From Paraphysomonas bandaiensis (lineage: Eukaryota > Protista > Chrysophyceae), in assembly GCA_965644295.1 (NCBI GenBank), contig CBFFRP010000376.1, positions 62,001 through 126,000 of the forward strand: a stretch of DNA of 64,000 nt. Reading direction: 5' to 3'. The position numbers were made by a program, and so were the translations under genes. The notes below the pieces were generated by a model. It worked only from the letters and a program-made list of their open reading frames with translations. It was not told where the DNA came from and searched no databases. Below, in pieces: positions 1 through 64,000 of the stretch (position 1 is the first letter of the stretch; each line of letters starts with the position of its first letter).

Positions 1-1913
1 AATACTAACCCTTTTCCTTTAACTACAACTTGTCCTCTCTTGTCGAAGTCAAACACCTCTGAAACAAAATGTTAGAATATGGATAATGATGAAATATTCA
101 CCACGTAGGCCTCGCATCACCTGAATATTCCTGCAGTGACTGAAACGTACTAGGCGATAAAAGAACTCGTCCGGGCAAAGAATTAGAGCACATACGAGAT
201 GCTGTATACATATGAAAAGGAAACATGTGAGACATAAATTCAGTAAAATAGTTGCCACATCATAGGAGCGATGTGTTTTAAGCAACAGCTTTCGCTATAC
301 TGTCGGTAGAAACAGGTATTCAAATAGTTTACCACTACGAATTCATACCTGTATTAACCGTATCGCCAAAGAGGTGGTAGCTGTAAGACTTTGTTCCAAT
401 GACTCCTGCTGTCACAGGCCCTGAACAAATACATTATTCCGCATGGTTTCGGATGCAGTATGTCATGTACATGATTGGGGCTACCTGTGTGAAGGCCAAT
501 TTGTAATTCCACTTTGGAACCATCAGGCCACGCCCAGCAACTATTCTACGAAGCATAGCGTGTTGACGTATAATGATTGACATTTATCAATATCACTAAC
601 TTCAGTGTTTCACAATTACTACATACATGCATACAGAAGCAGATTAATCACTACCTTAGCGGTTACCAGAAACGAAAGCGCCAATCTTGCCATTGTTACT
701 GCGTGCTCATTCGACTAAGTATACATATCACAGCCATATTAAAATATAAACCAGCCACATACCTCAACCGGGCATCCCGCACATGCCATGTACACATCAG
801 CTATGCTCTCCACCTTATATGCACCAGTTTGTTCAACTATATGGTCCATGACCCCCACCATTTGTTGAATTAATTCTACAATATCCTGAATACAACAAAA
901 TGGGCACAATTAAAGGTATATAATTTCTATATATACTTCATTGACAGATACAGTCTACATATATGTATAAAACAGAAAGATTACATGGGATTTGCTCTTC
1001 AATGAGTGCTCCTCAAATCCAACAATATGGCAAAATAAGATAGTCACGGACGAATGAAACGATGCTAATTTCTCTGTATACCCCTGCTTTAAAGCTTCAG
1101 AAATGTGTAGGGGAAGTATGGATTGGATCAGAGTGTCTTGTCGACATAAATCCGCTCCAATTCTAAGTTGTGACAGATAGCGGCTTCGAGATTCGGATTC
1201 AATGTGCTTTGTATATAAAATCTCGTACGCATACAGCAATGGCAATAAAACAATGCGAAGTCCCAAAATAGAATAGTTTCGCAATATATGCTGGAATATA
1301 ATAAAAGGCAATGTAGTTGTCAGTATAGTGTAGAGACCACATATTGAGACAGTATCTCCAAGCAGCATACCGGAACAGTTGAAGCACATAAATATATAGA
1401 ACATAGAGTCTCCAGTCGACCATATACCTACATAAAAGAGGTACGCTGACTCCTCTATGAGTCCTCGACTATGGTATGATACTGACACAAGGGTATGCAT
1501 AAAGAGAAGAAGAGCACCAATAACGGTATAAGTTAATCGAAGTAGTAAGAATGAATGTTTGGCTCCCATTTTGTGATAAGAAGATATCCACCCGACAAAA
1601 CACACCAACGCTATTGTGACTCGTAATACTAATTCATGTCTTTTCGCATAAGAAGGCCCGTGATATGTGCACATACAAACCAAGAGCGCCACCTGTGCGA
1701 GAATATATAACAACAATGCGATGCGGCACTGTGATCTGATGATGCCACTCTGAAACCGTCGAAAAGACTAAACAATAAAACATTAAAAAATTCAACGATA
1801 TGTTTCTCTTGATGCGTCACCTGCTCAAGGCCCTTATCATCGAAACAAGGAATGAAACTGATTGACGGACACGAGAATCTTCTCAGCATATTTCCCTCAA
1901 GATCTTGAGGCAT
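1..1913 (-). CDS. Multi-pass membrane class III nucleotidyl (guanylate-like) cyclase; multi-exon, runs off the left edge
   Basis: Several hydrophobic helices in ORF 955-1716, then LIQSILPLHIS and VTILFCHIVGF. Hand-spliced GT-AG exons give DIVELIQQMVGVMDHIVEQTGAYKVESIADVYMACAGCP (~764-886), ELQIGLHTG, GPVTAGVIGTKSYSYHLFGDTVNT, ASRMCSNSLPGRVLLS and VKGKG. Confidence 0.9.
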
Positions 1914-2299
1914 CGGACATATATTACACTCATATCATAAGAGATAGAATGAAGCTACACTGATATGTCTGGTAGATGGTAGCTTTATGTACTAACACTC
2001 GTACTATATATATATATATAGCAGTACAGCCTCAGTGTGCAGACACACTTTCATCAGCTGTCACTTTCATCATGATTTTATTGACATGGAAATGCGCACT
2101 CTGAAGGGTGTTAGCCACATGTCCCATCTGTCGTTGAAGTTCGGTATCGCACTGTATTTGAATATACAGACCAGGAATTTCTACAACGTACATACTGCTG
2201 CTCCTGCTGTACATAGATGTGTATTAGATCAGTGGGCATTTCCTCAGTCTCAGTCTTAGTCAGTCTGAGCTCTGATGCGATATATCACAGACAAGCATT

Positions 2300-4047
2300 A
2301 TGTTGATATCTCTTCTATATTTTCTGTCCATATGTGTTTTGTGTCGTTGTTTTATTGATGTTCCGTCCGAGAGACAAGTGCTTGAAAACATACGTATCGA
2401 TCATCATGTTTTAACGATACAGCCTGAAAACTCAAGGTCGGCAGTGAGCATTGCGCTGGAGTTGTGCAGACAATACGGTGAGTATTTTGCGAACAAGCGC
2501 CTACTGGATTGCATCCTGGACGTCGGGTCACAAATAGATATACAGCGCAATGACCCCACCTTTCATAATGCTTATTATAGCAACCATACAAATGTTATCA
2601 TAAAGAAGTTGAGCGATATCCCAGTGGACACTTCATATGAGTACAATGTGTCTGCTCGATGTGATACGTTAGAAAATGGACTTTGTAGTAACGGTGGATA
2701 CATTGAGGAGAGCAGCATTGCCGCAACACAGTTAAGTCATTTATATGAACAACACCGCAGACAGGCGAATAATATACGCGCACTTTCATGGAATACCAGC
2801 GATGTGTACTGTACAATGAGACATAGTCATGTCCTGCAAGAGGCGATTGCAAGTGTGCATAAAACTTTACAGCAGCCGTCGAAGTACAGAGGTGCCATTG
2901 TGATATTAGCCCAGGCGGGAAACCACTCTTCATATAACCGACATAGTGTGCCGCAGTTAATGTTGACTCTAGAGTATTTGTACAAGAACTTCAATGATGT
3001 GTACCGTGAAGATATATGGATATTTCACGAAGGGGACTTCGACTTTGTGCTTCAAGAGGAGGTCAGAATGGGAAGAATGGAGATAAGATTCTATACTCTG
3101 AGCGGAATAAAATGGTGATTACATCGTATTGTGTATCGCTGTATAGAAGTATGAATGATTATAGCATATCTATTATGATAAGACGTTTTAAAATTCATGC
3201 TTATTCTTGTGGCATGAATATCAGCTTTTTGTGATGTTGCTAAACATGTAGGGAGGTATACCCTGACTTTGTGAATGGTCAATCTGTTCTTCCACCTTTT
3301 TCAATTGGCTACCGCAAAATGATCCGCTTTTTTAGCGTTCTCCTATGGGAATTGATGCACGATATGGGATACACATGGGTTTGGAGGCTCGATGACGACA
3401 GCTTCGTCTTATCCCCAATAAACTACAATGTATTTACTTTTATGGAAACCTATGGCTACCAGTATGCATATAGAAACATAGCAATAGAATCTCCTGGGCG
3501 GTTGTTTTGGGACTTTGTGCAGTCTTACGTTATCAAGCACCAGATTAGAGATATTGGGCACATTATGGATACGTGTAGAATCAAGACTTCCATTCGAAAT
3601 TTCACTTTCAACAACTGTGGCCATATGCCTGGTTACTACAATAACCTTTTCGTTACAAACGTAAGTAAATGGATGGAGCCCCCTGTGCAACAGCTTCTGA
3701 AGGAATTTGATGAGTCAGGGATGATATTTTTGGAAAGATGGGGGGATCTCTCTATTCACTCGACTGTGGTACGATTGCTGTTCGACGAGGCCAGCGTCCA
3801 TCGTTTTACTGCCTGGGGATATGCTCATTTTTCAGGATCCCTTAATCTTCCCTATTTAGGTATTATGCAAGCCGGCTCACTTGATGTGGATCAATTTCAC
3901 ACATTGAAAGCCTTTGCAGATCGTAACGGCTGGGATGTATCGGATAGAAATAACCAATCGCTTTTTTCCTTTGTGAATAATAAATTGCTAACACTATCCC
4001 TCAGGAGCGCTTGTGAGTGGCACAATTATGCAATTTGTGTGTGCTAG
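2300..4047 (+). CDS. GT15 family (KRE2/MNT1-like) alpha-1,2-mannosyltransferase; intron 3115-3251
   Basis: Signal/anchor peptide; motifs GYRKMIRFFS, YTWVWRLDDDS, YYNN, SGMIFLERWGD. The GT..AG intron joins ORFs 2300-3118 and 3271-4047 in frame. Confidence 0.88.
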
Positions 4048-4321
4048 TTTTTTGTATGGCTATTGACGTATTAATCTTTATAAATGCCACTGATATAATA
4101 CTTATAATAGATACAAGAGTAAAGTGTGTAGGGCATAAACGTGTTAACATCAGACATTATACTGGAGTACTATTTATTGGTAAAAGCTCCTGGCTCACAC
4201 CTGTACACACAACAATTTATTGTTTCTGGCCAGTTTTGGTTGTGTGAGGCATGTCACGCCTGTTCATTATACTTTCTCCATTTGACCAGAAGTTCATATA
4301 TACCCATCCTTCTCCATTTTT

Positions 4322-4360
4322 GTAGCAGTGAATGTCTTATTATTAGCAATAGGCGTGTAA
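4322..4360 (-). mobile_element. 39-bp 3'-tail fragment of the dispersed retroposon family
   Basis: GTGAATGTCTTATTATTAGCAATAGGCGTGTAAG matches the terminal segment of the copies at 7681, 12833 and 55693. Confidence 0.75.
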
Positions 4361-6179
4361 GGTCCATTTCTATAAGAATTACAATAGTTTTGATGTCACC
4401 TTGTAAAAAACTCAAATCATTCTCAGAAGCCAATAATGAGTATCTTCAATCTAAAAATGATACCCTACCACTCATTGACACGTACAGAGCTACAGTAACA
4501 TGTGTAGACGAATAGACTCACATATAACATATATATGTTTGAGTTCCCTTGAATTATATATTATATACAACACCTATTGTATAAGTCACAGGATAAAAAC
4601 GACGATTATATCACCTTTCTTTTCTAAAGTATTATACTTAGTAAACCTAGAAGTTGGAAGAATCTGACGGATAGACTACAGGTACTTCAAATTATTATTG
4701 TTAGTATATTATGGTGTACAATTCCACGCCAGCTTTATCGGGTCAAAAATCAGCTCCCGAATATAATACAGAGTGCGTAGATAAGCTCATAGTTACAGAT
4801 CCTGAAATGTGTAGTTCATCAAAATTGCGTCAAAAATATTTTTAAATGATAATAGCTACGCATTATGTGCTGTGTGCTGTGCAAATACATAGAGTTAAAG
4901 TGAATTAGGTGAAACAAATGAGCGCAGATCTATATTAGAAGAGGTTGCTATCTGCTAAATCACAACAATTTCATCATTTTATAATCACAGTTCTTTATTT
5001 AATGTATATCTTCGCCGTGTGTATCTGGGATTTGTGTGTTTCAGCTACAGAGCAAGCTCATGTCTACTTAGATCATCAACTTCAGTGACATTCCCTCCCA
5101 AACCATTGTCTCCCGCATACAAAATGAAATTTAGTATCAATAGTAAGTATATATACGCACTTGAATGCAACTAACATTAACGTCATGGTCCAGCTCGGTC
5201 ATCTTCCTAGGCACTCCATGAAAAAGAGAAACTCCATTGTCAAGAATGATTCACAAACAGTTGGTGAACCACCACATCTATCAACAACATTCGTTATATT
5301 ATTGTATTCTACTAAAGACTAATGCACTGCAGCGATCAAAAGCTTTTGTACATGTCACTCATTGCACACACAGGACCATATGGCATTTAACTTCCCCCTT
5401 GGTTTCAGTTTAGTGTCTTATCGGGATCGTATGGAATGGTTTCCACATTAAATATTAAATATATGACCGTTTAGGTGGACTATGTCGACGAACTGTGCTG
5501 TCAGAGTAGTGAGATACCCCGGACATGTGCACGATCGGATACCCTGTGCGCTCAGTCATATGGGATGCACAGTCTACTACTCCTGCTCAACTGCATGAAT
5601 GAGTAGTACCACCGAACAACACTGCGCCATATAGTAAACTGTCATTTCAAGCACTTGTCAGGTCCAGATGTCTGTTTCCTCATATCTAGATCACGTGATA
5701 TCCGGCCCACATATCTAGATACATATCACATCTAGCCATTCCTAGCTAGGTACGTATGTACCACTGCTGCTGTACTGTTGTGCTGTACCTATGCACTATT
5801 ATTCTGTACGTATGTACATGTCCCTCGGCACTGCAGAATGATACGAGTGCAGAGGTACGACATAATCAGTCACGGCGGTCAGTGGAGAGTGTGGAGAGGA
5901 AGGTCGAGTTCTAAAGTTGCCCTCATAAGAGGCCTCGTATGCTCTTATATGCGGGGGCATGATGTAGCCTGTGATATGTACATCTGTACCGGTCAGTTGT
6001 GTTGCTGTCTCTTCTATCTGCGTCACTTTCATTGAAGATATTATCTGTCGTTTCTTGTTTCTGCGGTGCAGATATCTCTCTGTCTCTGTGTCTGTCTCTG
6101 CCTACTGCGATGGTGTGTGAGTTGACTCTATTTTGATCTGCTGCTCCTCTTTCTTTTTATGCAGGTGTCTCATACATAC

Positions 6180-7508
6180 ATGCTGTTGCAGTGGTGCGTA
6201 TCACTATCGTTAACATTATTGTTAGTGTTGCCTGCTCATGCGAGTGTTATGGTTCGGTTTCGTTTGTTCAATGGAACAGAGGTCGAGACTAGTTTTGTTA
6301 GACGTTACGCCTCTAATCGCGAAATATTGGCTGAGTCGCATGATTTCTGCTATCGATTGGTTCGGATGAATAGTAATTTTTACTCCGTTGACCTGTACAA
6401 CAACAAGTTTTTGCAGGCCTGTACTCGACATCTGAGTGTCACACTGATAGATTTCAACCCGCATCATTTAGATTGTTTAAATGGTTGTCTATATCTAACC
6501 AATCAGAAAGTGATGGAAAGTTACCCTCCAAGTCCGTACACGGCTAGAGTGCTTGCGAATTCCCCGTACAATGCAACTGCAAATACTCTAAATATAAGTG
6601 ATATTTATGGGGATAACTTTTGCGAGTTCATAAGAAGTTACCCTGCTGGTAGCATTCTGGACAAGGTTAAAGTGTCGAATCATTCAATGAAATCGTTTGC
6701 ACCTTTCCCTCGTGTGTTGTGTGCAATAATTACGTATTCTCCTCGGCATGCTTCAGCAATGGCCGTGGCGGAGACATGGGGGTCTCGGTGCAATGGGTTT
6801 CTGGCTTATAGCAATTCAACCGATCAGAGCATACCAACTGTCCAGGTAGATTTCAAGACGTCGGAAAGCATCATCAATTACTGGCATAAAAAAGTAGCTG
6901 TGTACAAAGATATCCATGAAAACTATGCAGCCTTTTTTGATTATATATTTCTTGGTGATGACGACACGTATCTCATAGTCCCCAATCTTCTTGAGTTTCT
7001 CACGTCCGATGATTCAATCATTGCTCTGGTGACTAGTGGTGGCGGAGTGTACGCTGGCCGCCCTATGCGACTTGACAGTTTTCCGAACATGCCCCGTTAC
7101 AACCAGTATTTCAACTCTGGTGCTGGATACGTGCTGGACCGCGTTGCACTGCGAGCAGCTGTCGAGGCAGTGAAAGAAGGAGAATGTGGGGAGGGCCTCA
7201 AAGACAACAACGCCGACGTCTATCTAGCGCAATGCCTGAAGATGTTCGGCATACACCCAGTTGATACAACGGATCGCAATGGGGCTAACAAGTTTCATCA
7301 CTACCACCCGGACTTGATCGCATCATACAATGGAGAGCTTCACAGTGAAGTGGGAAATTTTTATGCTCTTAATTCCTATAGCTTTATACCAGGTGTAGAT
7401 GGAGTTTCTGAACAATCACTCGTATTTCACTATATGAAGCATCCCATATATATGCGTCAGGTGGATGCGTATTTCTCTGTATGCGGAGAAGAAAGTATCT
7501 CTGTATGA
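6180..7508 (+). CDS. GT31 family (C1GALT1/Fringe-like) beta-1,3-glycosyltransferase, intronless
   Basis: Signal peptide MLLQW...AHA; TWGSRCN, FDYIFLGDDDTYL (DxD), GAGYVL, DVYLAQCL, FHY. Start could be 6159. Confidence 0.88.
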   Translation: MLLQWCVSLSLTLLLVLPAHASVMVRFRLFNGTEVETSFVRRYASNREILAESHDFCYRLVRMNSNFYSVDLYNNKFLQACTRHLSVTLIDFNPHHLDCLNGCLYLTNQKVMESYPPSPYTARVLANSPYNATANTLNISDIYGDNFCEFIRSYPAGSILDKVKVSNHSMKSFAPFPRVLCAIITYSPRHASAMAVAETWGSRCNGFLAYSNSTDQSIPTVQVDFKTSESIINYWHKKVAVYKDIHENYAAFFDYIFLGDDDTYLIVPNLLEFLTSDDSIIALVTSGGGVYAGRPMRLDSFPNMPRYNQYFNSGAGYVLDRVALRAAVEAVKEGECGEGLKDNNADVYLAQCLKMFGIHPVDTTDRNGANKFHHYHPDLIASYNGELHSEVGNFYALNSYSFIPGVDGVSEQSLVFHYMKHPIYMRQVDAYFSVCGEESISV

Positions 7509-7672
7509 TGTTGTACAATACAATCAACGCTATATATATACTGTTCATAAAGACTATTTTAAATGTAATGAATGTCTCTTGTCGCAGTAATAGTGCTGTG
7601 TATTGATGTGTTACTTCATATATTTATTTTAGTTTATTTTAGTATGCCCGAAACTACACGCTAACTAGATCA

Positions 7673-8225
7673 GTAGTGAGTAGTGAATGTCTGATTATTA
7701 GAAAATAGGCGCTTAAGAGTCAGAAATAATGTAGCAAAACAATTTAACTAACTAGTGCTTAACTATGATATCCTACTATTTAACGCTACGATTGCTGCTT
7801 ACTGCTTATGCGTCACCTCAACCACTAAGATGCAACCACTTTTGCTCTATCACTCAAAGCAAACTCAGTGAGCAAGCAGAATGTTGATATACCTGACATC
7901 TGCTAACTTAAGAATTTTTCTGTGAACTAGCCCGGATGCTTGACTTCAGCAGGAAGTCCAAAACCCCGGATGCCTTTTTGAGGCGGCCCTATTTCCGGAT
8001 GCCTGTTTATTCATCAAGAGTCAAGACGTCAAGACCCAAAGACGTCTACACAAGTGACACTAGTTATAGTGTTCCTTGTACCACACAAGCATTAGGCTAT
8101 GAGTGGGCAGAAGAATATTTGCTGAGACTATATATGAGTCTCACGCCAGTTTCTGGGAGAAATATCTCCTGTGTACTTATCCCCCAGAACACCACGAGAA
8201 GATGCGAGTCCGATTTTGTGGAGGG
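7673..8225 (-). mobile_element. Non-autonomous retroposon copy A (ribozyme-like head at 8225, LINE-like tail)
   Basis: Aligns by eye along its length with copies B, C, E and F; minus-strand 5' end CCCTCCACAAAATCGGACTCGCATCTTCTCGTGGTGTTCTGGGGG. Confidence 0.9.
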
Positions 8226-8717
8226 CACGATAATTCATTGCAGTATAATTACATCATGGGTTGAGCTAGGTATGTTTACAAGCATGCGACCTCATTATTT
8301 AATTTATTAATTAATTGTCTAGAACCAGCGTCAAATAATTGTTACGCAAAGAGAATCATTGATAAAGAAAGATCAGATATTTTACTATCACATTATCACT
8401 GATGTATTAGAAGATTAGAAGAGATGTATATTATTCAACCTAGTCAAAAATATTGAATTACCTCGTTACGGTAACTTGTAATGTGGCTATAATAGATAAT
8501 AGGTGTTTCATTAAGACACTAATAATGGTACAACGATAAGATGACTAAGCTATATACAAAGTACTGAGTATCAAGTTATTGTGCCCGTTCTGGTTTCTTG
8601 GCGCGCTCAGTATTTTTATAGGACTCTAATATATTTATTCTCAGACTATCTTCCTTTATTATTATATGATTATACACTTTTAGCTCAAATAAACTAATTG
8701 AAGTATACAATAATAAA

Positions 8718-9209
8718 CTCCAACAAAGTCGGACTCGCATCTTCTCGTGGCGTTCTGGGGGATAAGTACTATTTGATTTGGGTAACAAGTACAGGAGATA
8801 TTTCTCCCAGAAACTAGCGTGAGACTCATATATAGTCTCAGCAAATATTCTTCTGCCCACTCATAGCCTAATGCTTGTGTGGTACAAGGAACACTATAAC
8901 TAGTGTCACTTGTGTAGACGTCTTTGGGTCTTGACGTCTTGACTCTTGATGAATAAACAGGCATCCGGAAATGGACCCGCCTCAAAAAGGCATCCGGGGT
9001 TTTGGGCTGCTTGCTGAAGCCAAGTATCCGGGCTAGTCCACCTTAAGGACAGAGTGCGAAAGTGATTGTACCTTGGTTCTTGCGGGCACAAGTAGCTTTC
9101 GTAGCGTTAAATAGTAGGGTATCAGAGTTAAGCACTAGTTAGTTAAATTGTTTTGCTACATTAGTTCTGACTCTTACACGCCTATTGCTAATTATCAGAC
9201 ATTCACTAG
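8718..9209 (+). mobile_element. Non-autonomous retroposon copy B (inverted relative to copy A)
   Basis: Reverse complement of copy A; possible degenerate TSD TATACAATAATAAAC / TATAAAAAATAAAC. Confidence 0.9.
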
Positions 9210-9494
9210 TCTATAAAAAATAAACGTGCTTGCACAACAAAGTCTCACCAAGCTGAGGAAGAAACTTCCCACAGCAATTTTATTACTTTACTTTATGAAA
9301 TGCACCCATGTTTGCAGCAATGTTATGCATCATTTATACATAATTTATGGCTGCAAGAATATAAATCACACCAGATGCACTTATAACCCCGACGCGTGAC
9401 ACTAGCTATACGATTTCGTCATATGTACCGTGCTATTGCTGTCAGATAGCTAGCATCTATGGGTGTGCTTACTTTTGACACTGCCTAATATGAC

Positions 9495-11129
9495 TTATGC
9501 GTTAATCGGAATTGTCAGTATTGAGCCAGTAAAAAAATCAATTTTAGCTCCAGGAGGGCTTTGGTCAAGGTAGAGTCTGTCACGAGACGATATTACAACG
9601 GCAAGGCGGTTGCCCTTAGGCATGTCATAGGAAGACATTGTCACATTTACGTCGAGCTGTATTTGCTGGCCCGGTGTAACATCTTTAAAGGTCCAGGGAG
9701 AAAATGTGAAAATATGACCTATATCATTGTCCCCCACTGAGAGAAGATAAACTATCAACGTCCCACTGGAAGCTGTTGGAGTTATATACAGCTGGAGGTG
9801 TGGAATACCACGTATATGTACATCCGTTGTAAACACAGCGGATGCGAAAACGACCCCATATGTGCGACTAATATCCTCCATACGTACAGGCTTTTGAACG
9901 TCAAGATATGCATCCACAGTTTCAGTAATATACGCAATTCCTCCAGAAATATTGGCTGTTGCCCCAGTGGTTAGTGAGGCAGCGACATCGCTGGTCCGCT
10001 TTCTCAAATTGACTGGGGGAGTGTAGCCCGATAGTACTTCCTCCGACTGTAGTTCAAATAGCAAACTGCCCGTGGACACATCTGCCATGGAGTTGTACTT
10101 TTCAATTTCTCTTCCGTTCATCGCATTGAAAATCACCATTGGCATATCGTCATCAGGACCACTTTTATTGTCCTTCAAATAGAAGTCGTTCCACTGTCCT
10201 GCACGGTGCCACACCTGATCTGGCAGACCAAATATACCTGGTAGCTCAGGACCAGCATGATCTCCAGGAGCAAACTCAATATGCTTGGGTACTGTTAATT
10301 CGTCGAAAAAGGGAGGAAATTGATTCGGAGTGAAGAGTGAGTCGCCAAGAGCATTCGCAATGAAAATAGCCGCACCGTTATCGTTAATTTGCTCAATGAA
10401 ATTTACTGCCGAGGAGTTTACAGTGAATTCATACAGAAATTCCAGATTAGTGTTGCTGAAGTAGTCATCGAATACAAGTTCCAGGTCTTCACTCGGCTTG
10501 CCTGTGATTTCAGCTAACACTTGAAGAGCTCTCACAGCCTCTTCGCGAATAGTTTCGCCATTACCTAAAAAGCTCTCGGCCATATCCACCCAGCAGCTCA
10601 TTGCCACGGCACTCTTAATTCGGGAATCCATAGCGCTGCCAAGGAGAGAAATGCCTCCGCCATAAGAAATGCCTGCAGACAAGTCAGAAAAGACAGCAGT
10701 ATAAGTATATAGAAACTTACCACTCACTCCAATGCGATTTGGGTCAGCATTTGTATTTTCGATTGTCCAATCTATAACTGTGCTCAAATCGGCCATATCG
10801 TTCGGTCCAGCCATATCTATGACTCCGCCGGATTCCCAAAATCCACGAGCAGTGTAGGATACTATGGTGTAGCCGTCCCGTGCATACCTGTCGGCAGGAA
10901 TCACATACTCCCATTTATTCATGCCCCAGCTGGATATAAAAATGATAGTGGGATTCTTGTCGCTCTTGTATCCTGGGCGAGGATCAAAGTAGATAGACTT
11001 CAGAGTGACTCCATCATGAGCGGTTATATCCGCTAAACGAAACCCAGCTTGAGTTAAATCCTCCACACTAGAGTTCGATAAGCACACCGCCAATGGCAAC
11101 AGGGCCACGGACAAAAAGGTAGTTAGCAT
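9495..11129 (-). CDS. Secreted CocE/NonD (peptidase S15 family) alpha/beta hydrolase; in-frame intron 10673-10720
   Basis: Signal peptide MLTTFLSVALLPLAVC; YTARGFWESGG; after splicing RIGVSGISYGGG (GxSY nucleophile elbow); GDH; PepX-like C-terminal domain. The ORF extension to 11339 is microsatellite. Confidence 0.88.
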   Translation of the reverse strand: MLTTFLSVALLPLAVCLSNSSVEDLTQAGFRLADITAHDGVTLKSIYFDPRPGYKSDKNPTIIFISSWGMNKWEYVIPADRYARDGYTIVSYTARGFWESGGVIDMAGPNDMADLSTVIDWTIENTNADPNRIGVSGKFLYTYTAVFSDLSAGISYGGGISLLGSAMDSRIKSAVAMSCWVDMAESFLGNGETIREEAVRALQVLAEITGKPSEDLELVFDDYFSNTNLEFLYEFTVNSSAVNFIEQINDNGAAIFIANALGDSLFTPNQFPPFFDELTVPKHIEFAPGDHAGPELPGIFGLPDQVWHRAGQWNDFYLKDNKSGPDDDMPMVIFNAMNGREIEKYNSMADVSTGSLLFELQSEEVLSGYTPPVNLRKRTSDVAASLTTGATANISGGIAYITETVDAYLDVQKPVRMEDISRTYGVVFASAVFTTDVHIRGIPHLQLYITPTASSGTLIVYLLSVGDNDIGHIFTFSPWTFKDVTPGQQIQLDVNVTMSSYDMPKGNRLAVVISSRDRLYLDQSPPGAKIDFFTGSILTIPINA

Positions 11130-11191
11130 ATCCAGCAATATTAGTAATTCACACCCTCCCAATATGAAGAGAAGCAGAGTGTACCTGCCTT

Positions 11192-11301
11192 TATGTATGT
11201 ATGTATGTATGTATGTATGTATGTATGTATGTATGTATGTATGTATGTATGTATGTATGTATGTATGTATGTATGTATGTATGTATGTATGTATGTATGT
11301 A
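11192..11301. repeat. (TATG)n microsatellite, about 27 units
   Basis: Directly visible perfect tetranucleotide array. Confidence 0.98.
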
Positions 11302-11650
11302 GGTAGGTATGCTCTGCTTGTATTCGTGTACCTATTCATCTACGTACTTTGGGAGGTATGTGTACAGCACCTGTACAGAACTCTCCTGACACATGATAAC
11401 TACACATGGTTACTGTGTTGTGGTTAGATACACGCCGAGCGGAACATATGGGCATTTTGGAATCTTTTTACCACTTGTTTGAGCAGATGGTAATGCGTTT
11501 CACACTTTTGATATTACGACAGAGTACCTGCTCATAACATATCACCGGAGTGATCTTAAGTATGGGTGCGACTGGATCGATGCAATTGGAAGGTATGATG
11601 CCATCTGCTCGCACTCATTATGCCTTGTTAATCTTTACGTAGAGTTAAAT

Positions 11651-12460
11651 ATGGCGCTGGATGCGTCGGATGTGGACACCCCGCGCGGAGTGTCGGCTAA
11701 GGAAGAGGTCAAGCGCCTGAGGACTCTCATCGTGCACAAGAGTGCCGAAACTCTGGAAGCCCTCGCTAAAGCAAAATTCACAGAGATGGATGTAGACCAG
11801 AATGGTTTTCTTGAGAACAAGGAATTGAAGTCTGTTGTGGAATGGGTTCTTACCTGCTATACTGATAAAGTCGGAGATGAGGAAGAATTCAAAGTCAAAA
11901 TGATGGAACGCTTGGATGCTAACAAGGACGGAAAACTCGATATTGTGGAATTCGAAACTCTTTTCAAGGAGATGATTAATCGCATGCTTCTCATGCAACG
12001 TGCGAAGGCGAAATTTCTGGAGTTTGACACCAACAAGAACGGTCGAATCGAAGGGAACGAAATCTTAGATGTGGTGAAATGGACTATGCAAGTGTACCCA
12101 GGAGATGACCAGTTTGCTATGCCGGATAAATTAATATCTATGTTTGATGCCAATAAGGACAATTCACTTGATCTGAAAGAGTTTTCAGATGTCTTCGAAA
12201 AGATGCTAATTCGTCTCGAACTTATTGAGAAGGCTCGCGCTAAATTCCGGGAACTGGACTCGAATTCCAGTGGCACACTGGAAGCCAATGAGATTGACAC
12301 TTTAGTGTCATGGGTTCTCGAATCTGACCATCTAACGACTGTAAAGGACAAGACAAGTTTTAAACAACAGATAATGGGTACATTCGATTCTAACGGTGAC
12401 GGTATGATTGACCTTCCAGAGTTTACCAATCTTTTCACGAGTACTCTAATAGAAACATGA
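11651..12460 (+). CDS. Six-EF-hand Ca2+-binding protein (three tandem EF-pair modules)
   Basis: Loops DVDQNGFLENKE, DANKDGKLDIVE, DTNKNGRIEGNE, DANKDNSLDLKE, DSNSSGTLEANE, DSNGDGMIDLPE. Confidence 0.92.
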   Translation: MALDASDVDTPRGVSAKEEVKRLRTLIVHKSAETLEALAKAKFTEMDVDQNGFLENKELKSVVEWVLTCYTDKVGDEEEFKVKMMERLDANKDGKLDIVEFETLFKEMINRMLLMQRAKAKFLEFDTNKNGRIEGNEILDVVKWTMQVYPGDDQFAMPDKLISMFDANKDNSLDLKEFSDVFEKMLIRLELIEKARAKFRELDSNSSGTLEANEIDTLVSWVLESDHLTTVKDKTSFKQQIMGTFDSNGDGMIDLPEFTNLFTSTLIET

Positions 12461-12821
12461 TCGGTATGTAACGTGCTGATAGTGTGTGGAATGTCCACTA
12501 TTTATAAGTATACATGTTTCCATTCTTAATATATCAGCGAAGCGCTCTTTTTAGTCCTAATATAATAATGTTATTATATATCCTTCTCAAAAGATGACAG
12601 CTTCACAGTCAATGAATAACAGAGTTATGAAGTAGGTAGTGGTGACTGGCAAATTGCAGGATTACTTTTCCATATATATTTGAGTGAGAAAAATATATAC
12701 TAGACACGTACTTCGAGTACATGATATAAGAGTTGATGATTACTGCTCTCTGGTGTGTAAAATGTGATGAAGAATGTGTCTTATAGTGTATTTATATACG
12801 TACCAATATATCAGTGAAGCC

Positions 12822-13346
12822 AGTAGTAATAAATGTCTTACTATTAGCAATAGGCGCTGAAGTACCAGAACTAAAACAGCATTGCAATTTAACTAGCTAG
12901 CTAACTAGTGCTCAACTCTGATATCCTATTATTTAGCGCTACGATAGCTGCTTGTGACTGCAGAAACCAAGGTGCAACCACTTTTTCTCTATCACTCAAA
13001 GAAAACGCTGTGATCAAACAGAATGTTGATATACCTGACATCTACTGACTTCAGGATATTGACTCCTTAGTATGAACAGCCCGGATGCTTGATTTCAGCA
13101 GGCAGCCCAATACCCCGGATGCCCTTGAGGTGGGCCTATTTCCGGTGCCTGTTTATTCGTCAAGGCTCAAAGACGTCTACATAAGTAACACATATATTAG
13201 TGTCCCTTGTACCACACAAGCATTAGGCTATGAATGGGCAGTACTATATCTGCTGACTATATGTGCGGCTCATGTTATTTTCGCGGAGGAATATATATCC
13301 CCCAGAACACCACGAGAAGGTGCGAGTTCGACTTTGTTTAGGGGGG
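12822..13346 (-). mobile_element. Non-autonomous retroposon copy C
   Basis: Minus-strand head CCCCCCTAAACAAAGTCGAACTCGCACCTTCTCGTGGTGTTCTGGGGG; same body and tail as the other copies. Confidence 0.9.
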
Positions 13347-13753
13347 ACAGTATGTTTACGCGATAATCTAATCAATACACTCTTAATACTGAAAGTGTGA
13401 ATATTTACTACATGCATATACCGACCGTATTACATGCTAGATAAAAAATTGGAGCAGTTGGGTACATTTTGATCTAGTACTATTTATTTAATTTCTTGAA
13501 ATGTTATCACGATTTATATATTTTAAGCCGTATATAACCTAATGGAAATATGCTATTCCGCAAGCATGAGTCCCTTACTACATCACTTTACTTCCTCTTT
13601 ATTCTATCGGTGAAAAATTTTAATTAGTTATGTACTATTGAATACAGTGGTGGTACTAGTTTGCAGCTGCTAAAACATGATATTTAAACAGCAATGATAT
13701 AAGATATGTACTGTGTATGCATGAAGGAACACTAACTCAAGGCAAAGAGATAT

Positions 13754-15151
13754 TTATCGTCGGCCCAAAAATATCCATCTTCTACACACTACAGCACAGA
13801 GTGATAACAGAACGATTATAGGAACAGGTTGCAGTAAGTATGAAGACAGCGATGTGGTATCGGTGGTGGCCGCGGGCACACACGACTGGCCAGAGGAATC
13901 AACGGAAGCTCGGGGAATTGGAGCACTCTGGGTTGACTTCAGACTTTTTGCCTTCACGGATTGCGAAGACTGCTTATTTCCACTGGATGCAGTATTAGTA
14001 TTAGACCCAATATCTTCGATGTCTCTGGTGACTGTTTCTGGGCTAACGGCTGAAGGATTCTTCAATGCTAACTGCCCACAGGCGCCGGCAATATCCTGCC
14101 CCATTTCCTGTCGCACACGAGAAAATATCTGATACTCGTCTGAAGTACAGATCTGGTAGAACCGATCAATACTGTCCTGAGTGGGGGGCTCAAAGTTTTG
14201 ACCGGGAACATCCGTGGGATTGTAAGGGATCAAATTCAATAAGATATGTTTCCTGCGAGGAGCTAAGAGTTTACCTAGTTCGTGTGCATGCTCCTCAAGG
14301 TCGTTCACATCTTTGATGAGGATGTATTCGATCATGACACTTGTCACCTTCATTAAGGTGCGCTTGTTGGGCTTAGATCGACTGACGTGATAGTCGATGG
14401 CATCAATAAGTTTATCAATATGATGCCCAGCAGCGGCAGGAACGATTTTCAATCGTACCTCCTGATTCGGTGCATGTAGAGAGAGTGCCAGGTTAACGTT
14501 TGTAAGCTCATCGGTGAGTCGTTTCATATACTTGACAACTCCGACGGTGGAAACCGTGACGTGTCTTGCAGAGAGCCCAAGGCGCTTGGAGTCCACTAAA
14601 AATTCAACGGCCAACTTGACATTCTCGTAGTTATTTAGAGGTTCACCCATTCCCATAAACACAACGTTGCGAACCTTGGAAACTTGATTAGCGTATACGA
14701 CCTGCTCAACTATTTCACCGGACGTAAGATCGCCGATGATTCCCATTGTACCAGTAGCACAAAACCTGCACCCCATTTGGCAGCCGACCTGCGACGAAAC
14801 ACACACTGTAGTGTGTCCAAGATGTTGAATGACAACAGTCTCAATACGATGCCCATCCTGCAGCTCAATGAGCAACTTTGTGGTGTCTCCCCTCGATGAC
14901 ACTGACTTCTCAACAACCTTTGAGGTAAACTGCGAAAATCCCTCTTTCAGTTCCTTCTCAACAGCTTTTGGTACACACCATTCTCGCATAGGAACATCCT
15001 GTAGAGCGACATCAGGATGCGCAATCATCCACTTCCAAAGCTTGTACTTGTGCTTCGAGCTGCTGTTATGTTTAGAGAAGACGTTGGACACGCTGACCTC
15101 ATCCCAGATCGACTTGTGCACTAAATCCGCATTCTTTCTCCTAGGCGCCAT
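13754..15151 (-). CDS. rlmN: RlmN/Cfr-family (class A) radical SAM RNA methyltransferase with C-terminal hydrophobic anchor
   Basis: CVSSQVGCQMGCRFCATG (CxxxCxxC), VFMGMGEP, SLHA, NLIPYNP, GQDIAGACGQL; intronless. Confidence 0.93.
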   Translation of the reverse strand: MAPRRKNADLVHKSIWDEVSVSNVFSKHNSSSKHKYKLWKWMIAHPDVALQDVPMREWCVPKAVEKELKEGFSQFTSKVVEKSVSSRGDTTKLLIELQDGHRIETVVIQHLGHTTVCVSSQVGCQMGCRFCATGTMGIIGDLTSGEIVEQVVYANQVSKVRNVVFMGMGEPLNNYENVKLAVEFLVDSKRLGLSARHVTVSTVGVVKYMKRLTDELTNVNLALSLHAPNQEVRLKIVPAAAGHHIDKLIDAIDYHVSRSKPNKRTLMKVTSVMIEYILIKDVNDLEEHAHELGKLLAPRRKHILLNLIPYNPTDVPGQNFEPPTQDSIDRFYQICTSDEYQIFSRVRQEMGQDIAGACGQLALKNPSAVSPETVTRDIEDIGSNTNTASSGNKQSSQSVKAKSLKSTQSAPIPRASVDSSGQSCVPAATTDTTSLSSYLLQPVPIIVLLSLCAVVCRRWIFLGRR

Positions 15152-15312
15152 TATGGTTTAGTCGAATAATCCGTTTGAATGTGTGTGAATTGAAGTAATT
15201 CTGTAGATAAGTTGCTTGATGTATAGCACACAGAGACCCGCTTGAGGGCGGTGAGTTTATAAAGTGAAGTGCGGGATGAACGGATCGGATCGTCCCCAGC
15301 CAACCGTATGTT

Positions 15313-15334
15313 GTATACGGCACTGTGTAGCATA
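15313..15334. promoter_or_regulatory. Candidate quasi-palindromic promoter element (TATACRGYACYGTATA)
   Basis: 21/22 identical to 41272-41293; related copies at 53878-53899 and 28926-28944, all in divergent spacers. Confidence 0.5.
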
Positions 15335-15449
15335 AACTATACAGCAGACTGTGTGTATAGAACAGCGTACACCACAGTATTCTTCCGCTTCTTTCTCAGA
15401 ACTCCATTGTATTCCACAGCACTACAGTATGCACATCGCATTCCAGGAC

Positions 15450-15476
15450 AAAAAAAAGGTACAGTGTAGGCAAAAA
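15450..15476 (-). terminator. Pol III oligo-T terminators of the 5S gene
   Basis: T5 at the 5S 3' end (15472-15476) and a second T8 run at 15450-15457. Confidence 0.75.
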
Positions 15477-15594
15477 CGGACAGTACCCGGACTTCGCACG
15501 TGGTCACCCACCGTACTACTAACCGGGCCAGATGCAACTTAACTTCCGCGAGCGGAACGAGAGCGGGTGCGGTTTGCATTGTATGACCGTCCAT
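15476..15594 (-). rRNA. RNA5S: 5S rRNA gene (119 nt), single copy in window
   Basis: ATGGACGGTCATAC...GAAGTTAAG...TAGTAGTACGGTGGGTGACCACGTGCGAAG...ACTGTCCGT; helices I-V pair; TATATA 21-26 nt upstream. Confidence 0.96.
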
Positions 15595-15781
15595 ACCGGG
15601 CACACCTCGTTCACTATATACTAACCTAACCTATCACACCCATCTATAGGACGAGCATGTACAGCATGGATAGCAGTGTGGGAAATATATATGAATATAC
15701 AGGAAAGCGAGTGAGCAGATGTCGATATATGGCACGCTCGGCTAATAGGGGAATGTTAGGTCGTGCTGTGTGATCGCATCG

Positions 15782-17391
15782 ATGGTAGGTGTAAAGAAGA
15801 GGGCGGACAGAGAGGGCAGGCGGTGGCCTGTGGTCCTGTATATCATCACTGGTCTGGTTATTGTGTGGTCAGTGTTCTCTCTGCACTATAGGGCGGTGCT
15901 GTCGAGACAGGAGACAGCCCCTGAGGACCGTGTAGACCATATTAGTCATGGGGAGCAACTGCAATTGAGGTCAAATGGACGAAACGATGTGCATATCGGA
16001 GACCTCAATCAGAGCAGTCAGATACATGAACCGCAACACACTCGCTCTAATACTAATCCAATTAACGAGAATATGTTCGGTGTGGATAGAGGAGCATCAG
16101 AAGACATACATGTCGTATTCTCAACAGATTGTAGTCCTTATCAGGACTGGCAGACGCTTTTATTGTTTCACTCTGGCAGAGCAGTGCAACAGAAAGGTAC
16201 GATGACTCGAATAGCTAGTGGGTGCACTGAAGACAAAAAAGCAAAGCTTGTGGACTTGTACAAAAGTCTTCATCCTAAGTATCATATTCATTTTACTCCG
16301 GATTATAAAACAGATGCAAAGACAAAAAAGAAGTATGAATTTTATAATAAACCATTCGGTATGCTGCATTGGTTAGAGAACGCTGATCCACCGATATTAA
16401 ATGGAACGATAATTGCACTCGTCGATCCGGATTTCGTATTTTTGCGCCCACTCACACCTGAGATGGCAGGTCAAGCTAACACAATTGTAAGTGGGGCAGT
16501 AACTAACGCTGATATATTTGAACGGGTGAAGCCCGGCAGGGCAGTGGCTCAACAGTATGGCTTAGGTGCGCCATGGGTTCAAGATAGTAACCGCGAGCTC
16601 AATCGTACCAGAATATGTGGTCCACACTCCCCGTGTTTACGGGTACCAAGTCAACGTGATGGAAGTAAGTACTATTCTGTTGGAGCTCCGTATATATTGG
16701 AGCGCAGTGATATGTATCGCTTAGCACAGTCTTGGGTACGTTTTGTACCTCGGGTCTATGAAGGGTACCCAGATCTATTGGCTGAGATGTTTGCATACTC
16801 CATGGCTGCGGCCCATGAAAACCTTCCTCATTTGCGTGTAGATCATTTTATGGTGTCTAACATAGACGCTGGTGGAGAAGGGTGGCCCTGGGTAGACGCT
16901 CTTGGCGATAATGTATGTGCTCCGCCCGAAAATGGAATATTTTTTCCCTCGCACCCGATGCCTACATTTGTACACTATTGTCAGTTCTTCCGAGCGGCGG
17001 AGTGGGGGTTTCATAAACGACGTGTTTACGGTGATATTTTCTCGTGTCATCGCCCAATGCTTCTGGAGCCACCGAAGGATAGCTGGATAGCGAAAGTCGA
17101 TTATAAAAATAGAGATGGAGAGGTGATACATATGACATATTCGTGGTTTTGAGTATGTTTTGCCAATATATGTATCGATTATATTCAATGTGTGTTATAT
17201 GCACTAATGTTATCATTTTGTTGTAGATTGTCAAAATGTCGCGTACACAAGTTCGGAGAAGTGCGTTTGTTTTATGCGTGCTGCATAGTGCTTTGAATGC
17301 TGCACTGACAGACTACAAAGAGAAGATGTGCACAAACACCACACATGCGAACTACGATAAAAGCACAAATGTTGCACTGATAAAATATTAG
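15782..17391 (+). CDS. HPAT/peptidyl-serine alpha-galactosyltransferase-like (GT95/GT96) type II membrane glycosyltransferase; intron 17123-17226
   Basis: N-terminal TM; HVVFSTDCSPYQDWQ, YNKPFG, DPDFVFLRP, LAEMFAYSMAAAH; last exon 17227-17391 is in frame. Confidence 0.85.
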
Positions 17392-17933
17392 CATTTTGTG
17401 TTTCTCCTCCTGCTGCATGTTTGCTATAGTTTTAAACTGTTCGTACTTCTTTTTGAATCTGCGTGGAAGTTATTGTCTTTAGTGTTAATAATGGAACGAT
17501 AACTAGTTGCTTAGATTTATACTACAATGCGATTATATATTTTACCACAGTGGAATAATCATCACTACTTCTATATTTCAGTGGCATGTCATCTTCTAGG
17601 CAACAGTCAAGAAAATATCAAACAATAAATTTGTAATTGTCTGTATTGATATGTTGATGACATCGTTGCTGCACTTACTGCATTATTAGCTAAATTCACA
17701 TTGTCGTTGCATTATTCATCATTGGTAAACGTAATACCGATCCAATGACCTCTTGAATTCATAGAATAGCTCCTTGGTATTCCAATATATATTAGATTAC
17801 AGACATTCTTTCAGATTGAATAGGCAGACCAGGGCAAAAGAACAATATACTGCTATATAATATTGAAAGCAAGCTTTTCAACAATACTGTTGCAATGTTG
17901 CAATACCTTTTATAATTTATCCAGCTGTTGCAA

Positions 17934-18103
17934 CCCTCAACAAAGACGAACTCGCACATTTTCGTGGTGTTCTGGGAGATAAGTAAGTACTAAAGATATA
18001 TCTTTGGGAAACTAATGTGAGCCGCATATATGTAGTCAGCAGCTACATTCTACATTAGTTCTGACTCTTACACTCCTATTACTATAATAAGATATTCACT
18101 ACT
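17934..18103 (+). mobile_element. Internally deleted retroposon copy D (head joined to tail, ~170 bp)
   Basis: CCCTCAACAAAGACGAACTCGC...GGTGTTCTGGG...AAACTAATGTGAG followed directly by the terminal tail GCTACATTAGTTCTGACTCTTAC-like...TTCACTAC. Confidence 0.85.
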
Positions 18104-18903
18104 CTAATAAATACACACATAATACACTGTGTATAGGAGGTCATTCATATTTTCTGTAAATAATATGGAGGTAAATTATAGTTGTCAGCCTACTATATGA
18201 ATAATGAGCAGCTAATTTAAACAATGACTAATATATTATACCTGCTACTTCATCGAGCTTCCAATACGATAATATATCTCCGATTTCAATGATTGCTATT
18301 GTTGATGCCCTATGCAAACAACTGTGGAGGTCATACCATAGGTTTCTATTGTATCAAACTTATCCTAAGTGTAGTAGAAATTTGTTAAAATATAAAAATA
18401 TCACAGTTGTTCAAATACTAGTGATGTGTTTTACAATAACTCATACTAGTTTTATATCTGCAAGCATTTATTACGAAGTTAAGATCTTTTAGATTTAAAA
18501 AGCACGTGTACAGTTTGTTGTAGTGCATATCAAAAAGGCTAAAATCAAATTATATTGGTTAACAGAAATTATCTCGTGGTGATGTAGAGCATCTACATAA
18601 AGGTGCTTCTTGTATCTTGTAGGATACTTGTAGCACAAACGCACAAAGCACAGACTATAGCTACACTATAGTATGAAATATCAAAAGCTTAAACATTACT
18701 GGAGTGAGCATAAGATTTTTAAATAGCTCGGTGTGTGAGGCAAGTACATAAGTACAAACACTTGATTCGCAAAGAAACAACACTCAACATTTCGATATTG
18801 CTTCAGTGAAATAATATTATATTATTGGGTTTAAAAAAGCTAGCTAATGCGACCAATGTATCCCATTTACATGATTCAATACACAAATTGATAGATATGT
18901 CAC

Positions 18904-21279
18904 TCATAGCCATTTCATTACAACATCATTTAGTCGCTCAAGTGTTATCGGCTTCGTACAAAAATCGTTCATCCCGGCGTTTATGCATATTGTTTTATCT
19001 CTATCCGAGGCGCTCGCTGTTAGTGCCACTATAGGAATTTCATCCTCAGATTCAATTCCATTTTTTCGTTCTGTCATTCTGATACACTGTGATGCCTCAA
19101 TACCATCCATGATGGGCATTAAGCAATCCATGAGTATGAGGTCAAATGTTTGACCAGGAGAATTGAAGAGGTCAAGTGCATCTTTTCCATTCTCCACAAC
19201 GACGACATTCTTGTAGCCAAGACGAGAAAGCATATGTGTGACCACTTTACGGTTGACCACATTGTCTTCTGCGACCATGATACGAGCGTACGTCATTGAA
19301 GAAGACGCATCTAGTCTCGACAATCTCTTTTTCGGGGTTGGGGGACGAATATCTAATACAGCGAAATGTTTCAGCGGAATATTTGCCCATACTTTCGAAC
19401 CGACACCAACAGTAGACTCGATGCCCACAGTACCGCCCATTACCTCAACCAATTGACGAGATATACTAAGACCCAGGCCAGATCCACCGTATTGCCTCGA
19501 CACAGATGCACTGGCCTGCGTAAACGGATTAAACAGAACGGATGTGTCCTCTATCCCTACTCCAGAGTCGACCACTTCCAAATGTATCATATGCATTGTT
19601 GTGTCAGCTTCAAGAGGAGACATAGAAACACTAAGTGTGACACTTCCATGCTCAGTGAACTTTACTGCATTACTCAAAAAGTTCAGTACAACTTGCTTGA
19701 GGCGGTTCGGGTCGCCTTTGTACAAGTTCCTCGTATTTTGCAGACTTGGGTCAATGTGCAGATGCAGTGGGAGGTTTTTCTTATTGGCGTTGTACACCAC
19801 TAGCAGATGAGTTTTTTCCACAACATCTTTCACAAGATCAAAAGGGATATCTTCGAGCTGAATTTTGCCAAGTTCAATTTTCGTCAGATCCAAGATATCG
19901 TTTATCAATGAAAGGAGTGTGTCACTTGAGCTCTCAATCCCTTCCACAAACTCCCTCTGTTGTTCCGTCAATTCTGTCTCCAGAAGAAGTGAAGTCATTC
20001 CAACAACCCCATTTATGGGAGTGCGGATCTCATGACTCATCGTGGCTAGGAATTCAGACTTTATTCTTGACTCATCGATAGCCTTCTGTTCGCGTATAAT
20101 AGCATCACAGCGATCCTTTTCTGCTCGCTGGCACTCCTCCTCCAGCAGACGCTGCTCTGTAACATCACGAGTAAAACATCGTGTATGGATATACTGTCCG
20201 CGATCGTTCAGGTATACGGAACTGTCAATTAGCACATGTCGTACGGACCCATCTTTATGCCTTAGGCGGGCGGGAAATTGTTGAAAATTCTCATTTTTCT
20301 GGATCTTCTCAAGGATAGTCGAAATGACACTCACATCAGTGTGAAAGTCGGCAATTGAAGATCCAATGATTTGTGTGTGATCGTATCCCAAAGTTCCAAT
20401 GTCACTTGCATTAGCCCATATTACTACCCCATCTGTCCCAATCCAATGCAATCCCAACCCTCCTGACTCGGCAAAATATTGGATATCTTCGAATTGCTTC
20501 CGCTTAATCTCATCGGCAGTTATATCCCGCACCACGAACACACCACATACGCTTTCTTCCTTTTCCGTGATCACTGTAGGCATTGTACGGCACACATCCA
20601 CCGCTAAATGCTTGTTGACGCCCGTTTTGGTGCGTATGTCAACCTTATTACACGTCGATGATTCTCCACTCAAGGCCTTTTCAAGCACAAGTGTCATAAT
20701 ATTGCATTTTCCTTCGTCAAACACCTCGGCATAATTCTTCCCGATTGCTTCCGACTTTGAATATTCTGTAAGCTGCTCCAATTCAGTATCCCAAGTGGCT
20801 ATGGTACCATCGGCCAGTACGCTAAATACATCACCTATCCATTCAAAGGGCTGAGTCGTTAGATGTTCCACAGGACGCTCTACCAGGAATGTACCACCAG
20901 CCTTTCCTTTCCGGCAAATAATTGTCTCAATATGCTGACTGGAATTGTCTTTGCGTTGTCTAAAATAACGGGTGCGTGTTTCAGGAATGGCGTAACTGTT
21001 GGATCCAATAATATCATCTACGCGCCACCCTAATATCGTCTCCACTCCTTTCGATATGCTGGTGACTGTACCGCTGCTGTCGAATAGAGTGACTATGAAC
21101 TCCTCTTCAATATCAAGACAGTCAGCGAACTCATCCAACAATCCCCACTTCGAGCTGATCATTAGTGATGAGAGTGATACCTCAGAAGATGTGTGAGACG
21201 AGGATGAGGTGGGGGAGACGTCACTGTCGCTTAACTGGGAACACAGAGAGGTCATCAGCAAGATATTGAACTCCTCCAT
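18904..21279 (-). CDS. Hybrid sensor histidine kinase (PAS x3 - HisKA - HATPase - REC)
   Basis: EFLATMSHEIRTP (H-box), NFLSNAVKFT (N), DSGVGI (G1), GGSGLGL (G2), receiver AEDN..LMDCLMP..KP. A possible upstream exon is not resolved. Confidence 0.95.
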   Translation of the reverse strand: MEEFNILLMTSLCSQLSDSDVSPTSSSSHTSSEVSLSSLMISSKWGLLDEFADCLDIEEEFIVTLFDSSGTVTSISKGVETILGWRVDDIIGSNSYAIPETRTRYFRQRKDNSSQHIETIICRKGKAGGTFLVERPVEHLTTQPFEWIGDVFSVLADGTIATWDTELEQLTEYSKSEAIGKNYAEVFDEGKCNIMTLVLEKALSGESSTCNKVDIRTKTGVNKHLAVDVCRTMPTVITEKEESVCGVFVVRDITADEIKRKQFEDIQYFAESGGLGLHWIGTDGVVIWANASDIGTLGYDHTQIIGSSIADFHTDVSVISTILEKIQKNENFQQFPARLRHKDGSVRHVLIDSSVYLNDRGQYIHTRCFTRDVTEQRLLEEECQRAEKDRCDAIIREQKAIDESRIKSEFLATMSHEIRTPINGVVGMTSLLLETELTEQQREFVEGIESSSDTLLSLINDILDLTKIELGKIQLEDIPFDLVKDVVEKTHLLVVYNANKKNLPLHLHIDPSLQNTRNLYKGDPNRLKQVVLNFLSNAVKFTEHGSVTLSVSMSPLEADTTMHMIHLEVVDSGVGIEDTSVLFNPFTQASASVSRQYGGSGLGLSISRQLVEVMGGTVGIESTVGVGSKVWANIPLKHFAVLDIRPPTPKKRLSRLDASSSMTYARIMVAEDNVVNRKVVTHMLSRLGYKNVVVVENGKDALDLFNSPGQTFDLILMDCLMPIMDGIEASQCIRMTERKNGIESEDEIPIVALTASASDRDKTICINAGMNDFCTKPITLERLNDVVMKWL

Positions 21280-23118
21280 ATCATCATATTCACGACCTAC
21301 ACTGTGCTATGAGGCTTATGTCATTGTCCAGTGTTGATGTGTTGATGCTGTTGAGGGCGTGTGTTGTTCACTATAGTCGACAGCGTGTGTCCACTATGAG
21401 ATTGAGCACTGCGTATGCCCACTCTGACGATATCTACAGGTGGGAATACGGAATATTGACGATGTCCTCACCCACTCCGCTACTACTGAGACATGTCATC
21501 AACTTCACCCGGACACATCCGTATGTATCACTTGGTCTGACAGATAAACCAATAAGATCGGTCAGAGAATTCTGGGAGTGGGATGGTTGGATACACTTTT
21601 TTTAGTATGAAAAACAGACGATCCTCTGCATACGACTGCATGGAGATCAGTGCTGGTCACTGCTGCGCACATCATCCTGAAGACGACTCAACAAACGCAG
21701 TGGAAATAGATGTGACAAGCGCGAGCTGGGTGATGACCCATGCGGTTATATCACAGCTAACGGAAGTGATGCTATGAGTGGGGCATAATCAGTGATGTTG
21801 TCATAAGTTGAATCACGATCATCTCTATAATTGTATCTAGAGGTCACTTCCACATTAAATGCTTTGATTATGGACCCGTTATTATGTGTAGTTTGTGATA
21901 CTACTTTTGATGTCTCTCTGTTATATATATATGTACATATATGTGTGTGGTTGTCGAGTTAACTAGAAGATATTTTAGCCCTCTGTTTTGGGCTGGACCT
22001 GTTTGACTTATAGTATTATAATGTTATGACTTATCAATTACACAATGATAATGCGAGTTACTCTGCCACATTTTTATTTCCAAAACATCTGATGAGACTG
22101 TCCTGTCCAGATTGTTTCTTTTTGCTCAGTAGTGTATTTATTATTTGCAGGGAGTGTTCAGCGAAAAAATTCATATTGTGGATGTTGTTCGAAACGTGTG
22201 CTTAAGTTGTTACATTTATCTTGATTCTCAGGAGTAATGTCGAAAACTAGGGCTAGGGATAAATATATTACAAGAGTATTTTAAATCGAATCACGTCAAT
22301 TCCATCGCAATAGATGTTTAGAAGCTGCACAATACACATTGCAATATATTCACGATATATTGTTGCACAGTAGTAACTTTCTACTCAAAACATTATAGAA
22401 ATATGAATGTATGCGCTTAATAAATAGTAATCTCACTACGTCGCATACTAACCAAGTTTTTTATGGAGTAGGAATCATTTTCGCATTCACAAATCCCGAT
22501 AACATTCAAAATTAATTGAAATGCGTATACATACTATGATAGGTCTAATGCGTACCCTTCCGCAAGCTGTAAGTTTAGCTACAAATAATTGTTCGAACGT
22601 ATTAGATATCAGATTCAGAGGCTACGGGAGTTGCCGTTGAGAGTAGCAAAAGATTCAAACGAGCCAGTTTTTGGTTAAAAACAAGACAAATGAAATCGTA
22701 AAATCGGTGATTCACCAGTGCAGCACAGCTTAGTTTGAGATTCAGAGGGAGATATATCGACATGTATAGGAGTGCCGTTCATACTTCATACATGTCTGCA
22801 GACTGTTCTCTGAACTCTATTTTCTCGTCACAGTCCCTACCAACAGGACAATAGAGCCTCAGAACGAGTATCATTTCTGTAATAAAACATGGTATATACT
22901 TTATGTATAGCATTGGCACTGTAACATGAGTAATTTAGAGTGAGAGTGTGGCACCTACATAGTATACACCAGTGAACAGAATGTCAACGATATTATTACT
23001 AGGTGTTATTTTATTGATAGCGAATCGCAACTATATACTTAAGTATCATGAAGTAGACATCACTATTCACAACGACGACATGATGTAGTCAACATATTAC
23101 CAACTGAGCGAACAAACA

Positions 23119-25002
23119 TTACTTCTCGAGTACATCATCTGTGTCATCAATACTGTCTCCCATTTGCATAATATGGCGATCATCTTTTCTCATGGGCGTT
23201 TTACAGTGGAGAATATAAGCTATTCCACTAGCCAGGATACAGGCTGCAGTTGTCACATAAAATGCGTACTGAAAACAATGGGCACCCGTGCACGCATTGT
23301 CGTCATCCTCATCGTCATCTGAGCTGCCGCTTGATGGATAAAATGCAGCGATAAGTCCAGTGGCGAATGCGTAAGATCCAAATATGGGTGCAAGATCAAT
23401 GAATCCATAATTCGCACCCACGTGCTTAGAGCCGAACACATCAGCAATGAGCGCAGAGACATTAGAAAAAGTGCACCCGAACATTATTCCAACTATCAGC
23501 AGGCAAGGATAGAGCATAATCGGGGAGGCCAGAGAGAGAATGAAGTGAGCTGTTGCCATCAGTAGAGCCACAACAATCTGGAGCTGAAAGCGACTAATCT
23601 TATCCGAGAAACCATCAGCGACAAGACCAATTACAACTCGTCCAGTGGCATTAGCAAGGGACAGGATGGTGACAAAAAACGGTGAAGGCTCTTCCTTAAC
23701 TGCTTCTGCCACTGCCTGTATGTTATTTATCACAAGCAAACCTGAACCCGCAATGATCATGAACATGGTCATAATTCCATATGCTCGCCAGTGACATACG
23801 ACTTCACTGAGAGGAAGATTACGACCAAAATAAGAGATAAATTCTCCCTGTTTTCGAGACTCTTGTGGGTAGAGCTTCGTTGAAGTAGGGTTGATGGATG
23901 TATCATCTGCACCTCCACTGGAGGACTCATTCTGCAAAAGGCTGGTATACGGGCTGTCCCTATCTAAAGACATTGTCCCGACTTCATCTAGCGTATGAAA
24001 CCTCGGTCCATATAAGCTTGGTATTGCCATTACCAATAACACTGCAAATGCTACTAAACCACCGAAAAGACAGCTTACTGCACTTGTGACATCGGCCCAA
24101 TGCTTGATAGCCCCCACTACTACGATTAAAAGCATCATCGACGCCAAATGCTGGACGTATGGCATAACAGATGTGTTCCTTTTGCGAGATAATTCGTAAT
24201 CAAAACTAACCAGATGTGCTGGCAGTAAATTTGTCTTCAAGCATTGAACAAGAGTTAAACCTAATAAATAAAACAACATAGACTTACATTGACTGCACCC
24301 ACAACCTGAACAATAGGTAACATAATTGCAACAAACAAAATGAAGTCTGTGGCTTCGGCTTTAAAAAATCCGTCAGCAATAGTGGCAAGAATAGCAGCTG
24401 CGATGCCAAAATACGCTTTGGCGATACCAGCAACTTGGCCTCTCACTTCAGATGGAAACAATCGAATACCCACTGTTGTGACTGTGGACGAGCTGCATGC
24501 AACGCCCACCTAAAAGTAATCATAAGCAATGTGGTAGTCAATACGAGCTACAAACCTGTGCCATGAAGTTCACGATAGCAATCACGGGAACAGAATGCCA
24601 TACAATCTTCTGCACTGCTAACCATATATAAAAGTTGCCAGCCGCCATTAGGAAAGCTCCCACCAACATCACTACAAGAAATTAGAGTACAACACAATTC
24701 CCTAAGTGGTATACAACGTACCCGTTTTAGGACCTGTTGCTTCAATCGCTAGCCCACAAAACACCCCTGTGTATAATCCAGTGCTACCAAATGACCCTAT
24801 CAGACTCAGATTGACCTGAGAGAAGCCCAATCTGTTTTTGAATATCTCCGAAAATATTCCAAATGCATAACTTGTTCCCGCAACAGAGGCAGCCATGAGT
24901 ACTGTAGGGTAAAGTTGAGTAAGAAAAATAGATTCGCTGTAACTGTATGTCACCTGCAGCAAACGCATGCCATCGGCCGTTAATCTTACTGCACAAATTC
25001 AT
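23119..25002 (-). CDS. Nodulin-like/NFD4-type MFS transporter, multi-exon
   Basis: GTSYAFGIFS, FPSEVRGQVAGIAKAYFG, GLLVINNI, GRVVIGLVAD, FGSKHVGANYG, CTGAHCF; many TM helices; start codon approximate. Confidence 0.88.
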
Positions 25003-25486
25003 ATCGCGTATGGATATATCATGAGAAAACTGAACAATGCTGTAGGATCATCAGGAAACCTTTTCCACCAAGGTTATATGCCTATTGCAGGCTCCAGACA
25101 GTGCATTGGACCACACTCATCAACATACACAAGTACACACTACAGTCTGTACAGGTGTACATGTACAGCTCTGTGTGCACTGAAGAGCTGTGGTGCATAC
25201 AGCGTGAAAATCAGGACATTGTCCACATCTGACCACAAGACCAGCTATTTTCAAGAAATCAAGGGGTTTACAATACAGAAAAAGCTGATTTCCATACTGC
25301 TGGGAAATTCTGAGGTCGCGTGGTTCTGTATGTATGTATGTATGTATGCAGAATGTATTCTTATGTATGGCGTGTTGGCCTGTAGGAGTGTGTTGTTTCT
25401 ATCCCTACATTACTCTCTCCTGATCACGTCACGATTCCCTGAAGTCATCTCCTTTATTGCCTTGTTAGTATTTCAATTAAAGTGTC

Positions 25487-26695
25487 ATGTGGAGAGGGTG
25501 CGCGACTTCGTTTCGACATGCGAGACAATTTTGCTCCGCTGCCGCTAAAGCGACAAAGAAGACAAGCGCCATGCCGTATGTTACAGGCGTAGCTGTTCTG
25601 GGGGGCATTGCAATCGTTGCTGAAGATGTTGTGAATACCCCTGATGGGATGCTATCGTCCATGTTGGGGCAGAAAGGAGTTACTCATGAATTATATGATA
25701 GTATTTTTGGGGGTGTCTTGGATAGCATACTCTTACCATCATCAGATGAGTTGCTACCTGATTGGCCTACCGCGCCATGTTATGCAGGGCTAAACATCCC
25801 ACCCGGAACTCCAGCCCCCCCTCTTCTGGTGGTTGACCTGGAAAAAACTCTGATTGCCTCGGAGCATGATCCACGCTATGGGTGGAGACACGTGAAACGT
25901 CCAGGAGTAGACAAATTCATTGAGCAGCTCTCCAATTACTATGAAATTGTAATATTCGCCGAGAATGATATTGGAATGATGGAACATGTTCTAATGGCGA
26001 TAGATAAGGAAGGAAGGACGCATAAGCTTGGTCCTGCCGCGGGAGAAGCCAGAGGGGATAAAATCTTGAAACGCCTAGACTGTATGAATCGCGATATTCG
26101 GCGAATTATTCTCATAGACGATAGCCAAGAGGCAGCCCAGCTTTTTCCACGAAATACTATTTTTGTGAAACCATTCGATGACGTGCGATCCAAGGGCGAC
26201 ACAACTCTGACAGATCTTATCCCTGTCTTACAGGCGATTGTGCATGATGAGAACGTACGTGACTTCAGAACATGTCTCGATGACCTCGGCACTCATGATG
26301 CGTCGGAGCTTGTGACTGAATATCAGATGCGTGTAGCTGCTGCTAAGGGACGGGAGGATGAGAAGCGCAATCGTGGTCTTGGTAAGCTCATTCGTCAATC
26401 AGTCCTTCAGGCTCCATCTACTACATCTAGTCTAGTGGAAAGCGGAAGTGCTCTATCAGCGTCAAAAATTGTAGGTACTGATGAAGCAACCGTCGAAGAG
26501 GAGTCCAAGAAACTAGAGAAGCTGATGGCTGAGCCACAAAAGACTGTTGTGAAAAAGAAAGGAAGTTTCATGGAGTGGTTGGACCGTAACGAGAAGGAGA
26601 GGGCAGAGGCGAGTATGAGGCGCCGGGAGGAAATGGAAGCCTTATATAGAGAAAAAATGACCCAGAAAATGAAAAACGAACAGAGGGATATGTAG
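25487..26695 (+). CDS. TIM50: Mitochondrial import inner membrane translocase subunit TIM50
   Basis: Presequence-like N-terminus, TM, LLPDWP, NIF/FCP1-like domain LVVDLEKTL..GWRHVKRPGVDKF..YYEIVIF. Confidence 0.92.
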   Translation: MWRGCATSFRHARQFCSAAAKATKKTSAMPYVTGVAVLGGIAIVAEDVVNTPDGMLSSMLGQKGVTHELYDSIFGGVLDSILLPSSDELLPDWPTAPCYAGLNIPPGTPAPPLLVVDLEKTLIASEHDPRYGWRHVKRPGVDKFIEQLSNYYEIVIFAENDIGMMEHVLMAIDKEGRTHKLGPAAGEARGDKILKRLDCMNRDIRRIILIDDSQEAAQLFPRNTIFVKPFDDVRSKGDTTLTDLIPVLQAIVHDENVRDFRTCLDDLGTHDASELVTEYQMRVAAAKGREDEKRNRGLGKLIRQSVLQAPSTTSSLVESGSALSASKIVGTDEATVEEESKKLEKLMAEPQKTVVKKKGSFMEWLDRNEKERAEASMRRREEMEALYREKMTQKMKNEQRDM

Positions 26696-28283
26696 GTCAC
26701 TAGATGTAGTTGTTTTAAACTGTCAGAGTATAACTACACCATGGTCTCGAATTAAAGAACTTTTAATAATGAAATTGCATCATAACTTTTTCCACTTAGT
26801 CTTCGCAGTATGTGAAATACTGGAATACTGTGCATATCTTCGAATTTTTAACGCATTAACCGAATAGTAGATAATTTGGGATGAAAGTATTATGACATTT
26901 TCTTTTGTAGAACTCCCTAAGAGGACATTTCATTGTCTCTGGCATTGAGACCGGGCCCAACATCCTTATACTATAGGTTGATATGTATATACAATCTTCT
27001 CTTTTCCCTCTACCCTCTACCCTATGCTGAATGTTTTTTATGCAGATATACAAGAAAAATTCTGAGGAAAAAGCCTGTATTGAGTAAGTTATTCGTTACA
27101 GTATTTCTCTGAAAAAACTTTCACTCGAATTATCTTCACTTGACAGTAAAAAAGTAATAAATCAAATACTAAACATACCATTCAATACCTGAGCATAAAA
27201 TAAGAACCAGCTATTTTAGGGTTAGCTATTAATTGGGAACTACATTATCGACAAGCTTATATTATAATCTGCATCAATATATATTTACTGTTTCATGTTG
27301 CAACATCGTAGTAATAACAATAATACTATACTATACTATACCCAGTGTTCAATGCATAATCAAGATTTTAAATGAAAGAAACAAGTAAGCGTAGAAGGCA
27401 GAAGGAAGTATTTACAATTCATAGAATATGTTAAGTTTTTTTGTCCTCATACATCTTCAAATACCAAATTATCCAACAAAAAAATGTATAAATTATTGTT
27501 TCAGTAGGACATATATTTAATTTAACAAATATAATTGTTGCCACCGTAAATGTCCTGCTATATGATATTCTTTACATTAAAATGAGAATATGATGAATTC
27601 TAGATGCTAAAGGGCCTCCTCAAACTGTCGCATCACTTCAAGTTATTAAATACAATATTTTAATGAGAGATAGCACTACTGATAGGAATGATGTATACAA
27701 TATTGAGTATTAATTCGAATGCAATTTCTAACGATTAAAACTACAGTACTTGAATGGATACTTATCCAGTATACCAAACTCGAACTAACAAACAATTAAA
27801 TCGTTATATATATCATTAGTTGACTCAATACTCAATTCGATTTCAACAGTGCTACTCGCCAGTTAACCAATGGAGACATCCACATCTGGGGATGAAATTT
27901 AACTCTAGATGGCGGAGTCGATATCCAGTACGTATGATTTACCACGCGGTGAACTAACAGAGAAATACGAACTGTCGTGAAAAACATTGGGTGCTGCAAA
28001 TCATATAAATTGATATATTTGTCTTCCAGACATGCAGTGAAAGGGTGGACTGAAATCTAATGGGAAACAAGTACAAAAAGCCGTTTTTAAGTTTAAAGCA
28101 GATATCTACGCATGCGCACTACGAATGCAGAGGTGTATTAACTTATTAACTGGTGCAGTACTGATATTAGATATTTGAGTACTTCTAGTATCTGGGATAG
28201 TGATACAACAGTAAACACACAAAGAACTCTTTCTCTCTCACACTTATATTTCCCATTAACATTTATAATTCATTGTGAGTGTG

Positions 28284-28765
28284 CTACACGAGACCATCAA
28301 TGGCATGAAAGGCTCCATCTATTCCCCTGATGATGTTGTAAGTCCGCGAAACAGCATCCGCATTGATGCCTCCATAAATATGAGGAAACAACGGTTCGTC
28401 TGATTTCTCATCTCCCAGTCGTTTATGCTGAGTTGATCCTACTGCAGCAGCTATACAGTACTTAAATAATGAGAATATATTAGCTCTATACGCTTACCGG
28501 GCTCATAAACAACCCGGCTCTTCAGTTTCTGGCAGTCTATCTCCAAGCATATCCAATCCCCTACTTTATCTTTGTAGAAGAGGTTACCAACACCGAGAAG
28601 GAAACTAGGTTCAGCAGTTGCATGCACGAACCCGTCCTGTTCATAGGTGGGTGGAAAGTACACCTGATCTCTACTCACTTGACTCTCGAAGTCCTGTCGC
28701 TCTGTCATGTGATAGATGACAGCATTTTTCGGTACGCCCCGTGCGAGATAATCTGCCCACTCCAT
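28284..28765 (-). CDS. DUF952 family protein; intron 28451-28497
   Basis: IYHM, DGFVHAT, CLEID, VVYE and last-exon LFPHIYGGI; N-terminus uncertain. Confidence 0.82.
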
Positions 28766-29030
28766 GTACACGATATTGCTCTATGGAATAGCTGCACACT
28801 GCATCAGACTCCGAGCATTCCACACCAGCACAGGCATGATACACACACCGCTACGTACACTGACTGCTGTATCATGCACCCGCCCACAGGCATCTATACA
28901 CGCCTATACTGTGTACTACAGCAGTGTATACGGAAGTGTACAGCGGTGTGTACGTATCATGGAGTGGTCATGTATATACAGGGAGAGCCCGCACACATGC
29001 GATCACATGCACAGATCAGAAGATCTGTCA

Positions 29031-31334
29031 ATGGAGCGCTATGTGGATCTGTGTGCGTCCACCCCCTCCCTCTGCAATGATCTTCTGTTGAGGAGGGGCG
29101 CGGAGTTCATCCGTTATCTGTCATCAGAGCGAGGGTGAGTGTGTTGGATGCGTGTGTATGTAATCATATCACTGTATTGTTACTTATGCTTGAGATCAGT
29201 CTGCGGAAACTACCCGACACATCTCAGGTTATCCGCCCCGTCCCATTACCCCCTCTTACCCATTCACAGGCTTCGGTGTTGCGGTATTTGTTGACGAACC
29301 ACTACCTCTTCATGAATAACGGGACGGAAGAAATGCTCATTCAATACTGTACACAGCCCCCTTATCCTACAGATACGTGTATGCGAGTATGTCAAACTTT
29401 TCTCACTAAGGTTGGTGTGTATTTTCTGTGCATTTCTCCATTGACTGGTGGCAGTCCTTGGCAGTTCGTATGAGTTCAGCTACCGCATCCTGGAGAGCAC
29501 GAATATCTAATGCCATTGAAAGAGTAAATAAACTACTAATATGTACTTTCTGCTCAGTGATATTTTGTAGTTGGAACAACGCTTGGTGGGTAGTGAAGAG
29601 TGTGTGTGGAACTCTTATCTTTTTCACATACGAAGCGGCGCTATTCCAATTGAAAAAGGATGGAATGTCGAACTTGTTAATGCAGATACTCGTCGCACAT
29701 GCAACAACCACGAATCGAGTCATAGTAGTTTGATACTGAATTCTAATGTATCAGACGAAGGCTCTAGGGTGTCGATTGACTCTGTAGAATTAGAAGAACA
29801 AGAAAGATTTCCGGCCAGTGAAAATGAGACGGTGAAGCGACCCCGATTAGAGAAGATACCTGAAAAACCAGCTGCAGTCCGAGAGAAAGTGGAGCCTGAG
29901 ATTATATCGAATGGTGTAGCTTTGCCATCATCGCCGTTTCAACCGTCTTACGACATGCCCTCTCTCTGCCCATCTATGTTCACGAAAGTGGCAGATACGG
30001 TGAATATTGTTAAATCGTGCTCATTGCGTTTGTTATCACTCTCAGCAACCCGATCACTTTCGAACTCTGAAGTCTCAGATATCTCTACTCTTATCTGTGA
30101 AGCCCTAGACAGCGTATTTGATACAGGGTTGGGTGAGGCCGGTGTGGCATCTTTACTTCCGGAATCTACGACTGGCACGCGTTCATGTGTTCAACAGTGC
30201 AGCGGCTTGGTCTTTATTACTTCCTGCCTTCGTCTATTAGATTTAAGTCATTCTCGTATTAGTGATGAGCTGATTTGGGCTGTGGCTGGGTGTTATATGG
30301 ATAGTAGCGCAAGGTCAAGTCAGTATGTTGCACTTTTTCTATGTGGGGTAGTTTTACAGCGCTTGAGGCACCTCACCTCCCCGGCATCTAGAATGATGAT
30401 GAAAACCATTGACATGTGTGTGCAGCGACACCCAGAAGAGAGTATTACATTTATACTTGGTCCAGCCCCCCGTTCCCCTCCACTTTTATGTACAGTATCT
30501 CAGCCGGCACCAATAGATCCCGTCGTACCTCGACGAAATAATTTTCAGTGGGAGTGTATTCAGAGATTAATCAGACAGGTAGGTTCATCGGAATAGTTTC
30601 GTTCACTGTGTGATATATATATACAGAAAATGTTGGTCAAGGAACAGACCAACGAACTTCTTCTACATATATTGGGTTTACCACAGACCTTCACTGTATC
30701 GCAAAATACAATGTATATGGCGAAATCTCACGAAGTGTCGGTCCTCGACGCTCTCCTGAACGCTGACCCCAACCGCTTTAGCTCTTTGTTTACTATTGCG
30801 GAAAATGGCTTTCAACGAAGGGTAAATGAATTTTGGGCGCTTTCTGTGTCTGCGAGTATTGACGACGAGGCTTCTCATGCATTGGTACCTGCGTCAGACT
30901 CTTTTGCGGAATTGAGAGTGAGGCACTCGGATCTTGAACCTGAAGTTATGCCCATTCTTGCTTCCATTTGCACTTCTGTGAGTACTCAATTATTTACGTT
31001 ATGCTTGCCGTACTGACGAATAGTTGTGATGCAGTCAATGAAGTCATTATCACTTGAAGTTCTTAGTCTTGTAATAGCACACCTCGATACTGTGACAGGA
31101 AACTCGCAGAAAGTTGCCGCACTCCCGGTTTTAGCTAATCTGATTCACTCCATCATTCAGAGGTAAGGAGCTATCCACCGCTGCTGTATACAAATACTAA
31201 CTAACGTGCCATATGTTCACTATCTTCACAGTCATCCAAACATATTAGACACTTGCCGTGGTGAACTGAAGAGTATATTACAAAGATCATCATCAATGAT
31301 AGCTCGAAATACTCTATCCATTATAAGTACATAA
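29031..31334 (+). CDS. FANCE: Fanconi anemia group E (FANCE)-like protein, multi-exon
   Basis: Helical C-terminal region VLQRLRHLTSPASRMM..FILGP..QWECIQRLI..LANLIHSII..LKSILQRSSSMIARNTL resembles the FANCE C-terminal domain (LTSSASR) as recalled; exons joined by GT-AG introns. Confidence 0.65.
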
Positions 31335-31838
31335 ATACTACAGATAAGCTTGTATATATAAAATTGTTTACGCAATTATTTTAAAGTTGAAATACTATGA
31401 AATTCATGTTTTGTCAACATCTTCTTGTTCACAATTAGACGAGCCCTGATATCATTAATTTCTTGACAAGACACTTTGCCAAACACCGCAATATGTGAGA
31501 ATCAAATGACAATTCTTTTACATAATATATTCTTATTCTCTTTATAACCCACTAAAATAATTTAGTATAAAGTGAATCGTGAATTTCTGAGCCACACAAC
31601 TACCTCCTACAATATTGCTACACAGTACGAGTTTAATATAGCATATAGTATCTTATTACCTGTCAAACTGGATAAATTCCGGTCACAGTGGCACGGAACA
31701 AGGTGTGACTCAAAAAAGCTAGAGGATTTAATTTTCTTTTTACGTCTATGATGTGTTCTATAGTTTGAACAATTTACTCTAGTTAAAAGGTAGTACAGTG
31801 TTGGTTTTAGATGAGGTGAACTGATACCTGAAATATGG

Positions 31839-32047
31839 TTGGGTATAATCTTAGCCCTTAGCATGATGCAACTTTTGTATAATGCGTATATAACATATGT
31901 AACTACGTGTAAGTTTTACCGAAACGGGGGGAAACAAAGACTATTGGGTATAATCTTAGCCCTTAGCATGATGCAACTTTTGTATAATGCGTATATAACA
32001 TATGTAACTACGTGTAAGTTTTACCGAAACGGGGGGAAACAAAGACT
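31839..32047. repeat. Exact tandem duplication of a 104-bp unit (31839-31942, 31944-32047)
   Basis: Two identical copies separated by 1 nt, read directly. Confidence 0.95.
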
Positions 32048-32131
32048 GCGTATGGGAAAGTTAACAAATATACAAAAGGCACTACATATGTTGTGTTACA
32101 TCAATCTAAAACCCAAATCATGATTCGTTTT

Positions 32132-33160
32132 ATTCCCTAAAACATATGTGCCTCGACTGCACACATGAATCCATCACCCAAATAAGGGAAACTGCATTTC
32201 AATCGCATAAAAATGTGCTACACGAAATACAGAGAACTCAGACCTTACCCAACTGGATCACATCTGCACTACGGAGACTCTCCAGCAGAGCCTGGAATCC
32301 CTCCATCCCACAGGTCGAGAGATACTGGACTGGAACCATCACAGCAGCCCAACTGGAAACGGTCTTCGGAGACGACATACACAACCACCTGACGGCTCAC
32401 AGTCTACGGAACCTAGAAACAGTGGTTATTAATCTACTGCAACCGCTTTACACTGCAGCGAGGCTTATGTTACAGGATCGCGGTTGTCGCTATATCACCA
32501 TGTCCAAAAGGCCGCCCAGGCTACTCCCGAGACCCCGTCCGAAACGCAGTCAGTCAAGACAACGTCCGAGAGTCCTTAGATTACTAGTAGGGGTCCAACG
32601 AAGACCCCCCACAGCGTATCCGACTCCAGACACATGTGCACACCTCACAGGTCCTACCCGACAGAACATTGGACTGCCCAGACCTCCACAACGCCGACGG
32701 CTTCGACAACTCTATCTACTCCCGCAGCCCCTCAGGAGCACAGTAACACAGACTACAAACCCAACTCCTCCTCCCAACAATCCCCACCACTCTCAACCCA
32801 CTCATCTGGAACTAGGTGCACTCAGGACCCTAATTCAGAATGATGAGCCCCCTCCAAAACCAATGGAGTACCATCCCAAGGGGAGACCTCCAGACCACAT
32901 GCGCCAGTGAGTCCAGGACCCACGTTAATGGCGAATTAATTTATACTCACAAAAGAACGGAAGTGGTTGCACCTTGGTGCTTGCGGCGTCGCACAAGTAG
33001 CTTCTGTAGCGTCAAATAGTAGGATAAAAGAGTTTGCATTGATTAGTTACGGGTAGTAGTCTAACTAGTATGACTAGCATTCCACTAGCCACTAATGGGT
33101 GCCGGCTTTCAACGCCTACTGCTAAATAACAAGACTTTCAATATACATACATATATATAC
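32132..33160 (+). mobile_element. 5'-truncated non-LTR retrotransposon (LINE) fragment: ORF C-terminus (32146-32910) plus 3' UTR
   Basis: Frame begins SLKHMCLDC (HxxxxC half of a CCHC knuckle). C/A-rich composition unlike host genes, no introns. 3' UTR (32961-33140) is homologous to the retroposon tail and ends in a TA/TACA simple repeat. No RT domain is present. Confidence 0.7.
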
Positions 33161-33393
33161 TGACACTACTGCATGAGTTGTTTTGTTTGATTTTCCTCAC
33201 TACTACACCACTACATCAATAAACTCAAGCACTTATCAATAACTTAGCTTGATATACAAAAGTACACTTCATAGAAGTATTCGTTCGAACCAGAATCGCT
33301 ATCACCATTTCCTTAAGTAAGTCTATTAGGCAATGTAATCCCCGAATATAATGGATAATGGAGGCCACCTTGTCGAATGATCACTACTTTGTT

Positions 33394-33477
33394 CCCTCAA
33401 CAAAGTCAGACTCGCACCTTCTCGTGGTGTTCTGAGGGATAAGTACCGGAGAGATTTCTCCGGAAAACTAACGTGGG
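33394..33477 (+). ncRNA. Putative HDV-like self-cleaving ribozyme (L1Tc/ingi Pr77-type) at the retroposon 5' end
   Basis: P1 CCCUCA/UGAGGG; P2 CUCGC/GUGGG; P3 ACC/GGU; L3 UUCUCGU; P4 CCGGAGA-GAUU-UCUCCGG; J4/2 CUAA with candidate catalytic C33468. Manual fold only. Confidence 0.62.
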
Positions 33478-33715
33478 CTACAGAGTCAGCAGATATTGTT
33501 CTATGCCCGCTCATCTTGTGTGGTACAAGGAACACTATAACTAGTGTCACTGGTGTAGACGTCTTTGGGTCTAGACGAATAAACAGGCATCCCCAAATGG
33601 GTCCACCTCAAAGAGGCATCCGGGGTATTGGGCTGCCTACTGAAGCCAAGCATTCGGGCTAGTTCACCTTAAAGAGAGAGAGCGAAAGTGGTTGCACCTT
33701 CTGGTGCTTGCGGTG

Positions 33716-33870
33716 TATATAAGAAAATCTTATTATTACATGAGAACGGTTGTGTACAGAAACTAGTAATATATCTATAGACTAACTAAACTGGGCTTGG
33801 CATGTACTTCTAGTGGCGGGCAACCGTCTTGGGACTGCTTGTGCATCGCTGCGACCACCATGGTGCAACC
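33716..33870 (-). mobile_element. Nested antisense 3'-tail fragment of a related LINE/SINE subfamily
   Basis: 13-bp TSD GGTGCTTGCGGTG (33703-33715, 33871-33883); minus strand starts GGTTGCACCATGGTGGTCGC..GCACAAG and ends TAATAATAAGATTTTCTTATATA. Confidence 0.8.
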
Positions 33871-34476
33871 GGTGCTTGCGGTGCAGCAGCTGTCGTAGCA
33901 CTAAATAGTAGGATATCATAGTTAAGCGTTAACTCTTAAACGCCTACAGCTAATAATAAGACATCTACTAGTATTACTACTTTGTTAGAATACTACTTTT
34001 AAGGTCGTAAAACCATTGTGAAGTGTTGAGTCTGGAACTCGTTAAAACTGAAAACACACAGCTCAAATTCAACAGATATACCGAACATGTAACCGTAGCC
34101 CGTAGCCGTCTTACGCTTTCAACGGTTGTTCAGAGAATATGTTGTCACAGTACTTCATTCAACAGTGTTGCAGTACTTTTATATTTATCTACCATGCAAT
34201 GTAAAATATCAATATCATGTTCCCTAGCACCGTATGCTATATATATTTGAAAAGCGGATTGAGTACTAAATAGAGAATATTACGATGACAGATGGAGGTG
34301 ACTTATTATCGTAGTCATCTACCTCTATCCTTAAAAATAGTTAAAGATATATATACTACATTCAATATACAAAATATATTGCAGCGGAAATTTGAGGTAA
34401 GAATAAAAAAAAGATATCTACAATTGTGTTTGCTACAACACAAAGTGAAGGTGTACGTTGATAAGTACTTACTGTA

Positions 34477-36443
34477 TTAGACGATCTCAAATGCTTCTAC
34501 TACGGGAAGCACCTTTTTCGAGGAACTCGAAGATGTGGATCTAAAACTTTCAGTTCTTGGCGTCGCATACGCAATAAAGCGGGGAGACAAGTAGTGCACT
34601 CTCGTGCACTCTGCTGTGGTATGAATCGGCTCGCCCGAAGGAGTGTTGGGCATATAGCTTCGGTTGTACTCCGTTGCCGTTGTATATACCGGCTCAATTA
34701 TCGGAGCTGTGGGCGTAAATGACGTTCTTGATTCTATTGTCTCATGGACAGCAGACTGTACACTAGGTTTGGTATGTTTCAAACAGCAGGAATTACATCG
34801 TAGCCACAGCAGAAGAATCGAAGAGATAATGCATAACACAATTAGCATGTAGAATAGCAGCAGCATATTAGAATCATTTGAATCAAGCCCTAAGTCTTCC
34901 TTAGCGCTTTCTATGGCCACTGTAGGAGATGAAGTAGGCCACATTGAGACACTGGGTATTGGAGTGGGGGATATAGTAGGCGACCGAGTTACACGCGTCG
35001 GCTGCAGAGTGGGGGTGTGGGTGCTAACAGCATCCGTATACATTGATTCATATGAACTTATCATTTTCACGTTGACCAACCGACTTGCAACGTCATACGA
35101 ATGGCCTCCAAAAGATGAACTTCCCCAAGTGACGACTGTGCCGTCAAATTTCAAGGCAGCGAAGGCCTGAGAATTGGAGGATATGGACTTCACATCCATA
35201 AGCTGGTTAGATACGGATAAGGGAATATTTCCACCATAACGACTATCTCCCCATGCGACCACAGTATTGTCTGATAGAATAGCAGCCATTGCACCAGTGG
35301 TAGATACCATGCTCTTCACACCGACTGCCATCGCATCCTTCTCCTGGTTCGAGGGAATGTAGTATCCCCATACCACAACCTCCCCGTCGAGGAGCTCTGC
35401 AGCGAATGTCGACAAAGCAGTGAACACTCTGCGCACCTTCTCACCTTGAATTTCAGGTGGAATATCGGCACTGTCACCTCTACCCCAGGCCACCAAAGTA
35501 CCATCTTCCTTTAACGCACAGAAGGCGCTCGGATTGGAATACAATGAACGAACTCCTCCGTTTGAACTGAGGTCTGCGGATAAAGCGGAGCAATCTCCCC
35601 CTTGGTTTGCGTCTCCCCAGCAAATCACACTGCATAACGTCACCATGAGTATATTAATAACGGAAAGATAAAAGTGAAATCACACAGCTTTTACATCATG
35701 CCTCACCTCCCGTCAGCACGAAGTGCTGCATAAGCTTCAGCAGTCGTAGCAATAGCTGTAATGCCTCCAGCAGCCAACTGACTCGATATATCTAACGATA
35801 AATCATGTTTTCCCCATGGCACCACGCGTCCGCCCCCTAACAACGCTGCAAACCCTAAACGGTTCGAATATATCCAGCTGATGTCCTCACTCGACAGCTG
35901 CGCAGAAACTGAGGATAAGTCACCTCCGCGTTCAGGATCTCCCCATGCAACGACCCTACCATCAGAGGATACGGCTACAAATGCGTAATACGCTGGAAAA
36001 ACGCGCTGTATATTCACGAGATGAGACGATACCGAATCGCAACTTCCTCCTTTCGACGACTCTCCCCACGTGACAACTCGGCCACTCGACTTAATCGCAG
36101 CGAATGCATAAGGGTTAGGTACAATGCTGACAACACCGCTGTTAAGTGATGACTCCATATCACCCGCATAGCCGCCTTGACCCTCCCGCCCCCATGTGAC
36201 CACACGACCACTAGAACTAATAGCTGCATAAGCGGATAATGTCGAGTACACCGCTCGGATATTCTTCAGATATCTCTGCACTGAACTAGAGTCACCCCCG
36301 CGGCTGTTGTCTCCCCATGTGACCACTCTCTCATCTCCTCTAATAGCAGCGAATGAGAAATAGTTATGATTAGAAGCATGCTGAGAGTGAACGCTGACGA
36401 GAAGAGAAATGAACAACAGAGCCGCCGATAAGAGCATGTTCAT
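34477..36443 (-). CDS. Type I membrane protein with extracellular RCC1/BLIP-II-like repeats; intron 35630-35706
   Basis: Signal peptide; about 9-10 repeats AFAA(I/L)xxxGxVVxWG...GG; Pro/Thr/Ser stalk; TM MLLLFYMLIVLCIISSILLLWL; cytoplasmic tail. Confidence 0.88.
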
Positions 36444-36717
36444 CCGCAGCTCACTTATACGGGCAGTGCTTCCTGCGCATAACTTACACACATAATAAAA
36501 TAGGAAAGATGATTCAGCTCACGGCCATGTGTAGGTTCTACCTTCATATGCGCTGGTTCTGTATGGACATATCCAGCCTACAGCAGCTCATACACACACA
36601 CATACTGTACGAGCCTTCTTCATACCAAAAGAACAGCAACGGGCTGTTCGAAATTTAACACTACCCAATCAAAAATGGTTTCCGTGATATTATTGGTTAG
36701 ATTTTATAGGAAATGGC

Positions 36718-36802
36718 ATGATATGTATGTACATGTATATGATATGTATGTACATATATATGATATGTATGTACATGTATATGATATGTATGTATGTATG
36801 TA
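36718..36802. repeat. 21-bp minisatellite (ATGATATGTATGTACATRTAT) about x4
   Basis: Directly visible; lies in the divergent spacer. Confidence 0.85.
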
Positions 36803-36904
36803 CGTATGGATGGATGTATTCAGGTACTGTAGGTAGATGGACATATTTAAGTACATTTTGTGAATGTGTGATTTATCCGCCTGGTGCCTGTGTAGAGGTA
36901 TCAG

Positions 36905-38274
36905 ATGAAGACCCGTGCTGGACATCTGTCCCCAGACGAGCTTCTTCTCTTTATCAGACAGGGTTTTTTGCATATTCCAGGAGCGTTTTCTGAGGAAACA
37001 GCAGCTGCCTGCAGGTCAGAGTTATGGTCTCATCTGGAGAAGGACGGCATTGTTCAAAGCGACCCGTCCACATGGGTGATGAAACATAGTCTGTCTAATA
37101 TATTTACTTCGAAAGATGGGCCTCCGTGGTCACATGTGTCATCTCAGAGGCTCATATCTGCTGTGGCTGATGTACTGGGCGAGGATGTCAGTGATGATGA
37201 TATTGGTTTTGGGTGGTGGATGATTACTTTTCCGGGGTTCAGCTCGCCTCCGTGGTGTGTAGATGGCCGATGGCACGTTGACGGGTATTGGTATCAGCAT
37301 TACCCGTTCAGCAAAGAGATTGGTTTAGTATTGATTATGCTTTTCTCAGACGTTCTTCCTGGTGGAGGCGGAACTGCTGTAGCTGAAGGGTCTCATCGAT
37401 GTGTCGCGCGTGGACTAGCTGAGGCAGGCCTTCGAGGAGCTGGGCCAGGAGAGCTGGCGTGTGGAGTGTCTACATGCATGGAATCTGGTTCGCACACTAT
37501 TCATGAGCTGACAGGCTCTGCTGGTGATGTGTATTTAATGCATCCTTTTCTGATTCATGCCAGAAGCAGCAATCTAGGTATCGCATATTTGTAGTGAAGA
37601 CAAATACTTTTAACAGTGTAAACGTATAGTGGAGTATTAATTACTGTAATAGATATTGGTCTGCGCGTTTGATGTAGTGCGTAGGTAAGCAAGATGAACT
37701 TGCCGCTGTCAGATTCATGTGCCATCCGAGCGTTCCCTTGAAAGCTCATATGAACTTCGATCAGGATCCCAGTAATATGAGTCCCCTAGAGACATCTATT
37801 TATACGGCCTGTGAGGGGTATTCCTATTTTCCTAAAGGTTCAGATGAATCCTTACACTCGAGTACTGCAGATGTTGAGACTGACGACAAACTTTTAAAAT
37901 GGCCGTGGCTATGGGATTGCGGTTGTTGTTTTCATACTAATGGGGAGGACTTGCGCCCAATGTTGCGCTGCATAACCCCTGCCGCTTGTGAAGATTTGGT
38001 AGAGAGGAAGCGTAAAAGGTCTCAAGAAGACAGTGATGAAGACGAAGTTAGAAAGAACAACTCTCTTGAGAGTGTTCAGGGTAGTGACGATGATAGAAGT
38101 AGATCACATAACCATAATTCCCTTCATACGAGCAATTTTTCTGATGACAGTATCTGTGATGAAGCAGTGTCTACGGCGGGAGTGAAATGTGTCGTAAGTA
38201 CTGTGGGTATTGAGCAGATAGCTACGGTGATGGGGTTTGGAGGGTTCTCATCATCTCGTCGTGAATACTATTAG
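36905..38274 (+). CDS. Phytanoyl-CoA dioxygenase (PhyH)-family Fe(II)/2OG dioxygenase; intron 37578-37684
   Basis: FIRQGFL, WHVDG (HxD), GGGTAVAEGSH, GDVYLMHPFLIHARSSN. Confidence 0.85.
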
Positions 38275-38627
38275 CCTGGTAATATATGTTTACTTTGGTA
38301 GTACCTCCCATCATGATATGGCATGCTTTTTTCACAATGTGAGGCGGCATGCAACACAACTTATTCGTATTGAGTTATTGCCAGAAAGATTGATAAAAAA
38401 TTTGAAGTACCCAGTAATATTTCAGCACAGATAAATGTTGCGGTTACAACGCGAAAACGGAGAAAAGTGCGACCAATAAGAAACTCGACGTACTGCGCAT
38501 CCAAGGTTTTGTTCTAGGTCAGTATGGCATGTACGGAGAAGTAGAAGCGTGATTATTGTAGTCGTGTTTTGGGGGATATATAATTTTGCATTGTTTGATG
38601 CAATGCGTGGGAGATATAAAATGTATG

Positions 38628-38810
38628 ATAGTAGAGGTATCCAGCAATAATAATAATTGCATTTATTAACCAAGTATCTAATTATTGCCAATTAACTGCC
38701 TTCAATTCTATTGCTAATTTTTAGAAAAGTTTTCTGAACTACAATCTCACCCCCAAAGATGCCGATTTGCACTCGGAAGCATCAACATTTCAAGGTGTCA
38801 TTCGATTGCG
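38628..38810 (+). repeat. Second dispersed repeat family, copy 1
   Basis: Homologous to the reverse complement of 47600-47745 (ATTATTGCCAATTAA..GCCTTC; AAGATGCCGA..CATCAACA.TTCAAGGTGTC). Confidence 0.8.
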
Positions 38811-39812
38811 ATAACCTCTCACAGCATTGGTAGTGCTTTACAAACGCTTCATGCAATGATATCATGTTGGCTGCTCGGTTGCCGTCGACTTCCTCATCCT
38901 ACTTCCCTTTATCCTAATGCCAGAAGCACTACAATGAACAAGTGTAGATCATTGCAGAAGGTGCACAACAGCATCAGTAATTATTTTCGGTTTATTGAGA
39001 CCTGAAATGCTTTATTTGAGGAAATAGTAAGTTCTGCTCTAACAACTGAAACCTTTAGTAAAGAAAACTTAACATAGCTAATTAGTAAAGAATACTTAAC
39101 ATAGCAATTTTTTCAACGACAAATACTTTATATGAGTGCAAGTAATATATCAAGCCGATTTGTCTGAGGTTTAATCCGTTTTCAACATAGAATTCTCAAT
39201 AACTTCTCGATCGCACGCATCAACACATAAAGCAGCAATGAACACGAGATATATTACCACTTTCTACACAATGATGGATGACTCATTTCTTATTGTTGCA
39301 ATATGTTGCGTAGGTATTGATTCCCCATCTATGATTTTTCTACCCGCACACCCCCTCTGTCATATCGGCTACTCATGCAGAAACGGGCGACTTGCTTCTC
39401 TAGCCACCCGTTTAGAAAACAATACGCTTCTCGTAAGCATATGTATTGACTGAACATTGACTATTACACGGGGTTCTCCGGATCACGCAATTATTGTATA
39501 TAGATAGTTAGAGGGCTTGCTTGGCTGGGATTCCAGTGAGAATGTACGGTATCATCACATTTGAGTTCGTCAACGGTATAATTAATATTTTTCCATGGAT
39601 CATTAAAGGGGAAACATTTTAAATATAGAACATGCTTGTAACCTCTAGCCTTATTCCTTACTCGCCAAGGTAGTAAATTTAGAGCAGATAGAACATGTAA
39701 ATAACTACTTTCCAGTAAAATGACAATTATACTTATATCTACCCAAAAGAACAATGTAATGAAGTACACGTGTTGCGTAAAGACAACTAGTAATTGATGG
39801 AAAGTGAACCGC

Positions 39813-41144
39813 CTAAATCTTCCCCTTCCTAGCCACTGATCGTGATATAACAGACTCCGCCACTGAAAACACGGTTAACAAAGAGTAGTAAAAATAAAAC
39901 TCAGCGGTACACACTGCACGCTTCTGTACCTGATGCGTGAGAATTAGTGGACATATTTGAGGCAGTTGACATTGTATCAGAATAGCCTGAGCGCAGGTTC
40001 TTCCTCTCACGAGCAAGTGCTGCAGCCCCACTCGGATGTTTTAGTGATGTTAGAACCGTTGCAGCGGCACCCGAGCGAGCACTTGCCATGGCCCCCGGAC
40101 CAGATCGCTCCATCATACGTGACCTCTCAGATACACCAGTGCCTACATCAGTGTCATTTCAGGGCAAATATCCTTAGCGTATTAATTGGTTCATGGGTAC
40201 CAAAAAATACAGGATGTATGCACTCCACAGTACATGAAAATAATGGCAGCGTACCTATTCGAGAAGAGGCGACAGAAGACCCTCTCGATGACCCCCGAGA
40301 GGATTTTGCATCAGAGAGTGACATCATTCCTGTGAAATGAACGAGTGGCTTAGAATCTAATGGTATTACGCGCGAAAAGAGAATATGTTCGTATAATAGA
40401 GAATGCTTTGGGAGTCGCGTACGAAGCACCAGGTAGTCAAATATATACACACCTGAATGTTTGGGGGTTGACTTCGGAGCTGGAACATTTCCCTCGACAA
40501 AACTTCCGTACTCTTCGGCAAACTCTTGTACTGTACAAGAAAGCATGAATACGTTGTCCGTTCCTCTGTCCACCAACACCTTGGCAGCTTCACGCGCACT
40601 TTTCTCATCGTCGGATACAACGATAACTAAATGACCCTCCTTATTGCGAAAGACTGGTAACTCTGGGTGAACTTGATCTCGCCTTAGCATTACAGATGGA
40701 AAGCTTCGAGCCTGTAGCATATGGTAGTCATTGAAAGCAGCCGGGTCGCGAATATCCAGTATTAGGTACGGTTTGCTATACGTCGGCTTCGATGATTCGG
40801 TATAAGTAACAATTTTCGGACCATCAAATGAAGAATCGGCTTCTGCAATATCTTCATATTCATCAGCCTCATACTCACTATACAACTCATACATCTGCCT
40901 CTTAGACAATCGGAAGAATATCTCATCTCGCCGTTTGCTGAATTCACTGTTACTGATAAACTTAACCTTATTTACAGTGCATCCCGTGTCTAACTTGGAT
41001 TCTATGTTCGCATACTGTCATCCATCAACAACAAGAGCACATCATCGACATTAACAGGAACATATATATGCCAACCTTTTTATTCTGAGGGACCTTCTTC
41101 TCCATCACCGACAGACCTTTACCAGGGGCTTTCTTGTACGCCAT
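39813..41144 (-). CDS. CEP41: Centrosomal protein CEP41 (rhodanese-like domain), multi-exon
   Basis: KKVPQNK|RYANIESKLDTG, RRDEIFFRL, PYLILDIRD, ARSFP, LVDRGTDNVFMLS. Confidence 0.88.
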
Positions 41145-41271
41145 CACAAGCCTGTCTGTTATTCAGAATACGAGAAGATGCTGATCGATAGCGCTCGCGT
41201 ATACTCCGCTGAGTTAAGTGGGCGATCAGACCAGAGAGAAATTTAAATCATTGTAACTCCTCCACTCCGCC

Positions 41272-41293
41272 GTATACGGCACTGTATAGCATA
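41272..41293. promoter_or_regulatory. Candidate quasi-palindromic promoter element
   Basis: GTATACGGCACTGTATAGCATA, 21/22 identical to 15313-15334. Confidence 0.5.
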
Positions 41294-41486
41294 CTACACT
41301 CATATCATATGATGCGTATAGACTGGGGAGTGTACCGTATTCCGTATTCGGTATGTAAGTTCTAGGCATGTACTGCTGTATATGGTACACTGCACATACG
41401 CCTGTATGCATACAGTCAGCAGATCAGATCAGATCAGATCAGATCAGAATCATCTACTCGTTAGTTCAGCTATATACGAATCTAAT

Positions 41487-44400
41487 ATGAAATCTATTCC
41501 ACTCCATCGATGGTCCCGTCAGTTAAGTGACCCTGAGCCTGAGAGGAATGTTCATTACTTCTCTCGTCCCCCTGTAATGGAGGCTCTCAGTCTATTGCCA
41601 GTAGCTGCTCGAGTTGGATCGTAGGTCACCTCATACCACTATAATCAACCTGATTGTACGCTGCAGATACATATCTCGAGAGCGTCAAAACAATCGTGAG
41701 CCGATATTCGATTTGAATGTGAGTGAGTACTGTTGTTCTATGTGCCCTCAATGCAGCTACAGGGCGTCATGATGGAGCCTCCTAATCCCGGGCCATACGC
41801 AGGCTGTCCTTGTGGCGGACTTGGTGGTGGATCTATTGGAAGAGGTATTACCGTTTTAACAATTTTGTGTATCGTGACAAGTGTTACTTCGTTTAGGCTA
41901 CAGAGGAGATTTTCGTCGATGGTCTCTACATCCTGGGAAGTACAGTCATGAGACTGTGCATAGTAATCAGTTTGCTGTTCGCGTGAAGCACGGAGATAAC
42001 GTTTACTCTAAGGTGGATATATATCTGCATTCACTTTGTGACAATCATTTGAACCCACAGGTGCTTTCAGTGTTTGATGGCCGTCAAAGCCACCATATGC
42101 GCAACTGGGACTGGTGCAGAACATTTTGATCGCTAGTTTTTCTCCTGTTCTTACAGTTGGTCTTACCTAATTTCAGGGGTGTATCTAAAGATAAAGTAAC
42201 GTATCATGCTCTCTTCCCGCGGTATTGCCCACAATGTGTCGTTTTGTTTTCAGCTGATGGTTGGATACAGGGCTTGGACCGAGTTCAAGCAACCTGTGCC
42301 GGGAATAGACATCACTATTATTCAAACCTCCCCTGTCATTCCTCACAGGTGAAAAATCGGTATGTGATATATCTATGTGACAGAAATTGCAGTTATAGCG
42401 AAAGCTGCCTGCCTTGCTGTGTATTCGAAGTTGAAGTCACAAACACTACTCAGGCTGATATTGAGGTAATATAACCGTTGTACGTGAGGGTAAATTCCAC
42501 AGATGCTTACGCTGTCCTATTGCAGTGCTCGATTATGTTTTGTTTCGAAAACAATGATGGATGCGCTACTTCGGACCCTCTTCAGTCGAATGGATTTGCG
42601 CACAAGCAATTTAATATATCTCGGAGTGAAAGCCGGAAAGTGCGTGTGTAGAAATTTGTGTCTGATTACTTGTTTGATATACACATTGAAGCAGCCAGAC
42701 TCGTTGTCATCTGATGGACCGGAAAATCTAACATCTAATAATGAAAATGAGTTTGGAGCTTCGGTCAATCGCCGATGTGTTGGCGTGTGTATGGCGCGAC
42801 ATAAGATTACTCGTGTTCGCCGCAATAACCACAGCGTAGGAGTGCATGAAAGGGAGGAACAGCGCTCCCATGAGCAGCAAGTACCGACAATTTTTAATTG
42901 CCAAGGATGGAGTAAACCAGAAGAATATATATATTGTGATCAAGTGTGACCTATGAGATTGCCCACGAAACTGTGACTAACGGTGTTATAGGGGTCTTTT
43001 GGAATTGCATGTGACGAAGACAATACTGCTTCGGACTCTGCTTCAGTGTGTGAACAGGTATTGTACTTCATTTTTGTATAGCTGTGTTTCATGCGACTAT
43101 ATGTATATCAGATGCTGATCAAAGGCTCCTGTAAAGAGGGGTATGGAGAGCGCATTGTTAGAGCTCAAGATGTGTGGGAATGCTTCCACGATACTGGTGA
43201 GTCAGAAAGAAAACTATAATTATTATAATTATCGTGTAGGGTCACTGAAGGATGTCAATGACAACGAATTATATCGCTCACATGAGCATCGACCGAAGAA
43301 TAGTGCCGTGTCGGGAAGGCCAAATCAAATGACAAATGATACGGAGGAGCAGTTTGACCTCGATGATGCTTTAAAAACTCCGCCGAGTAAATATATTTAT
43401 GCTTTTTTGTTCTGATTGTGAATTTATATTATACTGCCCCAGGGTGTGGCGTTGGTGCATGTGTTTGCCTGAAAAAGACTCTGTGCGGACAAGACAAATC
43501 AGTCTATGCATTCTCTCTAGGTACTTCTCACTATAACTGCATTCTATACTATATCATTCAGTACTGGACAGCATGGGACAACCCTATTGTTAGATTTGGA
43601 GGTGGGCGGCCGTACAGAAGGTATTACTCCAGGTAATACGCCCCCTTGTCAGGGGTTATTTTCATGTAGTGTGTCGTAAGTGTAGGTTCTTCGGTGTCAG
43701 CGGCCTGTGTGCACCGACTATCGCAGCATTCGCTCTGAGTCAAGTAGACAGGTTAGCCACGTACATATTTATTATCTCTCTGTAGAGTGTACATGTAATT
43801 ATTAGTGCGAATTGTAAGCGGTAATCATAGGTGGCACGAAGCAATATGCGAGTGGCAGAATAAAGTTTTAGAGAGCGACACGCTTCCAGATTACTACAAG
43901 TACGCACCGCACCGTCTGATAGAGCAGTATATGTTAACCTTGTGCCATCCCAGACACCAGTTGTTCAATGAATTGTATTTCTTAGTTGATGGAGGGACGG
44001 TGTGGGTAGATGGATGTCATTCAGGTACATAGTGGCGCTGAAAATGTACACAGTCATCCAAGTCGTGTATTGAATGCAAGTTTTGCAGATACTAGTCTGA
44101 GGCCAGTGAAGCACCCTAGCATTATCACTCCATCAGACACACATCAGGGAAAGCGGTTCTATGATTCTAGTATAATACATTTATCTGATGTCGGCATTAG
44201 CCATGATCAGTTGTGTTCTGCGGTTGAAATGCAGCAACACTTAACTAGCATTGTACATGAGCTGCAGAAGCAGAACGAAATAATTAAAGCTGGACAAGGA
44301 AAACAAGCAGATGTAGGCAGATTTTTGTATCTTGAAGGCCACGAGTATTTGATGTAAGCAATTTATATATAATTGGTGTGGTGGTAGTGTGTGTCCACAT

Positions 44401-46764
44401 CAATGACGTTGATGGGGGTTTTCTCATATGGAAGTAGTGATCGACTTGTGTTATTATATGTGTGAAATCACGACAGAGCTATTGTAGCTGTCTCTCACGT
44501 TCAACAGGTACAATACTTACGATGTTCACTTCTATGCTGGATTCGCATTGTTAATGGTGAGAATTTCACAATATACTGAATATTACGTAATTTAGCTTGT
44601 AGTTGTGGCCACAGCTAGAGTTATCTCTACAAAGGGATTTTGCTCGCTCAGTTGACCTTGAGGATCCCACGATCCGAGTGATGCTCGGCGAAGGTCACCA
44701 GCGACAACGAAAGGTAGTCAGTGAACTTTATCTAGCTAATTCAGTTCTTCGCATGTATCTAGTACTTTATTCTACGAGTCGGTTTATATATGCGATTTAT
44801 ATGGTGTACTTTTCCTTATGTTTCATTAATATTGTTCTTGGCGTTGTAGATTTCAGGGCGTGTACCTCATGATCTGGGGTCGCCATCTGAAGACCCCTTT
44901 TATAGAACCAACATATACAATTTCCAGGTAATTGTGTCCGCTGCTTTGTTTATAAGACAAACGTCCTTAAGTTTTTCGTAGGATGTGTCCTTGTGGAAAG
45001 ATCTCGGGCCTAAGTTTGTTCTCCAAGTATGCAACTAAAACATTAGTTGCTGTGTTTTCTTACTTTCGCGTAGATATACCGCGATTACTTATATACTGAA
45101 AGTCCATGGTTTTTAGTGGATATGTACCCTGTAGTATGCAAAGGTTGTGAGGTTTTATTGTAGTAGTAATGTGCTGAAAGGATATTTGTTAGTCATGGAA
45201 AGTACTGCGGAGTTTGATACAGATGGGGATGGCATGATCGAGAATCAGGTGGTCCCTACCCTTGCACACATCCCTTTTGTCATGGGGTTTTATGCCAACA
45301 GAGTTTCCCTGATCAGACTTATGACATATGGACTGCGACGGGGGTGCGTACAATCTGTATATTTCTCATATTGTACTATCCGAATGACGCGTACAGTTAT
45401 GAGTACTGACTACCATTGTGGTTAGGTGCATGTCTACTGTGGCGGGCTGTGGATTGCTGCCTGTTTCGCAACTGCGGAAATGGCAAAAATCATGAACGAA
45501 GAAGTTATGGCGAGCAAGTACTGCATTCTTCTTTCGTACGTTTTTCGTATAATGCAAAGTGGGTAATTCACATAGGTATATCGAGCTTGGCACTCGGGCA
45601 CGTGCGGTTTACCACAAGGAGTTGTGGAATGGAGAGTATTTCAACTATGACAACAGGTTCATTGCTACACATTGATTTTCCTTTTGAAACTGCAATCGTA
45701 GTCAATCAGAACATCACGACAGCATCATGGCCGATATGATGGCGGGTCACTGGTACGCGTGCGTCTGCAGACTGCCCCCCGTAGGTAATGGTGCAGTTTA
45801 TCATATGCACGTAGTGTCTAGCCCCTTTTATGTCTGCAACGTATTTTCATATACTTCTGCAGTGGACCAAGAACAGGCAATTTCTTGTTTCCGAAAAATA
45901 TATGAGTAAGTATTTTTTCTACTTAGTATTTTCAATAATCAGTTGCTTTGCAGATACAATGTACTGCAGTTCGGGCGTGGAGAATTGATAGGCGCTGTGA
46001 ATGGAATGAGGCCGGACGGGCGCGTAGACTCCAGTTGTCTTCAAAGCCGAGAAGTGAGGCACCTTGTAGTGTATGTTGTCATTGATCGGATAATTTGTAC
46101 ATGAAGGTATGGACCGGTACAACATATGCTCTTGCGGCGGCTATGATTCACGAAGCCAAGACAAGATCCATTACTAAACCTACTGCGTCGGATACTGATA
46201 AATTTTCAGCAGATATCTTAAGTGCTGATTCTACAATCGCAGAGGTAGTTTTAGTTTTGTTTGCCAAACGTATTACCAGTTGGTGCGGTATTGACGTTTA
46301 GAATTTAGTTTTTACTTCTATCTGCATATTTTCTAATGTTGTGTAGATGGATTCAGAGTCGCAAGAACTACACACGATTGCCATGAAAACGGCTGAAGGA
46401 ATCCATTCGGGAGGCAAGGGCATAAATGTTGCGTTTTGAATTGCATGTTACACCGTATAAACTTAATTTCATATTGCATGATTATCTCGTGTATGTATTT
46501 GTGTGGAAAGTGTTTCATCAGCGCTTTAGTATTGTACGTAATATGTACGGGGCATATTATATCGAGTCAACTTTTCTTTGCAGGGTGGCAAAAATTTGGG
46601 TATCAATTTGCTACACCTGAAGCATGGGAACAGAGCGGGAATTACCGGTGAGTGTGTTTCCAATAATTTGTCGTACCTAAAATATATTTTACTCTAGTTC
46701 ATTGGGATATATGAGACCACTCGCGATATGGTCCATACAATTCGCATTAATGCATCAACCTTGA
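41487..46764 (+). CDS. GBA2: Non-lysosomal glucosylceramidase (GH116), roughly 30 short introns
   Basis: [103 protein letters not shown]. Confidence 0.95.
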
Positions 46765-47599
46765 GTCTAGTTATAATGACTCAAAAGTATAGTATTGATA
46801 CTGAAAGTCGCTCCGTCTATCTACCATAGAGTATAAATAATATGCACTATATGCATTGATCTAAACTGAAACAGATTTTCTTCAGTCCCTCGATTTTGAA
46901 CGGATTTTATAACTCAGTACTATATTGATTTAAGTTTTCTTCGCATCAGTAAATGTTTGAAGTTTTATAAAACTAATCATGTCATCATTTTAACCCTTAC
47001 TTTACTAATATTTATTATTGTTTCGTTGAAAATGGCATATTTCGATATATTGTAAGGTGGCACCTTGCAGTTTGTATAGTACAGAAGTATCATGCAGGAG
47101 TGTGTAAGTATAACTTCCTTTTACCATCTTTATCCTCTATAAGTTTCCCATATAACAAAGTCTCATGCCAGGATAGGAGTGTTTTTGTCCCTTTTTAATC
47201 TGTTTCGTGTAGTCTGTAATCGTTTTCATTCAGATGAAGAGCAATTGATGATGTCCGGGTACAATATGATTATTTAATTTGTCAGTATCCTTTGGGATGA
47301 AATTCCACCTGGGTGCAGGTGCAAACATTGTTCAAATACATATTTTGAGAATATAGTAGTCAACATTCAGCGTGTGGTAGGGATGAAGAAAGGAACCACA
47401 CTGACAAGAGAGGTGCGACGCTTTTCGATAAGGTGGATCATATGAAGATAAAGAGAATGGTGAGGAAGACGAAGCCATTCCTTTACTTAAAAGCAACCGA
47501 AAGCGCAAGAATGCACGCAGTAAACTGTGAACATAATAACATTGCACTACCAATGTTTGTGAGAGATTATATAACAGAACTAAGAATACTATGGCTGAT

Positions 47600-47758
47600 T
47601 TTCGAAAGCGAATGACGCCTTTAGACACCTTGAAGTGTTGATGTTTTGCATGCAAGTCGGCATCTTGCCGAAGGCAATTAATTGGCAATAATTGGATAAT
47701 TGGTTAATAATTGCAATTATTATCGTTGGATACATCTCATCTATTAATTGCCAATTAA
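47600..47758 (-). repeat. Second dispersed repeat family, copy 2, with a 12-bp inverted repeat
   Basis: Matches 38628-38810; TTAATTGGCAAT (47678-47689) / ATTGCCAATTAA (47747-47758). Confidence 0.8.
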
Positions 47759-47826
47759 GTGTTACGCAAGCCTGTTAAATATAGAACAACATCTAACGCA
47801 GACGTCTATATAAAAAAAAAAGTACA

Positions 47827-50800
47827 TCACTGTTGTTCGCATTGCTGCATCGCACTCACTAATTGTTCCAATTCCAACTGGAACTGCATTAACTGCTCAT
47901 CTTTCTCTCGAATTTCCTAAATAAATTACATTGAGATAAATGAAATAGATATTACTTCCCTACATGCTCATGAATCGCTTGCAAACGCAAGCGGTCCATA
48001 TTCGCCGCCACTTTGGCTTGTTCCAAAGCACCGAGTAATTCGCGTTCTCTGTTCTTCAACCTATCTTCGATAGCACTCAACTTACTTTCCATGACCTGGC
48101 AGTGCATTCACAAAAGTACACACTAGGCATATAGTCGCGTACCACATACTGCTGCATTGTTGGTGTTTGAGGAACGCGCAGAGTGTCCTTTAGATTCAAA
48201 ACCTCTGCCTGTAACTCACTTATTACATCATCCTTTCGCTTCATTTCGGAGTGATTGCTCTGTATTCTTCGATGAAAATCTTCATTCGCCTCTCTTAACA
48301 TACGCTCATATTCGGACAGCTGGTTCTTTAGCTTCTCAACGTGTTCTTTTTGGACACGAAGGTCGGACTCAAGGGAGGAAATGTGTGATGTGCTTGGAGA
48401 AGCGGTGGGTTCAACTGTTACGCGAAGAGATGCAATATCTGCCTCCAGAGCATTGATTCTGTTCTGCAAATGAGTTTTTTCTTCATCATTCTGACCAGAG
48501 AGAGCTTGTGATGGAGCTCTTGACGACGTCTCTCTGGGTTGACTAGGAGGAGTGTCTTGACCTTTAGTTTCTTGGCACGAGCTCATCAATGATATAGCCT
48601 TTAATTTCCCAAGCTCTTCCGACGTCTGTAATAGCTCGTCTTCCAGAAAGCGAATGCGATTCAGGAGCTCTTGTCTATCGTTATTTTTGTCCTTTTCACC
48701 AGTGTGTATCTCAGGAGCACCGCCTCGTTTAATTGCTTGCACCTGCGCTTGATATTTTTTCTGAAGACCTTCAATTTTCTTCGTGTAAAATGCCCGTAGG
48801 CGTGCATTTTCAGCCTCCAAGAACCTGAATCAGCCACAGGGTCAATCATATTGCGTTTCACCACATAAAGAAGGGCAAATAACTTACTGAATTCGTTCTT
48901 TGGATTGAGCGAATGTTTTCACAGGAGAATTAGGCATTCCTTTAGGCAAGGCATCTGAAGGTGCAGAAGGGATTCTTGCAACAGATGACTGTTGCTGCAG
49001 AACTTTGACTTGTTTCTCATGCTGAATTTTCATACGCTCATACTCCTGTCAGCATCACAATAATAGTTACTACATTTGCATTTATTCCGAATTACAGAAC
49101 GTACTTGGCGAATTGACGTTATTTTCTTCTCCATGTCCAGCTGACATGACTCCAATTCAGCCTTCAGATCATCTCTTTCTTTCATCAGAGACTGAATACG
49201 CAGCTGGCTGTCATCACCTAGACAACCATTATCACTGCGCGTCATGGTAAAGAGCACATTGGACAACTTTACCAGATGATATATTAGAATACAATAAATT
49301 CGCTACACTATCAGGAAATCTCTTTCGGATACTCTCACGAGCAGCTTCAAGTGCGCTCTCAAGCTCTCTGCTCCAAAAATATTACTGCATCCTCAGTAAT
49401 ATAATTTTCTCACCGTATTCGCTTTACGTCAGACGGATTTCTATTACTTCTACCCGGCTTCGTTGCTGAGGAGGTCGATAGTACACTCATATTATTAGAT
49501 TTGTAGCTCTCCAGCTCCTCTTTCAACTGCGCCCTTTCTTGCTCAACGTCTTCCAGTAATTTTTGTGTCTCTGCGTACCATGCCACCTTAGCTCGAAGTC
49601 CCTTTACTTCATTGAAGTGCTGCACTCGTTGTTGCTCTAGTTTGCTCTTCAGCTCAGTAACGGCTTGCTTGTAATCAATTTCCGCTGCTTCATCACCCTC
49701 ATGAGGACCAAACTCTACAACGCTGCCCCGCTTGACTTCTTGATCTCCAGCAGATGTGTCTCTATGAGGCTCAAGATATGGAACTGCAAAACCTTCAAAG
49801 TCGCTTTCCGCGATTCCACGCTTATCTACTGCAAGCTTTGACACACTTTCCAAATTTTTGGCTAACACAATATTCTCTTTTTCAAGTTTGTTAATTTGTT
49901 GTGTTAAGGATCCTATGCTATTCTCTTTCTGTGTACATGCCTTCTCCAACACAGCAACTTGCTCCTCCAAAGAATTTATCATTCCATCTTTATCTAAGTC
50001 TCCCCTTAATTGCTGCCACGATCTGCTGGTGGGATGTTTCGCAGGCTCCTCAGGCACAGTTACACGAGCAGAACTTCTAGAGACAGCAGAGTTGGATGCC
50101 ACCTCATTCCGAAGGCGGTTGAGCTCTTTGACAAGATTCTCTTGCTGGTCAAAGAAGTCAGCTCGGGCATCCCGCATCTCCTTGTCCTTGTCTACAAGCC
50201 GCTGGGCCAACCGCTGATTCTCCCGCTCATACATTGAACACATATTTTCGAGTTCTGATATATCACTTAAGAGCTTCTTTTGGTCTGGTGCACTGCTAGA
50301 TGCCATATCATTAGCCTCCACAGGAGACTGCCTACGCGTTTGGGGTTTATCGGCTGATTTAAGTTCGTACAACTCCGCCTTCAAGTCCCGCAACTCATTT
50401 TCCAGGGTCTGTATCTTGTCGGTCTGAGCATCATTGATACTCTATGTACCAATGTCAGTAAAGCACAGTCATATCTTATGAACAACCTGTAGTTCTTCCT
50501 TTGTCTTCGATTCCCAGGCCTTTTCCTGCTGAGACTGTAGCTGCCGATATTGTGTAGCTTCTAAAATCGATTCACGCGCGTTCAGTGCCATTTCACGCTG
50601 TGCAATAATAGCCTCCTAAATACACAACCTAACAGTTAATCAGCAAGGTATAGCGCATGCATTACTCACTTTCTCAACGGATTCTCTGAATATTGCGCGT
50701 ATCGCATTGAGAGCTTCGTCGTCTTGTCGTTGAATGAGGTCTTGTGTCGCTTGAAGAGAATACGCTGCTGATTGCTCCCTGTTCATGCGTTCACGACGTG

Positions 50801-53688
50801 TGTCAGCATCCAGCCTCTTTGACCCTATGTGATACACAGGTTACAGCCCATGCCACAATTATGGGACTGCATCATTCACACATACACGAACCTTGAGGTG
50901 CGGGTTCTGCACTTTTGCTACGTTTTCGCACGAGTTTTCGTTTGGCAGTGGAGCTGGCTTTCATCTCTTTGATTTCTCTATCAAGATCCTCAAATTGCTT
51001 CAAGAGTTTAGAGTTAACTATTTCTATTCGGCTCAGTGCACTGCCATCTTGGATTCCCCTGGAGCTCACTCTGTGGGAGGTGTGGCTATCAATTACACCA
51101 TCATCGCTATCTATTGACTGGGTGGATTGAGCCAGAACTGTCCGACCTTTAATCGTGTTCTCATCATTGCTGCGTGATCGCTCAAACTTTCTTCCCTTAG
51201 TAACTCGTTTTTTTGATTTAAGCAGAGACACCTTGGAAGAAATTTGCTGCTTCGTTGTCTGGTGAGTAGACATGCTTGCAATGTGAGCATGAAGTTCTGT
51301 AGCCGAGGGTGGGACAAGTGGTAGCACCGCATGTGGCCAGTTCGTGGACGACTTTCGCGGATCGTGACTGGATCTGTTATCGCTTACCCTAACAGATCCC
51401 ATGTACTCTCCAGGGTCTATTTCTACAGCTCGTGGACCATTTACGGAATACGGTGGGGGGTAATGATCTGAAAATGCTATGGGTTGTTGCTGATAGTACG
51501 GTGCTGACCGTCTGTTGTCGTCGTGCGGCATGAAATAGTCATACCGTTCTCCAGATTCATAGCCTGCTGTCCTATCAGGAGCACCATATCCATACCTTTG
51601 AGACGCAATTGCATATGGCTTTTGTGTTCCGCTCCTACTATCCGTATCAACAGGGTGGTGATACTCTGGTTGCGCTGAAGGGAGTTGCTGAGTGTCATAC
51701 TCATCGCCAGTGGTTGAGTATCGAGGCTCTATTCCGCCTGTGTAATATTGGGGTGAGGAGTCGCGCTCTTGTTCGTTTTTGAGTGCCTGGGCCTGCTCAG
51801 AATTCACTTGATCCGACGGTTGGGTAGCTGGACTCCTTTCTCTCGAAATCGGGTCAGAAGGAATAGACGACTGTACAGTCTCGGGCTCAGGAGGAGGAGG
51901 TGGGATTTCAGATGGAGGTGAATTCACAGGAGATTTACTAGTGCGTCCTATTGGGGATGCTATGTCCTACAAAGCAGAACAAAAAGAGTAATTACAAGTG
52001 AGATACCTCTATCAGCGATAAAACCTGCTCGTCTCGGGATGGTTCAGGTGGAGGTGGAGTTGTAGACCTTCGCACGCTTTCATCCTCTGCTGGCTTTGTG
52101 CAGTGCTCTTCATCATCGCTATAGCGTTCTCCAGATGACTGGCTTGCCTTTTCTACAGGAGTTACATTATCCTCCCCTCCTCCATCTGTGTTCTTCGTCT
52201 CATTTCCCTCTTCGATTGAAGCGAACACAGAGCTTGCAACAGAGTTGGTCAACCACCGTCTCCTTATCTCATCCATGCTGTCTCGTCCACCTGTCTGTTC
52301 GTTTACGATCTTCTCTGCTTTAACTTCTTGTGTTTGTTCACTGGGTTCCTGTTTTGCTGGTGTCATGGCATCGAAGTCGTCCATCGAGTAGCTGACGTTG
52401 GCATCATCGCTTGCTCGAACCTCTTTCGACTCCTTTGCTTCAGAAGTGGGCTTGAAGCTACTCGTCATAGGCTTCGGGCTCAAACTGCGCCGCAAGAGCT
52501 GCTGCTGCCTCCGTTTGCTATGAGTAGGTGTAAGAGGAGACGGTTCATCTGAATCGGTGTTGAGTGACTTGAAAACAGATGGAGACCCTGTGGTGTCAGT
52601 GTCCATTGGATATCGAAAATTGGGACGATTCTATAAACAAACATAAGTGCATATAGCACAATATATCGCGCCGTTATTCCGTATCGTCAATAGGTTGCTC
52701 ACCTCAACGAGATACTTCAGCAAATCTCCGTCCGACTTCCCTCCCATGGATCCATATCGTGCCATGCTGTCTCTACATCGCAGTTAGTCAGATGCAATAA
52801 ATTCCTACTACATTGAAACCTCGGTGCGTTAGTATCTTCTTCTTCAATAGACGATAGTCCAGCAGATATCATAGGCTTAGAATTATTGTTGTTGGCTGGC
52901 ATAGACGACCTTCGGTTCTGTAGATATAACCACCATCATTCCATGACAGACTTAAAACGCAGTCAGTCAGTACCTTGCTGGCTATATCAGGCGAGGCAGA
53001 GGACTTAGAAGGTAACGTTTCAATAGCAGACCGCCTTCTTCGCTCATTTGCTTTTTCTTGGCTTCTTCGCGCGGCGTGGGTTCCAACCTTAGTACTATAT
53101 CAGTAGCATAGATAAATCGGAGAGGACATTACCTCAAAGTCAGCTTCAGACAAATCGAAAGAATCGCTAGAATTCAGTCGGTTGGATTTCATTTTACTAA
53201 TTGGCCTAATAGAAAACAGTCAATATCACACCCAGGAAGCATATATGAGATTACTTCTGTTCTGAATGTGCAGGAGAATCTGCTATAGGAGTGAGATCAG
53301 GATTCGGAGACTCAGCCACACCCTCCATTATCTCATTCCAAGAAGATTTCCACGAATTATACGCATCCTCTTCCCCAACATTATCCTCTGTTGTGGTATC
53401 TATCGGAGGTTTAGCTGCCTTAGCTTGCTGTAATATCTCATTGACGCGATCATCAGTAGACATACGCCGAGTCTTATTGCTCAGTCTTTTGGTTGGCTTC
53501 TCAGGTGAAATGTCGTCATCACCGAACTCAAAGTCATACACATCTTTTCCTTTATTCTTTGAGCCTCTGTTCTTATCACTGCGGGTCGGTTCGAAGCCAT
53601 AGGGGTCAGATGTGTATGTAGGCGGTGAGCTGCCGTAGCTTTCATCTAGCCCGCTGTTGTCCCAGTTCCTATAGCCAAACCCGTCCAT
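47827..53688 (-). CDS. CEP162: CEP162-like large coiled-coil centriolar protein, multi-exon
   Basis: Disordered N-half then coiled coils with MYERENQRL, KVAWYAETQKLL, DVKRIRELE..RKRFPDSV, TPTMQQY..RERELL..KDEQLMQFQLELEQL, matching CEP162 blocks as recalled. Confidence 0.75.
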
Positions 53689-53877
53689 ATCTATCCACAC
53701 TATAGATCTACCTCCCTTCTCTTACCCCTCGTCCAGTCATTACCAGTAAGTCATATGATCTCATATCGAACACGATGTGCTGCCATCACGCTATCAGTGT
53801 CGCTGTTGACTGCGCTGCTCTGTGGGGATATTCGAATTCAATTTCCTGCAGCTGTATACCTGTACGGTATTCGTATC

Positions 53878-53899
53878 GTATACAGTACCGTATAGCAGA
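53878..53899. promoter_or_regulatory. Candidate quasi-palindromic promoter element
   Basis: GTATACAGTACCGTATAGCAGA, 18/22 identical to 41272-41293. Confidence 0.45.
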
Positions 53900-54101
53900 T
53901 TCTACATGCATGTTGTGCTGTATACTCTGTATAGTACAGCAGGTATAGGTACAGCAGTACTCAGTCTGTACTGTTTTTGTATGTATTACAGGAGTATGGT
54001 ATGTCTAGATGTGTCTCTGTGGCATACATGTACATGCTCCCTTGCTATCTCTACATAGTGATATGGTGGAGTGGTGTGAGTGAGAGGCGTGGTCTATAGT
54101 C

Positions 54102-55163
54102 ATGATACGCATACATATCATACTCCCACTTGTGTTGCATGCTGTTTCAGCGTATGATAGCATTCCACTGGATGATCTTAGTCTCAACAGAGAGGCAGTG
54201 GCGCTATCAGATGAGTCCATCGAGTGGTTTCCATATTCAGAGTTTGGTTTCGTGTGGAATGAAGAGGACGGAAGCACTCTCTCTTGGCGACCTCAGGGTA
54301 TAACAAGTGTGTTCACATCGAGTGGTCGTGAGCTTCTAGTGGTGTCTTGGTATGGACGAGAGCAGGAAGGGTATGATAATCGCGGCGTCAGATTGTCGTT
54401 CGTTGACTACTCAGATATCAACAACATCCTATACAGACATGTCTTACTAGTGGATGAAGATTATCGTACGTTTGAGGGCATGCATGGAGGGGGGCTCTTT
54501 GCTGTGGATGACTTAATCCACGTACCGGACTCAAGGAGTGGCACGAAGAAGGTCTACACATTTTCCATCAACTCTGTGTTATATATTCCGGAGAATGACC
54601 GCGAAAGGTTTTACAATTACGTCTATATCATACCACGAACCTCGTCATATGATGTCCCCATCACACCGTCATTTTTGTCGTACGACTGGGATCGCAACCA
54701 GGCTCTAGTGGGCACTTTCTACAAGTGTTCCGACTATCATGTTGACTCTCCTGAATGTCTTGCTGATATGCACAACACACTTGTGTGGTATGATATTGGA
54801 ATGGTCAATGCTTCAACTCCTTCTTGTGCGCCTTTTTTTAGTGAAATGCAAGGAGCTGTCTCGTCCGTAGAGGCTTCCGATCCCGAGAACATCCTTCTAT
54901 GGTCTACAAGCAGCTATGGCAGTGGACACAAGAGCCACTTGCACTCTGTGCGCCTTCCTAGTGACGCTTGCAATGATGGGACCTTAAGTATTGAGAACTA
55001 TTCATTCGTTCAATATCCCCCTGGATTGGAAGACATGCATATCCCCGCCCCTAGAAGCGTGTATACGAACTATATGTGGATGCTAACAGAGTTCGGCGCA
55101 AATGACGGTACAGGTAATTCGAGAACTGTGTTTGTCACAAATGTGAAGTACTTACTTCCTTAA
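54102..55163 (+). CDS. Secreted protein of unknown function, intronless
   Basis: Signal peptide; 353-aa ORF with WRPQGIT, VVSWY, GVRLSFVD, YRHVLLV, HGGG, EMQGA, GLEDM, LTEF. Confidence 0.8.
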   Translation: MIRIHIILPLVLHAVSAYDSIPLDDLSLNREAVALSDESIEWFPYSEFGFVWNEEDGSTLSWRPQGITSVFTSSGRELLVVSWYGREQEGYDNRGVRLSFVDYSDINNILYRHVLLVDEDYRTFEGMHGGGLFAVDDLIHVPDSRSGTKKVYTFSINSVLYIPENDRERFYNYVYIIPRTSSYDVPITPSFLSYDWDRNQALVGTFYKCSDYHVDSPECLADMHNTLVWYDIGMVNASTPSCAPFFSEMQGAVSSVEASDPENILLWSTSSYGSGHKSHLHSVRLPSDACNDGTLSIENYSFVQYPPGLEDMHIPAPRSVYTNYMWMLTEFGANDGTGNSRTVFVTNVKYLLP

Positions 55164-55612
55164 GTGCGCTGTTACCTAGCATGTAAATAGGAAAAGGTAA
55201 AGTGTTGTTCACATTAGCCTGCTTGCCAGTTGTGCTAGTTGTAAATGTGTAGAATCTCTCTCGCAGTAGCAAGAATTTATGTCGAAAACAAGGAGCTAAC
55301 ATGAAGTATTTCATAAGTCTGGTGTGTAAGTTTTGAAACGTTCCTAGTGTAAAAAAAGCAGCTTATTCTCTGCTCGGAGTATGTATTCGGTTCGAGAAAG
55401 AAACTATCGTTCATAATATATCATTTAGAATAACTTTGTATTACACAGTTTTAAGTAAAACGAAATATTGAATATTCAGTCAACCTTTGTAAGCAGATTA
55501 CAAGACACTTCTAGCTATATTTAACCACGGGAAAAATTATGAGCGCAGAACGTTATTCCTTATCTCTAGGTTATATTGTAGCTTATCCTCATGCTGTTGA
55601 AAAACTCAGTTT

Positions 55613-55683
55613 TGAATGTCTTACTATTAGCAATAGACGTATAAGATTCAGTGCTTAAGTCTGTTATCCTCCAATTTAAGAGC
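55613..55683 (-). mobile_element. Short degenerate 3'-tail fragment G of the retroposon
   Basis: TGAATGTCTTACTATTAGCAATAGACG..AGTGCTTAA matches the family tail. Confidence 0.7.
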
Positions 55684-55687
55684 AAAA

Positions 55688-56132
55688 GAGTAGTGAATGT
55701 CTGATATTAGCAATAGGGTGAAAGAGTCAGAACTAATGAAGCAAAGCAATGTATATAACTAACCAGTGCTTAACTCTAATATCCTACTATTTAATGCTAC
55801 GAAAGCTGCTTATGCGTCACCGCAAACATCAAGGTGCAACCACTTTCGCTCCATCTGATAATTTCAGGCTTTTGAGTCCTTAAGGTGAACTAGCCCGGAT
55901 GCTTGACCTCAGCAGGCAGCCCAATACCCCGGATGCCCTTGAGGTGGCCCATACCCGGATGCTTGAATTCAGCAAACAACCCAATACCTCGGTTACTCTT
56001 TAGGTGGGCCTATTTCCGGATGTCTATTTATTCGTCAAAAGGCCCAAGACGTCTACACAAGTGACATTTATTATAGTGTCCCTTGTACCACACAAGCATT
56101 ATGCTGACTGTATATGCGGCTTACATTAGTTT
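55688..56132 (-). mobile_element. 5'-truncated retroposon copy F (lacks most of the head; internal unit duplicated)
   Basis: Homology begins at AAACTAATGTAAGCCGC; the CCCGGATGCTTGA..CCCAATACC..GGTGG unit is present twice. Confidence 0.88.
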
Positions 56133-57344
56133 GAATTATTTTTTAGTGTGATCTTTATCTGAGAAGAGACTGAAGATGATGATGCTCTTAACGCTCATCG
56201 TAAACACATGCCAGCACTCCATAACCAGTAAGAGATGAATGTTGATATTCGACACACTAGTCTAGTCCATGATGACAGAAGTGACTGGCCAGTCACGGCT
56301 CCAAACATCATAACACGAAAAGTTAGAGTCCTATGCGCACCACACATTGATTGCCAATAATGACCTCACAACAACGAGATGAATGGGCCCTCAGGTGATA
56401 CAATGTGTACATATACTATATACATACGTCATATTCATGTCATGTATACATGTAGATCGTGCTTATGACAAGACTTGGATCTTATTCAAGCACGTGTACA
56501 ATATGGTATAGTATGCAAGGCAATAAGAGTGTAATGATGGATATAGATGGAAATACGCATACATATAGAGATAGCAGAAGGTATGGATGAATATGAATGC
56601 ACTACATTGATATCTAATTTCTTCTATCTGCAGCTAGAGAAGAATCAGTACCAACGCAGCGTGTGGTGTTATATATGTGTATAGTGTGTGGTGTGTATGC
56701 TATGATGATGAGTGTAAGTGCATACAATGTAAGTGTTACATACGTGAGGCATGTGTATCATATGAGATACCACGTACCCTCTCAGGGGGGTTATATTGTT
56801 TCACTGGAGGCTTAAAAAACATCTGAATAGATGCCTGTTTCATTGTCACTGACACTGAGTGTGACACAGTGATATGGATGTATATATGCATAGACTGATC
56901 CACTGCATATCTCATATAAAACCACTGTACATACTGCTGCATGTATAGAAATCAGCACTCTGGACGGGATTTCAAAATTCGAATTTTTATGTACAAAAAG
57001 TCCAGAATATTGTTATTTCAATAATTCCACAAACATCACAATATTGCTACGTATCAAAACCGCTAATATCTATACGTAAAATCGAGTCGTATTCTATTAT
57101 TTCGTAAAATTTTGGCACGTATTTATATATTGTACATATTTTCCGATTCATTTTCCCAAAAATCTGGTATTTTATATTGAATTCCTAGGCTGCGTTGTGT
57201 TGTGCAGTGCTGGGCACAGTGACCTGCCTGTTGATAGGATCATGCCACTGTATATTCACATATGTGTAAGTCTGGTCAGGTCATTGTAGCATAAGATGCA
57301 TCCTATCCTATCACTTCACATCTCTTATCTATCTGATATTATCC

Positions 57345-58410
57345 ATGGAGGAAAAAGATGTGCATGAGCTTCTCTTGAGACCAGAATCTGCGCAAGTGGA
57401 TGTGCTGGACTCTATCAGATGTATATGTGTATCTACCTGCTGCTACTATAGGATGCAGATGATAGTGCTAGCCTCACATCATGCGAGTTATCGTTGGCTA
57501 GACTGGTGATAAACATGTTTATACTTTCTACACGGTAATGAAGTAATGGTGCTGTATTCGTGAGGAATCATATTCTCTTGCGAAGCAATTTTGCTCGGAG
57601 TTCGATATACGCGACATAAAAAAGAGCAGTGTGTATGCTCGAAACCTTACAGGGAACAAATACTATAAAAATCTTCTCGCATCACTTGTGTTTGCTTGAG
57701 ATTGTAACGGTGGAGCGTCCAGAATATAATGGTAGTCAACGCCTACTAATTGTTCAGATTGTACTACAGGTGTACTTTTCATTGGATATATGCTTTAAAA
57801 TGATAGCGGCGTACCCTGCTGTGAAGAATTATTTTAACGACCGTTGGAATTCTTTCGACAGTGTGTTTGTACTTACCACTTGGGCCCCTCTTTTCACCAA
57901 CGGTCTTCCGGTAGATAAATACTTAGGTACTGACAGTATTTCAGTGTTGATGTTGTATCTGACTCATATTTTCGTTTGGTAGGCCTATTACGTGTGCTCA
58001 GAATATTAAGACTGCTTCGATTATTAAATTGGATTGCTGATTTGAACGTAATCATGCAAGCCATAGCATCGTCTGCTAAGGCCCTAGTGTATGTGATTAT
58101 GCTCATGTTGATATTTTTCTTCCATTTTGCCATCGCTGGGGTGTTACTCTTTCGTTCGAATGATCCTGTGCACTTTGGAAATCTCTTTTATGCATTTGTG
58201 ACTCTGTTTCGGGTAGTACAATAACTTGTAGGATTGACTCGACACAAACATATTTGTCCTTGTTGGTAGGTGTGTTCGCTAGACGATTGGTCAGAGACTG
58301 CTCGTATCAATATGTATGGTTGCGACTATTACGGATATGACTCGGGAGAAGAGTATTATGACTCTCAGTGCAATGAGCCTGTTGGACTGGGCTGGTTTGC
58401 AGCTGCGTAT
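57345..58410 (+). pseudogene. Single-domain voltage-gated cation channel (BacNav/EukCat/CatSper-like), apparently broken
   Basis: S2-S3 (YFNDRWNSFD), S4 LRVLRILRLLRLL, S5, pore HFGNLFYAFVTLFR|VCSLDDWSE..INMYGC. No S6 exon found before the next gene, and the S1 region seems frameshifted near 57690. Confidence 0.6.
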
Positions 58411-59133
58411 GTTGAATGTTCTGTTCTGCATTTTTGTCTTGTGCCACTTGTGAGTGATGTGATGATGTGATAATAGTGTGATATAATGGATATAAAGTGA
58501 TGATATGTAAAATACATGTACAAGCATGTAAGTAATTCATATAGCATAACTATCACTAGCAAGGATCTCACTCGTCCTAACGTAGCCCACATAAACACAA
58601 CTCGCTCCGAACCATAGCTAGCAATCACATGCCAGGAAGAACAGTTAATGCCAAGGCGTTACACCACCATTTGGTTTACCTATAATTGTTTAAGATAACA
58701 AAATCACTTTCAAATGCCTGTCAATACATAATTAAGATACAAGAAGAACCGGATGTCTATATTTGACCCGGTGCTAATTCAGGTCAAAACACTTATTTTC
58801 GTCACTCAATTTTATAACTGTCATGTATAGTACTGCTGTAATTGATATATAATTATTTATGTAAATTCAAATATTTTATATACTCACAGCAATATATTGC
58901 ACGCACAAGCCTTCTCAGCAACAAAGCATATATAGAATACTAAAACAGCAACATTCCACCTAAAATATGTCACCGGTGAATACGGATGGAGATCAATCCC
59001 AAGTAATTGATCGTCCAAAACGTCTCAAGAATACAGTTCTCCATAAATCATGAGATGCCTAACGACTACAAAAATAGAGCACTTAACATCCACAATTCCA
59101 TATAAAGTTGAAAAGCATATACAAAGATTTCGT

Positions 59134-62100
59134 CTATAAAGTGGATTCACTTCCAGGAGAATCAACACAATCTTCAGTTGCTACGGTGAATTCTTCCGAC
59201 TTTGTGAATTGAGACGGGTAGAAGTAGTGCATCCATCGATCTGATTTAAAGTTAATAGATTCATAAGTATTTAGAATTCGCACTTTGTGTACCTTTGTTA
59301 TTTATCAAATACTGCTCCCCTGGTAGTAGTGAGTTTTCAGTGTTAGAATTCGAAACTTCCCCACTGCTGTCCTGTTGGATATCCTTCTCATCCACACTCA
59401 CCTACGTAATAATAAATAATTAGTTAGCATTGTTCACTGAAGCGCAATATGTGTACAGTGGATATCAAAACGGCCTTCAAGTTCTCACCAAATTCAATAA
59501 GGCTTTGCGCATTGCTACAACAGACTCACACCCACGGAGTCCTTTTCCCTCTCCTGAGTAGTAAGTGAACGACAAAACTCCTTTTTTTGCCATGCCATCA
59601 TCTGAACCCATATAAATATCAATTCCAATTCTCAATTTGTACATATCCATACAAATAGTTTTGCTTCGCATTATCCATTATATCTACTGCACAGCACGGT
59701 GAATAAGTACCTGTTAACCATCCCTGAGACACAGTCCATCCAGGATGCGGATCCATGCTTCTGTCCCATCTAAACTTCGGTGCTACAATATACATAATTA
59801 GCGAAGGTATATGTAGAATAAATAGGACATACATAATATATTGTCCCCAGGTTCCACCACAGCAAGGGCAACCAGTGTTTTCGCCACAAGCCGCTCTTCA
59901 TAGTTTGACATTGAAAGCTCATATCCACCCTGTGCATTTCATTGGCAAATTACACGATATAGAGATGTTACAAATCTCACCTCAGGCTTCATGGGGTTGT
60001 AAATATTTAGCCTATAACGACAACAAGAAGCACTTAGTTAGCAACTACAAATGGAATCATGTAAACTAACACACACATATCACGTACCATCCAATTCTAC
60101 AGTACACGCATCCGACCTCTTCCGCAGTAAGTTCTCGTAATACTAGCTGGACACACACCATTCAGCGCCAGAAATATATCACTCTAGAAATCTAAAACCG
60201 TTACCTCAATATTGTGCAAATCAACCACTCTGGAGTAAAGAGATACAACTAGCTCCACCTGCAAAGTGGAACCGCATTACACATACATCTCATGTTCAAA
60301 ATGAAGCAGTGTACATACTCTGTATGTGCCATGATAAGGTGTTTTTTTCGCCCTTCCAACAGTAAAGAAGTGTACTAGACAAGCCAAATGCCTATACCAA
60401 ATTGTAATGTGTAAAATTTCACGTTTTACTACCAACTAACCTCGCCAGTATCCAGTAGTCGCCAATGATATCACAACAGTGATCAATAATTCGAACTGAT
60501 TTCGATTGATCACTTGCTATTGAAGAGGCTCTGCATTCACACAAAGTGAGAGGTATAACATATATAGCTCTTCGCCTTACATTAATAGCTGTAACCGTTT
60601 TCTTGTATTAGCCTTAACATGACATCATGACGACAAGTACGCGTTGTTCAAAACAAATGGTTACCTGCTCATCGGCTCTTTTATCAACCTTGCTATTGCT
60701 GTGATGCTGAGCATATACGATTAAAAATAACAAACGTTTACGATAAATTATGAATATCTAACCAGTACTCGTTTGGTCGATCCCTCGCCAAGCATTCTCC
60801 CAAGTCCATGGCGTTTCCTGAGAGAAAACCCCATTTATATTACACTGCAATTTATCATACACCTACCTGGCAGGAACGGCAGAAAAGGCATCGTTCTCTA
60901 AATCAAGAACAGAGCTAATTCAACTGTTATAAGCAGAGCCATTAACACATCATATTCCCCTTACTCTTTTCTAGGTTTGCTCTACAAGAAACACACTTTA
61001 ATCATTCATTTCAACACCTCTATTTTCTACGAACCTGGGGAGTTGGAGGGTTGAGGTCAATTCTAACTTCTTCATTGGCCACACTCTAAAAAACAATCAT
61101 GGTAACTCTTACTCTCCAAATTACAACCTCTTACGCAGTCAACAAAAATACACTAAAATTTGATGCAATACTTACGTCACAAGTATCCTCCCACCGTCTA
61201 CTGAGGTTACTATAAAAACGATATGAAGCTTTTCCACTGGCCTCAGCCCGACTCTGAGAAGGGGTATAGACTACATTGCCGCAACCATCATTAGATGTAT
61301 GAGCTTCTTCTCTAAGCTTAGTCAAAAATGCCATATTCTCATCAATATCGTCTCTTGTACGCAGGCACAAATTGCACAAAACCTACACCATTAAAACAAT
61401 GAGAAAACAGCGCATTACAACAATATATACTACCTTTGAGCATTTAACGTCACTAAGAACTGTCTGTTCATTAGCTGGTCGAATTAGGGTTATTCCACTG
61501 AAATCAAACTCCAATTTCCCAGACTGAAACCGGAAATTACATAGAAACAAAAAAAAATAGCTTACCGTGGGTATGGGTGTAAATGACGTAATGCCAATTT
61601 CTGTAGGTTTGCCATTAAATCTATGAAAAAGAATCATACCATACAAAATATAAATTTAGGAGTAAACCTCTCGTTTCTAAAGCAGGACCAATTCTTCTTT
61701 TGACTGACATCCCCTATCTTTCCTATTCCCAGCTTGCTGGCGACCATCCGTTTAGAATTCAGAGTTGTGCTGAGTTCTATTAGTTTTGACAAACATTGCC
61801 TAAAAACATTAACTAAGCTATGACATTTGACTTCACAAAATTGTATACCTATCATTTTCCTTCGCAAGATTTAAGCAGTAGTAGCCATTAGGTAGACCAT
61901 ATATGGGCCTACAATTGGGTATACAGTTTCACTCACATCACGACATTGTAAATAAATGCACTGTTTACCTCATAATTAATCCGAGAGATTGTTTAACACG
62001 CCCAATCTAATAAGTACTTCATTATGCATGAGATGATATGTCAACATGACTCACTAGTAAAGAATCATCAAAAGTAACCTTGGATACTAATATTCGTGCT

Positions 62101-64000
62101 TCAGTAGATATCAGCATCTGCATACAACGGTCAAGCTCTATTCCAGTATCATAACAGCATAGTTACTAACATGAGGTAAAAGCATAGATAGTGCTCGCGC
62201 TTTGTCACCAAGATTAAGATACATTTTGTCATAGAATGCCACTGCTTCTTTTAGCCTCAACTATCACAACTAGTGAGCACAGTAAAAATTCTTCGGTGTC
62301 CCCTACCATAGAGTTTTGGAAAGCATAAGCACACATAGTAGCAACATCCTGAGTAAAATATATTAATTTCGACCAAAAGTGTTGTAAGTATTTACCCCCA
62401 TATCCTTCGCAATTTCTGACGAGACACCCTCATTGTCAGTCGTCAAAACACTAAAGTTTTCTTTTTTGACAAAGCTGTCAATAACCTATCGGCATTGAGA
62501 AATTTTCCAGCAATTTTTGCATCAGCAATACCTCAATTTCGATAATTCCAGAACGCGGAGGAACATAGCGCGTTTCCATATCAGAAGCTTGGACCATAGC
62601 TGTAATAAGAGCAAAGAAGAATTAGCTGACGATAATTTTACAACTGACAGTGAAATACCATGCGACACTGTCATATCCCGTATTCGCGAAACAGCTTCAA
62701 CATACTGCAATTTAACGAAGCTGAGGAATTCTGCAAGTTCAATGGTTCCACCCCCGTCCATATCGTACAGCGACATAACGTCATTCAACTGAGCTTCCTC
62801 GATCTCGATGCCAATCCCATCCAGAACTTCTGCGAATTCTGCATGAATATGTATTAACCTCCATCAATTCATGATATATTAAATTTGTGTGCTTCGTTAT
62901 TTTAGATAATGTCAGCAGAAAAAAAGAGTACCGCTTTTATCCAGCTCTCCGGATCCGTCAGAATCGAACTTATCAAACATATTTCGCACAAGCTCAACAT
63001 TGTCAGCACAATCTCGTAACTGATACAAATTCTCCAAAATCTATGTCAGTGACACCAATAAATATACGAAGCCGGCGCATCATTTCACATACCACACGTT
63101 GCTTATCATCCAGGTACTCTTCCACATCGTTTAACATCGTCTGTACAGGTTTAAACAATTAATTTCAATGAGAACTTATTTACCTGCACCAGTTTAAGGT
63201 TGATCGGCTTTGAGGTCTTCGTGTGTTGCAATTGAGCCTTTGATATTACTAGCGTAGGGTGGTTTGCCACAATATTCAATAGTTTAAGCATCACAGATCT
63301 ATCGTACGGTAGGGACATGTCTAGAGAGTACTTCTTGCACGGAGAATTTTGGTCGAACCAAAATTTTGGATCCCGGAGCGAAGTGTTGCATCGAGCCGCA
63401 GATAGTTTAACTCGACTCCCGACAACAGTTGGGACATTCATAACAGCGCGTGCACCCTGCTCGCCTATAGGGTTCTCATCTAAACTCACCGATCGAAGTG
63501 CCAAATTTTGCTCTATTCCAACGCAAATAACAAAACAAGCCGTGGAATCAATGCTGTTGCTGACCAACAGAAGTGTGCGTAGAGAACGGTTATCTATCAA
63601 AGACACACCTAACGCCTGGCCTCCCTCGTGACCAAGTGCATTGAATGACAAGTCCAGATAAGTCAGAGACTTATTGCTAGCCAAAGACCTTGCGAACTCC
63701 AACCCACTATCTAGCCGAATCATATTCCAGGAAAGCTTGAGTTCCTGGAGAGAACAGTCTTCAGAACGGAGCAATGCTGCTAACGACTCGGCCGCAGTGA
63801 TGACATGGGGCTGCACTGTGTTGAGTGTCTCGGCATGCCCAATCTTGTTTTTGGAGAGATCAAGAGACTTTAATACAGAATTTCCGACTAAACAATTGAT
63901 GAATCTGGATCCCTCGAAGTCATCTACATCCGCCTTGCGGAGCACAAGTTTTACCAAAGTACAGGGCCGCTTGGACAGCAGGAACGACATCGCATCAGCA
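59134..64000 (-). CDS. Large RI-type leucine-rich repeat plus EF-hand protein, multi-exon, 5' part outside the window
   Basis: LxxLxLSxN repeats (63151-63990), YSLDMSLPYDR, EF loop DMDGGGTIELAE, later exons RLGWLNIY.PMKPE, EPGDN, GVLSFTYYSG. Confidence 0.85.

Follow-up and report, generated by a model that had tools for sequence, protein, structure and literature searches.

R2, RTE and further LINEs carry HDV-like ribozymes at their 5′ ends (Eickbush; Ruminski, Webb and Luptak), and so do L1Tc-type elements. The ribozymes of R2 and RTE sit on the autonomous element itself. They adopt a nested double-pseudoknot topology with an L3 of the form TYYHCG*Y and a J4/2 of the form CNRA, and they serve to release the RNA of the element from a co-transcript. 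Their first base is a G, which pairs with U or C, and they match the published HDV descriptor. In the trypanosomatid elements L1Tc, L1Tco and NARTc, the ribozyme (L1TcRz, Pr77) occupies bases 1 to ~80 of the retroposon and cuts 5′ of position +1, which is a C. Its sequence harbours CACC, a 7-nt L3 ending in CGT, GGTG, a J1/4 ending in AGTAC and a GGAAR-CTAA stretch before the 3′ strand of P2, with a P1.1 of one pair, and non-autonomous derivatives (NARTc, RIME and SIDER) exist in these genomes as well. The L1Tco(78)Rz ribozyme of T. congolense is highly active, with ~95% cleaved in vitro; other trypanosomatid candidates that fold well were inactive in some cases, and a short P2 lowered activity (PMC4035085).

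The 64-kb window of the Paraphysomonas bandaiensis genome analysed here contains a SINE-like retroposon, copy E (Table 1), whose first 84 bases resemble these heads. The likeness to L1Tc/ingi heads had been pointed out in the first-pass annotation and is borne out by a comparison by eye with L1Tco of T. congolense, as the two have CACC-TNNNCGT-GGTG, AGTAC and GGAAR-CTAA in common (PMC4035085). The L1Tco sequence printed in Additional file 1 of that paper reads CACC-T..ACGT-GGTG, AGTAC and GGAAG-CTAA-G. The SINE has the sequence elements listed above for L1Tc, L1Tco and NARTc, including a possible one-pair P1.1, as well as TSDs of similar size and a predicted cut 5′ of a first base that is a C. 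It differs from them in its host, a marine non-kinetoplastid eukaryote, in a P1 whose 3′ strand is three bases longer, in a P2 of 5 bp and in having C rather than G after CTAA. Its L3 is UUUUCGU, versus UCAACGU in Pr77. Furthermore, the autonomous partner LINE of the SINE is devoid of the head, unlike L1Tc, the partner of NARTc. With the R2 and RTE ribozymes the SINE head shares the L3 and J4/2 motifs, and it would share their topology and mode of release; in contrast to them, it does not start with G, does not fit the published descriptor and does not sit on an autonomous element. Like SINEs derived from tRNA, 5S or 7SL RNA, the element is short and non-coding, has a LINE 3′ tail of the stringent type without poly-A, is flanked by TSDs and is present in thousands of copies. 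Unlike them, it has no Pol III promoter head, and it contains internal T4 and T5 runs. In the literature that was searched, no paper connects HDV-like ribozymes to stramenopiles or to Paraphysomonas.

Table 1. Positions of copy E, its parts and related elements in the window
Feature	Position	Strand	Basis or remark
TSD, left copy, ACTACTTTGTT	33383..33393	.	Direct reading
TSD, right copy	33976..33986	.	Same 11-mer as left copy
Copy E, SINE-like retroposon, 582 bp	33394..33975	+	BLAST and comparison with consensus
Putative HDV-like (L1Tc-type) ribozyme head of copy E	33394..33477	+	Loosened descriptor matches bases 1-84 of copy E; model R1
Helices predicted in the head of copy E	P1 33394-33399/33433-33438; P2 33411-33415/33473-33477; P3 33416-33418/33426-33428; P4 33446-33463	+	
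Single-stranded parts predicted in the head of copy E	L3 33419-33425; extra GUUC 33429-33432; J1/4 AUAAGUA 33439-33445; AAAA-CUAA-C 33464-33472	+	
Predicted catalytic C of the CNRA motif, J4/2	33468	+	Position from descriptor match; C76 of the consensus
Insertion or rearrangement private to copy E, 155 bp, between body and LINE-derived tail	33716..33870	+	Genome comparison
LINE-derived 3′ tail of copy E, ending in CTAATAATAAGACATCTACTAGTATT, no poly-A	33871..33975	+	
5′-truncated partner-LINE fragment: end of the ORF and the 3′ UTR that the SINE tail copies	32131..33152	+	
Copy A, old; head 85% identical to consensus; J4/2 decayed to CTGG	7757..8225	-	
Copy B, old; first bases mutated; P4 broken by an insertion	8717..9205	+	
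Copy C, old; starts with CCCTAAAC at 13343; P4 decayed	12830..13343	-	
Copy D, head-only fragment; model R1 score 21.9 bits	17934..18022	+	
5′-truncated copy without head	55768..56096	-	BLAST

The retroposon family and its partner LINE

The start of copy E had been fixed at its CCC in the first-pass annotation by means of an 11-bp TSD. Direct reading confirms the duplication on both sides of the element, which it delimits exactly. Copy E is an old, diverged member of its family, ~82% identical to the consensus over bases 1-320, with values of 91.8% for the head and 78% for the body. Of its private 155-bp insertion, one part resembles another repeat, with bases 324-435 of the copy matching elsewhere in the genome, and another part corresponds to inverted tail sequence, with bases 442-477 matching the tail in reverse. 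The GAGGG strand of P1 in copy E arises from a single G>A change, which replaces the U-G wobble of the consensus by a U-A pair.

The genome to which the window belongs (62.6 Mb, 669 contigs) contains 2,623 first-look candidates of this family. All 30 copies that we fetched begin exactly at CCCTCAAC. In 19 of them a TSD of 10-15 bp abuts the first C, and 17 of those 19 show no additional base at this junction. A typical copy measures 478-494 bp. The consensus, ~485 bp and non-coding, is composed of a head of ~85 nt, a body of ~205 nt and a LINE-derived tail of ~190 nt, and ends in CTAATAATAAGACTTTCAATA without poly-A. The LINE 3′ UTR and bases 293-488 of the consensus share 88% identity. With a 3′ end shared with a LINE of the same genome, variable TSDs and a defined 5′ end, this is a dispersed and very abundant family of non-autonomous, LINE-dependent retroposons. 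In old copies the head is usually conserved above the body (e.g. 87% vs 68% and 98% vs 85%), which points to a constraint on the head in the source elements, whichever function it may serve.

The partner LINE is 9.36 kb long, is flanked by a 13-bp duplication and contains one ORF of 3,021 residues with SET, APE and RT domains (L043:474-9536, minus strand; contig C440 of G000). The SET domain, of the histone-methyltransferase type, spans residues 1092-1196 and thus precedes the APE and RT domains. The element is unusually large, and RNA-type runs contain its sequence in great abundance. Another LINE family, ~60% identical in the C-terminal region, is also present. At least 40 full-length partner LINEs, 99-100% identical, start with AATTCTCTGCCC, which is not the SINE head. 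A search of 141 kb of partner-LINE loci with model R1, a covariance model built from environmental relatives of the head (see below), gave no match. No head was found on any LINE among the best 145 R1 matches in the genome (150 of 16,670 candidates scored), all of which look like SINE heads and score at most 48 bits. Since the autonomous partner LINE is devoid of the head, the SINE is a chimera and not a deletion derivative.

The fragment of the partner LINE that precedes copy E in the window corresponds to an insertion polymorphism, as a contig of run X18 joins position 32130 to position 33153 with 5 filler bases and thus represents the empty site. One sequenced strain lacks the LINE fragment. 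The 5′ junction of copy E is present in run X18. Another feature of a contig of run X18 is that the last bases of a LINE or SINE tail are joined directly to the first base of a SINE head (window positions 33145 and 33394), which suggests tail-to-head tandem insertions somewhere in the genome.

The head and its environmental relatives

The helices and motifs that had been listed for copy E, namely P1, P2, P3 (ACC/GGU), L3 (UUCUCGU), P4 and CUAA with C33468, were all found at the positions given in the first-pass annotation. The strands follow the HDV order, with the predicted cut at the first base of the element. The comparison with HDV descriptors and Rfam models, which the same annotation had proposed, gave a divided outcome, in that the unpaired motifs and P3 conform to the HDV pattern, and the full descriptor and the Rfam models do not match. 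We re-implemented the published descriptor (RNArobo hdv-stemP4 and hdv-looseP4, from the supplement of PMC4870747), which demands a P1 starting with G/R, a P3′ abutting P1′ and a P2 of 6-7 bp (PMC4870747). In our implementation it matched neither the consensus head nor copy E, for three reasons. The first base of the head is C rather than G/R, 3-4 extra bases separate P3′ from P1′, and P2 has 5 bp rather than 6-7. The extra bases can be read as part of an 8-bp P1 with a 2-nt bulge or of a 7-bp P1 with a 3-nt bulge. As for the conserved motifs, the L3 sequence TTTTCGT (TTCTCGT in copy E) conforms to TYYHCG*Y, the 3-bp Watson-Crick P3 (ACC/GGT) directly follows P2, J1/4 (RN) is AT and J4/2 (CNRA*) is CTAAC. 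P1.1 would be limited to one U-A pair, which in copy E would be C-A.

When the descriptor was loosened just enough to admit the head, it placed P1 at base 1; its background amounted to one locus in 6 Mb of simulated sequence and to none outside SINE heads in 618 kb of real sequence. The energy of the nested fold, calculated without the pseudoknot, is no better than that of shuffled sequences (z-scores of 0 to -1.2). An Rfam scan of positions 33000-34300 and of a consensus-like copy, with E-values up to 10, gave no ribozyme or small-RNA match. By itself this blank is uninformative, because even canonical members of the class described below score under the threshold.

A covariation test among the genome copies, as the first-pass annotation had envisaged, proved unproductive, since the heads are nearly invariant and hold almost no informative variation. 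Two variants dominate the best 145 R1 matches in the genome. The first has a perfect 7-bp P4 (CCGGAGA-TATT-TCTCCGG) and accounts for ~35 identical matches of 43.9 bits among the 145 listed. The second, GAGAGATTCTCTCT, has a G-U pair and scores 37.6 bits. A recurrent G21>A change in the heads makes P2 fully Watson-Crick; it lies in a CpG and may be a mutational hot spot only.

For the assessment of the helices we rely on more distant relatives. A metagenome pattern specific to this family gave 0 matches. A second pattern was restricted to the core common to the SINE head and T. congolense L1Tco, i.e. CACCTYHWCGTGGTG, a gap, AGTAC, a gap and CTAA, with no requirement for P1, P2 or P4, and it retrieved 51 metagenome contigs. 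In most of these matches, the heptamer after GGT is fully complementary to 7 upstream bases (P1), the heptamer before CACC is fully complementary to the one after CTAA-GA (P2), and a hairpin of variable sequence and length is found at the position of P4. The layout of the class is thus P1(7)-J-P2(7)-CACC-TCTACGT-GGT-P1′(7)-ACNAGTAC-P4-GGAAR-CTAA-GA-P2′(7). L1Tco can be fitted to this layout by eye, its P1 having 7 bp and its P2 6 of 7 pairs. CTAA is found at the site of the catalytic C across the environmental class, with CCAA or CAAA in a few members, and the first base is mostly C. A GGAAR motif between P4 and the catalytic C is conserved throughout and accounts for the odd-looking 'AAAA' spacer of the SINE head.

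Model R1, which contains P1, P3 and P4 and not P2, aligned 35 environmental sequences out of the 51 contigs. At least 6 of 7 pairs are formed in both P1 and P2 in 25 of these 35 sequences, and 18 are perfect in both helices. The environmental members have 13 P1 strands and 15 P2 strands of distinct sequence, and the covariation is therefore not an artefact of redundant contigs. In an alignment of 12 sequences (A2), 96% of the cells are paired, compared with 68% after shuffling and ~40-52% with the partners slid, and 17 of 22 pairs have changed on both sides. The corresponding values for an alignment of 41 sequences (A3) are 89%, 58% and 39-47%, with 18 of 22 pairs changed on both sides. All seven P2 pairs show double changes in A3, which cannot be a model-fitting effect, as the model used to align A3 has no P2. 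P1, P2 and P4 thus covary strongly in environmental sequences that share the core.

Independent Rfam HDV models match three members of the class at the predicted coordinates, below threshold: RF02682 with 35.5 bits on L070:18-89, and weaker sub-threshold matches on L109 and L113. In L109 the head of the ribozyme class lies right where an ORF that encodes APE and RT domains begins, which makes it the sole member found to head a LINE; this ORF is only distantly related to the partner LINE of the Paraphysomonas genome. The environmental class was found among contigs L063-L113. One of them, L069, harbours two copies in inverted orientation ~1.5 kb apart, and a group of members with CTGCTTC is preceded by a poly-A run.

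How the SINE head relates to this class was assessed with R1 and by its individual features. The model matches the head of copy E at positions 33395-33480 with 33.3 bits, and SINE heads score 33-48 bits versus 45-92 bits for the environmental members. The scores of the SINE heads are not independent evidence, because much of them derives from the core motif with which the relatives had been retrieved. What is independent of the core is that strands able to pair are found in the SINE head where the class has P1, P2 and P4. GGAAA-CTAA also occupies its class position. With members such as L070, L072, L082, L097 and L113 it shares an identical core, the order of the elements and the GGAAR spacer. 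Nevertheless, those members have a canonical 7-bp P1 and P2 with no insertion. The SINE head is atypical in having three more bases in the 3′ strand of P1, a longer J1/2, a P2 that comprises 5 bp and one further isolated pair, and a CTAA followed by C rather than G; a P1 insertion of this type was found in no strong environmental member. R1 aligns the P1 of the SINE to bases 2-8 with a 3-nt bulge, which would place the cut after C1, one base inside the element. The G run allows an alternative register, from C1-G45 through A6-U40. By nearest-neighbour energies, P1 starting at C1 is favoured over P1 starting at C2 by ~4 kcal/mol, and this register agrees with the observed ends of the copies. Taken together, these features support the assignment of the SINE head as an atypical member of the covarying, L1Tc-type HDV-like class. 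Catalysis by this particular head is likely rather than assured.

Transcription and the origin of the 5′ ends

The explanation that we favour, and consider reasonably probable, is that of a LINE-tailed, non-autonomous retroposon whose L1Tc-type HDV-like head self-cleaves just 5′ of C1. The RNA of the head would most likely fold into the nested double pseudoknot and cut immediately 5′ of C1, and the cut would free the element from any longer transcript. The result would be a template of unit length that begins with the base at which every genomic copy starts. The machinery of the partner LINE would presumably copy it by target-primed reverse transcription, leaving duplications of 12-15 bp. The element thus probably trims its own 5′ end. 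For this atypical head, folding and catalysis, as well as the source of its transcription, are inferred.

RNA evidence was drawn from 22 public runs in the form of assembled contigs, which show no RNA 5′ ends, over positions 29000-34900. SINE-like sequence is present in RNA-type runs at modest depth, and marine poly-A metatranscriptomes contain the genes of the window. RNA-type contigs also reveal a spliced plus-strand gene at 29133-31398, upstream of copy E, with seven GT..AG introns of 42-69 nt. We regarded duplications displaced upstream of the element as a sign of a read-through template; such 5′ transductions were sought in the 30 fetched copies and none was convincing.

The main alternative is that the head contains a Pol II promoter, internal as in Pr77/jockey and equipped with a downstream element, so that initiation at C1 alone fixes the 5′ end and the ribozyme-like fold is vestigial or inactive here. 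A head that is both promoter and ribozyme, as in L1Tc, is compatible with self-cleavage and is not counted under this alternative. The same 77 bases of L1Tc are indeed a Pol II promoter as well as a ribozyme, and the essential promoter element, CGTG at +25 to +28, is preceded by CCACC (PMC4748587). The SINE has CACC-TTTT-CGTG, with CGTG at +30 to +33, which we counted as within the quoted range of +28 to +32 (PMC4748587). However, CGTG is located inside the L3/P3 core of the ribozyme and its presence follows from the ribozyme motif; as it belongs to that core, it proves neither reading. A Pr77-type promoter would explain the sharp 5′ ends equally well, it would account for ~2,000 copies with no need for host transcripts, and the P1 insertion and short P2 could mean that catalysis has been lost. 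Against it, the consensus and both major head variants retain P2, P4 and GGAAA-CTAA, which all follow the promoter element, and such a promoter function is documented in trypanosomatids only. Furthermore, 17 of 19 copies lack, at the junction of duplication and C1, an extra 5′ base of the type that may result from cap copying, which argues weakly in the same direction. On balance, we hold a promoter devoid of cleavage to be rather unlikely.

The element had been described in the first-pass annotation as SINE-like with no recognisable Pol III promoter, and this description stands, as no tRNA, 5S or 7SL head was found. There is no A or B box in the element, even with up to 1-3 mismatches allowed, and ARAGORN detected no tRNA-like fold in it. 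The consensus contains a T4 run at +26 and a T5 run at +447; runs of this kind normally terminate Pol III. Pol III transcription thus appears unlikely, given the lack of A and B boxes and of a tRNA-like or Rfam head, together with the two T runs. The options that remain are read-through from host genes combined with self-cleavage, or an internal Pol II promoter. An ordinary Pol III SINE with an unrecognised promoter, in which the head would be a structured, non-cleaving leader with a role in RNA stability, recognition by the LINE protein or another process, is quite improbable. The general anatomy would suit it, the element being short and non-coding with a LINE-derived tail and sharp 5′ ends, as would the lack of Rfam HDV matches to the head. 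Nevertheless, it has the missing promoter boxes, tRNA-like fold and Rfam small RNA as well as the T runs against it, and it offers no account of why the head, cut site included, matches a covarying ribozyme class in such detail.

Lastly, the probability that the HDV-like pattern arose by chance in a repeat is minimal despite the unexceptional fold energy and a descriptor loosened after the fact, as that descriptor has the very low background given above and starts at the first base of the SINE, and as the same core is flanked by covarying P1 and P2 in unrelated environmental contigs.

Ribozyme processing of R2, RTE and L1Tc-type elements is already known, and the strategy itself would therefore not be new. 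What would be new is a highly successful SINE-like family with a ribozyme head that is absent from its own LINE, which would demonstrate that modular capture of such heads is possible. The presence of a Pr77-type core well outside kinetoplastids would also be new, as would a naturally occurring form whose P1 is bulged and whose P2 is short, which, if active, would widen the structural limits to be set in ribozyme searches. In a broader view, for which the arguments seem to us evenly balanced, the L1Tc/Pr77-type core would be an old and widespread module of eukaryotic retroposons rather than a trypanosomatid speciality, with P1 and P2 fully covarying in no fewer than 13-15 unrelated lineages represented by soil, plant-associated and marine contigs. 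Here a LINE tail would have been added to it, independently of the partner LINE, yielding a SINE in which a self-cleaving RNA, perhaps also a Pol II promoter, takes the place of the Pol III promoter. The ~2,000 potential cleavage sites in transcribed DNA could affect host mRNAs, an effect that has been proposed for the SIDERs of Leishmania. Searches of further eukaryotic genomes can start directly from alignment A3 and model R1.

Further copies in the window

Using copy E as a BLAST query, we identified five more copies in the window (Table 1). Copies A to D had been reported to share the start of copy E. This is the case for A (8225) and D (17934); B has a mutated start at ~8717, and C begins at 13343 rather than at 13346. 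The compensatory change reported for copy C, CCCCC/GGGGG, does not exist. The additional Cs belong to the flank (...gtccc) and reflect an alignment slip, and CCCTAAAC pairs with CTGGGGG. A C5>A change in the head of this copy actually breaks a pair.

Copies A and B are arranged head to head, ~490 bp apart, just downstream of a peptidase S15 gene on the minus strand (9495-11339). Copy C is found in sense orientation just downstream of a radical-SAM gene, also on the minus strand (13754-15151).
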